Shown here in pieces: positions 1-64,000 of a stretch of DNA of 64,000 nt. The DNA comes from Octopus vulgaris (lineage: Eukaryota), in NCBI GenBank assembly GCA_951406725.2, contig OX597837.1, positions 26,536,001-26,600,000 of the forward strand. Reading direction: 5' to 3'. Position 1 is the first letter of the stretch, and each line of letters begins with the position of its first letter. The notes beneath the pieces are model-generated. The model ran no database searches. It saw only the letters and a list, made by a program, of their open reading frames with translations, and was not told the origin of the DNA. The position numbers and the translations under genes were made by a program.

Positions 1-830
1 CTGAAAGGATGCACTGATGTATTGATATGCAGCGCCCAGGAACAATCCCTGAGAACTAATTACACCAAGTTCTAAATAGATAAGAGTAGTGAGTTGCCCC
101 CTTTGTAGGATGTGTGGCAGCAGAAACGAAACAATCTCACATATTGTGAGTGAGTGGAGCAAACTGACCCAAAAGCACTACAAAAGGAGGCATGACAACG
201 TGGCTCTAAGTTCGTCCACTGGAAAAATACGGCCTGAAAAGTATGGCCTGAACAGAGCATGGAAATGGTACGAACATGAACCAGGAGTCATCGAGAACAA
301 GGAAGATAAGATACTGTGGGATTTTACAAATCAGTGTGACTCCCTAATCGAGGCTCGGAGACCAGATATTGTTGTGGTAGATAAAGGTAAAAAAGAAACC
401 AAGATCATAGACATTGCAATACCTGGAGATGCACGCATAAGTGACAAAGAACTGGAAAAGATTTAAAAATAGATTTCTACAAGACGAAATTGCAAGAATG
501 TGGACTATGAGAAGACTGTTTGTCATTCCAGTCATTGTTGTAGCATTGGGAGCACTAACAACCAAGTTCGAGAAATATGTCAAAGAAATCGGGATTGAAA
601 TGAAAGCAGAGCAAACCCCCAAAATTGCTCTGTTGGGGACAGCTAGGATTTTGAGATTCGTACTTGGATGTTGAGTGTCTCCTACGTTAATTAACAACCA
701 AGTATCAAAGCTTATAATGTGCGGAAAGAGACTCTGTGAGATCTTTGACAGCAGGCTGCCGTCCGCTCTCACAGAATCTACCAGAACAAACAAGACCGAA
801 CGTTCTGAGAAGAAAAAAGGATAGTAATAA
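1..830 (+). mobile_element. Decayed 3' end of an RLE-type non-LTR retrotransposon (R4/Dong-like)
   Basis: ORFs 89-466 and 441-674 give CRMCG..ETISHIVS (CCHC knuckle), RHDNV, RPDIVVVD..IIDIAIP (PD-D/ExK nuclease) and IPVIVVALG; frameshifted; followed by TAA/AAG microsatellite. Confidence 0.8.
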
Positions 831-840
831 GAAGAAGAAT

Positions 841-1033
841 GGTTTCAAATTTTGCCACAATGGCAGCCATTTTGAGGGAAGAGATAAGTCGATTACATCG
901 ACCCCAGTGTTTCAGTGGTACTTAATTTATCGACCCCGAAATGATGAGAGGCAAAGTCGACCTCGGCGGAATTTGAACTTAGAACATGAAGACAAACGAA
1001 ATGGCGTGCTAACGATTCTGCCAGCTCACCGCC

Positions 1034-1035
<2 letters not shown>
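841..1035 (-). mobile_element. tRNA-derived SINE family B, alternative-tail variant
   Basis: Matches the aggcgg..gagctggcagaatcgttagcacg head and gcctttcatcc..ggggtcgataaattaagtacc core of the copies at 39991 and 58473. Confidence 0.75.
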
Positions 1036-1110
<75 letters not shown>

Positions 1111-1139
1111 AAGAATGATAATAATAATAATAATAATAA

Positions 1140-1170
<31 letters not shown>

Positions 1171-1216
1171 AATAATAATAATAATAATAATAATAATAAG
1201 AAGAAGAAGAAGAATG

Positions 1217-1259
<43 letters not shown>

Positions 1260-1282
1260 GAAGAAGAAGAAGAAGAAGAATG

Positions 1283-1313
<31 letters not shown>

Positions 1314-1363
1314 TGATAATAATAATAATAATAATAATAACAATAATAATAACAATAATAATA
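1035..1363. repeat. Compound (AAT)n/(AAG)n microsatellite
   Basis: Direct reading. Confidence 0.95.
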
Positions 1364-1365
1364 AT

Positions 1366-1588
1366 CTCTTTTACTCTTTTACTTGTTTCAGTCATTTGAT
1401 TGTGGCCATGCTGGAGCACCGCCTTTAATCGAGCAAATCGACCCCAGGACTTATTCTTTTGTAAGCCTAGTACTTATTCTATCGGTCTCTTTTGCCGAAC
1501 CGCTAAGTTACAGAGACGTAAACACACCAGCATCGGTTGTCAAGCGATGTTGGGGGGGGGGACAAACACAGACACACAAACACACACA

Positions 1589-1628
<40 letters not shown>

Positions 1629-1795
1629 TACGACGGGCTTCTTTCAGTTTACGTCTACCAAATCCACTCACAAGGCTTTGGTCAGCCCGAGGCTATAGTA
1701 GAAGACACTTGCCCAAGGAGCCACGCAGTGGGACTGAACCTGGAACCATGTGGTTGGTAAGCAAGCTACTTACCACACAGCCACTCCTACGCCTA
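1366..1795 (-). mobile_element. tRNA-derived SINE family A (Octopus-type, CORE-like accttgggcaagt motif)
   Basis: Minus-strand head aggcgtaggagtggctgtgtggtaag..ggttcagtccc (A/B-box-like), internal TA/CA tract, (agtaaaag)n tail; many copies in the window. Confidence 0.85.
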
Positions 1796-1830
1796 TGATG
1801 ATAATAATAATAATAATATTAATAATAATA

Positions 1831-1873
<43 letters not shown>

Positions 1874-2061
1874 CATTTATTTGCCACAAGAGCGAAGGAT
1901 GTGGGGGCAATACGAAGACAGCTAATAAAATTTTATGCAGTCTCTTCGTGTTTAACGGCCGCTAGGTGAAGTCAATGTACACTATATTTGTTTAAGATTA
2001 TTTTGAAAATAATAAAGAATTTTCTGAAAGAATTTCGATATCATTAAGTAGGTGTTTGGTG

Positions 2062-3550
2062 TGTGAGGACCATGCGATGCGAGGTGACGAGAATAGCTCT
2101 TTAGTACACCACACAGTCGTTACAATAAATATAAATTTGAATGGTTCATATAAGTGCCAGAAAGAAAATGGAGACACAACGTCGTTGAATGATTAAGAGA
2201 ATATTTATTGATATAATAACATGTCTGTCTGAGTGTCTGTCAAGTATACAGAATAATAGACAGGCCGTCACGAGAACAAATGTATGTGTGCGTGTGAGCA
2301 TAGATGTATGCGCGTGTTAAGAACATATAAGAATGGCAATGAAGGAGATAGTGAAAGAGTCTAGAGCCATCGAAGTGAGAAGTAAGTTCGGATCTTTTCG
2401 GTTTGACCGGCAGTTTTTTCTAGCGGTGTCATATGAAGATGTCACCCATAATTATGACCCTAGTATCGATCTATTGTATTTCAATCTGTTTTAGGGTTAG
2501 GGTTAGAGTTAGGGTTAGTTAGGGTTAGTTTGGCGTTAGGGTTAGGGTAAGGGATGGGGGGAAGGGTATCTTTTTTATTCACAAATGTAAATAAACCCAA
2601 TCTGTTTCTTAAACGGGGGACATATTCATACGGTACAGAATGTTTTTTTTTACCTCAATAGACGTCATTGATTGGTTGAAATTGCAGAAATTGAAGAAAA
2701 AAAAGCAACAAATATCTTACAAACTATAGAATTTTCTCAATAAAGCCAAGAGAAAAAGATGTTTTATAAACACATTCTACCAGTATTGGAAGTTTAAAAG
2801 TGTTTAGTTACGTGGAAATTATTTTTAAGAAACTGCCGTTCAAACCGAAAAGATCCGTAAGTTCATATACACAAGAAAGAGAATATTAGTTCGTAGTCGA
2901 TTGTCCACGGTAGTTGAAATACTGTATCAAGAAGTTGCAGCCATGATGCTGAGCCGGTCACTGGTACACATCGTACGTGAAGTCGTGGCTGTGATACGGC
3001 TGCCTGGATCACTTGATACAAGAGTTCTTACAGGTTGTATATTCATTGTTGATCCATGTTGAAGTAATTCACAAACAGTGAAGCGTTGCAACTTGGGTGA
3101 GTTGCTTGCTGTGCCGTGTACATAGAGAGATGATGTTGACGACGTTAAGGACATGATGGTGGCGACGAAGATGGAGGTTGCCGTAATGCTATTGGATGAA
3201 GTTGGGAAATCTCAACGTGGCTGCTGTCGTCTGGCGTTGTCGCTGGAACTGGCTGTGTCATTGTGTGGTCAGTGGTTAGACGTAAAAAGGTCTACAATCG
3301 AAAGACCTCGAAAGAAAGAGAAGGTGAGTTTTTATAAGGAGCTGTAGGCTAATAAAACTGGGTTGAGAACAGGCTGTTTCACGTGATTTTATTTAGAGGC
3401 TCCGGTTGGTTATACGCGACAAATTGGCGTGACAGAGTAAGAGACAAATTGTGCCAATATCAACCAATCAGAGATGTGGACACAACGGGTTCAAAGAGCG
3501 GCCAAAGGCGAGCTGTTACCTGCTACGTTCGAATAAACCATTCACCAACA
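2062..3550 (-). mobile_element. Possible solo LTR interrupted by a MITE
   Basis: TG...CA ends; on the minus strand a CCAAT-rich block (~3450-3470), TATAAAA (~3330) and AATAAA (~2205) occur in LTR order; no clear TSD. Confidence 0.4.
2390..2856. mobile_element. Non-autonomous TIR DNA transposon with GGATC ends (Merlin-like MITE)
   Basis: TIR ggatcttttcggtttga.cggcagttt / aaactgccgttcaaaccgaaaagatcc; perfect 8-bp TSD gtaagttc at 2382-2389 and 2857-2864; internal degenerate TTAGGG repeats. Confidence 0.85.
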
Positions 3551-3607
3551 TATTCTGGGTCATCATCACCATCATCATCATCATCGTCGTCGTCGTCGTC
3601 GTCGTCG

Positions 3608-3666
<59 letters not shown>

Positions 3667-4179
3667 AAGGGAGGGAGGAATTTCACTCGAGTGTGCGCTA
3701 CAGGTGCATAAAATAACACGAAATTTTGCTGGAAGGTTTAAATTTAAATCGCTTTAAAATAGGAAATTTGTATCAAAGAACTAAGAGCGATCTTAAGGCA
3801 GGTTGGGGGTCAAACATTACAATCATTTTCCCGCTCAAAACGACGAAGAGAAATCCATTAGAACCTCTCTGTATCTTGTCTCAGTTATCAACTACCAATA
3901 ATAAATCAACAAGCGTTGTTGAGTAATAGTCTTCTTATTTAACAGGTTGTCACCAAACAAAGAGATTAATCGTTCTATTCGTTAATTCATTCTTATTATT
4001 CGTTAAATACCAGACGTTACATCATTCTGGTCGTTTGTAATTTTCTCAACGTTTGTCCACCAGGAGATTAAACGTCGTGCTCAGAATCGTTGTAATTGCT
4101 GAAATATTTCCGATAAAACAAATGGCGTTTAATGATAATTATTTGCTTGCCGCTACTAACTACAATCTATTGACATATT

Positions 4180-4449
4180 ATCATTATTTTTATTATTATA
4201 ACTATCATCATCATCATCATCATCATTATCATTATCATTATCATCATCATCATCATCATCATCGTCATCGTCATCGTCGTTATCGTTATCGTCGTCATCG
4301 TCGTCATCATCATCATCATCATCATCATCATCGTCATCGTCGTCATCATCGTCATCGTCGTCATCATCATCATCATAACCACCACCACCACCATCATCAT
4401 CATCGTCGTCGTCATCATCATCACCACCACCACCATCATCATCATCGTT

Positions 4450-4480
<31 letters not shown>

Positions 4481-4637
4481 CCATTATCACCATCATCATC
4501 ACCACCATCATCATCATCATCATTGTCATCATCATCATCACCACCATCATCACCACCACCACCACCACCACCATCGTCGTCGTCGTCATCATCACCACCA
4601 CCATCATCATCATTATTATTATTATAATTATTATAAC

Positions 4638-4673
<36 letters not shown>

Positions 4674-4706
4674 GATTACTATTACTATTATTATTATTAT
4701 GATTAC

Positions 4707-4742
<36 letters not shown>

Positions 4743-4780
4743 TATTATTATTATTATTATTACTACTACTACTACTACTT
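4180..4780. repeat. Compound CAT/CGT/CAC/TAT trinucleotide tract
   Basis: Direct reading; source of spurious poly-His/Tyr ORFs. Confidence 0.95.
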
Positions 4781-5156
4781 AGAAATTATCAATAAACTCT
4801 AACTGTTTTTCCCGGCAGTTCCGGGTATGAAATATAAACTATGTTTTCAAAGCGAAGACTTGTTTATTGCTTTGTTGGTGCTGTCGCTCGTTAGTTATGA
4901 TTGTCTATCATTACTGATCAGTCACAATGAGTGGCAGATTAAATGTCAATCAGATATGGCATTTAATCGACAATTCGTGCAGCTACGTTTGATTGCCGAC
5001 ATATTTTCGAATCACTTGATCAGAAATCTAGATTTTTCCAGGAAATTAAACACATTATCTGCATCTTTGCAAATCTGGTTTGATATACATGTTACACACA
5101 CACACATGCACACGTACACGCGCACACACACACACACGAACATGCACACACACACG

Positions 5157-5258
<102 letters not shown>

Positions 5259-5485
5259 GACACACACACACACACACGCACAAGCACACACACACACATG
5301 TAAGGTACTGCCCAGGGATTTATGACAGACAAATTATAGACACGAACTTCGCTGCGGGTTAGCTAGGGAGTTTGTCTGCGGCGATGTTGATTTTCGGTTA
5401 AGCGGGCTTCTACGAAGCAGGGGTTGACTAGGGGCTGTCGTCCTCATGTGTTTAACTAAATAAACCTTTTACCAACATATTCCGG

Positions 5486-5920
5486 GGATCTTTTCGGTTT
5501 GAACGGCAGTTTTTTCTAGCGGTGTCATATGAAATTGTCACCCATAATTATGACCCTAGTATCGATCTATTGCATTTCAATCTGTTTTAGGGTTAAGGTT
5601 AGTTAGGGTTAGGGTTAGGGGTGGGGGGAAGGGTATCTTTTTTTTCTTCAGAAATGTAAATAAACCCAATCTGTTTCTTAAACGAGGGACATATTCAAAA
5701 GGCACAGAATGTTTTCAGCTCAATAGACGTCATTGATTGGTTGAAATTGCTGAAATTGAAGAAAAAAAAACAACAAATATCTTACAAACTATAGAATTTT
5801 CTCAATAAAGCCAAGAGAAAAAGATGTTTTATAAACACATTCTACCAGTATACGAAGTTTAAAAGTGTTTAGTTACGTGGAAAATATTTTTAAAAACTGC
5901 CGTTCAAACCGAAAAGATCC
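5486..5920. mobile_element. Second copy of the GGATC-TIR MITE
   Basis: Colinear with 2390-2856, both TIRs intact, no TSD visible. An isolated end also lies at 6174-6217. Confidence 0.85.
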
Positions 5921-6651
5921 ATTTTTTTTTGTGTGTATAGCTTAACTAAAGTTATAACTGGTTATCTCAGAGAAGAACAACAGCTCTCGCTTCGCAGATT
6001 GAAGTAAACAGAAAATCAAAGAAACATGGCAAGCGATTACACAACAGCACCGAAGCTACCGCATATCTGGCCAAAGAGGACTGAGCTGCGGTTCACGCAG
6101 GCGGAGCGCAATTTAACATACACAAAATAAATCAGACCGAAAGAAATATTCGTACGTAGTAGCGACACTAGATGGATCTTTTCGGTTTGAACGGCAGTTT
6201 TTAAAAAATAATTTCCATGACAGCTGATGGACCATGGCTTGTTGATAGGGGATGCAGGTCTTGGTCCACTCCCCAATTTGCTTGGTTATGCCGTGCCAAA
6301 TAAATTTGCTTGACACTAGGCACTGTGTGGTTCTAGTACCCGGGTGAGACAGTCCGTGAATAATGTCGAAAACCTTCCTGCGCCAGGCTAATGGGACAAT
6401 CAGTGATTCGATACCCCATTGGCATTCACTCTCCTCACAGCTGTTTTCACAGCTGCATTTCCAACCTAGAACGATCGATGAAGAAGAAGACGAACCACGG
6501 CACTGTAAATATGTATAAAAATTACTCCAAGTGTTAAATTCCTAACAAAGACTTTCTGCATGTGTCATAGACGTTGTTTCCTCTGAATATTTCTCTATTT
6601 GTATTGCATAAACTCCTGTATTAATGTAACAAATAAACGATGCTCTAAATC

Positions 6652-6795
6652 ATACGACGTGACGCCGTAAAGTTCCTGGTTTTAAGGGTGTCACGAAAGG
6701 CTTGGTAGGAGGCCCAACATTTCAAGTTCTTTTACAGGGCTTAGAAAAACTGAAGGACCGCTGCAATAAGTGTGTGAATCTGAGAGGGGAATTAA
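6652..6795 (+). mobile_element. Mariner-derived remnant
   Basis: tacga..aaagttcctgg TIR-like start; encodes GLEKLKDRCNKCVNLRGE, typical of the mariner transposase C-terminus. Confidence 0.5.
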
Positions 6796-6799
6796 AAAA

Positions 6800-7202
6800 T
6801 TTTTTTTTATTTTACTCGTTTCAGTCATTTGACTGCGGCCATGCTGGAGCACCGCCTTTAGTCGAGCAAATCGACCCCGGGACTTATTCTTTGTAAGCCC
6901 AGTACTTATTCTATCGGTCTCTTTTTGCCGAACCGCTAAGTGACGGGGACGTAAACACACCAGCATCGGTTGTCAAGCAATGCTAGGGGGACAAACACAG
7001 ACACTCAAACATACACACACATATATATATATATATACATATATACGACAGGCTTCTTTCAGTTTCCGTCTACCAAATCCACTCACAAGACATTGGTCGG
7101 CCCGAGGCTATAGTAGAAGACACTTGCCCAAGATGCCACGCAGTGGGACTGAACCCGGAACCATGTGGTTGGTTAGCAAGCTACTTACCACACAGCCACT
7201 CC
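6800..7202 (-). mobile_element. SINE family A
   Basis: Colinear with 1366-1795. Confidence 0.85.
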
Positions 7203-7239
7203 ACCGGAATATAAATAAATAAATAAATAAATAACTAAA

Positions 7240-7447
7240 TGCGCCCTTTTAAAGCCTGACCAGGCTCAAGGGTCCGGTTTCCTGGTTTCTATGGCGTATG
7301 TGTTCCCCAGCTGGACGTGACGCCAGTCCATCGTAGCGTTACTCATTTTTGCCAGTTGAGTGGACTGGAGCAACATGAAATGAAGTGTTTTGCTCAAGAA
7401 CACAACGCGTCGCCCGGTCCAGGAATCGAAACCACAATCTTACGATT
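7240..7447 (-). mobile_element. tRNA-derived SINE family D fragment
   Basis: Shares ctggagcaa..tgaaat.aagtgt.tt.ctcaagaacacaac.cg..gcccggtcc with 59925-60285. Confidence 0.6.
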
Positions 7448-7593
7448 GAAGAATTTTTCAGACGAATGGATTGACCCCAGTACAGTTTTTTTTTTTAAGC
7501 CCGGCACTTATTCTGTCAGTCAGGTTACGGAGATATAAACGTACCATCACCGGTTGTCAAGCGGTGGTAGTGGGACAAACATAGACACAAAGA

Positions 7594-7650
<57 letters not shown>

Positions 7651-7731
7651 TAGGTCCTGGGGTCGATTTGCTGGACTAAAGGCGGTGCTCCAGCATGGCC
7701 ACAGTCAAATGACTGAAACAAGCAAAAGGGT

Positions 7732-7778
<47 letters not shown>

Positions 7779-7789
7779 CTATTCTCTTG

Positions 7790-8010
7790 TACTCTTACAT
7801 TTTTACTTGCTTCAGTAATGTGACAGCGGCCATGCTGCAGCGTCACCTTTTACTCGAACAAATCAACCCCAGGATTTCTTTTTTAAAGTCTGGTACTTAT
7901 TCTATCGGTCTCTTTTACCGAACTGATAAGTTACGGGGATGTAAACACACCAACACAGGTCAAGCGGTGATGGTGGGGGTCAAACACAGGCACAAAAACA
8001 CATACATACA

Positions 8011-8041
<31 letters not shown>

Positions 8042-8181
8042 TTATACGACGGGCTTCCTTCAGTTTCCATCTACCAAATCCACTCATAGGGCTTTATTCG
8101 GCTCGAGGCTATAGTAGAAGACACCTGCCTAAGGTACCACGCAGTGGGATTGAACCACAACCATGTGGTTGGGGAGCAAGC
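7790..8181 (-). mobile_element. SINE family A, split by an insertion; its head continues at 39935-39970
   Basis: Ends ccatgtggttggggagcaagc; the missing tacttaccacacagcc..ctacgcct follows gatcaagc at 39943. Confidence 0.8.
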
Positions 8182-8552
8182 GGATCTTTTCTTTTTGAAA
8201 GCCAGATTTTCCTAGTTAACTAAACAATTTGAAACTTCGTATACTGGTAGAATGTGTCAAAAGAAAATATAATTGTAAACCAAAATGAAAACGGAATTGT
8301 AATTTCTAAGTTTAACGTTGTTTAAAAATTCAAATTTTAACCAATGATATTCTTTCTTTCGGCCTCATATTATTTACTGCTTCTCAAAATATTGTTACTG
8401 TGACGTAAACAGCTATTTTGTGACGTAGTTAACGTAAACATGTAAATAGCTAACTAAAATGTAAACATCTCCGCTTATCATAAACTTCGTGGAGTATATA
8501 TAAAATTTGTGTAGATCCTAAATAGCTACACACACACATGTATACAAACATA

Positions 8553-8589
<37 letters not shown>

Positions 8590-8784
8590 CTATACACACA
8601 TATTCTAATGCATATGCATATATGTGTATATATTTATAATGTGTGTGTATTATAGATGCATACATTATATATATATATATATAAAAGATGTTTACATACA
8701 ATATATATATGTTATATACATCTACATGTATATGTATGTATGAATATATAAGTACCACAGAATTTGGATCAAACTGTTTTGATC

Positions 8785-8818
<34 letters not shown>

Positions 8819-9019
8819 AACACTACCATCCATGAGACATCCTAACATAATCAATGCTACTACTACTATCATCATCATTATCATCATCATCCACTGCTGC
8901 CACCACCACCACCACCACCACCACCTCTACAAAAACACCAACACTATAATTGCTGCCATCATACACATCCACTGTCACCACCACCACCACCACTGCCATG
9001 ATAACCACATCTACCACAG

Positions 9020-9337
9020 CTGTTTGCTTACTGCTTACCCACTCACAAAATAGCTATCTACGTCACATTAACACTATGCAGCTAATAATTTCAAATGAAA
9101 ACAGAAAATATGATTGGTTAAGGATAGAATAAGTACTGGGCTTACAAAAAGAATAAGTCCCGGGGTCGAGTTGCTCGATTAAAGGCGATGCTCCAGCATG
9201 GCCGCGGTCAAGAGTAACATTAAAAGTAAAATATGTTTTATATGCCACATTAGGGTTAGGGTCAGTGTCCGAAGGTTGAAAGTGTTTAGTTACAAAAAAT
9301 ATATTTCTCGATCTGCCGTTGAAAGGGTAAAGATCCC
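9020..9337. mobile_element. Older, diverged end of a related GGATC-TIR family, interrupted by a SINE tail
   Basis: cacaaaatagcta.ctacgtcaca, gtgtttagttac and ctgccgttgaaagggtaaagatcc resemble the TIR family; SINE A tail at 9123-9210. Confidence 0.55.
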
Positions 9338-10549
9338 TTATATTATTTATTTAAACCCTTTACAAACTAGAAGGCCATCGGTTGAATAAAACAACATTGT
9401 TCCTCAACAGAACAATAAGGCTCTATAGTTAGGGGGAAATTTACCCATTCAGTTTCAAAATTCAGGTGGAGCCAAAAGAGGTCTCTACACATACATACGT
9501 ATACACACACACACATACATACATACATATATCCAGACAAACTGCCGTTTATATATAGAGATATATATATATATATATACCGCTTGGATCGCTTTCAATC
9601 CCACGATTCGCTCCAAAATTTACAGGGACATGTAGAAATAGGTGACGAAGCTCGTGGGCTACCTTAGAAATCCCTATCTTAAAAGGTGTGGTTGCTAGGG
9701 GCCATCTTCCTCACTCACGCTATTTCCTCCAGTACCCTCTAACTCCCCTCCATATATAACTTTGATAATTCCACTACCGTTATTTAAAGTATCTGTCACT
9801 TTCGCTATTTCCTCTCTTTTTCACTCACTCTGTTTCTTACCTTCCCATTACATCGACGTTCTTTTACGTATCTGTCTGTCACCAACAACACACGAGCATG
9901 AGAACAAATATTATGAATCAGATATTCTTGCGTTCATTTATATGTATGTGTGTGTGTGTGTGTTCTATATATAAATATGTATATATAATGTATGTGTGTG
10001 TGTGTGTGTGTTCTATATATAAATGTGTATATATAATGTATGTGTGTGTGTGTGTGTGTGTTCTATATATAAATATGTATATATAATGTATGTGTGCGTG
10101 TGTGTGTTCTATATATACATATGTATATATAATGTATGTGTGTGTCTGTTCTATATATAAATATGTATATACAATGTATATATACAAAGTGTATATATCT
10201 GTATTTATGTATATTAAACTTTTTCATACTTTTTCATAGTTATATATATTTTTAAACAAATTATATTTTCAATTTAATTTAAATTTATCAATTTTATATT
10301 TTCTATATTATATTTTTTTTAATGTTTTTGTTTTTTCACTGTTTGATTTGCCTAAAAATTCCATTTTTCACTTTTATGAATATACCCAGAGTGCTCTAAT
10401 CGAATATGAACTGTCTTCCCATTGGCGGACGTTTTTTTTTTTTTTTTTGAAACAAACATATTGCCTCTTTCGTTTTAAAACAATAAAACAATACTACCTT
10501 AATACATTGGTCCAACAAACAAAACATCACCCACTCTCATTCGTTTATG

Positions 10550-10660
10550 TATCTGAGAATGTGTGTCTGTCTGTCTGCGTGTTTCCCTAAAACTTGAGAA
10601 CTACACAACCAATTTCATTCAAATTTTACACATGACTTACTTAGGGTATAAGGAGTGTAT
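10550..10660 (+). mobile_element. 5' part of a non-autonomous Helitron-like element
   Basis: ctgagaatgtgtgtctg..tttccctaaaacttgagaactacacaaccaatttcattcaaattttacac matches the 5' ends at 44390-44489 and 45405-45525. Confidence 0.6.
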
Positions 10661-10667
10661 TGAGCTG

Positions 10668-11390
10668 GGCTCTGGGCGCCATTGGGCTCACTGTCCACGG
10701 CCACGAGACAACAGTGAGCGCTATGGCGACCAGAGCTCGCTCTGGGCGCCATAGGGCTCACTGTCCACGGCCACGAGACAACAGTGAGCGCTATGGCGAC
10801 CAGAGCTCGCTCTGGGCGCCATTGGGCTCACTGTCCACGGCCACGAGACAACAGTGAGCGCTATGGCGACCAGAGCTCGCTCTGGGCGCCATTGGGCTCA
10901 CTGTCCACGGCCACGAGACAACAGTGAGCGCTATGGCGACCAGAGCTCGCTCTGGGCGCCATTGGGCTCACTGTCCACGGCCACGAGACAACAGTGAGCG
11001 CTATGGCGACCAGAGCTCGCTCTGGGCGCCATTGGGCTCACTGTCCACGGCCACGAGACAACAGTGAGCGCTATGGCGACCAGAGCTCGCTCTGGGCGCC
11101 ATTGGGCTCAGATGCTCTGGGGCCATTGGGCTCACTGTCCACGGCCACGAGACAACAGTGAGCGCTATGGCGACCAGAGCTCGCTCTGGGCGCCATTGGG
11201 CTCACTGTCCGCGGCCACGAGACAACAGTGAGCGCTATGGCGACCAGAGCTCGCTCTGGGCGCCATTGGGCTCACTGTCCACGGCCACGAGACAACAGTG
11301 AGCGCTATGGCGACCAGAGCTCGCTCTGGGCGCCATTGGGCTCACTGTCCACGGCCACGAGACAACAGTGAGCGCCATGCGACCAGAGCA
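10668..11390. repeat. GC-rich 70-bp minisatellite, about 10 near-identical units, each with two hairpins
   Basis: Unit ctatggcgaccagagctcgctctgggcgccattgggctcactgtccacggccacgagacaacagtgagcg; one irregular junction near 11110-11125. Confidence 0.95.
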
Positions 11391-11391
11391 T

Positions 11392-12092
<701 letters not shown>

Positions 12093-12790
12093 AATTTTAA
12101 TTACATAGAGAACTGTAGCGTGGAGGCAGCATATAAAATAAACAACCCCTCATCAGTTGTTGGCAGTTTTACTAACACCGCATTGCAACAAGATGTGTCT
12201 TCGTTAAACAATTGCTCCCCCAAAGAAAATTAGATAAAAATTTGACATACGTGGAACGTCAAAGCTGCTAACAAAATCAGGACAGTCAAAATTTTCGCTA
12301 AGGGCTGTTTAACCCTAACGATGTGACTTGGTGAACGCTGCAGAAAGAAAGCTTTGTCAAGAGACAGACGGGAATGCATGAACGAAAAGAAAAAGAATTA
12401 CATTTAGAAATAGATCTATAGTTATTGAGGACAGAATTTCTGTTAGAAATAGAGAACTATAAATATTGAATTATGCATAAGGCGCTGACTTACATTCGGG
12501 GCTTCCAATTTCTCTGTAAAATATAAGATTGTCGCAAAATCATCGCACATGTCACCATCGATTACAAATGCCGGTGGAAGATAAACGTTAAAGGAGGACA
12601 TTCTTGTTCTTTCGTTCGTACAAGGATCGTATTATGTTTCGGCTTAAAATAAATTATAGATACAAATATAATGTATAGAAATATATAAAAACCAGAATAG
12701 AAAATAAACGTCTTAGGCATATAAAATGAGATAACATGAGATATCAAGGTGTTATAAACTTGAAACTTACTAGAATATCATAGATTATAT

Positions 12791-15328
12791 ATATCAAGTC
12801 ATCCAGTCAGTTCTGTCCAATTTTACCTGTTTTTTTAGATTTGAATGAAATTTAATAGTATTTGCAAATGTCTAATTCAATTAAAAATTATTTTTATGCA
12901 TTTGTGTACGTTTAAACTAATTCAATATTGTTTTACATAATAATAGACGGTGTCCACAAAGTCTGCGTACATGGGAATTAACACATACTTTTAAAACAAA
13001 ACAATTTTATTTAATTATAATGTTAATAAATAATATTTTCAAAGTGATTTCCATCATTTTCAATGCATAACTTGATGCACCTTGCAAAATTCAGGTGAAC
13101 TTGATTAAATAAGTCTACATTGCCATCAATTTCAGCACACTGACTGGTAATGCGTTCTCTCGTGTGTTTTAAATCTGTAATCTTTATTGAGTAAACTTTC
13201 TCTTTCAACATACCCCAGAAAAAGAAATCAAGGGGAGAAAGGTCTGGTGAACGAGGGGACCATTCCATATGACCCCTTCTTCCAATCTAGTGAGGGGGAA
13301 AAGTGTCATTAAATCAATCTCTAACAGTTGTGGCAAAATGAGTAGGGGCCCCATCCTGCTGAAACCAATTCGGAAGGCCCTCGCCTAGGCGCTCAATTTA
13401 AGATATTAATTTGTCTCTCAATATATTTGCATAAGTCTCATCCGTTACATGTTCAATGAAGAAGGGTCCTAGAACATGAGCTTTCCAAAAACCACACCAC
13501 ACCATCACCTTTTTGCTGTCTTGCTGTTTGGATAGATCCATCCAATGTGGATTACCTCGAGACCAGTATAGAATATTCTGTCTGTTGACCTCACCATTTA
13601 CATAAAACGTAGCTTTGTCACTGAACAACACAAAGTTTTTCGTAAAATTGATATTTTCATCCAATTTATCTGAAAACCATTCGCACGTCTACATTCGTCT
13701 ATCAGGATCGTCTTCATTTAAGTGATGCAATATCTGTAGGTTGTATCGATGAAACTTTTCCTCAACCAGCATTTTGTGGATGGTTGGTTTTGGAACACCT
13801 AACACCGTAGATGTCCGACGAAGTGATTTTTTGGGGCTAGCTAGCAGAAACTTTAGCCTCGACAGCCTCTTTAGTTTCATCTGAAGTCTTTGGTCGCCCG
13901 GAACGGGGTTTATCCGAAACACTGCCTGTTTCTTTAAATGTCTTGATCAATTTCCTGACGGCAGTAAAATAAATAGGTTGCCTACAAGGGTGTAGAAGAT
14001 TAAATTCTTCCGCAATTTTGCGATAAGACCATCCCTCTCGTCCACTTAATAATACAAACTCGATTCTTTCTTCTTTAGACAGATTCATCATTCGATCTGG
14101 GATTCTTTCTTCTGTAGAAAAAATAACAAATAAATTTAGAAAAGTAAAGTATTTTTTAATTTAATTTAAACAAAAGTAAAAAAGGAAAATTATTATTTCT
14201 TATGTTATGATTTTATTCCATAAACCCAGACTTCGTGGACACCCTAAAATTGCTTTGATTAAAACCCCTTTCAACATGGAAGTATCCAAGGAGCATTTAA
14301 GGCACATATAATTCTTTATGAGTACAATAAAGGTAACTCTGCTGCCGAAGTGACTCGAAACATACACTCAGTTTATGGCAAAGTGCTCGAATGAAAGAAC
14401 TTGCAGGAGATCGTCTGCAAAATTGAAGATGAATATCGAACAGGATGTCCAGTTGAGTTTGACAAGCTCCTTGAGGCATTATCAGTTGAAGAATTGGCAA
14501 TAAAGCTTACTTCAAACCATACAACAGTTCATCGTCATCTACAACAACGTGGAAAGATTCCTAAACTTGGAAAATAGGTGCCTTATGTATTGTCCGAAAG
14601 CAACCGCAAATCCCGAGTTGACATCTGCTCTTCTCTCCATTCTCGCAAACTCATTTCACCATTTTTCGATAGACTTGTGATGAAAAATGGATTTTCTATC
14701 GAAATGTTAGACGTCGTAAACAGTGGCTTGGTAAAAGGGAAAATTCTCAACCACAACCGAGAAGGGAACTTCATGAGAAAAAGGTTCTACTCTATCTGGT
14801 GCGATTGCAAAGGCGTAACTCACTTTATATTGTTACCACCTAATGCAGCAATCAATGCTCAAGTCTACTGTCAGCAATTAGAGCGTTTGAACCAAGCTTT
14901 GAAGGAAAAAAGAGCCGCTTTAGTGAGTCGAAAACGAGTGATGTTTCATCAGGACAATGCGCAACCCCACACTGCAAAGATCACATCACAGAAGATCGAA
15001 GGGGTCGGTTTGGAAAAATTTCTTCATCCAACTTATTCTCCCGACCTTACTCCTTCAGGATACCATTTGTTTCATAGTTTACAGAATTAGTAGGGGGATA
15101 CAACTTTCGCAAGCCAGGGGGAGGTCGAACCTGACATTTCAGAGTTCTTCGCTTTGAAACCAAAAGAGTTTTACGTTGATGGGATTAAAAAGCTTGTAAA
15201 TAGATGGAGGTAAGTCATAGATAATTAGGGAAAGTACATTGATGATTAACTTTCAATTAAATATAACATTTGATCACTTGTATTATTTATCCAAAATTCA
15301 GACAGAACTTATGGGATGATCTGAGATA
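12791..15328 (+). mobile_element. Decayed mariner (DD34D type), with a DD41D element inserted in its 5' region
   Basis: 5' TIR tatcaagtcatcc..agttctgtccaatttt (~12791) pairs with aaaattcagacagaacttatgggatgatctg (15293-15328); coding relic from 14276 (MEVSKEHLRHIILYEY) with FHQDNAQPHT and HPTYSPDLTPSGYHLF. Confidence 0.8.
12946..14246 (-). mobile_element. Decayed Tc1/mariner element of the DD41D (rosa/Visitor) family
   Basis: Imperfect ~28-bp TIRs (ggtgtccacaaagtctg / cagacttcgtggacaccc); relic reads KPRSGRP, VLFSD.ATF, QQDGAP..WSPRSPDLSPLD with 41 codons between the 2nd and 3rd Asp; stops and frameshifts. Confidence 0.85.
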
Positions 15329-15721
15329 TATACACTGGCGAAAATATATTTAAGACAGACGATAAAAGTTCTATTTCTTACAAAATATTTTGTTACTAAC
15401 ACCATACAAATTATTTTTATCTTCTACACCTTATGCAAAATTTATTTCGCTTTCGAATAATGCAGACAATAACCATTTTTATACAACTTGAAGAATTCTA
15501 ATGCTAAATATAATTTTAATGGAGATAACCTGCAGTATATAGTACAACATTTTTGTCTCCGTATATGAGCTAAGTATTAATAAAATGTGGTATACGATAA
15601 AAATTTCGGATATTTGTCTTAAAACATTCAGACAAGAAAATTCAGATGTAGCACATGAGGTATTATTCCATACGAATATCCACATATTTATATTAAGAAT
15701 TTCATGATAAAAATATAGAAA

Positions 15722-16291
15722 TATTGGGTTGTCCGAAAGTTCTTGCAGATTTATAGTAGCTTATCTTTCGACTTATTTTAGAACATGTTTGAGTCCATAA
15801 AATAGGATTTGACTACACCTCCATTTGGAGCACAGTTTAATCTATCTTTTCGTGGAAGAAGGTTTATGTTCCAATAACCTGTGTTCATTCTGTAACCCTT
15901 TAAATTAAAAGATGAGAAAAATTCATTATCGGCATTTGATGCTTTGGGAACCAGACAAAAATTGCTGCAGCTTGGCTGGGGTGACTTACCCCACCCTCCA
16001 TATTCACCAGATATTACTCCTTCGGATTTCCACTTATTCAGGTCTCTGCAGAATAGTCTTAATGGTGAAAATTTCAATTCCTTAGATGACGTAAAAAGAT
16101 ACCTTGATGAATTATTTGCCTTGAAACCACCCCAATTCTGGGAAGAGGGTATTTTTAAGGTAAATGTAAGATGGAGACGTATTGTGCAACGAAATGGTTC
16201 AGATTTGGTTGATTAAAAATGTAATGGCAAGTATTTAGTGACCATGTACTTTCCTTTAAAAATCGGAACGAACTTTCCGGACAACCCAATA
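15722..16291 (+). mobile_element. Internally deleted mariner
   Basis: TIRs tattgggttgtccg.aaagttc / gaactttccggacaacccaata; ORF 15944-16216 contains LPHPPYSPDITPSDFHLF. Confidence 0.85.
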
Positions 16292-16742
16292 TAAACATGA
16301 AAAATAAAAACCTAAATTGAAAGAGGCGATTCAAATTTTTTCCTAACCTGCAGCCGTTTGTTGTACGAAGTATTCGAAATTCAGCCCTCCTTCCTCAGGG
16401 TTCCTTTCTCGGGGTAAAATCCAGCAGAAAGCAGTAAGGCACTACATAGTGAGTATTCAAGCGGTGAAAGTTCAGTTTTTGAGTATCGATTGTTTTATTA
16501 TTACCCACAAGGGGCCAACAAAGAGGGGACAATACAACCTGATGTGGGGTCAGATTCACGAATGAGGTTACAAAAGTATGAGTTTAAAAATTCCAAAAAT
16601 TCACAAAAATTGCAAAAATTATAAAAATCGAATGAGAAAAAACAGACCGGAAGACACTACAGGTGGAGTGGGGGCGGGTTCAGCTCGGACCCCACGAGCC
16701 CCGCCTCACCACTGATACTTTTGGTTTCGTTTTGATCTACAT

Positions 16743-19700
16743 TTATGTGGTGTCATCCATTCTCAACTTCCGTGCTACATCCTTCCATCGTTCTTCATAC
16801 ACTCTTTTAGTCAGGCATTTTCTCTCCAGCCCTATCTTCCTTTTCAGGTGGTAGATGAAGTAATTCATCAACCCAGGGCCGGATATGAACTTGCCTGACC
16901 GTATACCTTTCATTCTCGTCTTCCATATCACCTCCTTCGCAATTGCTACCACAACGAGAAAACAAGTCTTACCTTCTTTCGCGAGGAAATCTGGTGGGTC
17001 AATTTTTTTAATACACTCAGTCGACAGCTGTACTCTTCGTGTGCTTGACAACAGCTGTTCGGCATAAACCCACACCTCAGACACGTCCGAACAATGAACA
17101 ATAGCGTGCGGGACGGTTTCCCTATCCCGCCCGTATCTTGGACACATCGGACTGTCTTGGCCACCGTGCCTTGCGAGTTTATCCCGAACAGGTAGAGCTC
17201 CTCTGTAGCATTGCCATGCCAGAGACTTCTGGAAGTTGTCCAGAGTCTTCGGCTCGAACGTACGTCGGAACAGACTAGCCAGCTGATTATCGTCGAGACC
17301 CAGGGTTTCCCCCAAGGTGTCTTCACATTCCGCCTCTACCAACCCTCTATAGAAGAATGTGGTGGAACCCCCACCGCAGGCGTTGCCCGAGCGACGGAAT
17401 AGCAGGAGGGCCTTTCGACACTCCGTATACCATGTACCGAGTTTCGATCTACGATTCAACCAGGTTTCCCATCCACCGAAACTAGTGAACTTGGGAAACA
17501 TCAGTTTTGCTAACGGAGACCACACCCGTTCACCATCCAGGTAGAGCCACAGATGTCTTAACCTCAGCGCATGTCTGCGCATCATCAGCCAAGGCATCCC
17601 TAGCCCACCCTTTAACGGTTGTTGACAGCAAGTAGAGCGTTTCACAAGTGGTTTCCTGCCCTTCCACAGGAAGTAGAAGAGCTGTCTTTCCAACTTGGTC
17701 AACCACGAATCAGGGCATGGAACGACGGAAAGGCGGTAGATGATAACCGATGCGATAAACACATTGGCCACCTCCGCCCTCCCTTTCAAGGATAGCCACC
17801 GCCAAGACCAGGTCTTGGCTACTGCAGCCACCTTGCTCGTTACCTCGCCCCAATTCTTCTCTATTTGGAGGTCTGGACCGAACCAGACCCCTAGCAGTTT
17901 AATCGGACCCTCCGTCCAACGTCCCACGACGCTGTCAGGAGGCATCGACTTGCCTCTCCAGGTGCCGAGTTGCAAGCCGACTGACTTTTCGCGATTAACT
18001 TTTGCTCCTGTCACCGTCTCGTAATCCTCTATGGCCTTGCCTACTTTACATAGGTGGTCCATTTCGGTCACGATGATGGTGATGTCGTCCGCGTACGCTG
18101 ACACTGATTTTCCATTACCTGGCTGTCTCGGGATGCCGCTCAGTTTTCGCAGTAATGGCTCAAGAGCCATCACGTACAAAAGCGGGGAGAGCGGACACCC
18201 TTGACGAACCGAGCGTTTGATTTTGAACGGCTTCGACAAGAAGCCGTTCACCCGAACTACCGAGTCGATGTTGTCGTAAATTTGGATAATCCACCTGAGG
18301 AAGCCAAGGCCCAGCCCGAACTGTGCCAGAGCAGACACCAGGTAACGATGGTCGACCCTATCAAAAGCTTTGGATTGGTCTAAATGGACCAGTGCCCCAC
18401 CCTTGCCAGAATCACTATTAAACCCCTCTATAGTGTACCGCATTAGATGGAGATTATCCTGAATGGTTCTGCCCGGAACGGCACATGTCTGTGCCTCCCC
18501 GATCAGACCATCCGCGACACGCGCCAATCTTTTCGATAACACTTTGGCCAAAATCTTCAACTCTGTGTTTAGCAGAGTGATGGGCCTGAAATTATCAATG
18601 CACTCCCCCTTGCTCGGGTCCTTTCTGACGAGAGTCACCACTCCCCGGCGCACAGATCTGGGTATCAACCCGTTCTGCTGCCAGTTCGCATAGACTTCCG
18701 CCAGTAGGTGCCCGAACAAGTCTGGCATATTCTTATATAACTCGTAGGGTAGACCATCCAAACCCGGCGCCTTGCCCGCGCCGCAGTCCGCCATTGCCTC
18801 CACCACCTCCTCAGGCGTGATTGGCCCTTCACAGCCCTCCGCATCTCGCCCCGATAAGCGCGGCAGCCCGTCGAGTAGGTCCGTAAAGGCCCTCCTCCTA
18901 TCCAGTCCGCCGCACTCACCGAAAAGCTGAGCGAAGTGCTCCTGAAAGGCCTCACACATCTCCTCGGGTTCGTCTATCAACTCACCTTGTTGGTTCTTCA
19001 AAGATCGAATCGTGGCATCGTTGCCATTCCGGGCTTCCACCACTCGGGCCCATCTCACGGCGTTGATTCCTTCACATCCCATATGACGGATTCTAGCCCT
19101 GACAATGCAGCCCATGTGTTTGGCCTCGAGGTGCTGGTTTAACACCAGTCTCTTGGACGCCACCTGAGCCGCAGAGCCAGTTTTCATGGCTTCCTCTAAT
19201 TCCTTAACTAGAGTAGTTTCCCTTCTAGCCTCTCTAGACACTACTCCTATGCTATATCTAATAGACTCAAACTTGATGGCTCGTTTGAGGGCGTACCACC
19301 ATTTGTTATTAATGATGGCACCAGACAGCGCCCTCTGAATTATGGTCCTCATCCGGTCTCTGTACTCCTTAATCGCCAAAAGGGACGTATTAAGTTTCCA
19401 GTAACCGGATCCTCTCTTTCTAACCTTATCTATGTCAAGCTTACAAGTGACCATTTTATGATCACTGTAGCTGATCGGGTAAAACTGTGGACGCTTAGCT
19501 ATTTTACTGTCTACCTTTCTAATTAGAATTCTATCTATGTATGTCCTGGAAGATCCGTCGCTGTTTGACCATGTCCACAATGGAGCGTTCGGAAATTCCA
19601 ACCTATAAGGATCTGCTAGCTCAAAGCGGCTTAGCAGTTCCAGGAAGCATGGGTTACCTTTTCTATCATTCGAGCCAACACAATCTACATCCGCTTTGCA

Positions 19701-20137
19701 AATTGTGTTAAAGTCTCCTAGCACAACTATTGAATGCGAAGTACCGAGAAAGTTCTCTAGATCACGAAAATAATCACTTTGCCCTTTATTACTGCAGGGT
19801 GCGTAAATTGCAACCAGTCTGATAACTTTACCGTTACTGAACGTCAAATCCATGACGACCAGCCTACCTTCTGGGTCTGAAAAATTAACTTTTTCTCAAA
19901 AACCCGGTTTCTTTTTAGTAGGACCAACACCCCACTCCCGCCTGCAGGACTGCCAGGAGAGAAAAAACTCTCGTAGCCGTCAAACAGTGGGAGTAGATCT
20001 CTTGGCCCCTTTAACCGGGTTTCTGTAGCAACAATAACATCCAAATTGCGCGACCTGATATCATTAAGGAAGCGACCTTGCTTCCCGCTTGATCCCAGTC
20101 CGCGCACATTTAAACAACCAACACAAATGTAGTCCAT
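16743..20137 (-). CDS. Tx1-like ORF2 (AP endonuclease, reverse transcriptase, C-terminal zinc motif), copy 1; 1-bp indel in an A run near 19880
   Basis: NVRGL, GDFN, SDH, YWKLN, KAPGLDG, RPITLLN, KAFDRV, RQGCPLSP, YADD; split into ORFs 19844-20140 and 16743-19853. Confidence 0.9.
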
Positions 20138-20145
20138 CACTTACC

Positions 20146-21475
20146 TTATATCGGTAGTTTGGCTTGTTCGGCAGTTTCGCCTTCTTCTTCATTTTTTTTT
20201 CCTTGGCTCGTGGGGAGTCCGACGTAGGCCCTCGTATAGATATGGAGACATGTCCAGTCTCAGAGGGCCCACGTCGTGGAAGAACTCGGATTTTATCCTC
20301 CTGTAGTCCTTCCGGCCTATTTTGTATATGATGAAGTCTTTCATCTTCCTTATACGTTCCACCTTGGCCATGGCTGCCAACACATTGACAAGTCTGTTGT
20401 TAGTAGCCTTAATGGCCATAAATGAAGAAGTAACCTCTTTCCTTTTCTTCAGGTTTTCTTCTTCTTGAGGGGTGGTTTCAGTTTTCCGTTTTTTTTTGGT
20501 AACTTTAGACCACCCCTCCTCTTTTTCGTTTTCTTTTTCCTTTTCTGCAGCTTTTTCCACCTCTTTGGTTTCCTTTTTTCCTCCGTTTCTTCTTTCTCCG
20601 ACGGTTCTTCTGCCTGCGGTTTCGGTTGACACTCCGCTCTCACGTGCCCCTTCTTTCCGCAGCCGAAGCACCTCGGTTTTCTTCCTTCTACAAATACTAG
20701 AACTCGCTCCTCCTCATCTAGCCTCAGCACCTCTGGTATTTCTTCCAGAGTCTGGGCCTCTGCTTGTATAGCCATTGTTATGATCTGGCCCTGCCAAAAT
20801 CCCTCCTCCTCCACTGTAGCTTGGAGGATGTTGATTTTTTCTTTCAGGCCCAGCATCACTGCCGCCACCAGGCATGAGGCGTCTGCCTCTGGGGGAATAT
20901 TTCTCATTACTATCTTTGAAGTCCTTCTTCCTTTGTACAAGGGTAGAAGGACTAGATTTCCCGCTTTCTGAGGTTCTGTAGATAGCCTCTTAGCTATTTC
21001 TTCGGTCCTGAACCTCACTTCTACTGTTCCGAACCGTCTTCCTCTGTTTATATAAGTGATATCTTTTCTGATTGTCTTCAGGCACTCCTCTATTTTACAT
21101 TCTTCCACTTTTTGTATGCTTTTTGTAGTCATGCTGTATGTCTTGTAGATAATTCTTTTCTTTTCAATCTCTTCCTTTTTTTCCATATCTTTTTTCACTG
21201 CAATTTCATTTCCTTCTTTCTTTAGAAGGTCTTCATATTTCTCTAGGTTTTCTATATCTATGTTTTTCTGTTTGCGTCCAACAACTTCCGCAAACTTCTT
21301 TGCTGGGGCCTTTTGTCCTGGCGTTACCGCCGATTCTTTTTCCGGTGTCACCGCCGGCGTGCTTCTCTCACCCGAGGTTTGAGATTCTTCATCACCTGAG
21401 ATAGGTGAATAGGTAATGGGGAAATCCATTTCGAATTTTTCTTCCAGTTTGCATTCACTGCCTTCCAAAGACATT
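20146..21475 (-). CDS. Tx1-like ORF1 (gag-like, zinc knuckle), copy 1; homopolymer frameshifts near 20580 and 20200
   Basis: CFGCGKKGHVRAEC knuckle; colinear with the intact ORF1 of copy 2. Confidence 0.8.
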
Positions 21476-21987
21476 CTGGCTTTGCAGCCGTTAGTAGAAA
21501 ATATTTTTTTTTTTTTTTTTTTTTTTTGTTTTTGGATGTGTTTCGTACACGAAGGCACACAATAATTCCCCCGCGGGGGAGGAACTACGTACACAACTTT
21601 CGCGCGAAGGCCACTAACCGTCTTATTGAAAAGACACAAAATAACAATATTAACACAGCAACAATAAACTACTAACTTTCAATTCAACAACAATATTTCA
21701 GACAAAAAACTCACGTTTCGTTTTTGAGTATCTATTGTTTTATTATTACCCACAAGGGGCCAACAAAGAGGGGACAATACAACCTGATGTGGGGTCAGAT
21801 TCACGAATGAGGTTACAAAAGTATGAGTTTAAAAATTCCAAAAATTCACAAAAATTGCAAAAATTATAAAAATCGAATGAGAAAAAACAGACCGGAAGAC
21901 ACTACAGGTGGAGTGGGGGCGGGTTCAGCTCGGACCCCACGAGCCCCGCCTCACCACTGATACTTTTGGTTTCGTTTTGATCTACAT

Positions 21988-24900
21988 TTATGTGGTGTCA
22001 TCCATTCTCAACTTCCGTGCTACATCCTTCCATCGTTCTTCATACACTCTTTTAGTCAGGCATTTTCTCTCCAGCCCTATCTTCCTTTTCAGGTGGTAGA
22101 TGAAGTAATTCATCAACCCAGGGCCGGATATGAACTTGCCTGACCGTATACCTTTCATTCTCGTCTTCCATATCACCTCCTTCGCAATTGCTACCACAAC
22201 GAGAAAACAAGTCTTACCTTCTTTCGCGAGGAAATCTGGTGGGTCAATTTTTTTAATACACTCAGTCGACAGCTGTACTCTTCGTGTGCTTGACAACAGC
22301 TGTTCGGCATAAACCCACACCTCAGACACGTCCGAACAATGAACAATAGCGTGCGGGACGGTTTCCCTATCCCGCCCGCATCTTGGACACATCGGACTGT
22401 CTTGGCCACCGTGCCTTGCGAGTTTATCCCGAACAGGTAGAGCTCCTCTGTAGCATTGCCATGCCAGAGACTTCTGGAAGTTGTCCAGAGTCTTCGGCTC
22501 GAACGTACGTCGGAACAGACTAGCCAGCTGATTATCGTCGAGACCCAGGGTTTCCCCCAAGGTGTCTTCACATTCCGCCTCTACCAACCCTCTATAGAAG
22601 AATGTGGTGGAACCCCCACCGCAGGCGTTGCCCGAGCGACGGAATAGCAGGAGGGCCTTTCGACACTCCGTATACCATGTACCGAGTTTCGATCTACGAT
22701 TCAACCAGGTTTCCCATCCACCGAAACTAGTGAACTTGGGAAACATCAGTTTTGCTAACGGAGACCACACCCGTTCACCATCCAGGTAGAGCCACAGATG
22801 TCTTAACCTCAGCGCATGTCTGCGCATCATCAGCCAAGGCATCCCTAGCCCACCCTTTAACGGTTGTTGACAGCAAGTAGAGCGTTTCACAAGTGGTTTC
22901 CTGCCCTTCCACAGGAAGTAGAAGAGCTGTCTTTCCAACTTGGTCAACCACGAATCAGGGCATGGAACGACGGAAAGGCGGTAGATGATAACCGATGCGA
23001 TAAACACATTGGCCACCTCCGCCCTCCCTTTCAAGGATAGCCACCGCCAAGACCAGGTCTTGGCTACTGCAGCCACCTTGCTCGTTACCTCGCCCCAATT
23101 CTTCTCTATTTGGAGGTCTGGACCGAACCAGACCCCTAGCAGTTTAATCGGACCCTCCGTCCAACGTCCCACGACGCTGTCAGGAGGCATCGACTTGCCT
23201 CTCCAGGTGCCGAGTTGCAAGCCGACTGACTTTTCGCGATTAACTTTTGCTCCTGTCACCGTCTCGTAATCCTCTATGGCCTTGCCTACTTTACATAGGT
23301 GGTCCATTTCGGTCACGATGATGGTGATGTCGTCCGCGTACGCTGACACTGATTTTCCATTACCTGGCTGTCTCGGGATGCCGCTCAGTTTTCGCAGTAA
23401 TGGCTCAAGAGCCATCACGTACAAAAGCGGGGAGAGCGGACACCCTTGACGAACCGAGCGTTTGATTTTGAACGGCTTCGACAAGAAGCCGTTCACCCGA
23501 ACTACCGAGTCGATGTTGTCGTAAATTTGGATAATCCACCTGAGGAAGCCAAGGCCCAGCCCGAACTGTGCCAGAGCAGACACCAGGTAACGATGGTCGA
23601 CCCTATCAAAAGCTTTGGATTGGTCTAAATGGACCAGTGCCCCACCCTTGCCAGAATCACTATTAAACCCCTCTATAGTGTACCGCATTAGATGGAGATT
23701 ATCCTGAATGGTTCTGCCCGGAACGGCACATGTCTGTGCCTCCCCGATCAGACCATCCGCGACACGCGCCAATCTTTTCGATAACACTTTGGCCAAAATC
23801 TTCAACTCTGTGTTTAGCAGAGTGATGGGCCTGAAATTATCAATGCACTCCCCCTTGCTCGGGTCCTTTCTGACGAGAGTCACCACTCCCCGGCGCACAG
23901 ATCTGGGTATCAACCCGTTCTGCTGCCAGTTCGCATAGACTTCCGCCAGTAGGTGCCCGAACAAGTCTGGCATATTCTTATATAACTCGTAGGGTAGACC
24001 ATCCAAACCCGGCGCCTTGCCCGCGCCGCAGTCCGCCATTGCCTCCACCACCTCCTCAGGCGTGTGATTGGCCCTTCACAGCCCTCCGCATCTCGCCCCG
24101 ATAAGCGCGGCAGCCCGTCGAGTAGGTCCGTAAAGGCCCTCCTCCTATCCAGTCCGCCGCACTCACCGAAAAGCTGAGCGAAGTGCTCCTGAAAGGCCTC
24201 ACACATCTCCTCGGGTTCGTCTATCAACTCACCTTGTTGGTTCTTCAAAGATCGAATCGTGGCATCGTTGCCATTCCGGGCTTCCACCACTCGGGCCCAT
24301 CTCACGGCGTTGATTCCTTCACATCCCGTATGACGGATTCTAGCCCTGACAATGCAGCCCATGTGTTTGGCCTCGAGGTGCTGGTTTAACACCAGTCTCT
24401 TGGACGCCACCTGAGCCGCAGAGCCAGTTTTCATGGCTTCCTCTAATTCCTTAACTAGAGTAGTTTCCCTTCTAGCCTCTCTAGACACTACTCCTATGCT
24501 ATATCTAATAGACTCAAACTTGATGGCTCGTTTGAGGGCGTACCACCATTTGTTATTAATGATGGCACCAGACAGCGCCCTCTGAATTATGGTCCTAATC
24601 CGGTCTCTGTACTCCTTAATCGCCAAAAGGGACGTATTAAGTTTCCAGTAACCGGATCCTCTCTTTCTAACCTTATCTATGTCAAGCTTACAAGTGACCA
24701 TTTTATGATCACTGTAGCTGATCGGGTAAAACTGTGGACGCTTAGCTATTTTACTGTCTACCTTTCTAATTAGAATTCTATCTATGTATGTCCTGGAAGA
24801 TCCGTCGCTGTTTGACCATGTCCACAATGGAGCGTTCGGAAATTCCAACCTATAAGGATCTGCTAGCTCAAAGCGGCTTAGCAGTTCCAGGAAGCATGGG

Positions 24901-25385
24901 TTACCTTTTCTATCATTCGAGCCAACACAATCTACATCCGCTTTGCAAATTGTGTTAAAGTCTCCTAGCACAACTATTGAATGCGAAGTACCGAGAAAGT
25001 TCTCTAGATCACGAAAATAATCACTTTGCCCTTTATTACTGCAGGGTGCGTAAATTGCAACCAGTCTGATAACTTTACCGTTACTGAACGTCAAATCCAT
25101 GACGACCAGCCTACCTTCTGGGTCTGAAAAAATTAACTTTTTCTCAAAAACCCGGTTTCTTTTTAGTAGGACCAACACCCCACTCCCGCCTGCAGGACTG
25201 CCAGGAGAGAAAAAACTCTCGTAGCCGTCAAACAGTGGGAGTAGATCTCTTGGCCCCTTTAACCGGGTTTCTGTAGCAACAATAACATCCAAATTGCGCG
25301 ACCTGATATCATTAAGGAAGCGACCTTGCTTCCCGCTTGATCCCAGTCCGCGCACATTTAAACAACCAACACAAATGTAGTCCAT
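21988..25385 (-). CDS. Tx1-like ORF2, copy 2; 2-bp insertion near 24063
   Basis: ORFs 23910-25388 (APE) and 21988-24051 (RT, YADD, CPRCG..ETVPHAIVHC). Confidence 0.9.
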
Positions 25386-25393
25386 CACTTACC

Positions 25394-26725
25394 TTATATC
25401 GGTAGTTTGGCTTGTTCGGCAGTTTCGCCTTCTTCTTCATTTTTTTTTTCCTTGGCTCGTGGGGGAGTCCGACGTAGGCCCTCGTATAGATATGGAGACA
25501 TGTCCAGTCTCAGAGGGCCCACGTCGTGGAAGAACTCGGATTTTATCCTCCTGTAGTCCTTCCGGCCTATTTTGTATATGATGAAGTCTTTCATCTTCCT
25601 TATACGTTCCACCTTGGCCATGGCTGCCAACACATTGACAAGTCTGTTGTTAGTAGCCTTAATGGCCATAAATGAAGAAGTAACCTCTTTCCTTTTCTTC
25701 AGGTTTTCTTCTTCTTGAGGGGTGGTTTCAGTTTTCCGTTTTTTTTTGGTAACTTTAGACCACCCCTCCTCTTTTTCGTTTTCTTTTTCCTTTTCTGCAG
25801 CTTTTTCCACCTCTTTGGTTTCCTTTTTTTCCTCCGTTTCTTCTTTCTCCGACGGTTCTTCTGCCTGCGGTTTCGGTTGACACTCCGCTCTCACGTGCCC
25901 CTTCTTTCCGCAGCCGAAGCACCTCGGTTTTCTTCCTTCTACAAATACTAGAACTCGCTCCTCCTCATCTAGCCTCAGCACCTCTGGTATTTCTTCCAGA
26001 GTCTGGGCCTCTGCTTGTATAGCCATTGTTATGATCTGGCCCTGCCAAAATCCCTCCTCCTCCACTGTAGCTTGGAGGATGTTGATTTTTTCTTTCAGGC
26101 CCAGCATCACTGCCGCCACCAGGCATGAGGCGTCTGCCTCTGGGGGAATATTTCTCATTACTATCTTTGAAGTCCTTCTTCCTTTGTACAAGGGTAGAAG
26201 GACTAGATTTCCCGCTTTCTGAGGTTCTGTGGATAGCTTCTTAGCTATTTCTTCGGTCCTGAACCTCACTTCTACTGTTCCGAACCGTCTTCCTCTGTTT
26301 ATATAAGTGATATCTTTTCTGATTGTCTTCAGGCACTCCTCTATTTTACATTCTTCCACTTTTTGTATGCTTTTTGTAGTCATGCTGTATGTCTTGTAGA
26401 TAATTCTTTTCTTTTCAATCTCTTCCTTTTTTTCCATATCTTTTTTCACTGCAATTTCATTTCCTTCTTTCTTTAGAAGGTCTTCATATTTCTCTAGGTT
26501 TTCTATATCTATGTTTTTCTGTTTGCGTCCAACAACTTCCGCAAACTTCTTTGCTGGGGCCTTTTGTCCTGGCGTTACCGCCGATTCTTTTTCCGGTGTC
26601 ACCGCCGGCGTGCTTCTCTCACCCGAGGTTTGAGATTCTTCATCACCTGAGATAGGTGAATAGGTAATGGGGAAATCCATTTCGAATTTTTCTTCCAGTT
26701 TGCATTCACTGCCTTCCAAAGACAT
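25394..26725 (-). CDS. Tx1-like ORF1, intact, 443 aa from the first ATG (MSLEGSECK)
   Basis: Open frame with CX2CX4HX4C knuckle, lysine/glutamate-rich linker and WSKVTKKKRK basic motif, directly upstream of ORF2. Confidence 0.9.
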   Translation of the reverse strand: MSLEGSECKLEEKFEMDFPITYSPISGDEESQTSGERSTPAVTPEKESAVTPGQKAPAKKFAEVVGRKQKNIDIENLEKYEDLLKKEGNEIAVKKDMEKKEEIEKKRIIYKTYSMTTKSIQKVEECKIEECLKTIRKDITYINRGRRFGTVEVRFRTEEIAKKLSTEPQKAGNLVLLPLYKGRRTSKIVMRNIPPEADASCLVAAVMLGLKEKINILQATVEEEGFWQGQIITMAIQAEAQTLEEIPEVLRLDEEERVLVFVEGRKPRCFGCGKKGHVRAECQPKPQAEEPSEKEETEEKKETKEVEKAAEKEKENEKEEGWSKVTKKKRKTETTPQEEENLKKRKEVTSSFMAIKATNNRLVNVLAAMAKVERIRKMKDFIIYKIGRKDYRRIKSEFFHDVGPLRLDMSPYLYEGLRRTPPRAKEKKNEEEGETAEQAKLPI

Positions 26726-27149
26726 TCTGGCTTTGCAGCCGTTAGTAGAAAATATTTTTTTTTTTTTTTTTGTTTTTTTTTGTTTTTGGATGTGTTTCGT
26801 ACACGAAGGCACACAATAATTCCCCCCGCGGGGGGAACTACGTACACAACCTTCGCGCGAAGGCCACTAACCGTCTTATTGAAAAGACACAAAATAACAA
26901 TATTAACACAGCAACAATAAACTACTAACTTTCAATTCAACAACAATATTTCAGACAAAAAAACTCACGTTTCGTTTTTGAGTATCGATGTTCACAATTT
27001 TTTTTTCAAGAGAATTACCACGTTTAAATAAGAAATGAAAATCATTTAAGTTAATCATGCAATTTTGGGAATATTCCATTTTTTACTGATATATACTACA
27101 ATAACAAAGAAATTATTTAAGATTTTAGATTTATGCATAAGTATTCTTA

Positions 27150-27465
27150 TGGTTCCAAAACGCATGGTTCTCAGTTCAGCCCCACTGTGTGGTAACTTGG
27201 CATGTGTCTTCTACTATAGCCTGAGACCAACCAAAGCCTTGTCAGTGGATTTTGTAGACAGAAACTGAAAGAAATCAATCGTATATATTATCTATGTATG
27301 TATGTAAGTCTGTGTGTGTGTCTTTGTGTTTCTCCCTCATCACTGCTTCACAAATGGTGTTCGTTTATTTACATCCCCATAACATACTGGTTTCACAAGA
27401 AGAAACTGATAGAATAAGTACCAGGCTTATCAAAATTTAAAAAAGCTCTACGCAGTGTCTCACAT
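27150..27465 (+). mobile_element. Diverged SINE family A; its 3' part plus flank is tandemly duplicated
   Basis: catggttctcagttcagccccactg..; block 27247-27465 recurs at 30228-30450. Confidence 0.7.
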
Positions 27466-27544
27466 ATATATGGATTTCGTGGACAGGAATTGAAACAAAT
27501 CAATCGTATATATATATATGTATATATGTAAGTGTATGTGTTTT

Positions 27545-30220
27545 AGTATTGGCAACATGAATGACAATGGCCAGAGACTACTTGAATTTTGCACATACCA
27601 TAACCTGTGCATCACCAACACATTCTTTCCCAACAAGACATCCCACAAGGCATCTTGGAGACATCCAAGATCTCACCACTGGCATCAGTTGGATCTCATC
27701 ATTACACGAAGATCCTTTCTGAATTCTGTTCAACTGACCCGTAGCGCGGATTGTGACACAGATCATTCACTAATAAGGGTGAGGATTCTGCCTAAAAAGT
27801 CCATCACTCCAAGAAAATGAGCCAACCACGCATTAACACTGCCAGAACCTCGGACCCTACACTGCGACAATGTTTTGCTGTTTCTATCAAGGTTGCCCTC
27901 AGTAGCTGCCCAACCTCCTCTGCTGAAAGTAGGTGGAATTATATCAGGGAAGCTTTGTATACCACATCAATAGATACTTTCGGAATGAGAGAAAGGTAAA
28001 ACCCAGATTTTGTTCAGTGCTGGGCTCTCAGAGCTGGAAACAATTATCGAAGCAAAGCGTGCAGCTCTGATGCAATACAAGAGTGTTTCTTCTACAAAGT
28101 CACTCGAAGAACTCAGAAAGGCAAGAAATAAAACCCAACTCACTGCCAGACGCTGTGCAAATGGGTATTGACAGGAAATCTGTCAGAGTATCCAGTCAGC
28201 TGCTGACAGTGGTGACACCCGTGGGATGTATGCCGGTTTGAAGAAGGCCCTCGGTCCATCCGCAACCACCTCAGCCCCTCTGAAATCAACTACTGGAGAT
28301 CTCATCAAGGACCAAAGCAAGCAAAAGGATACATGGATGGAGTACTACCAGGATCCCAACACACGAGAGGTAGCTGAGGCTGCAATCGAGGGTGTCAAGA
28401 TCTTGCCAGTCATGTGTGAACTTGACAGTCTGCCATCTATAGCAGAGCTCACCAAATCTATTGACTCCCTAGCAAGTAACAAGGCTCCGGGGAAAGACGG
28501 TATCCCCTTAGAGATCATCAAAACCGGCAAAAATACCATCCTGCTTCGGCACATTCATGAGCTTCTGTGTCAGTGCTGGTAAGAGGGTACAGTCCCTCAG
28601 AATATGCGGGATGCTAACATCATTACGCTTTACAAAAATAAAAGTGACCGTGATGATTGTAACAATTACACAGTTGGAAAGGCCTCTGCTCGCATTATCC
28701 TGTCCAGGCTGCAACTAATTGCTTCTCGAATTTATCCAGAATCGCAGTGTGGCTTTAGAAGCAGATCAACTATTGACATGATATTCTCCATACGCCAACT
28801 TCAGAAGTCCAGAGAGCAGAACATGGCATTATATATGGCCTTCATTGATCTGACAAAGGGCTTTGACTTGGTAAGTAGAAAAGGCCTCTTCATCCTGCTC
28901 CAAAAAATCGGATGTCCACCAAAGCTGCTGAGGATCATCAAATCATTCCATGCTAATATGCAAGGCACCATACAGCACAATGGTTCAACATCAGCCGCCT
29001 TCCAAATAAAAAATGGGGTAGAGCAAGGTTGTGTCCTTGCTCCTACATTATTTGGCATCTTCTTCTCGCTGCTGCTGTCACATGCCTTTGAGACATCAGA
29101 TGATGGAGTGTTTCTGCACAGTAGAAGTGATGGGAAACTGTTTAATCTCTCGCGTCTGCGTGCCAAGACCAAAATCTCAGAAGCGTCCTGATCAAGGAGA
29201 TGCTATTTGCTGATGATGCCGCTCTGGTATCACACACAGAAGAAGCCCTACGAAGGCTCAGCAACTGTTTTGAGCAAGCATTTGGCAACTTTGGCTTAGT
29301 TATCAGCCTCAAGAATACCAACATCATGGGTCAGGCTACATCGGACATCCCAAACACACATATTAGAGACCACAGAGTATAGGAGGTGGAGAAGTTTACC
29401 TATCTTGGCTCTACCGTCACCTACAATCTATCCCTTGATGCTGAGCTCAATATACGCATTGGCAAGGCAGCTGCTGTGATGGCCCAACTCACCAAACGCG
29501 CATGGGACAACAATAAGCTGACCAAGACCACAAAAATGAAGATTTACCAGGCATGTGTACTTAGCACTCTACTGTATGACTTTGACGCCATACACACGCC
29601 ATACGACGCCATACGTCGCCTAAATATCTTTCACTTGTGCTGTCTCCGGAAAATCCATCGCATCAAATGGCAGAATCATGTCCCTAACAAAGATGTCCTC
29701 AAGCAAGCAGGAATACCAAGCATGTTTGCACTCTTCACACAAAGACGTATGAGATCGCTTGGACATGTTAGCCGTATGGAAGATGGCAGAATCCCCAAGG
29801 ACATACTCAACGGAGAGCTTGCTAGGGGCACTAGGTCTGTGGGAAGACCGTTCTTATGATACAAGGATGTTTGCAAAAGGGACATGAATGCCTGCAACAT
29901 CAATATTACCAACTGGGAAGCAGTTGCCAGCAACCGTGGAGATTGGCGATGTATCGTAAAAGAGGGAACACAAAGGAGTGACATAGTGAGAAAGGAGAAA
30001 TGGAAAGACAAGAAAAGACGTCAACAAAAAACTATGACATTAAGACCAGTCAGGCAAAGTCTTCGCTACATTTACGGCACCTGCCAGAGGGAGTGTTTGT
30101 CCCGGATAGGACTACACAGCCACAGCAAGAGATGTATTAGGACATGAAATGTAAAAGCCGGACTAGATTATTTTATGCGCAACTCCATTGTCTCCTGAGA
30201 CAAAAAGGATGCCAACAACA
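27545..30220 (+). mobile_element. 5'-truncated decayed RTE (Bov-B-like) LINE
   Basis: NGQRLLEFC, HQLDLII, DCDTDHSL (APE); KAPGKDGIP, PESQCGFR, AFIDLTKGFD, QGCVLAPTLF, LFADD (RT); C-terminal C..C..RIGLHSH; 3' gtctcctgagac..gatgcc(aac)n tail. Confidence 0.92.
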
Positions 30221-30501
30221 ATATATATGGATTTCGTAGACAGGAACTGTAACAAATAAATCGTATATATATGTATGTATATATGTAAGTGTATGTGTGT
30301 GTCTTTGTCTCTGTGTTTCGCCCTCATCACTGCTTCACAACTGCTGTTCACTTATTTACATCCACATAACTTACTGGTTTCACAAGAACAAACTAATAGA
30401 GTAAGTACTAGGCTTATCAACATAAAAAAGCACTAGGCTGTGTCTCATATTTTTGTTTGCCCACTCAGTTGTATCTATCAATTTATCTTTGTGTGTGTGT
30501 A

Positions 30502-30550
<49 letters not shown>

Positions 30551-31639
30551 CACCCTAATGGGAGCCATAAATCCCAAATTTTAGTAATTTCTTTTATGAT
30601 CCAAAACTTGGTCAAAAGTACTGAATGGATCTTTATGAAATTTGGAAATTATATTCTATGCATAAGGGCCATAACTCCCATGACAATTCATATATTTTTG
30701 CTTTTGATGAAATTTTAACCATAGACATTAGACACAAATGAAGTAATATCTATAAAATTTCATCTTACAAAGTTAGAAAGATCCCTCCATGGGGACTTAA
30801 CATCTACAATTTTGTCATTTTATCTAAGCAAAAATGAATACAGTTGTGCTCTTGGAAGCTGTAGGGTTACCCGAGCATAAAAGATGAGCATTATTTGTAA
30901 TTCAATGGTACAACAGTGTAACAGTTTTCTTTGACATACACTTACATTGTGATTTCTGCAATGTGCTGCATAAATTGTCAAGTAAATGAGAGGCATCTTT
31001 GCCTCCACTGATTCAGTTGCAAAGTGTAGAGTAAAATTTATTTGATTGCAGACCTCCTTTCAGTCTTTTTATTATCACTCGGTCACACATAGTCCCCAGA
31101 TGGTAACATCGATTTCAAGGCCTTCCCAGATGAGTGACTGGTTATTCGAAGACATTTATAGATTTTAAATTTATTCTGTCCAGTTACGTATCAGTATAGT
31201 GGTCATTTGCAAACTACAGAGGTGACACTTTCATTTCTCCTTAGCTCTCACGTCAAACAGTTGTTAATGTTGATTTCAGTTGGGTCACGCCCTTCCAATT
31301 GCTATAGATTCGTAATGCATCTTACGGCTGTGCATGTCACCTGGATGGTGAGGAATCCTACATTAGGAGTGGTAACAACTAGGGTAGGGTAACTGACTGC
31401 TTATTGTGATCATTCGTCTTTTGGTTTCCTGTAGCTTTGCTCTCTTTTACAAACCCAGTGAACATATATTTCCTATTTCAAAGAAATTCAAACAATAGAT
31501 ATAAGACCCAAGTTAAAAAGATTTTCAACAATTCAACTTCTCTGGTTGACATTAAGATGCCCACCCCCAACAGGGGCCTTAACTCTCACATTTTAGAGCT
31601 CCATGACCTTCATTTTTCAGGAACAAAATCTTTTTAACA

Positions 31640-31864
31640 AGTTAAATAAGACTGGAATTTTGGAATATGCGCATAAAAATCAGGATTATGGGATATATGT
31701 GGCACGATTACAATTTTTTAGGGTGTGTAAAGATTGAAATAACCCTCATCTGCAATTTTGATGAAATTCGAAACATAGATATTCCAGTTCATCACAGAAG
31801 ATATAACAGAAAAGTCTAATTCTCCAATTGAATGTAATCGGGCAACGCCGGGTATCTCTGCTAG
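31640..31864 (+). mobile_element. Helitron-like 3' end
   Basis: cgggcaacgccgggtatctctg-CTAG followed by t. Confidence 0.5.
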
Positions 31865-32237
31865 TTATATATAAATATAAATAAGTAAAAGATATGCAAT
31901 AAATATAAATATGTATATAAAAGTAAAAATGTACATATATATATATATATTCTTTCTTTTCTTTCTTTTATTCTTTTACTTGTTTCGACCCGAACACTTC
32001 TTTAAAGTAATTCTATATATTTCGCAAGAAAGAACAATAATATTATGTATATACATGCCACCATCGGGGGGACAAACACAAACACACACACAGTTTCCGT
32101 CTACCAAATTCACTCACAAGGCTTTGGTTGGCCTGAGGCTCTAGTAGAAGACCAAGGCGTCACGCAATGGGGCTGAACCCAGAACCATGTGGTTGGTAAG
32201 CAGGCTACTTACCACACAGCCACTCATGCATATGTAT

Positions 32238-32322
<85 letters not shown>

Positions 32323-32584
32323 TGTGTGTCTGTGTGTAGTTTGACAAGTGTCAATGAACGAAACTCTCGCCCCTCGAGTCACTCTGTTGCTTCTGCTAAA
32401 TATTGATAAACACATATATGATGAGCTTTTTCAGATTCCGTCAACCACATCTACTCACAAGGGTTTAGTCGACTCAGGGCTATAGTAGAAACACCCGCTC
32501 AAAGTGCCACGCAGCTGGACTGAACCCGGAACGGCTTACAACACAGTCACGCCTGCTTCTATTCACATATATACATGATATATA

Positions 32585-32814
32585 TTTCTTTTGCTACCCA
32601 CAAGGGGCTAAACATAGAGGGGACAAACAAGGACAGACAAACGGATTAAGTCGATTACATCGACCCAGTGCGAAACTGGTACTTTATTTATCGACCCCGA
32701 GAGGATGAAAGGCAAAGTCGACCTCGGCGGAATTTGAACTGAGAACGTAGCGGCAGACGAAATACTGCTAAGCATTTCGCCCGGCGTGCTAACGCTTCTG
32801 CCAGCTCGCCGCCT
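32585..32814 (-). mobile_element. SINE family B, Tx1-type tail
   Basis: Full head, core and tail ttgtcccctctatgtttagccccttgtgggtag. Confidence 0.85.
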
Positions 32815-32954
32815 CTTGCATATAAATCTATGTGCGTATATAGACACAGTTATACATACACATACCTAGTCATAGATGGCTACACACACTAACACACACG
32901 TACACATACACATGCAAGTAGTCACACGAGTGTACACACAACCACACACATACG

Positions 32955-33009
<55 letters not shown>

Positions 33010-33545
33010 ACTCGCACGCACGCACATAATCTCCTTTCCTCTCACCCTTATTCTTCTAAGCAAACACACATCTATACACACATAGAAAGGCATGCATGCA
33101 CGTAGACATAAGATTAATTCGCGGCCATATTCAGGGCAGACGTTGAAGAGAAAGGACAAGCTATTGAAAAGGTCGCGAAAAATAGCGACGAACGGACATT
33201 CACGAAGAAATAAAACCTTGATTGCTTAACCAGCACGTTAAACAAACGATCGATTACGAAGTTGGTCAGATGTGTAACCATATCGTTATTGGCATAATGA
33301 CCCTCCCAAGAAGCAACAAGATGTGTGTGAGTGTGTGTACGTATGTGTATATATGTATGTGTGTGTGTGTGTATGTATGTGTGTGTGTGTGTGTGGCAAA
33401 AACAGATCGATAGAATAAGTACTAGGCTTACAAAGAATAATCCCTAGAGTCGATTTGCTCGACTAAAGGCAGTGCTCCAGCATGGCCAAAGTCAAATGAC
33501 TGTAACAAATAAAAATAAAAGAGATATATATATATATATATATAA

Positions 33546-33592
<47 letters not shown>

Positions 33593-33593
<1 letters not shown>

Positions 33594-33989
33594 TAGCAGT
33601 GTCGCCCGGCGTTGCTCGGGTTTGTAAGGGAAATAACTATATAAGCATTTTTAGAGATGTAAAGTATAATAGCCATCTCAATATGGCTAACCACAAAGGG
33701 GGGGGGTTACTGTAGCTTTTTACATTCTGAGATTTAATAATACATTTTAGAGAGTTACTTCCCTTATATAAACCGAGCGAAAATGCATTAAGAATGCGGA
33801 AAAAATTATGGTAATTTGTTTTTTTAAATCGTAAACTCATCGTAGACGTGCGCTAATACCCAGAAGGGCTCGATATGAATCACAACTATAAGATACCCGC
33901 TTTTGGTTACACTGCACCGCAAAATGAGGGGGTAGTTAGGAATCTAAATCGTAGGAGACAGACACACAACTTCACTTTTATATATAAAG

Positions 33990-33990
<1 letters not shown>
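33593..33990 (-). mobile_element. Non-autonomous Helitron
   Basis: Minus strand starts TCtttatatataaaag and ends ccgagcaacgccggg..gCTAG; sister copies at 36043 and 38345. Confidence 0.75.
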
Positions 33991-34021
<31 letters not shown>

Positions 34022-34034
34022 ACATATATATACA

Positions 34035-34088
<54 letters not shown>

Positions 34089-34094
34089 ATAAAT

Positions 34095-34665
34095 ATTAGG
34101 GAATAAATCCAAATTTACAGGGAAAAATCAGATTTAGGATTGAATCCAATTTTATAGTAAAATATAATATAATATTAGAGACAAAACCACTATTATGCAA
34201 ATCAAACAAAGAAAGACTTAATCCAATACATAAAAAAATTTATATAAATTAAATATAATTAAGATATCCACTACGATCGTTTCTTGTCACTTCTATTGAC
34301 ATTCATCAGGTGGTTTCAAGACCTAAAATATAATCAATATTTTTAAGATATAAATTTGAAATAACTAATATATATAAAATATAAGATTATCAATGAAAAT
34401 ATATATAATCAAGAACTACAATAACCTCTATAAACGATTGTATATAATTAAACCTAGTATATTTAAATTCTCATATTTAAAGATGAAATCGCTAATTTCA
34501 AAAAACAAAAAATAAAAAATATATATACACACTTGCTCATGCACATATATCCATATATGTATATAAGTGGATATCTTAATTATATTTAATTTATATAAAA
34601 ATTTTTATGTATTGGATTAAGTCTTTCTTTGTTTGATTTGCATAATAGTGGTTTTGTCTCTAAAA
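34095..34665. mobile_element. Penelope-like fragment in (TA)n with a ~95-bp inverted repeat and a degenerate hammerhead
   Basis: 34177-34270 is inverted at 34568-34662; minus strand ctgatga-atgtca..tgaca-agaaa at 34270-34320. Confidence 0.5.
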
Positions 34666-35122
34666 ATATATATATATATATATATATAATTTGAGGGAAT
34701 ATTATTCATAACTTACAGGGAAAAATTCAATTTCGAAATACTAAATCAAATTTCACAAAATATAATATATATATATATATAAAATTAGAAAAAAACACCT
34801 TTTATCAATTCAAAATGAACAATTAAATTACACCATCTAGAAAATTACATATAATAGAAATATTAAATATAAAATAACAATAATATACCGATGATTAAGT
34901 AATGTGCAAAATAATAAATAAATCGTATATATCATGAATTGATAAAAGGTGTTTTTTTTTCTAATTTATATATATATATATATAGCATAATTAAATCTCA
35001 GAATGAGATTGAAACAGTAATCGCTCGATAATGTAATGTATAGAAGCCATCTTATCATGGCTAACCACATCGGGGATCCCCAATGTGGTTAGCCATGATA
35101 AGATGGCTTCTATACTTTACAT

Positions 35123-35173
<51 letters not shown>

Positions 35174-35174
35174 T

Positions 35175-35552
35175 ATATTTATTTATTACACACATGTGAG
35201 TGAGAACACTTTGAGATATTTTTGGTATCTAACATATGTCAGATACTGCGAGCGCTGCTTCTGATTGGTCAATCCATGGTGATGACCCGAGGTCACGGTG
35301 ACAGCGCTGCTTCTGATTGGTCAATCCATGGTGATGACCCGACGTCACGGTGACGGTACTACTTTTGTCATTCATAAGTTACAACTAAACGTGAAGAATT
35401 TAGTTATTGGGTTAATAAAATATGGTCGTTTATTTGTGTGTAATAAATAAAATACCAAACTCATTCCCTATGGATACCGTATTTATTACAACTCGTTTGC
35501 AAGCCACTCGTTGTAATAAATACGGTATCCATAGGGAACTCGTTTGGTATTC
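35175..35552. mobile_element. Short non-autonomous element with internal 52-bp tandem duplication and long terminal hairpin (possibly Crypton-like)
   Basis: ttattacaca/tgtgtaataa inverted motif; duplicate at 35251-35354; hairpin 35452-35550. Confidence 0.4.
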
Positions 35553-36042
35553 TCTATATATATTCAGTCAAACTAATGCACCTGCTTGTTATTCCTGCAC
35601 CTGTCTTCGTCTTTTGTTGTTTTCTGTAAATATATCCTTTTATATATGTGTGCTGCAAGATTCTTGATGTGAAACCGTGCGTTGAAACAGATATTGTTGT
35701 ATTTCGAGATTTTTTCCCTCTTTTTGCCAAATAAACAGGCGCACTATATAATTCCCTTTTCACTCATTTATTACTGTTCTTATTCTAATTTATGTTTATC
35801 GTCCGGAAATCTTTCGTCACACCTCTGTGAACTCTTCAGCGACACTTTCTGTCTTCGTGTGTACTCTTGCTCCGCTTTTATACATATACACACATACGCG
35901 AGTAAATATACGGGTAAAACCCTTGTGGTATGCTATATAAAGCTCGTATAAAGTCTTACTCAAAGAAGGTGCATTTCACACCTTGAATGTGTCGAAACAA
36001 TTGTAATGTTTATAGATAATGTCATATATATATATATATATA

Positions 36043-36409
36043 CTAGCAGTATCGCCCGGCGTTGCTCAGGTTTGTAAGGGAAATAACTATAAAGCATTTT
36101 TAGAGAGTTATAGCCAAAAAATAGCAAAAAAATGGGAAAAAAATGATGGTAAATTTGTTTTGAGAGTTAAAAAAGGTGGAGTTGCGTCCCCTAGACGGTC
36201 TGTGGTTTGGGTTTCTGATTCTCGACCCCATGTCGAATTTATCGATTTTTTTCAGAACTGGGGGAACTTTTCAAAATTTTCGCTGCGTTAGTTTTGAATT
36301 ATGACATTAGGCTATGTGTGAGTCAAGTTTCATCAGAATCGGTTGAAAGCCGTGGTCAGAGTGAGGGTACGAGAAAACAGACACACAGAAAACGCACAGA
36401 CAAACTGCC

Positions 36410-36425
<16 letters not shown>
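36043..36425 (-). mobile_element. Non-autonomous Helitron with variant interior
   Basis: Same CTAG/hairpin 3' end as 33593. Confidence 0.7.
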
Positions 36426-36462
<37 letters not shown>

Positions 36463-37151
36463 CATGTATGTATGTATGTATGTATGTATGTATGTATGTA
36501 TGTATGTATGTATGTATGCATGTATGTGTATATGTATATACTTACATATATATGTATATACATATGCATATATGGGTACAGGACGTCACAGAAGGTAAAC
36601 AACAGGAAATACGAAATACGAAAATATGGAATACGAACTTTTTTGCGAACAGCGAAAGAAACAACATTATCGATGATGCCCGAAATTGCGTTTGACTCCT
36701 CTTGCTGATAACTGATGAAGAATTTGTGACCTTGTGTGTTTTCAGTTCGCCTGTGCATTTAGTATGTGTTCGTTTGTTTATTTACAATACGTTTATTTTT
36801 AATTATATATATATAGATATGTCATATTTCCCGTTTGTTGTCTTTTTATTTAATCCTGAAGATATTATTTATGTAACGCACGAACTCATTAATCTTTTAC
36901 CTATATATATATGTGTGTATGTGTGTGTGTATGTGTGCGTGTGTGTGTGTGAGTGTGCGCGCCTGTGTCTGTGTGTGTAGTTCAAATTTACAGAAAACAA
37001 ACGACGAAGACAGGTGAAAGAACAACAAGCAGAGTTTGAAGGTTTTTTAGTTATAGAAATCGACCCCAGGACTTACTCTTTGGAACCCTAGCACTTATTC
37101 TATCGGTTTCTTTTTCTAAAACGCTAAGCTACGGGGACGTGTATATATATA

Positions 37152-37240
<89 letters not shown>

Positions 37241-38344
37241 CGTAGGAGTGACTGTGTGACAAGAAGTTTGCTGCCTGGTCACTTGTCAAATAGATTTGGA
37301 CGATGGAAACTGAAAAAAGCCCGTCGTATATACGTGTTTGTGGGCCGGAGGGAGCTAGCTTCGTGCTTGTCCCAGACAACCGCTTGTTGACTTCCTTTCC
37401 ATCCCCGCAACTTAGAAGTTCGACGAAATTAACCGATAGAATATGTCGAATGACTGAGACAAGTAAATGTTTTTTTAGATATATCGTAGTAATATCTAAT
37501 GTAGTTGTGGTTTACGACCAGTCAGGACGTTACCATTGGTTTCACACTTTTTATACTCTTAGCAATATAGACGTCTCCCACTGCTAAGAACGCGAAGGCG
37601 CGAAAGCAATGGTGACTCCCTGACAGGCCATACCAGCCACATAGTTTCGGGTTCATTCACACTGCGTGGCACCTTAGAACCTAGGGTTGGATTCAAAATT
37701 CTACCAGGACACCTGATGAAGGCTGGAGAGTAAATCAGCCGAAATTTTGTGGTAGCAACAAACAAGATGAGGACAAATATCCGTCCAATGTAAAAAATGT
37801 AAATATTGTACAGAATTCCTCATCTCTAAAATATAGAACAATTTATGATTGTTTCAAAAATTCCATGTTGACTTAATCTTGCATTGTGTTTTTAAACGAC
37901 TCCACAATTAATGATGTAGTCATATCCGTTGTACAGATACCCCGTTCATAGAAATGATCCCTCGCAACTCTCTACAAAAAATAATATGCTGAAGTGTTTG
38001 TCTACCGCTTAAATATAGGACATTAATCAATGTTTATAGTGGACGGCACAGCGGTCACGTTTATAAACATGATTGAAGATAAGTCAAAATGAATTTGTAG
38101 AAATAATTGTAAACTATGAAACAAAAATAATAACGCAAACTCCACTTTTCAGTGCTTATTACTTCTGTAACCTCACAGAGGAAACATGACTCCTCCTTCA
38201 CTCCTCTCCACCCTTCATTTATGGTTTGAGAATAATTCTATAATTGTTGTAAACTGGAATGGAACTTACTCTCTTTCTGCTCACATCCATTCACCATTTA
38301 ATGCTACTTGCTTTGCATCTTTTAGAGAGATAGATTAGATATAA

Positions 38345-38741
38345 CTAGCAGTGTCGCCCGGCGTTGCTCGGGTTTGTAAGGGAAATAACTATATAAGCAT
38401 TTTTAGAGAGTTATAGCCAAAAAATAGCCAAAAAATGCATTAAAAATGGAAAAAAATTATGGTAAATTTTTTTTAAATCGTTGACTCATCGTAGACATTT
38501 TTAGAGAGTTACTTCCCTTATATAATAGCAACAAAAATGCATTAAAATGGAAAAAAATGATGGTAAATTTTTTTTTAAATCGTAGACTCATCGTAGACGC
38601 GCGCTAATACCCAGAAGGGCTCGATATGAATCACGACAATAAGATACCCGGTTTTGGTTAAACTGCACCGCAAAATGTGGGAGTAGTTAGGAATCTAAAT
38701 CGTAGGAGACAGACACACAACCTCTCTTTTATATATAAAGA
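38345..38741 (-). mobile_element. Non-autonomous Helitron
   Basis: TC start, CTAG end, internal tandem subrepeat. Confidence 0.75.
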
Positions 38742-39990
38742 TAAACTCAAAGAGCAACTAGAAAGTGAAAGTAGTATCTAACTTAGGATGTCTCATAGAT
38801 AGTGGTGGCAATAGTGTTGGAGGTGGTAGATGTGGTTATCATGGCAGTGGTGGTGTAGTGGTGACAGTGGATGTGTATGATGGCAGCAATTATAGTGTTG
38901 GTGTTTTTGTAGAGGTGGTGGTGGTGGTGGCGGCGGCAGTGGATGATAATGATAATGATGATGATAGTAGTAGTAGCATTGATTATGTTAGGATATCTCA
39001 TGGATGGTAGTGTTGAAGACATTGCAGAGTGTAGTGGTGGTGAAATTGGTGATTTTGAATATGATGCTGGTATTGATCTTGGGGTTGTGGTTGCAGAAGA
39101 TGGTTGTGGTGGTGGCATTGGAGGTTGTAGTAATGGTTGTAGTGGTGGTTGTGAAGATGATTCTGATATTGATAGTCTTTGCATTGAGGTGGTGGCAGAG
39201 TCAGAGTAAATAATGAGAGCCCAGGTAACACAAGATTCTTAAATTTCGGAGATCATAAGATAGAGAGCAAGAAGTTAAAAGTTCCAATACTGGCCCAATA
39301 CCTACACCCCAGATTCTTCAACTATTTTATAAGAAAGGGGTTAATGGCAGGATAGGGATTCAGCTTTAAAATAAATTGTATAACAAAAAATACATAAATA
39401 AATTACTGCTCCAACGATGTAATTTTAGTATGTGTGTATGTATGTATGTGTATGTATGTGTGTGTGTGTAAGCAATGCAAACAATGGAAAATAATTTAAA
39501 CACTCATTTTCTGATGTCTAAGGATGGATATTTATGCGTATGAATCTTTTTCTTTTTATATTCTTTCAAATATAATTCTAGGGAACTGAAAAAGCTGTGT
39601 ACGATGCCAAGCGAATTTAGCTATTTACGATGAACGGATGTTTACGTTACAAACGAATCTCTAGGTCTGTTTACATGTTTACGTTAACTACGTCACAAAA
39701 TAGCTGTTTACGTCACAGTAACAATATTTTGAGAGGCAGTAAATAATATGAGGTCGAAAGAAAGAATACCATTGGTTAAAATTCGAATTATTAAACAACG
39801 TTAAACTTAGAAATTACAATTCCGTTTTCATTTTGGTTTACAATTATATTTTCTTTTGACACATTCTACCAGTATACGAAGTTTCAAATTGTTTAGTTAA
39901 CTAGGAAAATCTGGCCTTCAAACTGAAAAGATCCGATCAAGCTACTTACCACACAGCCATACCTACGCCTATATATATATATATCTATCC

Positions 39991-40220
39991 AGGCGGCGAG
40001 CTGGCAGAAACGTTAGCACGCCGGGCGAAATGCGTAGCTGTATTTCGTCTGCCGTTACGGTCTGAGTTCAAATTTCGCCGAGGTCGACCTTGCCTTTCAT
40101 CCTTTCGGGGTCGATAAATTAAGTATCAGTTATGCACTGGGGTCGCTGTAATCGACTTAATCCGTTTGTCTGTCCTTGTTTGTCCCATTTGTGTTTAGCC
40201 CCTTGTGGGTAGTAAAGAAA
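39991..40220 (+). mobile_element. SINE family B, Tx1-type tail
   Basis: aggcggcgagctggcagaa..gagttcaaat head; tail tttagccccttgtgggtagtaaagaaa. Confidence 0.85.
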
Positions 40221-40237
40221 TATATATATCTATCTAT

Positions 40238-40277
<40 letters not shown>

Positions 40278-40342
40278 AGAAAGAGAAAGAGACACAGAGC
40301 GATAGATAAATAGATAAATATGTATATACATATACATACATA

Positions 40343-40391
<49 letters not shown>

Positions 40392-40517
40392 CTATACATA
40401 TATACATATATATACATACACATATATATACATATATACATATATATATACATATACATATATATACATATACATATATATACATATACATATATATACA
40501 TATACATACATACACAT

Positions 40518-40560
<43 letters not shown>

Positions 40561-40874
40561 CATACACACACATTTCCATACATACATACATACATACATA
40601 CATACATACATACATACATTCATACACATACACGCGCGCCCGCAAATGTATACGCGTGAGTTGGAATATGTATAAAGGAAAAGTGAGAGAAATTTTTAAA
40701 AAATTACATACACATATAAAAAACAACATAGCAAAAAGAAAAAGCAAAAAAGCAAAAAAAAAAATAAATAACCTCGAGTTCTTCGGGAATCGATTCATAC
40801 AGGAAAACGGAGGATGATGCCAGTTCTCTCTCACCTGAAAGTAGTTAATGGTGTGAAATTTATCTCTGCACTTC

Positions 40875-40931
<57 letters not shown>

Positions 40932-41149
40932 GTGCGCGCGCAGACATTTGATTTATTTTTTTAAGGAAAAAAAAAACTTTTTATACATTTGCATTAATTT
41001 CTTTTTTTTTTTTTTTTTTTTTTCCGAGGCTAAATCGACTTCGTCAAATGTTTGACGTTACAATCTTAAAAGTCTTTTCTCTAAAGGAAATACTACTTAG
41101 CCAGCGAGTGACTGCTCTGCCTAGCATAAATCTTCACCTATCCACTTAA

Positions 41150-41287
<138 letters not shown>

Positions 41288-41393
41288 CCTGTCTATCTAC
41301 CTGTCTATCTCTCCTCCCTACCGCCCTGCCTCTCTCTCTCTCTTTTTCTGTCTGTCTGTCTCTCTCTGTCTCTCTGTCTCTCTCCCTATATAG

Positions 41394-41440
<47 letters not shown>

Positions 41441-41517
41441 GACAGACAGACAGACAGAAAGACAGAGAGATAGGGAGGAAATAAGGAGAGAGATAGACTG
41501 GTAGCTAGATAGACAGG

Positions 41518-41592
<75 letters not shown>

Positions 41593-41635
41593 ATATAAAG
41601 AGGATAGGTTAAGATATATCTTAAAAGAGTATATA

Positions 41636-41679
<44 letters not shown>

Positions 41680-41965
41680 CTCTTTTACTCTTTTACTTGT
41701 TTCAGTCATTTGACTGCAGCCATGCTGGAGCACCGCCTTTAGTCGACCCCAAGACTTATTCTTTGGAAGCCTAGTACTTAATCTATCGGTGTCTTTTGCC
41801 GAACCGCTAAGTTACGGGGACGTAAATATACCACCATCGGTTGTCAAGCGATGTTGGGGATGGGGGAAAATACAGACACACAAACGTATACACATACATA
41901 CATATATAAATATATACATATATAGGACAGGCTTCTTTCAGTTTCCGTCTACCAAATCCACTCAT
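41680..41965 (-). mobile_element. SINE family A, head missing
   Basis: Colinear with 1366-1795. Confidence 0.8.
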
Positions 41966-42751
41966 TCGGTTGTGCAAATTTTTTGCACGGGAAACCTTCC
42001 CTGTGTGGCGTATTTCCCGATTTTGTAGAATTTGCTTTCGGCTTTCTTAGCCATTTCTGTTTTGGCGACTTCAAGCCATGAAGTCGTTGGTCTAAAAGAA
42101 GGTCGGTCTCCTTGACAACGCTTACGACGTTGATTTCCCTACCCTGCCTTCCCCACAGCTTCATGAAGGAGGGAAGACGGGGAGGAGCAACACAGGTGCA
42201 GGTGTGAGCATGGACGCCAACATCGCCACCACCATGACCACCGCCACCACCATGACCACCGCCACCGCCACCGCCACTGCCACTACCACCTCCGCCGTCG
42301 CTATTTCCACCACCACCACCATCATCATACTATACCTCTGCTCTCTCCTTTTGGCTACTAAATCTATTACCATATTTCACAAGTACCATCGCCATACAAT
42401 ATTGTCTTCAAGTTTGCCTTTTTATTACCTTCGAAAGTTTGTGTTTGGATAATATTTTTTATGTATTAGTTGTGCAACAACTAAAGCATTCGGTTGCGCA
42501 TCTTCTTTGCACGGGAAACCTGCCTTTGGGTGACGTGTTTCCCCATTTTGTAAATTCGTCTTCGGGCTTTCCTAGCCATTTTCTGTTTTGAGCATGGCGA
42601 CTTCAAAGCCATGAAGTCGTTGTCGAGAAGAACGGTGGTTTCCTTGACAACGCTTACGACGTTGATTTCCCTACCCTGCCTTCCCTACAGCTTCATGAAG
42701 GAGGGAGGAAGGGGGAGAAGCAACACAGGTGCAGGTGTGAGCATGGACGCC
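41963..42751. repeat. Two diverged ~260-bp direct repeats (41963-42218 and 42487-42751)
   Basis: Both run cattcggttg..gcacgggaaacc..cgacttca..tgaagtcg..gcaacacaggtgcaggtgtgagcatggacgcc. Confidence 0.85.
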
Positions 42752-43017
42752 GACACACGAAGAATTGGAAGAACCCAGACGACAGCTTCACATTCAAAGG
42801 ACAACTCTGCCACAAACACTACCACCATCACCACGACAACCAACACCACCACCACCACCACCACACCACCACCACCATCACCACCATCATCACCACCACC
42901 ACCACCATCATCACCACCATCACCACCATCACCACCACCACCATCATCATCACCACCACCACCACCACCACCACCACCACCACCACCATCATCATCACCA
43001 TCACCACCATCATCACC

Positions 43018-43255
43018 ATGTTTGCTTTAACTATTTCGTATAGTTCTTTGTCTAAAGCTGGATCAGGAAGCTCTGCAGAGATTATCTTGTCGATGTCATT
43101 GGAATTGATCTTCGCTGAGAGCCAAAGCAGGATATGAGCATGTGAAAGGTCCCTTTTTGCCACTCGACTGTGTACATGTCACATTGTATGGGCCCAAAGA
43201 CTTGCCCTATTTGTATGAGCTCCATGAGAGAGATTAACTTCAGATGAAAAACTCA
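43018..43255 (-). pseudogene. Helitron Rep (HUH) coding fragment
   Basis: Minus strand reads VFHLKL..VFG....YTVEWQK then, after a frameshift, RDLSHAHILLWL..DIDKIISAELPDP..LYEIV..NM; corresponds to Helitron Rep motif 2 (E.QKRGLPH.H). Confidence 0.85.
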
Positions 43256-43564
43256 GGCGTTGAGATTCCGGTTCGAATGTAAGGCAGGTTTGAAAGTGTT
43301 CCCAACAGTTATTAGTTGTAGTGGTAGAGTGTTTATGCCGAATGCATGTATATATATATATGTATGTATGCCTGTATATATGTACAAAATCCACTGAGAA
43401 GGCTTTTGTTGGTCTGAGGCTACAGCAGTAGACACATGCCAAGTCACCACACAGTGGGACTGAACCCAGGACCATGTGTTTGGAACGTAGTTTGTTACCA
43501 CACCGCGACACCTGCTCCTATGTATGTGTGTGTGTGTGCGCGTATATGTTTATGGGTAGATATA

Positions 43565-45524
43565 TTATGCATATATATATGTGTATATATATGTGTACAT
43601 ATTACATGTACATCTATATATAGACAGCTACACATAAATTACAAAATACAAAGTTATATCTTGATATCGCTAGTGATAACAATACTCAAAATATATAACA
43701 GACTGGAATTGTAGGCCCATCTCTTGCAATTTCGATCAATTGGATCTTTCCTCCCTCTTGTATAGAAGTGTACGGCTGCAGCAAAATTCATTTTTAGACT
43801 TTCTTCTATCGAAGGCATTTTAACAAAAATGCTTCCGTAAAGACGGTGAAAATATTGTCAATTTTCCCAAACTGGGAAACAATTAAATTTTTAAACAAAA
43901 ACCAAAGCCCCTTCTCCGTAAGGGAGAGGGCTACGGTTTACAGTTATTTAACAAATGCAACGCAACAACGTTTCCCTGACGAGGAAGCAACAAACGTGAT
44001 TACAATAGTCAAACAGTAATAATAACAACAAAACTTTTTAATGTATCCCCATTTATGTGGAACCACTTATTCAAGTTCAAGTCATTAATGCAATTTTATA
44101 CGAATTGCTAATACACACACACACATAATAAGGGTGAAAAATTGAATATTAATTTGATTAAAATGAATTGAAAACCAGTGGTGTAGCATATAGGACCACA
44201 GCGGATCTTCTTCTAGCAAAAAGGATGACCACTATTAATGGTTCATCCCTGTTATATAATACTTTCATTTTAATAGTTTCAGTATTAAAATGAAAGTGTC
44301 TGCATTACAATAGAGAGATGTTTTTGTTTCACTTTTAACACGTAATACTGAAATAGTGGAGAAGATATGATATTGCTGTGGGGTCACCTTAAGTAAGGCA
44401 TGTGTAAAATTTGAATGAAATTGGTTGTGTAGTTCTCATGTTTTAGGGAAACACACAGACAGACACACATTCTCAGTTTTATATATATACTAGCATTAAA
44501 GACCCGTCGTTGCCGGGTCATAGTGCTAGTGCATGTATATATGTATATATATATGTGTACATATTACATGTACATCTATATATATACATCTACACATAAA
44601 ATGCAAAATACAAAGTTATATCTTGATATCGCTAGTGATAACAATACTCAAAATATATAACAGACTGGAATTGTTAGCCCGTCTCTTGTAATTTCGATCA
44701 ATTGTATCTTGTCCTCCCTCTTATATAGAAGTGTGGCTACAATCCAGCCTACCTCTACTTCCGGGGGTGGGGGATGCATTTAAAATTTTTTTCCGGGACG
44801 TCCTACGTCCCAGATATAAAGGTAAAAATGAAATATTTCCACTTTGCAAGTTCGAGTCGAGTACTCCCTTGCACGCTCCGTTGACTCAAACCTTGCTTCT
44901 ATTGTGGCGAATTTACCGCCTCTGATTAGATACCTTTTATAGTCGCACCCAGACACTTTTCGAGGGTGCTTTCCTCCTTGTGTTCAAATCTTCTTTTTTC
45001 TCTACATTGTATACTTTATAGACAATAGTTTTTTCTTTAATTTAATTTTTTATTATCCATCTAGACTATTCCATTTCTGCACATTAATTTTATTTTTAAT
45101 TTATTCCCATTCATGTGAAACCACTTATTCAAGTTCAAATCATTGATGCAATTTTATACCAATTGCTATTTTTACTTTTGTCATGTTACTTTAGTTTGAT
45201 TTTAATTATTACTTACTACATATAATTCAATTGTTATTATTATTTTTATTGTTAAAGTGAAAGTATCTGACATAAAATAGAGAAACGTTTTTGTTTCACT
45301 TTTAACACGTAATACTGAAATAGTGGAGAAGATATGATATTGCTATGGGCTCGCTCTAGGCAAGAAGTTGAACATTTTTTTTTGCCCATGAAACTACATG
45401 GACCCTAAGTAAGGCATGTGTAAAATTTGAATGAAATTGGTTGTGTAGTTCTCAAGTTTTAGGGAAACACACAGACAGACAGACAGACAGACAGACACAC
45501 ATTCTCAGTTTTATATATATAAAG

Positions 45525-45525
<1 letters not shown>
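43565..45525 (-). mobile_element. Two head-to-tail non-autonomous Helitron-like elements (43565-44489 and 44490-45525)
   Basis: Shared 5' blocks and shared subterminal 3' blocks; CTAG plus gacccg/cgggtc hairpin at 44490-44530. Confidence 0.7.
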
Positions 45526-45600
<75 letters not shown>

Positions 45601-45671
45601 AGATACATATACATATATATATATACATATACATACATATATATATATATATATATACATATATTTATATT

Positions 45672-45741
<70 letters not shown>

Positions 45742-45983
45742 TCACACACACACACACATACATTATTAACACGAAATCTATAGATTTATTCTATAGTCCC
45801 ATCGTATTGTCACCATAATATACCTGCGTAATAAACGAATAATTTTCTAATGGAATTGGTTGCGAGGAATGAGTTTAATTATGCAAATCAGTTAATTATT
45901 CATATCGACTGCGACAGGATGAAAATCAAAGTCTATATCATTGGCATTGGAACTCAGAGCGTTAAAGGATAGAGAGGCATTCT

Positions 45984-46368
45984 GGAGGCGCAATGGCCCA
46001 GTGGTTAGGGTAGCGGACTCGCGGTCATAGGGTCGCGGTTTCGATTCCCAGACCGGGCGTTGTGAGTGTTTATTGAGCGAAAACACCTAAAAGCTCCACG
46101 ACACTCCGGCAGGGGTTGGTGGTGATCCCTGCTGTACTCTTTCACCACAACTTTCTCTCACTCTTACTTCCTGTTTCTGTTGTACCTGTATTTCAAGGGT
46201 CCGGCCTTGTCACTCTCTGTGTCACGCTGAACATCCCCGAGAACTACGTTAAGGGTGCACGTGTCTGTGGAGTGCTCAGCCACTTACACGTTAATTTCAC
46301 GAGCAGGCTGTTCCGTTGATTCGGATCAACCGGAACCCTCATCGTCGTAACCGACAGAGTGCTTCCAC
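45984..46368 (+). mobile_element. tRNA-derived SINE family C, full length
   Basis: tggcccagtggttagg (A box), ggtttcgattccc (B box); 13-bp TSD agagaggcattct at 45971-45983 and 46369-46381; partial copies at 51399 and 61779. Confidence 0.88.
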
Positions 46369-46974
46369 AGAGAGGCATTCTAGTCCCGTACACGAAACTC
46401 ACTCACAAGGCTTTGGTCTTCTGGGCCTATAATAGAAGACACTTGCTCATGGTGTGATGCAATGGGACTGAACCTGGAATCACACGCATAGGAATCGAAC
46501 TTCTTAACCGCACAGGCACGCCTGCAATCAACTGAGCTTATTAGTTATCTCCCTTGCTCGTTGTTTTTTAAATTTCAGGCAGCTGTATTTGGGAGTTTTT
46601 GATTGCTCATGGCTTGAATAAATTCAAACTCATTACTTACGTGAGACGTATTTACGTTTCGTGTTGAAGAGCTCTTCCCCGTCTCCGACACACATATCCC
46701 TACCCCGCTCCGCCTGAAATATGCCCCCCCCACTATCCTCCTTTACCTATAGTGTTGGGTCCGTGTACGTTGCTGGAATGTGAAGAGGTGCCGGCGAAGG
46801 TGGTAGGGGTGGGATTGGGGGTTGAGGGGTTGGGCGGTAATAAACAACATATGTTCCGGTTGAGAGAATTGAGATCGGAAAACAATGAACTGTTAGAACA
46901 CCGGTGAAAGTCACCTTCCGTCAGATTCTGGTAGCAAATATACTAAGGAAAATATTAACCGAATCTCGGCCGCC

Positions 46975-47100
46975 ATAACCACAACCGCCACCACCACCAG
47001 CGCCGCCATCACCACCATAACCACCACCACTACTACCACCACTATTACCACCACAATTAACACCACCACTACTACAACCACTATTACCACCAGCACCAGC

Positions 47101-47132
<32 letters not shown>

Positions 47133-47304
47133 CAACAACACCACTACTACTACTGCTACTACTACTACCGCCACCACCACTACTATCACAACTACTACCA
47201 ATACTACTACTACTACTACTACTACTACTACCAAGACTACTTCTATCAACACTACCACCACCAACACTACTACCACTATTACCACCACCAACAACAACAA
47301 CACT

Positions 47305-47335
<31 letters not shown>

Positions 47336-47745
47336 CTACCACCACCACCACTATTACTACTACTACTACTACCACCACCACTACCACTTCTATCACAACT
47401 ACTACCAACACTACTACTACTACCAAGACTACTTCTATCAACACCACCACCACCACCATAACCACCACCACCACCACCCACCACTACCACCACCACCAAC
47501 AAACAACACTACCACCACCACCACCACCACAACCACCACCACCACTACCACCACCACCACCACCACCACCACTACTACTACTACTACTACCGCCACTACC
47601 ACTTCTATCACAACTACTACCAACACTACTACTACTACCAAGACTACTTCTAGCAACACTACCACCACCACCACCACCACCAACTGCAACAGCAACATCA
47701 ACACCACCAGCACCAGTACCATTACTTCTATTACACTACTACTCA
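46975..47745. repeat. ACC/ACT/ACA low-complexity tract with higher-order subrepeats
   Basis: Recurrent accaagactacttctatcaac unit. Confidence 0.9.
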
Positions 47746-47885
47746 TGTAGTTTAATAGTCCTTCAAGGTCTGTGATGTAATTATTTATGCGTGAGTGCTT
47801 GAATGTGTGTGAATGAGCATGCGTTTGTATGTGTGTATGTGTATAAATGCATATGTGCGTATATGTGTATGTGTGCATGTGTGTG

Positions 47886-47921
<36 letters not shown>

Positions 47922-48609
47922 TGTGAGTAAATAGACCGGAGGGGCATATCAATAATATACTCGCTTATTAAATTCTAGGGAACATGGGAAAATTTGTAGT
48001 TTTCTTACCTTTTCCTACTTTCTTTTTTGCATACGTGTGTGTGTGTTTGTGTGTGTGTGTGTATGTGTGTGTGTGTGTTTGTGCGTGCGTGTGTGCGTAT
48101 GTATACCTTTGTGTGCATGTCTCCTCTCTTTTCCATATATATAATAACAATTTAATAAATAAAACATGCATATATACATACATATGTACATACCTACATC
48201 TATATGTATTTATACATGCATATATGGGTACAGGACACCACAAAAAAAAAAACGTAGAGCACAACGAGAAACGAAAACAAAAAACCCAACAAGGAAACGA
48301 ACTTTTTCTGACAACGAAAAAACAGAGTACAAGACAAACAATACAAGGAACATTCCCCTTCTTCAGCTGCCCCTGTTTCGACTCATTGCGTGCTTCGAAG
48401 GTGTCCATGTAAGAACTTATTGTGGACAAAGCTGCGTCGCGTTCGATTTTAAAGAAAGGGAGTAGTAAAAAACAGTCGACAACTGACGAGCGAGTTAAAT
48501 TGTTTTTGTATTTTGTCCTATATTTATCTCTTGTGTGTTTACGCAGTTTTCACTCGTTGGTGATGTCCTGTACTTCATGTGTATTTCATATATATATATA
48601 CTCTCTTTA

Positions 48610-48825
48610 CTCTTTCTCTTTTACTCTTTTACTTGTTTCAGTCATTTGACTGCGGCCATGCTGGAGCACCGCCTTTAGTCGAACAAATCGACCCCGGGAC
48701 TTATTCTTTGTAAGCCCAGTACTTATTCTATCGGTCTCTTTTTGCCGAACCGCTAAGTGACGGGGACGTAAAAACACCAGCATCGGTTGTCAAGCAATGC
48801 TAGGGGGACAAACACAGACACACAA

Positions 48826-48889
<64 letters not shown>

Positions 48890-49280
48890 GACAGGCTTCT
48901 TTCAGTTTCCGTCTATCAAATCCACTCACAAGGCATTGGTCGGCCCGGGGCTATAGCAGAAGACACTTGCCCAAGGTGCCACGCAGTGGGACTGTACCCG
49001 GAACCATGAGGTTGGTTAGCAAGCTACTTACCACACAGCCACTCCTGATATATATATATATATATATATCTTTTACTCTTTTACTTGTTTCAGGCATTTG
49101 ACTGCGGCCATGCTGGAGCAGCGCCTTTTTGTCGAGCAAATCAACCCCAGCACTTATTCTTTGTAAGCCCAGTACTTATTCTATCGGTCTCTTTCGCCAC
49201 ACCGCTAAGTTACGGGGACGTAAACATCCCCAGCATCGGTTGTCAAGCGATGTTGGAGGGACAAGCACAGACACACAAAC
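48610..49280 (-). mobile_element. SINE family A full copy (48610-49046) plus adjacent 3' half copy
   Basis: Colinear with other family A copies. Confidence 0.85.
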
Positions 49281-49536
49281 ACACACACACACACACATAT
49301 GTATAGTATATATATATTATATATCAACATGTGATCTCTTGAGCACCACCAGCAAAAATATTTTTCCCCTCTGTCTTCCCTTCTCGGGATCTTTCCTTCT
49401 CCTTTGTTTCCGACGAAGAGTTCCGCTCGAAACGTTAAACCCTCCTTCCTTTCTTTCCTGAGCGTCAAATAATACTTTAATTGTTCCACGTCCTCGCGTT
49501 GCTGTGTTTTTTTTTCTGTTTTCTTGTTTGGATTAA

Positions 49537-49590
<54 letters not shown>

Positions 49591-49892
49591 TACGACGGGT
49601 TTTCAGTTTCCGTCAACCAAATCCACTCACAAAGCTTTGGTCGGCTGTATGAGAGGTAAATAAATTTATTTGACCACTTGCTATCTTTATGATTACAGCC
49701 GTTTCGCAATCTTCATTATGTAATAACAATTTAAGTTGATAATAAAAGTTAAAGCATTAGTGTAACTGTGATGTTCCCTTGATCTGATGAACAAGCCTTT
49801 TTTTGTTTTTAATCTTCTTTTATTACAATTCTATTGTACAATGCATATTGTTACTGACACGTAAAATAATTTATTCTATGCTGAAATTTTAT

Positions 49893-49933
<41 letters not shown>

Positions 49934-50249
49934 TGAAATAGGGGTTGTGAGTGCAACCCACCATGGGATAACATGTATCCAATGTACTGCTAGTAAAGCA
50001 CCCAACAAAGTTAATACATAAATGTTAAGAATTGCGATGCAATTAATTCATTTATTGTATTATATGGGCAAAGGTAAAATGTTTTACCACAAATTAATAA
50101 TACAAAATAAGGAAAGGAGAAATACATCTTAATCAATAATCAACTACCAGATAATACCCAATTACATACTTTATTAAACCAAATTATGTGATTGGGTATT
50201 ATCTGGTAGTTGATTATTGATTAAGATGTATTTCTCCATTTCCTTATTT

Positions 50250-50299
<50 letters not shown>

Positions 50300-50309
50300 T
50301 ATACATATA

Positions 50310-50344
<35 letters not shown>

Positions 50345-50352
50345 TATACATA

Positions 50353-50424
<72 letters not shown>

Positions 50425-50444
50425 GATATATATATAATTTATAT

Positions 50445-50519
<75 letters not shown>

Positions 50520-50680
50520 CATATATACATGCATAACCGTACATTATAAAAGTGTCAAAACGTTTCGTCGCAGTCCTGCGTCCTCGACAATGATACACAT
50601 TCATTAGAAGTGTATTTGGTTTCGGGAAGAATTCACATACTGTCTTTCCATGAAAGCATCAGTAGCAAGCAGCAGCAGTG

Positions 50681-50739
<59 letters not shown>

Positions 50740-51436
50740 TGTTGTAGTAGTAGTAAATTTTTGAAAAGTCTAGTTATTTTTAAGTTTTTCTTTTTTCTTT
50801 TTCTTTTCTCTTTTTTTTTTTTTACAAGAGTAAGATTTTACGTCAGAGAAAGTGTGAATATTGGCAGAGAGCATCGCTTGTTTGGCAGAGATCAGTGAAG
50901 CGAGTGTATGGTGAGGTGTGGGTAGATGTTCTGCCAGACACTTTAGAAACACGAAACAACGCTCTAGTTGGAGATAATAAAACCTGTTGAAAGAAGAAGA
51001 AGAAGAAGAAGAAGAAGAAGAAGAAGAAGAAGAAGAAGAAGAAGAAGAAGAAGAAGAAGAAGAAGAAGAAGAAGAAGAGGGGAGGAAGCACAGCAGTAAC
51101 AGTAGCAGCAATGGGTCAAGTTCCAGTAACGGCCGTTTGTTAAACCGTCTTTATTGGTCAGGACTGATTGACTTCAAAAATTGAATACGCAGAACGAAGA
51201 AGTTATTGGCGAATTGGCTGACCCACCGAGGTCAACTTTGAATTTTGCCTTCCACTCCTGTGGGGGTTGATAAAAAAGATAAAGCAACAGTCATATACGT
51301 AGGTGGATGTAATCGATTTGCCCCCTCTTTTCTCTTCTCCGCAAAACTGTTGGTCTTGTGCCAAAATTTTTAAAAAATGCTACAACCAACAACAACAATG
51401 GAGGCACAGTGGCCCAGTGGTTTGGGCAGCGGACTC

Positions 51437-52950
51437 ATCTAATTCAGGGTTACGAATTTGCAAGCTCCCTTGACAATAGAATGTGATTTTTTGCTGCTTT
51501 CGTGTTTGCACACAAACCGCAGCATCAAGACCCCTGTACTAGATAAGTACTTGTTCATTGCTATTGTGGAGGTGTTATAGCACAATTCTCCCTTCATCAT
51601 TCCTCTTCCTCCATTACTTCTAAGCAGGTACAGACGATCAACATCTGCTTTTGGATGGTGCATGTTCTTAGATGTTAGTAGTTTTCTTGTCTTCCTGTCC
51701 AGGCGTTGGAGCTCTGTAAAATTCCAGTTAATGATGTTAAATCTGTATTGGACTACTGGAAGCGCCAGGGTGTCCACAGCCAGCAGACTAAGACGATACT
51801 TGTTTACTGGTCATACTTCAAGAACCCTGCGAAGAATTCTTGCAGTTCCAAGCAATGCTGATTTTTGTAGGTGTTCTACCTTCACACTTCTATCAATGTT
51901 TTTGAGCCATGCTGGTAGTTGAGCGCTGATACTTCCAAGGACGCCAATTACTATTGGTATCACGCCTACTCTCCCCATGGACCACAACTTTCGTATTTCC
52001 CACTTCAAATCATCATAGTTGATTATTTTTTTCTCCTTCTTTCCCTTTGATCCTGTTGTCACCAGAACATGCTATGTCGATGCTTCAAGAACCCTCCGAA
52101 GAATTCTTGCAGCTCCAAGCAATGCTGATTTTTGTAGGCGTTCTACCTTCACACTTGTATCAATCTGTTTGAGCCATGTTGGTAGTTGAGCGCTGATACT
52201 TCCAAGGGCGCCAATTACTATTGGTATCACGCCTACTCTCCCCATGGACCACAACTTTCGTATTACCCACTTCAAATCATCATAGTCGATTATTTTTTCT
52301 CCTTCTTTTTCTTTGATCCTGTTGTCACCGGAACATGCTATGTCAATTCTCATGCATATTCTCTGGTTTTTATTCACCACATCAGTGTCTGTTTTCTGAT
52401 ATCTGGTCAGGTGATCACACTGAATCATTATACCTCACAAGATTTTGCAATTCTCATTCTCGGTGACTTCTTCTGGGGTTTTCTCATACCACGTTTTTGT
52501 TCTTTGTAAGCCGTGATTTCCACAGAGCCCTCAATGGTTCATTCTTGCCACACTGTCATGTTGTCTTTCGTATTCGCACTATGCCAATTTCGGACATTCG
52601 CCAACGATGTGCCGTACCTTTTCGCCCCTCTCATTACACATTCTGCACTTGTCGCTGTCGGTAGTGTTGTCTTTTCTACACGTCATATAGTTCGTCCTTC
52701 ACGTTTGTTCTTGAGTTGCGCGTATAAGTGCTTCTGTCTCTATCTTCAGGTCACTCCTCCTCATCCATAGTCACCCGTCCTCTGTTTCTGTCTTGGCGTT
52801 CGTATCTCTTGCAAACTGTCCGTACATTTTTTTTCCTTCCATGCTGTCCCTTTTTTTTTTCTTTTGTGTGTGTGTGTCCTTTTACTCTTTGAATTTTTCT
52901 TTCATTACACAGTTCTCAGAATACTTGTTTCAAAATCCTAGTATCAAATG
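51437..52950 (-). mobile_element. Rearranged R4/Dong-like RLE retrotransposon fragments
   Basis: LDRKTRKLLT..HHPKADVDRLY..GGRG (RT thumb); IDIAC.GD..VIPIVIGALG..LQKSALLG (RLE region) present twice. Confidence 0.8.
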
Positions 52951-53284
52951 GACGTAATGAATAAAGCAATAAGAAAATTTGTTTTTCCTTCTTTTACTGA
53001 AATATCTTGCTTGTTACGTTCCATCTTATCCGTTTGAATGGAGAAATCCCGCAAAATCTTTCTTCCCGACGATTGTATTATGTACTTTCTGCTTCAAACA
53101 TCTATTTCTGACAAAGCTTCCTGTGTAACATTTTCACAACTTGATCATGTCTCCATTTCCTATAATCTCCTTGCGCCAACTTGGGACATTTTGCACCAAT
53201 ATGGGCTATTATTTCGTCCCAAATTCCACATCCTCTACATTTTGCCGAAACCTCTCCATACACATATTTTCTCAAGTTGTTTGG

Positions 53285-53445
53285 TAGGAGTGGCTATGTG
53301 GCAAGTAGCTTACTTACGAACCACATGGTTCCAGGTTCAGTCCCACTGCATGGCACCTTGGGCAAGTGTCTTCTACTATAGCCTCGGGCCGATCAAAGCC
53401 TTGTGAGTGAATTTGGTAGACGGAAACTGAAAGAAGCCCGTCGTA

Positions 53446-53486
<41 letters not shown>

Positions 53487-53610
53487 GTGTTTATATGTTT
53501 GTTTGTGTGTGTTTATCCCCCCTCCCAACATCGCTTGACAACAGATGCTGGTGTGTTTATGTCCCTGTAACATAGCGGTTTGGCAAAAGAGACCGATAGA
53601 ATAAGTACTT
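53285..53610 (+). mobile_element. SINE family A
   Basis: taggagtggct..ggcaccttgggcaagtgtcttc head and core. Confidence 0.85.
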
Positions 53611-54290
53611 TCTTCAAATCTACCCCATTTCATTCTCAAAATAGCGCACTTTTCAAACCCGAATTCCATTTCCATATTATTCGAGAAAATACGAAGAGTA
53701 TGCACTCTATTTCCTCAAAAAAAGCCGTCTTCTATTCGACTGAAAATTTATTCCGTTGAAAACCTTTGCATCTAGCATCATATTTTTACAATTTGGCCTT
53801 TAACGCCACCGCCCTTTGTAACAATTCTTCATGTACAGTTTGCTTTCCTTTTTCTTCTGACTTGTACTATCAATTCAATTTTCTTATTACTACCTCACTC
53901 TTGTGTTCTTCTCTCATTATCCTTTTTAATTCCCAAGTTCTTTGCATGTCTTTTCCAATTTCATTCGTATTCTTCTCCCTTCAGTTCGGATTCTTTCTTT
54001 TCCTTCTGCTTCTTTTCTTCAACCGTCTTCTTCATGTCTCGTGTGTTATGTCAGCTCCAGCACATTTGCAGCAGCGGTTATGATTAGCTGGTTTGTTTCA
54101 CTGATATTCTCTGTTTTAACAAAACTCAAAAAGGCCGTTCACTTTGCCCGTGGCTCTCCTTACTTACTTTTTCCTCTGTATTTTATTACCTTACAATTTG
54201 GTGGCATTTCATTGTTTACACCAAACATTTCACTTCGCAGCAGTTATATAGACTCTCCTTCTCTTCAACGTTCAAGTCTTGTTCAACATA
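53610..54290 (-). mobile_element. Further R4/Dong-like relic (RT region and upstream sequence)
   Basis: RIFSNNMEMEFGFEKCAIL resembles the region after the catalytic DD motif in this clade. Confidence 0.55.
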
Positions 54291-54324
54291 TATTGTTATT
54301 CGTCCAGCTTCATCTCCTTCACTA

Positions 54325-54341
54325 CGTCGTCGTCGTCGTCG

Positions 54342-54404
<63 letters not shown>

Positions 54405-54491
54405 CCACCACCACCATCATCATCATCACAATCATCATCATCATCATCATCATCACCACCATCATCATCATCATCATCATCGTCGTCGTCG

Positions 54492-54528
<37 letters not shown>

Positions 54529-54532
54529 TACC

Positions 54533-54581
<49 letters not shown>

Positions 54582-54625
54582 CCATCATCATCATCATTAT
54601 CATCATCGTCGTCGTCGTCGTCATC

Positions 54626-54657
<32 letters not shown>

Positions 54658-54691
54658 CATCATCACCATCATCATCATCATTACCATCATC

Positions 54692-54723
<32 letters not shown>

Positions 54724-54800
54724 CGTCGTCGTCGTCATCATCATCATCATCATCATCATCATTACCATCATCATCATCACCATCATCATCATCATTATCA

Positions 54801-54836
<36 letters not shown>

Positions 54837-55029
54837 TCATCATCATCAACCCCATCATCATCATCATCATCATCACCATCATCACCATCACCATCATCAT
54901 CATCACCATCACCATCATCACCATCATCATCATTACCATCATCGTCGTCGTCGTCGTCGTCATCATCATCATCATCACCATCACCATCACCATCACCATC
55001 ACCATCATCATCATCATCATCACCATCAC

Positions 55030-55091
<62 letters not shown>

Positions 55092-55123
55092 CCATCACCA
55101 TCACCACCACCACCACCACCACC

Positions 55124-55157
<34 letters not shown>

Positions 55158-55168
55158 TCATCATCAGC

Positions 55169-55203
<35 letters not shown>

Positions 55204-55240
55204 TATTATTGTTGTTGTTGTTGTTCCTGTTGTTGTTGTT
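54325..55240. repeat. Long (CAT)n tract with CGT/CAC variants
   Basis: Direct reading. Confidence 0.95.
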
Positions 55241-55612
55241 ACTAAGACGGAGACTTAGTTTTGATTTAACCTCGAACTTTATTGATCGCAAACGGTTGTT
55301 GATTTGTGGCGGAGAAATTTTCATGGCAGGAAAATATTAATACAAAATAGAAAGAAAAAATAAGAAAAAAAAAAGAAAAAGAAAAAGAAAAAAAAGATAC
55401 CGAATTCCTTGGTAACCTGATTTTTATTGTACAACAATAATAACAACACCGAAACGAAAACAACAACAACAACAACAGCAACAATAACAGCAATGTACCA
55501 AAAAAAAAAGGTTGCGAAATAGTGAGAACAGTCGCAGTTCCAAGAGGAACAAAAGTAATAAGAACAAAACAAAAAACAAAAAAAAAAAACAAAAGTAAAC
55601 CGAGTAGCAAAA

Positions 55613-55795
55613 ACTACTACTACTACTACTACTACTAGTACTACTACTACTACTACTACTACTGCAACTACTACTACTGCAACTACTACTACTACTACTA
55701 CTACTGTAACTACTACTACTACTACTACTACTACTGCAACTACTACTACTACTACTACTGTAACTACTACTACTACTGCAACTACTACTACTGCA

Positions 55796-55840
<45 letters not shown>

Positions 55841-55858
55841 GCAACTACTACTACTGCA

Positions 55859-55921
<63 letters not shown>

Positions 55922-55931
55922 GCTACTACTG

Positions 55932-55975
<44 letters not shown>

Positions 55976-56041
55976 GCTACTGCTGCTACTGCTGCTGCTA
56001 CTACTGCTGCTGCTACTGCTGCTGCTGCTGCCCCTGCTGCT

Positions 56042-56128
<87 letters not shown>

Positions 56129-56183
56129 GGTGGTGGTGGTGGTGGTGGTGGTGATGGTGATGGTGATGATGATGATGATGAAT

Positions 56184-56222
<39 letters not shown>

Positions 56223-56228
56223 GTGATG
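55613..56228. repeat. CTA/CTG/ATG/GTG compound trinucleotide tract
   Basis: Direct reading. Confidence 0.95.
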
Positions 56229-56479
56229 ATATTTCTCAAAAATACAATTTCCCCTATATTACTTTGAAAGGTCAAAGAATTGTAAATCGTAATTTCTAAA
56301 TTCTTACAATTAAATTTTAATGAATTCAAATTTCTTTCTTTCTTTCATTCCTTCGCTTAGTCATCATTCGCTGTCTTATACACACATACATGCATGCATA
56401 CATACGTACATACATACAGACGTAAACATACAGAAGTAAACATACATACATATGTAAACATGTGGAGTCTCATCTGTCA

Positions 56480-57215
56480 TAAGTTAAGGGATCTTTGTAT
56501 CACAGGAAAACTCGGAGAATGGCCCTTTGACTTCCTGCACTGTTGATGTTGAATCTGTTGTTGAAAATGGTGTTTTCTCTGCTAAGTCACCTGTAATAAG
56601 TGGTATACCCCAGGAAACGGTTCTAGGACCATTTTCATTTTCATCACCCAATCAGGTACAGGATCACAAGTGCATTCGGTCAACCTAACGAGTTACGCCT
56701 ATGACACAAAAATACTGATGGATATCCAATCTTCAGAAGACACAGACACACTCCAAAATGAACTAAACCTCATTTACCAATGGACAGATGTAAGTAATCT
56801 GAAATTTAGCACATCAAAATTTCAGGTTCTTCATTACGGAGGGAATACACACAAATCGCAATATTTGACACCAAATAACACAATGATTCAAAGCGCTAAT
56901 GACATACGGGTCTTAGGAGTAATCACGTCAAATGATGCATCTTTCACCTGCCACATCAAACTGACCCCTAAAAGCAGACATCTCATAGGATGGATCCTAC
57001 GAACCTTCGTGACAAGAGAACCGGTTATGTTAACTTTATGTTAACTTTATGGAAAACCCTAGTTCTGAACAGATTAGATTACTGCTCACAGCTTTGATCT
57101 CCTAACTCACCCCTTCTCATAGAAGAAACGGAAGTGTTACGAAGAAACGTTCACTAGTAAAATATCTTAGGGACCGTTTGAAAGTTCTTCGTCTCTACTC
57201 TTTTGAACGCAGAAC
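56480..57215 (+). mobile_element. Decayed CR1-group LINE RT fragment
   Basis: SGIPQ.TVLGP, YAYDTK (from YADDTK), LQNELNLIYQW, RVLGVI, GWILRTF, RLDYCSQL. Confidence 0.75.
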
Positions 57216-57667
57216 ATAAATATATATATACATATTCACTGGTAAAGTTTCCACTTATTTTAAATTTTTATTTTCCTAAAATTTTCGTTGCGTCTTGCAA
57301 CCTTTTCAATAGTAAGAAATAAGTGGAAATTTTACCGGTGAATGTGTTAAATTATAAGGCACAAAAAGAAAATGACTCTCCCCAGACACAATAGAATATG
57401 CCTCAACACACGAACTCCCATAAAGAATCTTGCAAACCAAATCCAAAAACGAAATATATATATATATATATATATATTTCGTGAACTCTCCCTATATACT
57501 CCGGAAGGTGCTCGAAAAATAAGAGGTGTTACCTTAGTTTACTGGCAATGAACAACTGACACCGTAGTACATCTCCAGCGTTAGAAGCTGTGCAAAGACA
57601 ATAATAATAACAACAACAACAACAACAACAATAATAATAACAATAATAATGATAACAAATAAATAAA

Positions 57668-57733
57668 GTGGTCTAGTGGTTAGGATTAGTGGCTTTCACC
57701 CAGGCGGGCCAGGTTCGATTCCTGGCATAGGAA
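57668..57733 (+). pseudogene. 5'-truncated tRNA-Glu(TTC) pseudogene
   Basis: tggtctagtggttaggatt..ggctttcaccc..ggttcgattcctggcataggaa follows eukaryotic tRNA-Glu; the 5' acceptor strand is missing. Confidence 0.7.
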
Positions 57734-57748
57734 CTAGTTATTTTTTAT

Positions 57749-57914
57749 AGGTGCAGGAGTAGTTGTGTGGTAAGTAGCTTGCTTATCAACCACATGTTTC
57801 CAGGTTCTGTCCCACTGCGAGGCATCTTGGGCAAGTGTGTCTTCTGTTGTTGCCTCCGGCCGACCAAAGCCTTGTGAGTGGATTTGGTAGACGGAAACTG
57901 AAAGAAATCCGTCG

Positions 57915-57962
<48 letters not shown>

Positions 57963-58205
57963 CGCGTGCGCGTATGTGTGTGTATGCTTGTGTGTCTGTT
58001 TGTCCTACCACCATCGCTTGACAACCGATGCTGGTTTGTTTACGCTCGCGTAATTTGGCGGTTCGGCAAAAAAAAAGACCGATAGAATAAATACTAGGCT
58101 TACAAAGAATAAGTCCTGAGATCGATTCGTTCGATAAAAAATCGGTGCTCCAGTATGGCCGCAATCAAATGACTGAAACAAATAAAAGAGTAAAAGAGTA
58201 AAAGA
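57749..58205 (+). mobile_element. SINE family A
   Basis: Full head, core and (agtaaaag)n tail. Confidence 0.85.
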
Positions 58206-58472
58206 ATAAATAAAAATAAAAAATTCCGATACACTGCATTATTTGCCTGCAATGGAGAAAAAGATGTAATATGGAAGAAGAGTTACTCAACCGATCTGTG
58301 TCTTTTACGACTTCTGTCAGTTAAAAAAAACAAATTCGTGTGCGTTCGAGTATGCTGCTATTCTATCGACCAAGATACCAATCTGTTGTCTGAAAGATCG
58401 CGACGCTTTCAACTGTTAATAATTATGATTTATTGTTTCCGCCTTCGCTAAGGCAGAGGTATTGTTTTTCTT

Positions 58473-58888
58473 AAGGCGGCGAGCTGGCAGAATCGTTAGC
58501 ACGCCGGGCGAAATGCGTAGTCGTATTTCGTCTGCCGTTACGTTCTGAGTTCAAATTCCGCCCAGTACGACTTTGCCTTTCATCCTTTCGGGGTCGATAA
58601 ATTAAGTACCAGTTACGCACTGGGGTCGATGTAATCGACTTAATCCGTTTGTCTGTCCTTGTTTGTCCTCCCTGTGTTTAGCCCCTTGTGGGTAGTAAAG
58701 AAATAGGTATTTCGTCTGCCGTTACGTTCTGAGTTCAAATTCCGCCGAGGTCGACTTTGCCTTTCATCCTTTCGGGGTCGATAAATTAAGTACCTGTTAC
58801 GCACTGGGGTCGATGTAATCGACTTAATCCGTTTGTCTGTCCTTGTTTGTCCTCTCTGTGTTTAGCCCCTTGTGGGCAGTAAAGAAAT
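58473..58888 (+). mobile_element. SINE family B tandem (full plus 5'-truncated unit)
   Basis: TSD ggtattgtttt at 58458-58468 and 58890-58900. Confidence 0.85.
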
Positions 58889-59100
58889 TGGTATTGTTTT
58901 CCGTCGTGTTTGTTTGTTGGTTTTCCGTGGACAAGATATCTCAAGAAGCGCTGGATGGATTCGGATGAAATTTTCAGGAATGTTTGGCCTTGTGACTGGC
59001 ACGAACTGATTAGATTTGGGGATCGATCCGGTACCGGACAAAGATACTGGATTATTTTCCCTGTTTTTTTTACTTAAATTTTGAGAGCGGTCGGGTTCAT

Positions 59101-59386
59101 GGATCTTTTCCTTTTGAACGGCAGTTTGTAACATAATTTCTAGGTAACTAAAAAATGTTAAACTTCGTATACTGGTAGAATGTGTTTATAAAACATCATT
59201 TTCTCTTGGCTTTATTGAGAAAATTCTATAGGTTGTAACATATTTCGTCTAAAATTTCTTGCATTTCGGCAATTTTAACCAATCAATTACCTCCATTGAC
59301 GTAAATAACATTCTGTGCATAATGAATATGTCCCTCGTTTAAGAAACAGATTGGAATTATTTACATTTGTGAAGAAAAAAAGATCC
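59101..59386. mobile_element. Shortened GGATC-TIR MITE with one cryptic end
   Basis: Perfect 8-bp TSD gggttcat at 59093-59100 and 59387-59394; right end is only aaaagatcc. Confidence 0.85.
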
Positions 59387-59826
59387 GGGTTCATTTTTAG
59401 TATTCTCGTTTGTGAGAGCAGTCGAGTTAATTTAAGATATTCTCATTTTAAAAATCGTCTCTGGCTAATCGTTAAGAGGACGTTGGTGTTGCCTTGGCGG
59501 AGGTCTGCGCTCTTTGAGTGCTCTTGTCTCTTTTTTGATTTGTCACATCGGAAGCGAACAGTGAGTTTCCCCAGTAAATCACTGGTATTTAACTTCTTCA
59601 TTTTATTTAGGTATTTATATGCATACATAGTGTGGCATTGAAACCTTGCTTTGGGTCCAGTTTCACGGTAATGAGATCACGTGATCAGCCAACGGACTTT
59701 TGCGATTTCTCGGTTCTTTGAATATCCCCAGGTCCTTCTTACTTTCTTCTTTCTCTCTCTCTCTCTCTTTCTCTCAATCTCCTATGTCCTTTTGTCTCTC
59801 TCTTTCTCAGTCTCCTTCGTCTTTTC

Positions 59827-59917
<91 letters not shown>

Positions 59918-59924
59918 AGGAGAC

Positions 59925-60285
59925 CCCCTTCGGTCACGACACAGACCATGGGATTGCACCTAGAAAGTTACCTTCCCAGGCGCAAGTCCGGGCAAGGTTG
60001 TTTATGGAAGGCCAGCAGTCGCCCATGCATTCCGGCCTCTCCTCTCCATGCTACCAGTGTTATCCAAGGGAAAGGCAAAGGCCGATCCCGCTTGGCACCA
60101 GTGATGTTGCAACTCATTTCTACAGCTGAGTGAACTGGAGCAATGTGAAATAAAGTGTCTTACTCAAGAACACAACACGCAGCTAATAAAGAAATTGAAA
60201 CACAACACGCTGCCCGGTCCGGGATTTGAACTCACAAACTCACGATCGTAAGCTCGACGCTCCAACCACTGAGCCATGCGTCTTC
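59925..60285 (-). mobile_element. tRNA-derived SINE family D
   Basis: Minus-strand head tggctcagtggttggag..gagttcaaatccc, core gtgttcttgagtaagacacttt..tgctccagttcactcagctg. Confidence 0.7.
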
Positions 60286-60387
60286 ACACACACACACACA
60301 CACACACACCCATATATATCCTTCGTCTTTCTCTCTCTACTCTCACTCCCCTCTCTCTCTCTCACCCCACCTTCTCTCTTTTCCCAC

Positions 60388-60427
<40 letters not shown>

Positions 60428-60837
60428 GTCTGTCTGTCTGTCTGTCTATCTCTGTCTGTCTGTCTGTCCGTCTGTCTGTCTCTCTCTCTCTCCCCCTCTC
60501 TCTCTATCCCTTTCTCTCTCTCCTTCATATCGCGGCACATGGTTCCGGGTTCAGTCCCACTGCATGGCACCTTGGGCAAGTGTCTTCTACTCAGTGAAAA
60601 TTGTGTGTGTTTTATTTCTTTTGTACGTAGCATGACGTTTCTTTGACGAAGAGACAAACGATTCTAATTATCCAGTCACAACGGCAAGACTTGATGTGTT
60701 TAGCTGCAGAAAATGGATCCCGTCACTTGGCTGCGAGGTGTGAGATTTTAATTACTCAGGAGCTCGCTTCTTGTTTGATCGATCACAGGTTTTGATACGC
60801 GGCGGGATTTGCGGTAAGGCGTTGAACTCGGAGCACA

Positions 60838-60892
<55 letters not shown>

Positions 60893-60902
60893 GCTGCTGC
60901 TG

Positions 60903-60985
<83 letters not shown>

Positions 60986-61019
60986 ACCACTATTACTACT
61001 ACTACTACTGCTGCTGCTG

Positions 61020-61101
<82 letters not shown>

Positions 61102-61527
61102 CACTGCTTCTGCTACTACTTCTACTACTACGACAACCACTGCCACCACCACTGAAGCTACTACTACAACTACTACTACTACTACTTCTACTACTACTGC
61201 TACTGTTGCTGCTGCTGCTGCTACTGCTACTGCTGCTTATAATGAGGAGGAGGAGGAGGAGAGAGATTTCTTTCATGGCCGCAAAGACGAAGTCTGACGG
61301 GATATATCAAATATGAATTGCAAAATCGGTGGATTTAAACAGAAGCTGGCGGCCAGAACCCATCAAAAGTCATTGAATCTCTACCAGCAGTATGAATGTA
61401 CTGAGACCCTGTTTACCAGGGTCCCTGTACATAAATACCCGCACGTGACCAAAAGATATCAACGACAACACAAACATCGCCTACAACAACCACACCATCA
61501 ATAACAGCACCACCAAAAAAATTATCT

Positions 61528-61740
61528 CAAATTTTGGCACAAGGCCAGCTATTTTAGGAGAAGGGGAGAAATCGATTACATTGACCCCAGCGCTCAACTG
61601 GTATATAATTTATCGACCCCCGAAAGGATGAAAGGCAAAGTCGACCTCGGCAGAATTTGAACTCAGAACGTGAAAGACAGACGAAATATCACTAAGCATT
61701 TTGCCCGGGGTGCTAACGATTCTGCCAGCTCACCGTCTTA
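61528..61740 (-). mobile_element. SINE family B, alternative-tail variant
   Basis: Same head and core; tail tggccttgtgccaaaatttga. Confidence 0.8.
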
Positions 61741-62253
61741 CAATAAAAACAATAACAAAAACAACAACAGCACCAAGTGGAGGCGCAATGGCCCAATAGT
61801 TAGGGCAGTGGACTCGCGGTCGTAAGAACGGGATTTCGATTCCTAGACCGGGCATTGTCAGTGTTTATTAAGCAAAAACACCTAAGCTCCACGAGGCTCC
61901 GGAGAGGGGTAGTGGTGGTGAACCCCGCTGTACTCTTTCACCACAACTTTCTCTCACTCTTTCTTGCTACTTCTGCCACAAAGCAGAGGAACTATGGTGT
62001 AACACACTATGGTGTGATAAACCTTCAGACCCTAGTCTAGGTTGCGAATCTTCTGTACACCAGGATGGTTCAGCTTAACACCCGTTAAAAGCCACTGTTT
62101 ACGGAATGAGGATAACAACGTAGCTTTCGCGCCCGTGCAACCGCCAGTCTATCGCGTGTGGTGGGTGGATCTTCAAGTTTCCACACGCATTCTTAGTAGC
62201 TTAGAGCAGGCTCGAATTAGAGATTATTCTTTGTGGCTGATGGCGTGAGTCCT

Positions 62254-62378
62254 GATTTACCTAATAAAGCCTCTTCACCTTAAAGTTAATTTTAATCCAA
62301 AATCGAGGTCGCAATCTCTTCTTTCAATATGAACTCTCAAAAAAAAAATTACGCTGCTATCCCTATGGTAACTGATCT
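62254..62378 (-). pseudogene. rrnL: NUMT: fragment of mitochondrial 16S rRNA
   Basis: Minus strand agttaccatagggatagcagcgtaat..gagagttcatattgaaagaagagattgcgacctcgat.ttggattaaa matches conserved metazoan 16S motifs with substitutions at conserved sites. Confidence 0.88.
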
Positions 62379-62409
<31 letters not shown>

Positions 62410-63249
62410 AAGAAGAAGAAGAAGAAGAAGAAGAAGAAGAAGAAGAAGAAGAAGAAGAAGAAGAAGAAGAAGAAGAAGAAGAAGAAGAAGAAGAAGAAAA
62501 CAGCATCACGACGAGCACCACTAACACCAATAACATCACCACTGACTCTGCGGTAACCTCTGCTGCCGCCGCGGTGATGGCGGCGTCAGAGGCAGTGGTG
62601 GTGGAGGCCATAAGTACCTTTCACCCCTGTTACCAGTGGAAGTACTATTTTTTGAATAGATGTTTGGCTAACTTAATAATCAGAGTTCAACTTCTCTAGA
62701 CCTCGTTCCTGCTTATTGCAATCGCGGTCAGAGCCTCTGACACTATGACCACAATGTTTCAACGAATCCTACTGCTAATCCACTAACAATACTACCAGAA
62801 TATGTTTTGAAACATCTTAACAGCAACAGAAGTGAATAACCTCAGCTAGATAGTACCGTCGTCCTTTCTTTGATATCTTTTCGATCTAATCACGTCGGTC
62901 TTTTGAAGAATCGTCGTATTTTCGCTCAAACGTCGACTGAAGTTTATAAGTTAATGCATTCTTTTTAGATTCTTATTGAAAGAGAAAAGAAGAAAGCGAA
63001 GCGCATGAGCAGCCGCACAAGAGGAGATGAACTAAAATATTGATTCGGTTAGTTGCTAGTTTCAGTGAAGTTGAAGATAACATGACTATTAATGTTGTTA
63101 GTTAACATGTGTTAAGTAGAGTTACAAATGTTTATAAAAACCGAAAACTCTGTGAGTGTGTGTGTGTGTGTATTTGTGTGTGTGCGCGCGTATGTATTTG
63201 TGTATAGGTGCGTATTGTGTGTTGTGTGTATTAATATACTCTTTTTACT

Positions 63250-63660
63250 CTCTCTTTTACTCTTTTACTTGTTTCAGTCATTTAACTGTAGCCATGCTGG
63301 AGCACCGCCTTTAGTCGAGCAAATCGACCCCAGGACTTATTCTTTGTAAGCTTAGTACTTATTCTATCGGTCTCTTTTGCCGAACCGCTAAGTAACGGGG
63401 ACATAAACACACCAGCATCGGTTGTCAAGCAATACTAGGGGGACAAACACAGACACACAAACATATACACACACATATATATATATATAAATACGACGGG
63501 CTTCTTTCAGTTTCCGTCTACCAAATTCACTCACAAGGCTTTGGTCGGCTCAAGGCTATAGTAGAAGACACACTCGCCCAAGGTGCCACGCAGTGTGACT
63601 GAACCCGGAACCATGTGATTGGTAAACAAGCTACTTACCACACAGCCACTCCTACGCCTA
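63250..63660 (-). mobile_element. SINE family A
   Basis: Colinear with 1366-1795. Confidence 0.85.
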
Positions 63661-64000
63661 TACGTGTATGTATCTATATATTTGTATGTATATGTGTGTG
63701 TACATGTATATATATGTGTGTGTGTTGATTGTTTCACTGGTGATTGCTGTCACCTCGTTGTCAATGGCATCCCTGATTTTCCATCCACGACCTCTCAGAT
63801 GACTATTCACTCCCGTTGCCTATCTTCATGGTTTGAAGCACAGGTGACAGACGAAAGCTGTTACCTACTGCGTGTTTCCAACTGGTTAGGTCAATATATA
63901 CTGCAGTTCTTCCATCGCCGTAGGACTTTTAATCATGGAAGGCAAGGTTTACGATATCGGAGGAATACCGTCTGCTTCCATCATCTTCTTGTTCTTTACG

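Follow-up and report, generated by a model that had tools for sequence, protein, structure and literature searches.

RESULTS

Layout of the tandem pair

At this locus of Octopus vulgaris, two nearly identical LINEs lie head to tail, and the same short sequence stands before, between, and after them. The question is how such a pair came about. We examined it in the context of the window, the whole 64,000-nt stretch of DNA analyzed here. Comparison of the window with itself gave the layout T-LINE-T-LINE-T, all on the minus strand, where T is a 16-nt sequence. The tandem pair around three copies of T described in the initial annotation was recovered: T was exact at 16475 and 26974 and had one mismatch at 21720, a G>T change at 21733 (third base in element sense). 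No further occurrence of the 16-mer was found on either strand of the window with up to 3 mismatches allowed; the chance expectation for one exact T in the window is about 6e-5. The features are as follows.

15722..16291, plus strand: mariner-like remnant, internally deleted, with terminal inverted repeats, at a TA ~185 nt from T1 (context only)
16292..16474, no strand: left flank; looks multicopy, no Rfam or Pfam match
16475..16490, minus strand: target copy T1, on the 3' side of copy A; runs on into the left flank
16491..16742, minus strand: copy A 3' UTR; the tail at its end is not poly(A), and the final ~45 nt of that tail are similar to a SINE tail
16743..20137, minus strand: copy A ORF2 (APE endonuclease, RT, zf-RVT), with one -1 homopolymer break near 19880
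20146..21474, minus strand: copy A ORF1, with a CX2CX4HX4C knuckle and three -1 homopolymer differences from B
21475..21719, minus strand: copy A 5' UTR
21720..21735, minus strand: central target copy T2, unlike T1 and T3 at the third base in element sense (21733)
21736..21987, minus strand: copy B 3' UTR
21988..25385, minus strand: copy B ORF2 (APE motifs GDFN, IDRI, and SDH; RT motif YADD), with a +2 dinucleotide break near 24062
25394..26725, minus strand: copy B ORF1, open, 443 aa
26726..26973, minus strand: copy B 5' UTR
26974..26989, minus strand: target copy T3, on the 5' side of copy B; same sequence as T1
26990..27150, no strand: right flank; 21% GC, no Rfam match

Unit A (16475 to 21719) is 5,245 nt long and unit B (21720 to 26973) 5,254 nt. 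They are 99.6% alike, with 7 substitutions (1 in T and 6 in the 5,229-nt body, in line with the "at least six" first reported) and 9 indels; the body substitutions put the copies 0.11% apart. The three amino acid differences singled out initially (PRYG/PRCG, RHMG/RHTG, and AKRL/AKKL) are all real. All 9 indels lie in simple runs, and 5 of them fall in the ORFs, namely, single-base homopolymer losses in copy A at about 19880, 20192, 20212, and 20574 and a GT-dinucleotide gain in copy B at 24062. This bears out the earlier statement that frameshifts occur only in homopolymer or dinucleotide runs and are intact in the partner copy: each copy has one ORF2 break that is open in the other, and ORF1 of copy B is open unaided. 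The left and right flanks, compared over 10 kb each, had no common stretch at 90% identity or more. The TSD is 13 to 16 nt or more in length, its exact extent being uncertain because the first bases of T look like the A-rich tail of the element.

Class of the element and its 3' tail

Judged by its sequence, the element is an L1-group LINE. It has two ORFs, no LTRs, a TSD within the range of about 10 to 20 nt expected for the group, and an ORF2 of the APE-RT-zf type (Pfam domains Exo_endo_phos, RVT_1, and zf-RVT), for which human L1 ORF2p is the top PDB match. In ORF2 of copy A, a Tyr replaces a zinc-finger Cys that is kept in 17 of 18 relatives (the remaining one has a gap there). ORF1 gave no match to Pfam; read from the sequence, it carries a CCHC knuckle, and its look-alikes in the Atlas have zf-CCHC and ZCCHC3-type RNA-binding domains (0.90 to 0.92). 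Passages of PMC5203782 describe ORF1 of the Tx1 clade as type I, with an RRM, a CCHC knuckle, or both, and not as Transposase_22; the knuckle of our ORF1 and the domains of its look-alikes fit that type. We set aside PMC4176376 as a source on Tx1, since "TX1" there denotes mutant proteins and not the clade.

The label Tx1, given initially, stands in part. It is favored by similarity to relatives inserted at U2 and 5S genes. In phmmer searches, the element scored 430 to 436 bits against proteins of the U2-inserted branch (P0061 and P0059) versus 218 bits against human L1, and its RT was about 40% identical to U2-inserted and 33 to 36% identical to 5S-inserted relatives. U2 adjoins the 3' end of two of these relatives (L015 and L016), and 5S adjoins that of two others (L017 and L027). 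In a FastTree RT tree, the element occupied its own branch, outside the U2-inserted and 5S-inserted branches; our FastTree trees carry SH-like support only and include neither an L1-clade reference nor a named Tx1 reference. Compared with human L1, the U2- and 5S-targeting Tx1 relatives thus appear to be its closer kin, although the element keeps a branch of its own. Unlike in the Keno (U2) and Mutsu (5S) lineages, the window scan placed no Rfam RNA at the insertion site. Among viral contigs, we found neither a relative of the element nor a match to the target.

Splice-like motifs are also present: a GTGAGT resembling a splice donor, placed 5 nt in from the 5' end of copy A, a branch-point-like motif with an AG immediately ahead of the copy A ORF1 ATG, and a splice-donor-like AAGGTAAGT at the stop codon of copy B ORF1.

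The LINE tail aligned to all four SINE tails in the window (4/4; score, 52 to 57). None of 2,000 shuffles scored as high, and the best other tile reached 36. The element is therefore probably a stringent-type LINE with a partner SINE, an abundant one, linked to it by a common 3' tail.

Other copies and the target flank

The initial annotation suggested that the family was recently active. Contigs from run X8 match the element apart from 3 differences over 1,194 nt, and those from run X5 are long, uniform, and of high depth, which supports a young family with recent activity. In one X8 contig, a variant 5' end of the element is joined to the same T and 3 further target bases, at a depth of 64.6 compared to about 23 for single-copy-like contigs. 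It represents an independent junction at the same target and does not reveal whether tail or flank follows T. In run X1, one tail-bearing contig sits in a variant of the left flank. Among the contig matches listed, which come from other samples, none bridges 21700 to 21770, and this weighs neither way. The copy A deletions at about 19880, 20212, and 20574 (19879, 20211, and 20573 in the contig comparison) are missing from most of the contigs that cover them.

Depth at 16335 is about 50 to 200 times that of single-copy-like contigs, and the target flank looks multicopy. By Kojima's criterion, a target preference means that more than 20% of flanks are of one kind. The flank resembled nothing recognizable in our searches. 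Rfam gave 0 matches in the whole window at the gathering level and, at E values up to 10 over both flanks, only low-score matches far under gathering; the left flank folded no better than its shuffles (z of -0.54 and +1.41). Likenesses of the flank to U3, U4atac, H/ACA, SL RNA, and telomerase RNA were considered and dropped. Among 13 peptides run against Pfam, the 11 from the flank had 0 credible matches, and of the two mariner peptides, one matched Transposase_1 and the other matched nothing. A 32-aa exon-like frame in the flank was also rejected; it had 2 matches among 1.84 billion proteins, both of which were sums of weak repeats in which no single domain scored above 7.3 bits. Comparison of flank peptides with the proteins and loci assembled for the analysis gave nothing convincing. 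A dispersed transposon, the kind of target used by Tx1L and Tx1-Mar, would suit a flank that looks multicopy, but searches for terminal inverted repeats around the insertion site, for a Pfam match, and for a protein relative all came back empty. For the neighboring mariner remnant, an argument for great age from TIR divergence was weak, as a single indel separates the two TIRs over their first 22 nt.

Arrays in the sister group

A sister group of the element occurs as animal DNA in the MAG G001. Its RT is 50 to 52% identical to that of the element (ORF2, about 41%), and it branches beside the window element plus P0001 with an SH-like support of 99 in FastTree. Same-strand head-to-tail arrays were present on all 16 of the G001 contigs fetched (16/16), which together held 65 near-full ORF2 matches (2 to 11 per contig) and which form a biased sample, as binning probably chose them for being arrays. 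The arrays reach about a dozen copies and about 70 kb. Their copies are set apart by family-specific spacers of about 17 nt, which differ clearly even between families whose ORF2 sequences are about 93 to 96% alike at the DNA level. Junctions equivalent to that of the window pair are common, with at least 58 3' ends.

Contig C17 repeats the window layout (flank-T-LINE-T-LINE-T-flank) with an 18-nt T, and its central T departs from the 3'-terminal T at base 3, like the central T of the window pair. Its two copies have 418 mismatches, concentrated almost wholly in the 5' 2.5 kb, and reach only 90% identity; this dimer is therefore not a simple duplication. Subtypes alternate within the arrays on C7, C15, and C19, where neighbors are 3 to 149 mismatches apart. 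5'-truncated copies with a spacer ahead of them, a mark of sequential TPRT, were found twice on C9 and once on C19. At the array 3' ends, the unique flank opens with 12 to 18 nt of the family spacer (0 to 2 mismatches) in 4 of the 4 examined, and beyond the spacer these four flanks are unrelated. The 5' ends were less regular: T was clear at 1 of 4 (C17), partially matched on C19 and C3, and barely matched on C4. Since most array 5' ends are without a clear T and the C19 array has different local sequences at its two ends, recombination also shaped the arrays. Among 31 junctions of one family, a TCGAA-type spacer preceded 6/6 copies of one 5' subtype and 0/19 of the other, and internal spacers on C5 and C9 differed from the terminal genomic site by 1 to 2 nt.

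DISCUSSION

Origin of the pair

Among the three origins proposed initially (repeat insertion into a regenerated target, unequal exchange between TSDs, and two haplotypes assembled in tandem), the first is best supported, and we regard a second insertion into a regenerated target as the probable explanation. The first copy, probably A, would have inserted at T by target-primed insertion, duplicating T; the T duplicate at the 5' side of A would then have been struck again by a sibling, B, to give T-B-T-A-T in element sense. The endonuclease would recognize about the first 10 to 16 nt of T, and the base change in the central T may stem from priming or from a version of T carried by the family. 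We favor this explanation because the sister group routinely builds spacer arrays with mixed subtypes and truncated copies and includes the C17 dimer, which is too divergent for duplication; because the X8 contig holds an independent junction at the same T; and because R1, SINEU-3, and TE dimers provide precedents. Against it, A and B are 0.11% apart, full length, and share the same 5' junction, as a duplication or a read-through dimer would likewise predict, and the sister group is a distant one and its G001 sample biased. As for the hallmarks of R1-like tandems, truncated or mixed-subfamily members occur in the sister group, and the window has only the TSD layout.

A single insertion might instead have been duplicated at the DNA level, through unequal exchange or slippage between its TSDs (or alleles), with later divergence. 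The overall identity of the copies and their identical ends fit such a history, and some G001 array neighbors that are 3 to 6 mismatches apart are consistent with unequal exchange. However, had T1 and T3 exchanged, T2 should have stayed identical to both, yet T2 differs (p of about 0.02 at the body rate; more exactly, a substitution at that rate lands in the 16-nt T with a p of about 0.018 and in its 4 junction-side bases with a p of 0.005). Duplication also leaves the C17 dimer and the truncated sister-group copies unexplained, and a 16-nt stretch offers scant homology for exchange; we consider duplication improbable. That the outer Ts are identical and the central T alone differs would also follow if a dimer had been inserted in one event. 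The sequence copied as B-T-A would have been a read-through transcript of an array at another locus, or the product of the RT switching templates between RNAs beginning inside T. Only the outer Ts would then be a genuine TSD, with the central T brought in from the donor locus. The tracking of the G001 spacer variant with the 5' subtype of the downstream copy and the difference of the internal spacers on C5 and C9 from the terminal site agree with this, but linkage of spacer and subtype could also arise by DNA-level block exchange, the copies involved are nonindependent, and a clear family spacer is missing at 3 of 4 G001 array 5' ends. Insertion of a dimer further requires an untruncated 10.5-kb cDNA, and we think it unlikely.

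The pair could also be an artifact of assembly, in which two haplotypes were placed in tandem or sequences were misjoined via a tandem junction existing elsewhere. The indel-to-substitution ratio of 9:7, the confinement of the indels to simple runs, and the three copy A deletions missing from most contigs point to an unpolished long-read consensus, and no bridge over the central junction was seen among the contig matches listed from other samples. Yet the flanks are not duplicated, the central junction has a variant base of its own, and like junctions are common in the sister group. A 16-nt overlap is, moreover, too short for an assembler join, which suggests that the junction was present in the reads. 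We hold an artifact to be quite improbable.

Significance of the lineage

Taken alone, the dimer is nothing unusual, since regenerated targets are documented to be hit twice and tandem insertion at a TSD is known for R1 and SINEU-3. An array-building LINE lineage of the Tx1 type was not found in the literature searched. It is conceivable, though we offer this only tentatively, that the pair represents, in its minimal form, a hitherto undescribed train-building lineage of the Tx1 type. Its families would regenerate, and partly carry at their 5' ends, private landing pads of 16 to 18 nt, and intact copies would line up in arrays as long as about 70 kb at interstitial positions, away from rDNA and telomeres. 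The splice donor close to the 5' end might then allow the use of transcription from an upstream copy or from the target, and the window member might also drive a major host SINE. The lineage matters more than the dimer. Because close families use different spacers, it offers a natural series for how an APE endonuclease, or RNA-target pairing, shifts specificity. Its arrays would allow a LINE to be watched as it becomes a satellite, and intact LINEs specific for short sequences are relevant to RNA-templated gene insertion tools. On the practical side, short-read assemblies collapse arrays of this kind, and bacterial MAGs may be contaminated by them, as happened with G001.

Comparison with known systems

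These comparisons draw on excerpts of the papers cited. Young full-length Tx1 LINEs are to be expected in octopus, since PMC13282606 reports 13 recently active L1-Tx1 families in O. vulgaris and tabulates 421 near-full-length young insertions; neither target sites nor tandem junctions nor SINE partners are listed for these families in the excerpts. With Tx1L (in Tx1D), Keno (U2), Mutsu (5S), and Tx1-Mar, the element shares two-ORF L1-group anatomy with a CCHC ORF1, and with the Tx1 clade and SINEU-3 it shares a TSD of ~16 nt and probably a target preference (PMC4494074 and PMC3706591). It differs from that clade in falling outside the U2 and 5S branches and in having a target that matches no Rfam RNA. 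For SINEU-3, tandem copies with a TSD between them are reported (PMC4494074), and the excerpts of PMC4494074 and PMC3706591 describe no arrays of many full-length autonomous copies for the Tx1 clade.

In Drosophila 28S rDNA, new R1 copies enter the TSD that borders a resident R1 on its 5' side (PMC2718515), and R1 arrays likewise consist of head-to-tail copies of an APE-type LINE with a TSD between them. R1 belongs to another clade and has a fixed rDNA target, whereas here no Rfam family lies at the site and the sister families have their own spacers in unrelated flanks. TE dimers arise by double insertion (McGurk and Barbash, 10.1101/158386), and those dimers also keep the target site at the junction and have been read as signs of site preference and recent activity and as satellite seeds. 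Most of the non-LTR tandems described there have a 5'-truncated copy, whereas neither copy in the window is truncated, and arrays in the sister group have already grown long. Zepp of Coccomyxa (PMC3446292) is, like our element, an L1-group LINE that clusters with its own copies; Zepp copies are nested, with one cluster per chromosome, whereas here whole copies stand in series with a short spacer between them.

Anatomy of the LINE pair

The initial annotation had proposed a T-LINE-T-LINE-T layout, and the sequence bore this out: the 16-bp target T lies at 16475 (T1), 21720 (T2, with one change, at 21733) and 26974 (T3), and there is no further copy elsewhere in the window at ≤3 mismatches. Between the two minus-strand copies (A, 16475-21719 side; B, 21720-26973 side) there are 7 substitutions and 9 indels, 5 of the indels being within ORFs. 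The frameshifts had been placed in simple runs and described as intact in the other copy; all 9 A-B indels lie in homopolymer or dinucleotide runs, and ORF2 of each copy has one break at which the other is open. ORF1 of copy B is open (443 amino acids). Three of copy A's single-base losses were missing from most covering contigs of public sequencing runs, and B's base at position 19350 was present in all four public runs compared, which suggests that most ORF breaks are probably consensus errors or private changes. Copy A encodes Tyr at a zinc-finger Cys position, where 17 of 18 aligned relatives have Cys and the remaining one is gapped. When left and right flanks were compared, no duplication of the dimer's flanks was found.

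The 5′ UTR (21475-21719 and 26726-26973, minus strand) appeared intron-like, with a hexamer resembling a splice donor 5 nt in from the 5′ end and, immediately ahead of the ORF1 ATG, a branch-like motif together with an AG; both features occurred jointly in 5 of 20,000 shuffles (post hoc). Among eight representatives from G001, a metagenome-assembled genome (MAG) with sister-group arrays, a donor-like hexamer was present ~50 nt into the unit in three and absent in five. A donor-like TAAGGTAAGT also lies at the ORF1 stop, directly ahead of ORF2 (window ~20140-20150 and ~25388-25398, minus strand), and is common to the window element and G001 relatives only 41% identical in protein (39/40 G001 loci; 65 occurrences across G001).

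Target surroundings and recent activity

At 16335, the left flank reached ~59x, ~50x and ~202x single-copy-like depth in runs X1, X8 and X5, respectively, and thus looks multicopy. Its depth tracks element depth over the three runs (ratio, 1.25 to 2.2); it had no Rfam, Pfam or protein match and no significant RNA fold. Two joints among the 12 listed out of 27 were relevant to specificity. In X8 (depth, 64.6), the 5′ end of a variant element was joined to T and three further target bases, the joint being the element-to-T part alone, with the sequence beyond T outside it; in X1 (depth, 72.8), a flank variant was joined to a related tail ~16 nt from the site. A TATA-like box (27022-27029, minus strand) lies upstream of T3 at a distance of ~35 nt, and ~130 nt past T1 there is a donor-like site (16341-16349, minus strand); speculatively, there is a hint that the empty target may be a promoter and first exon on the minus strand. 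To the left of the target, three decayed Tc1/mariner-type pieces follow one another (~12950-14240, ~14250-15320 and 15722-16291), the middle one matched by Pfam Transposase_1. Just right of the pair (27540-30130, plus strand), a decayed LINE, which we take to be RTE-like, sits inside a SINE with a duplicated flank; one piece of it served as the outgroup in an RT tree.

Recent activity of the family had been suggested, and public runs supported it. Parts of the window sequence were present in 20 of 24 listed runs, with at least half of its words in 12, under eight organism codes. Four runs were compared with the window contig by contig. Four listed X8 pieces (depth, 395 to 606) had 3 differences from copy A in 1,194 nt, an X1 piece of depth 3,071 had none in 156 nt, and a 919-nt X5 piece (depth, 1,501) had 21. 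The LINE 5′ part stood at ~37x (X1), ~23x (X8) and ~161x (X5) the median of single-copy-like pieces; because contig depth in these runs is not a copy number, we read it only as a family whose young copies perhaps number from tens to the low hundreds. The SINE and microsatellite content of the window suggests an octopus host, and PMC13282606 lists full-length L1-Tx1 copies of young age in O. vulgaris.

A SINE sharing the LINE tail

The LINE's final ~45 nt align with the tails of all four copies of one window SINE (0/2,000 shuffles as high), and these copies were the top six of 2,667 window tiles compared with the LINE tail.

Window copies of the SINE, an element with an A- and B-box-like head and the shared 3′ ~45 nt
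32580-32815, minus strand: SINE copy
39991-40221, plus strand: SINE copy
58474-58888, plus strand: two SINEs in tandem

The tandem pair consists of a full copy and then a 5′-truncated copy, with an apparent outer TSD of ~11 nt. The SINE is abundant; read depth was highest at the tail region (place 16515), and in run X14 the SINE continuation appeared as a loose end at the LINE tail. The window copies are not at T, although their 3′ flanks start with a loosely similar motif, so the driver of the SINE may be a relative of the window LINE family. No named LINE partner was found in the portions consulted of PMC4824008, PMC4758252 and PMC3747384.

Relationships of the element

ORF2 carries APE, RT and zf-RVT domains, and among solved structures human L1 ORF2p is the best match (218 bits); ORF1 contains a CCHC knuckle, and its look-alikes are of zf-CCHC and ZCCHC3-like type. 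Among 80 metagenome loci, 40 were scanned with Rfam, revealing U2 sequence in 6 and 5S in 2. Proteins of the U2-inserted branch matched the window element at 430 to 436 bits. RT trees (FastTree) placed the element outside both the U2-inserted and the 5S-inserted branches, in a separate well-supported group with relative proteins P0001-P0018; since the trees contain no named Tx1 or L1 reference, Tx1-type is a likely rather than proven assignment. At four loci (L015, L016, L017 and L027), the RNA gene directly abuts the LINE tail, matching the tail-into-RNA-gene pattern of Keno and Mutsu in the sections consulted of PMC4494074 and PMC3706591. U2-branch LINEs at L006, L011, L015 and L020 have a U2-derived piece upstream of the ORFs (positions 165 to 900), resembling the U2-headed Tx1 families described in PMC4494074. 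A more distant relative (31%; L120:2840-9941) has U1 snRNA sequences on either side, of which the one downstream is altered in its 5′ part, and is possibly a U1-targeting LINE.

Arrays in the sister group

Scanning genome contigs for relatives gave 47 loci; G001 supplied 40 of these, had 85 matches in total and evidently contains animal DNA. This bacterium-labelled MAG holds at least 16 contigs (~0.5 Mb) of animal LINE-array DNA (C3-C19; L081-L118, L121, L127-L162), which is contamination of the reference genome set. Stretches of 17 contigs were examined; C16, which carries tandem tRNA genes, had no match and was left out. All 16 contigs analyzed bear head-to-tail copies on a single strand, with 65 near-full ORF2 matches, a period of mostly 6.3 to 6.9 kb and, on C9, 13 3′ ends across ~70 kb. 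Arrays were built in two sub-branches of the sister group (C13 versus the rest). Because the contigs were probably binned as arrays, this sample says nothing on the frequency of solitary copies. Scans of array units (12 + 11 loci) detected neither a tRNA nor any Rfam family.

A family-specific stretch follows each 3′ end in G001 (the motif search found 58 ends on 13/16 contigs; C6, C10 and C18 missed), and where an array end allows bounding, this stretch is clearly a spacer of ~17 to 18 nt. At all four array 3′ ends examined (C5, C9, C17 and C19), unique DNA starts with 12 to 18 nt of the family spacer, past which the flanks are unrelated save for common dispersed repeats. Among the four array 5′ ends examined, the spacer was clear in C17 only, a partial match in C19 and C3 and barely present in C4; it also precedes each of three 5′-truncated copies. 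Subtypes alternate along C7, C15 and C19. C17 matches the window layout exactly, its central T changed at base 3; its copies are 90% alike, with ORF2 almost identical and the 5′ 2.5 kb very different, as are the 5′ UTR and ORF1, a pattern that suggests module swapping between families. The largest family shares with the window element a 5′ T-run followed by GTCTGA.

Origin of the dimer

We consider it probable that the dimer reflects a second insertion into a regenerated 5′-side TSD. The endonuclease would nick at the start of T, the LINE tail, whose last bases resemble the target start, would prime there, and insertion would yield a TSD of 13 to 16 nt or more, whose 5′-side copy would stay usable as a target. 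The anatomy of the dimer and the behavior of its relatives are observed; enzyme recognition of T, insertion of A before B and the source of the altered central base are parts that we infer.

Identical outer Ts would also fit a single insertion of a read-through dimer, as would the linkage in the largest G001 family, where, over 31 junctions whose copies are not independent, one spacer type precedes 6/6 of one 5′ subtype and 0/19 of another (the other six precede a third subtype [one], truncated copies [three] or flank [two]); we nevertheless regard this route as unlikely. DNA-level doubling of the unit would explain the 99.6% identity of A and B and is at odds with the altered T2; we regard it as quite unlikely. 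Least probable, though it keeps a small share, is an assembly artefact; no contig piece bridging the central junction was among those listed in the four runs compared.

The pair looks like a genuine dimer, and its kind is known: in the partly surveyed, mainly open-access literature, insertion in tandem at a TSD is already documented, as is target preference in the Tx1 clade. Array building in the surrounding lineage is new, insofar as that survey yielded no Tx1-type lineage with long arrays and family-specific spacers; a closer precedent could exist. According to the part of PMC2718515 consulted, R1 inserts again into the 5′-side TSD of a resident copy, the same repeat use that we propose for the window LINE.
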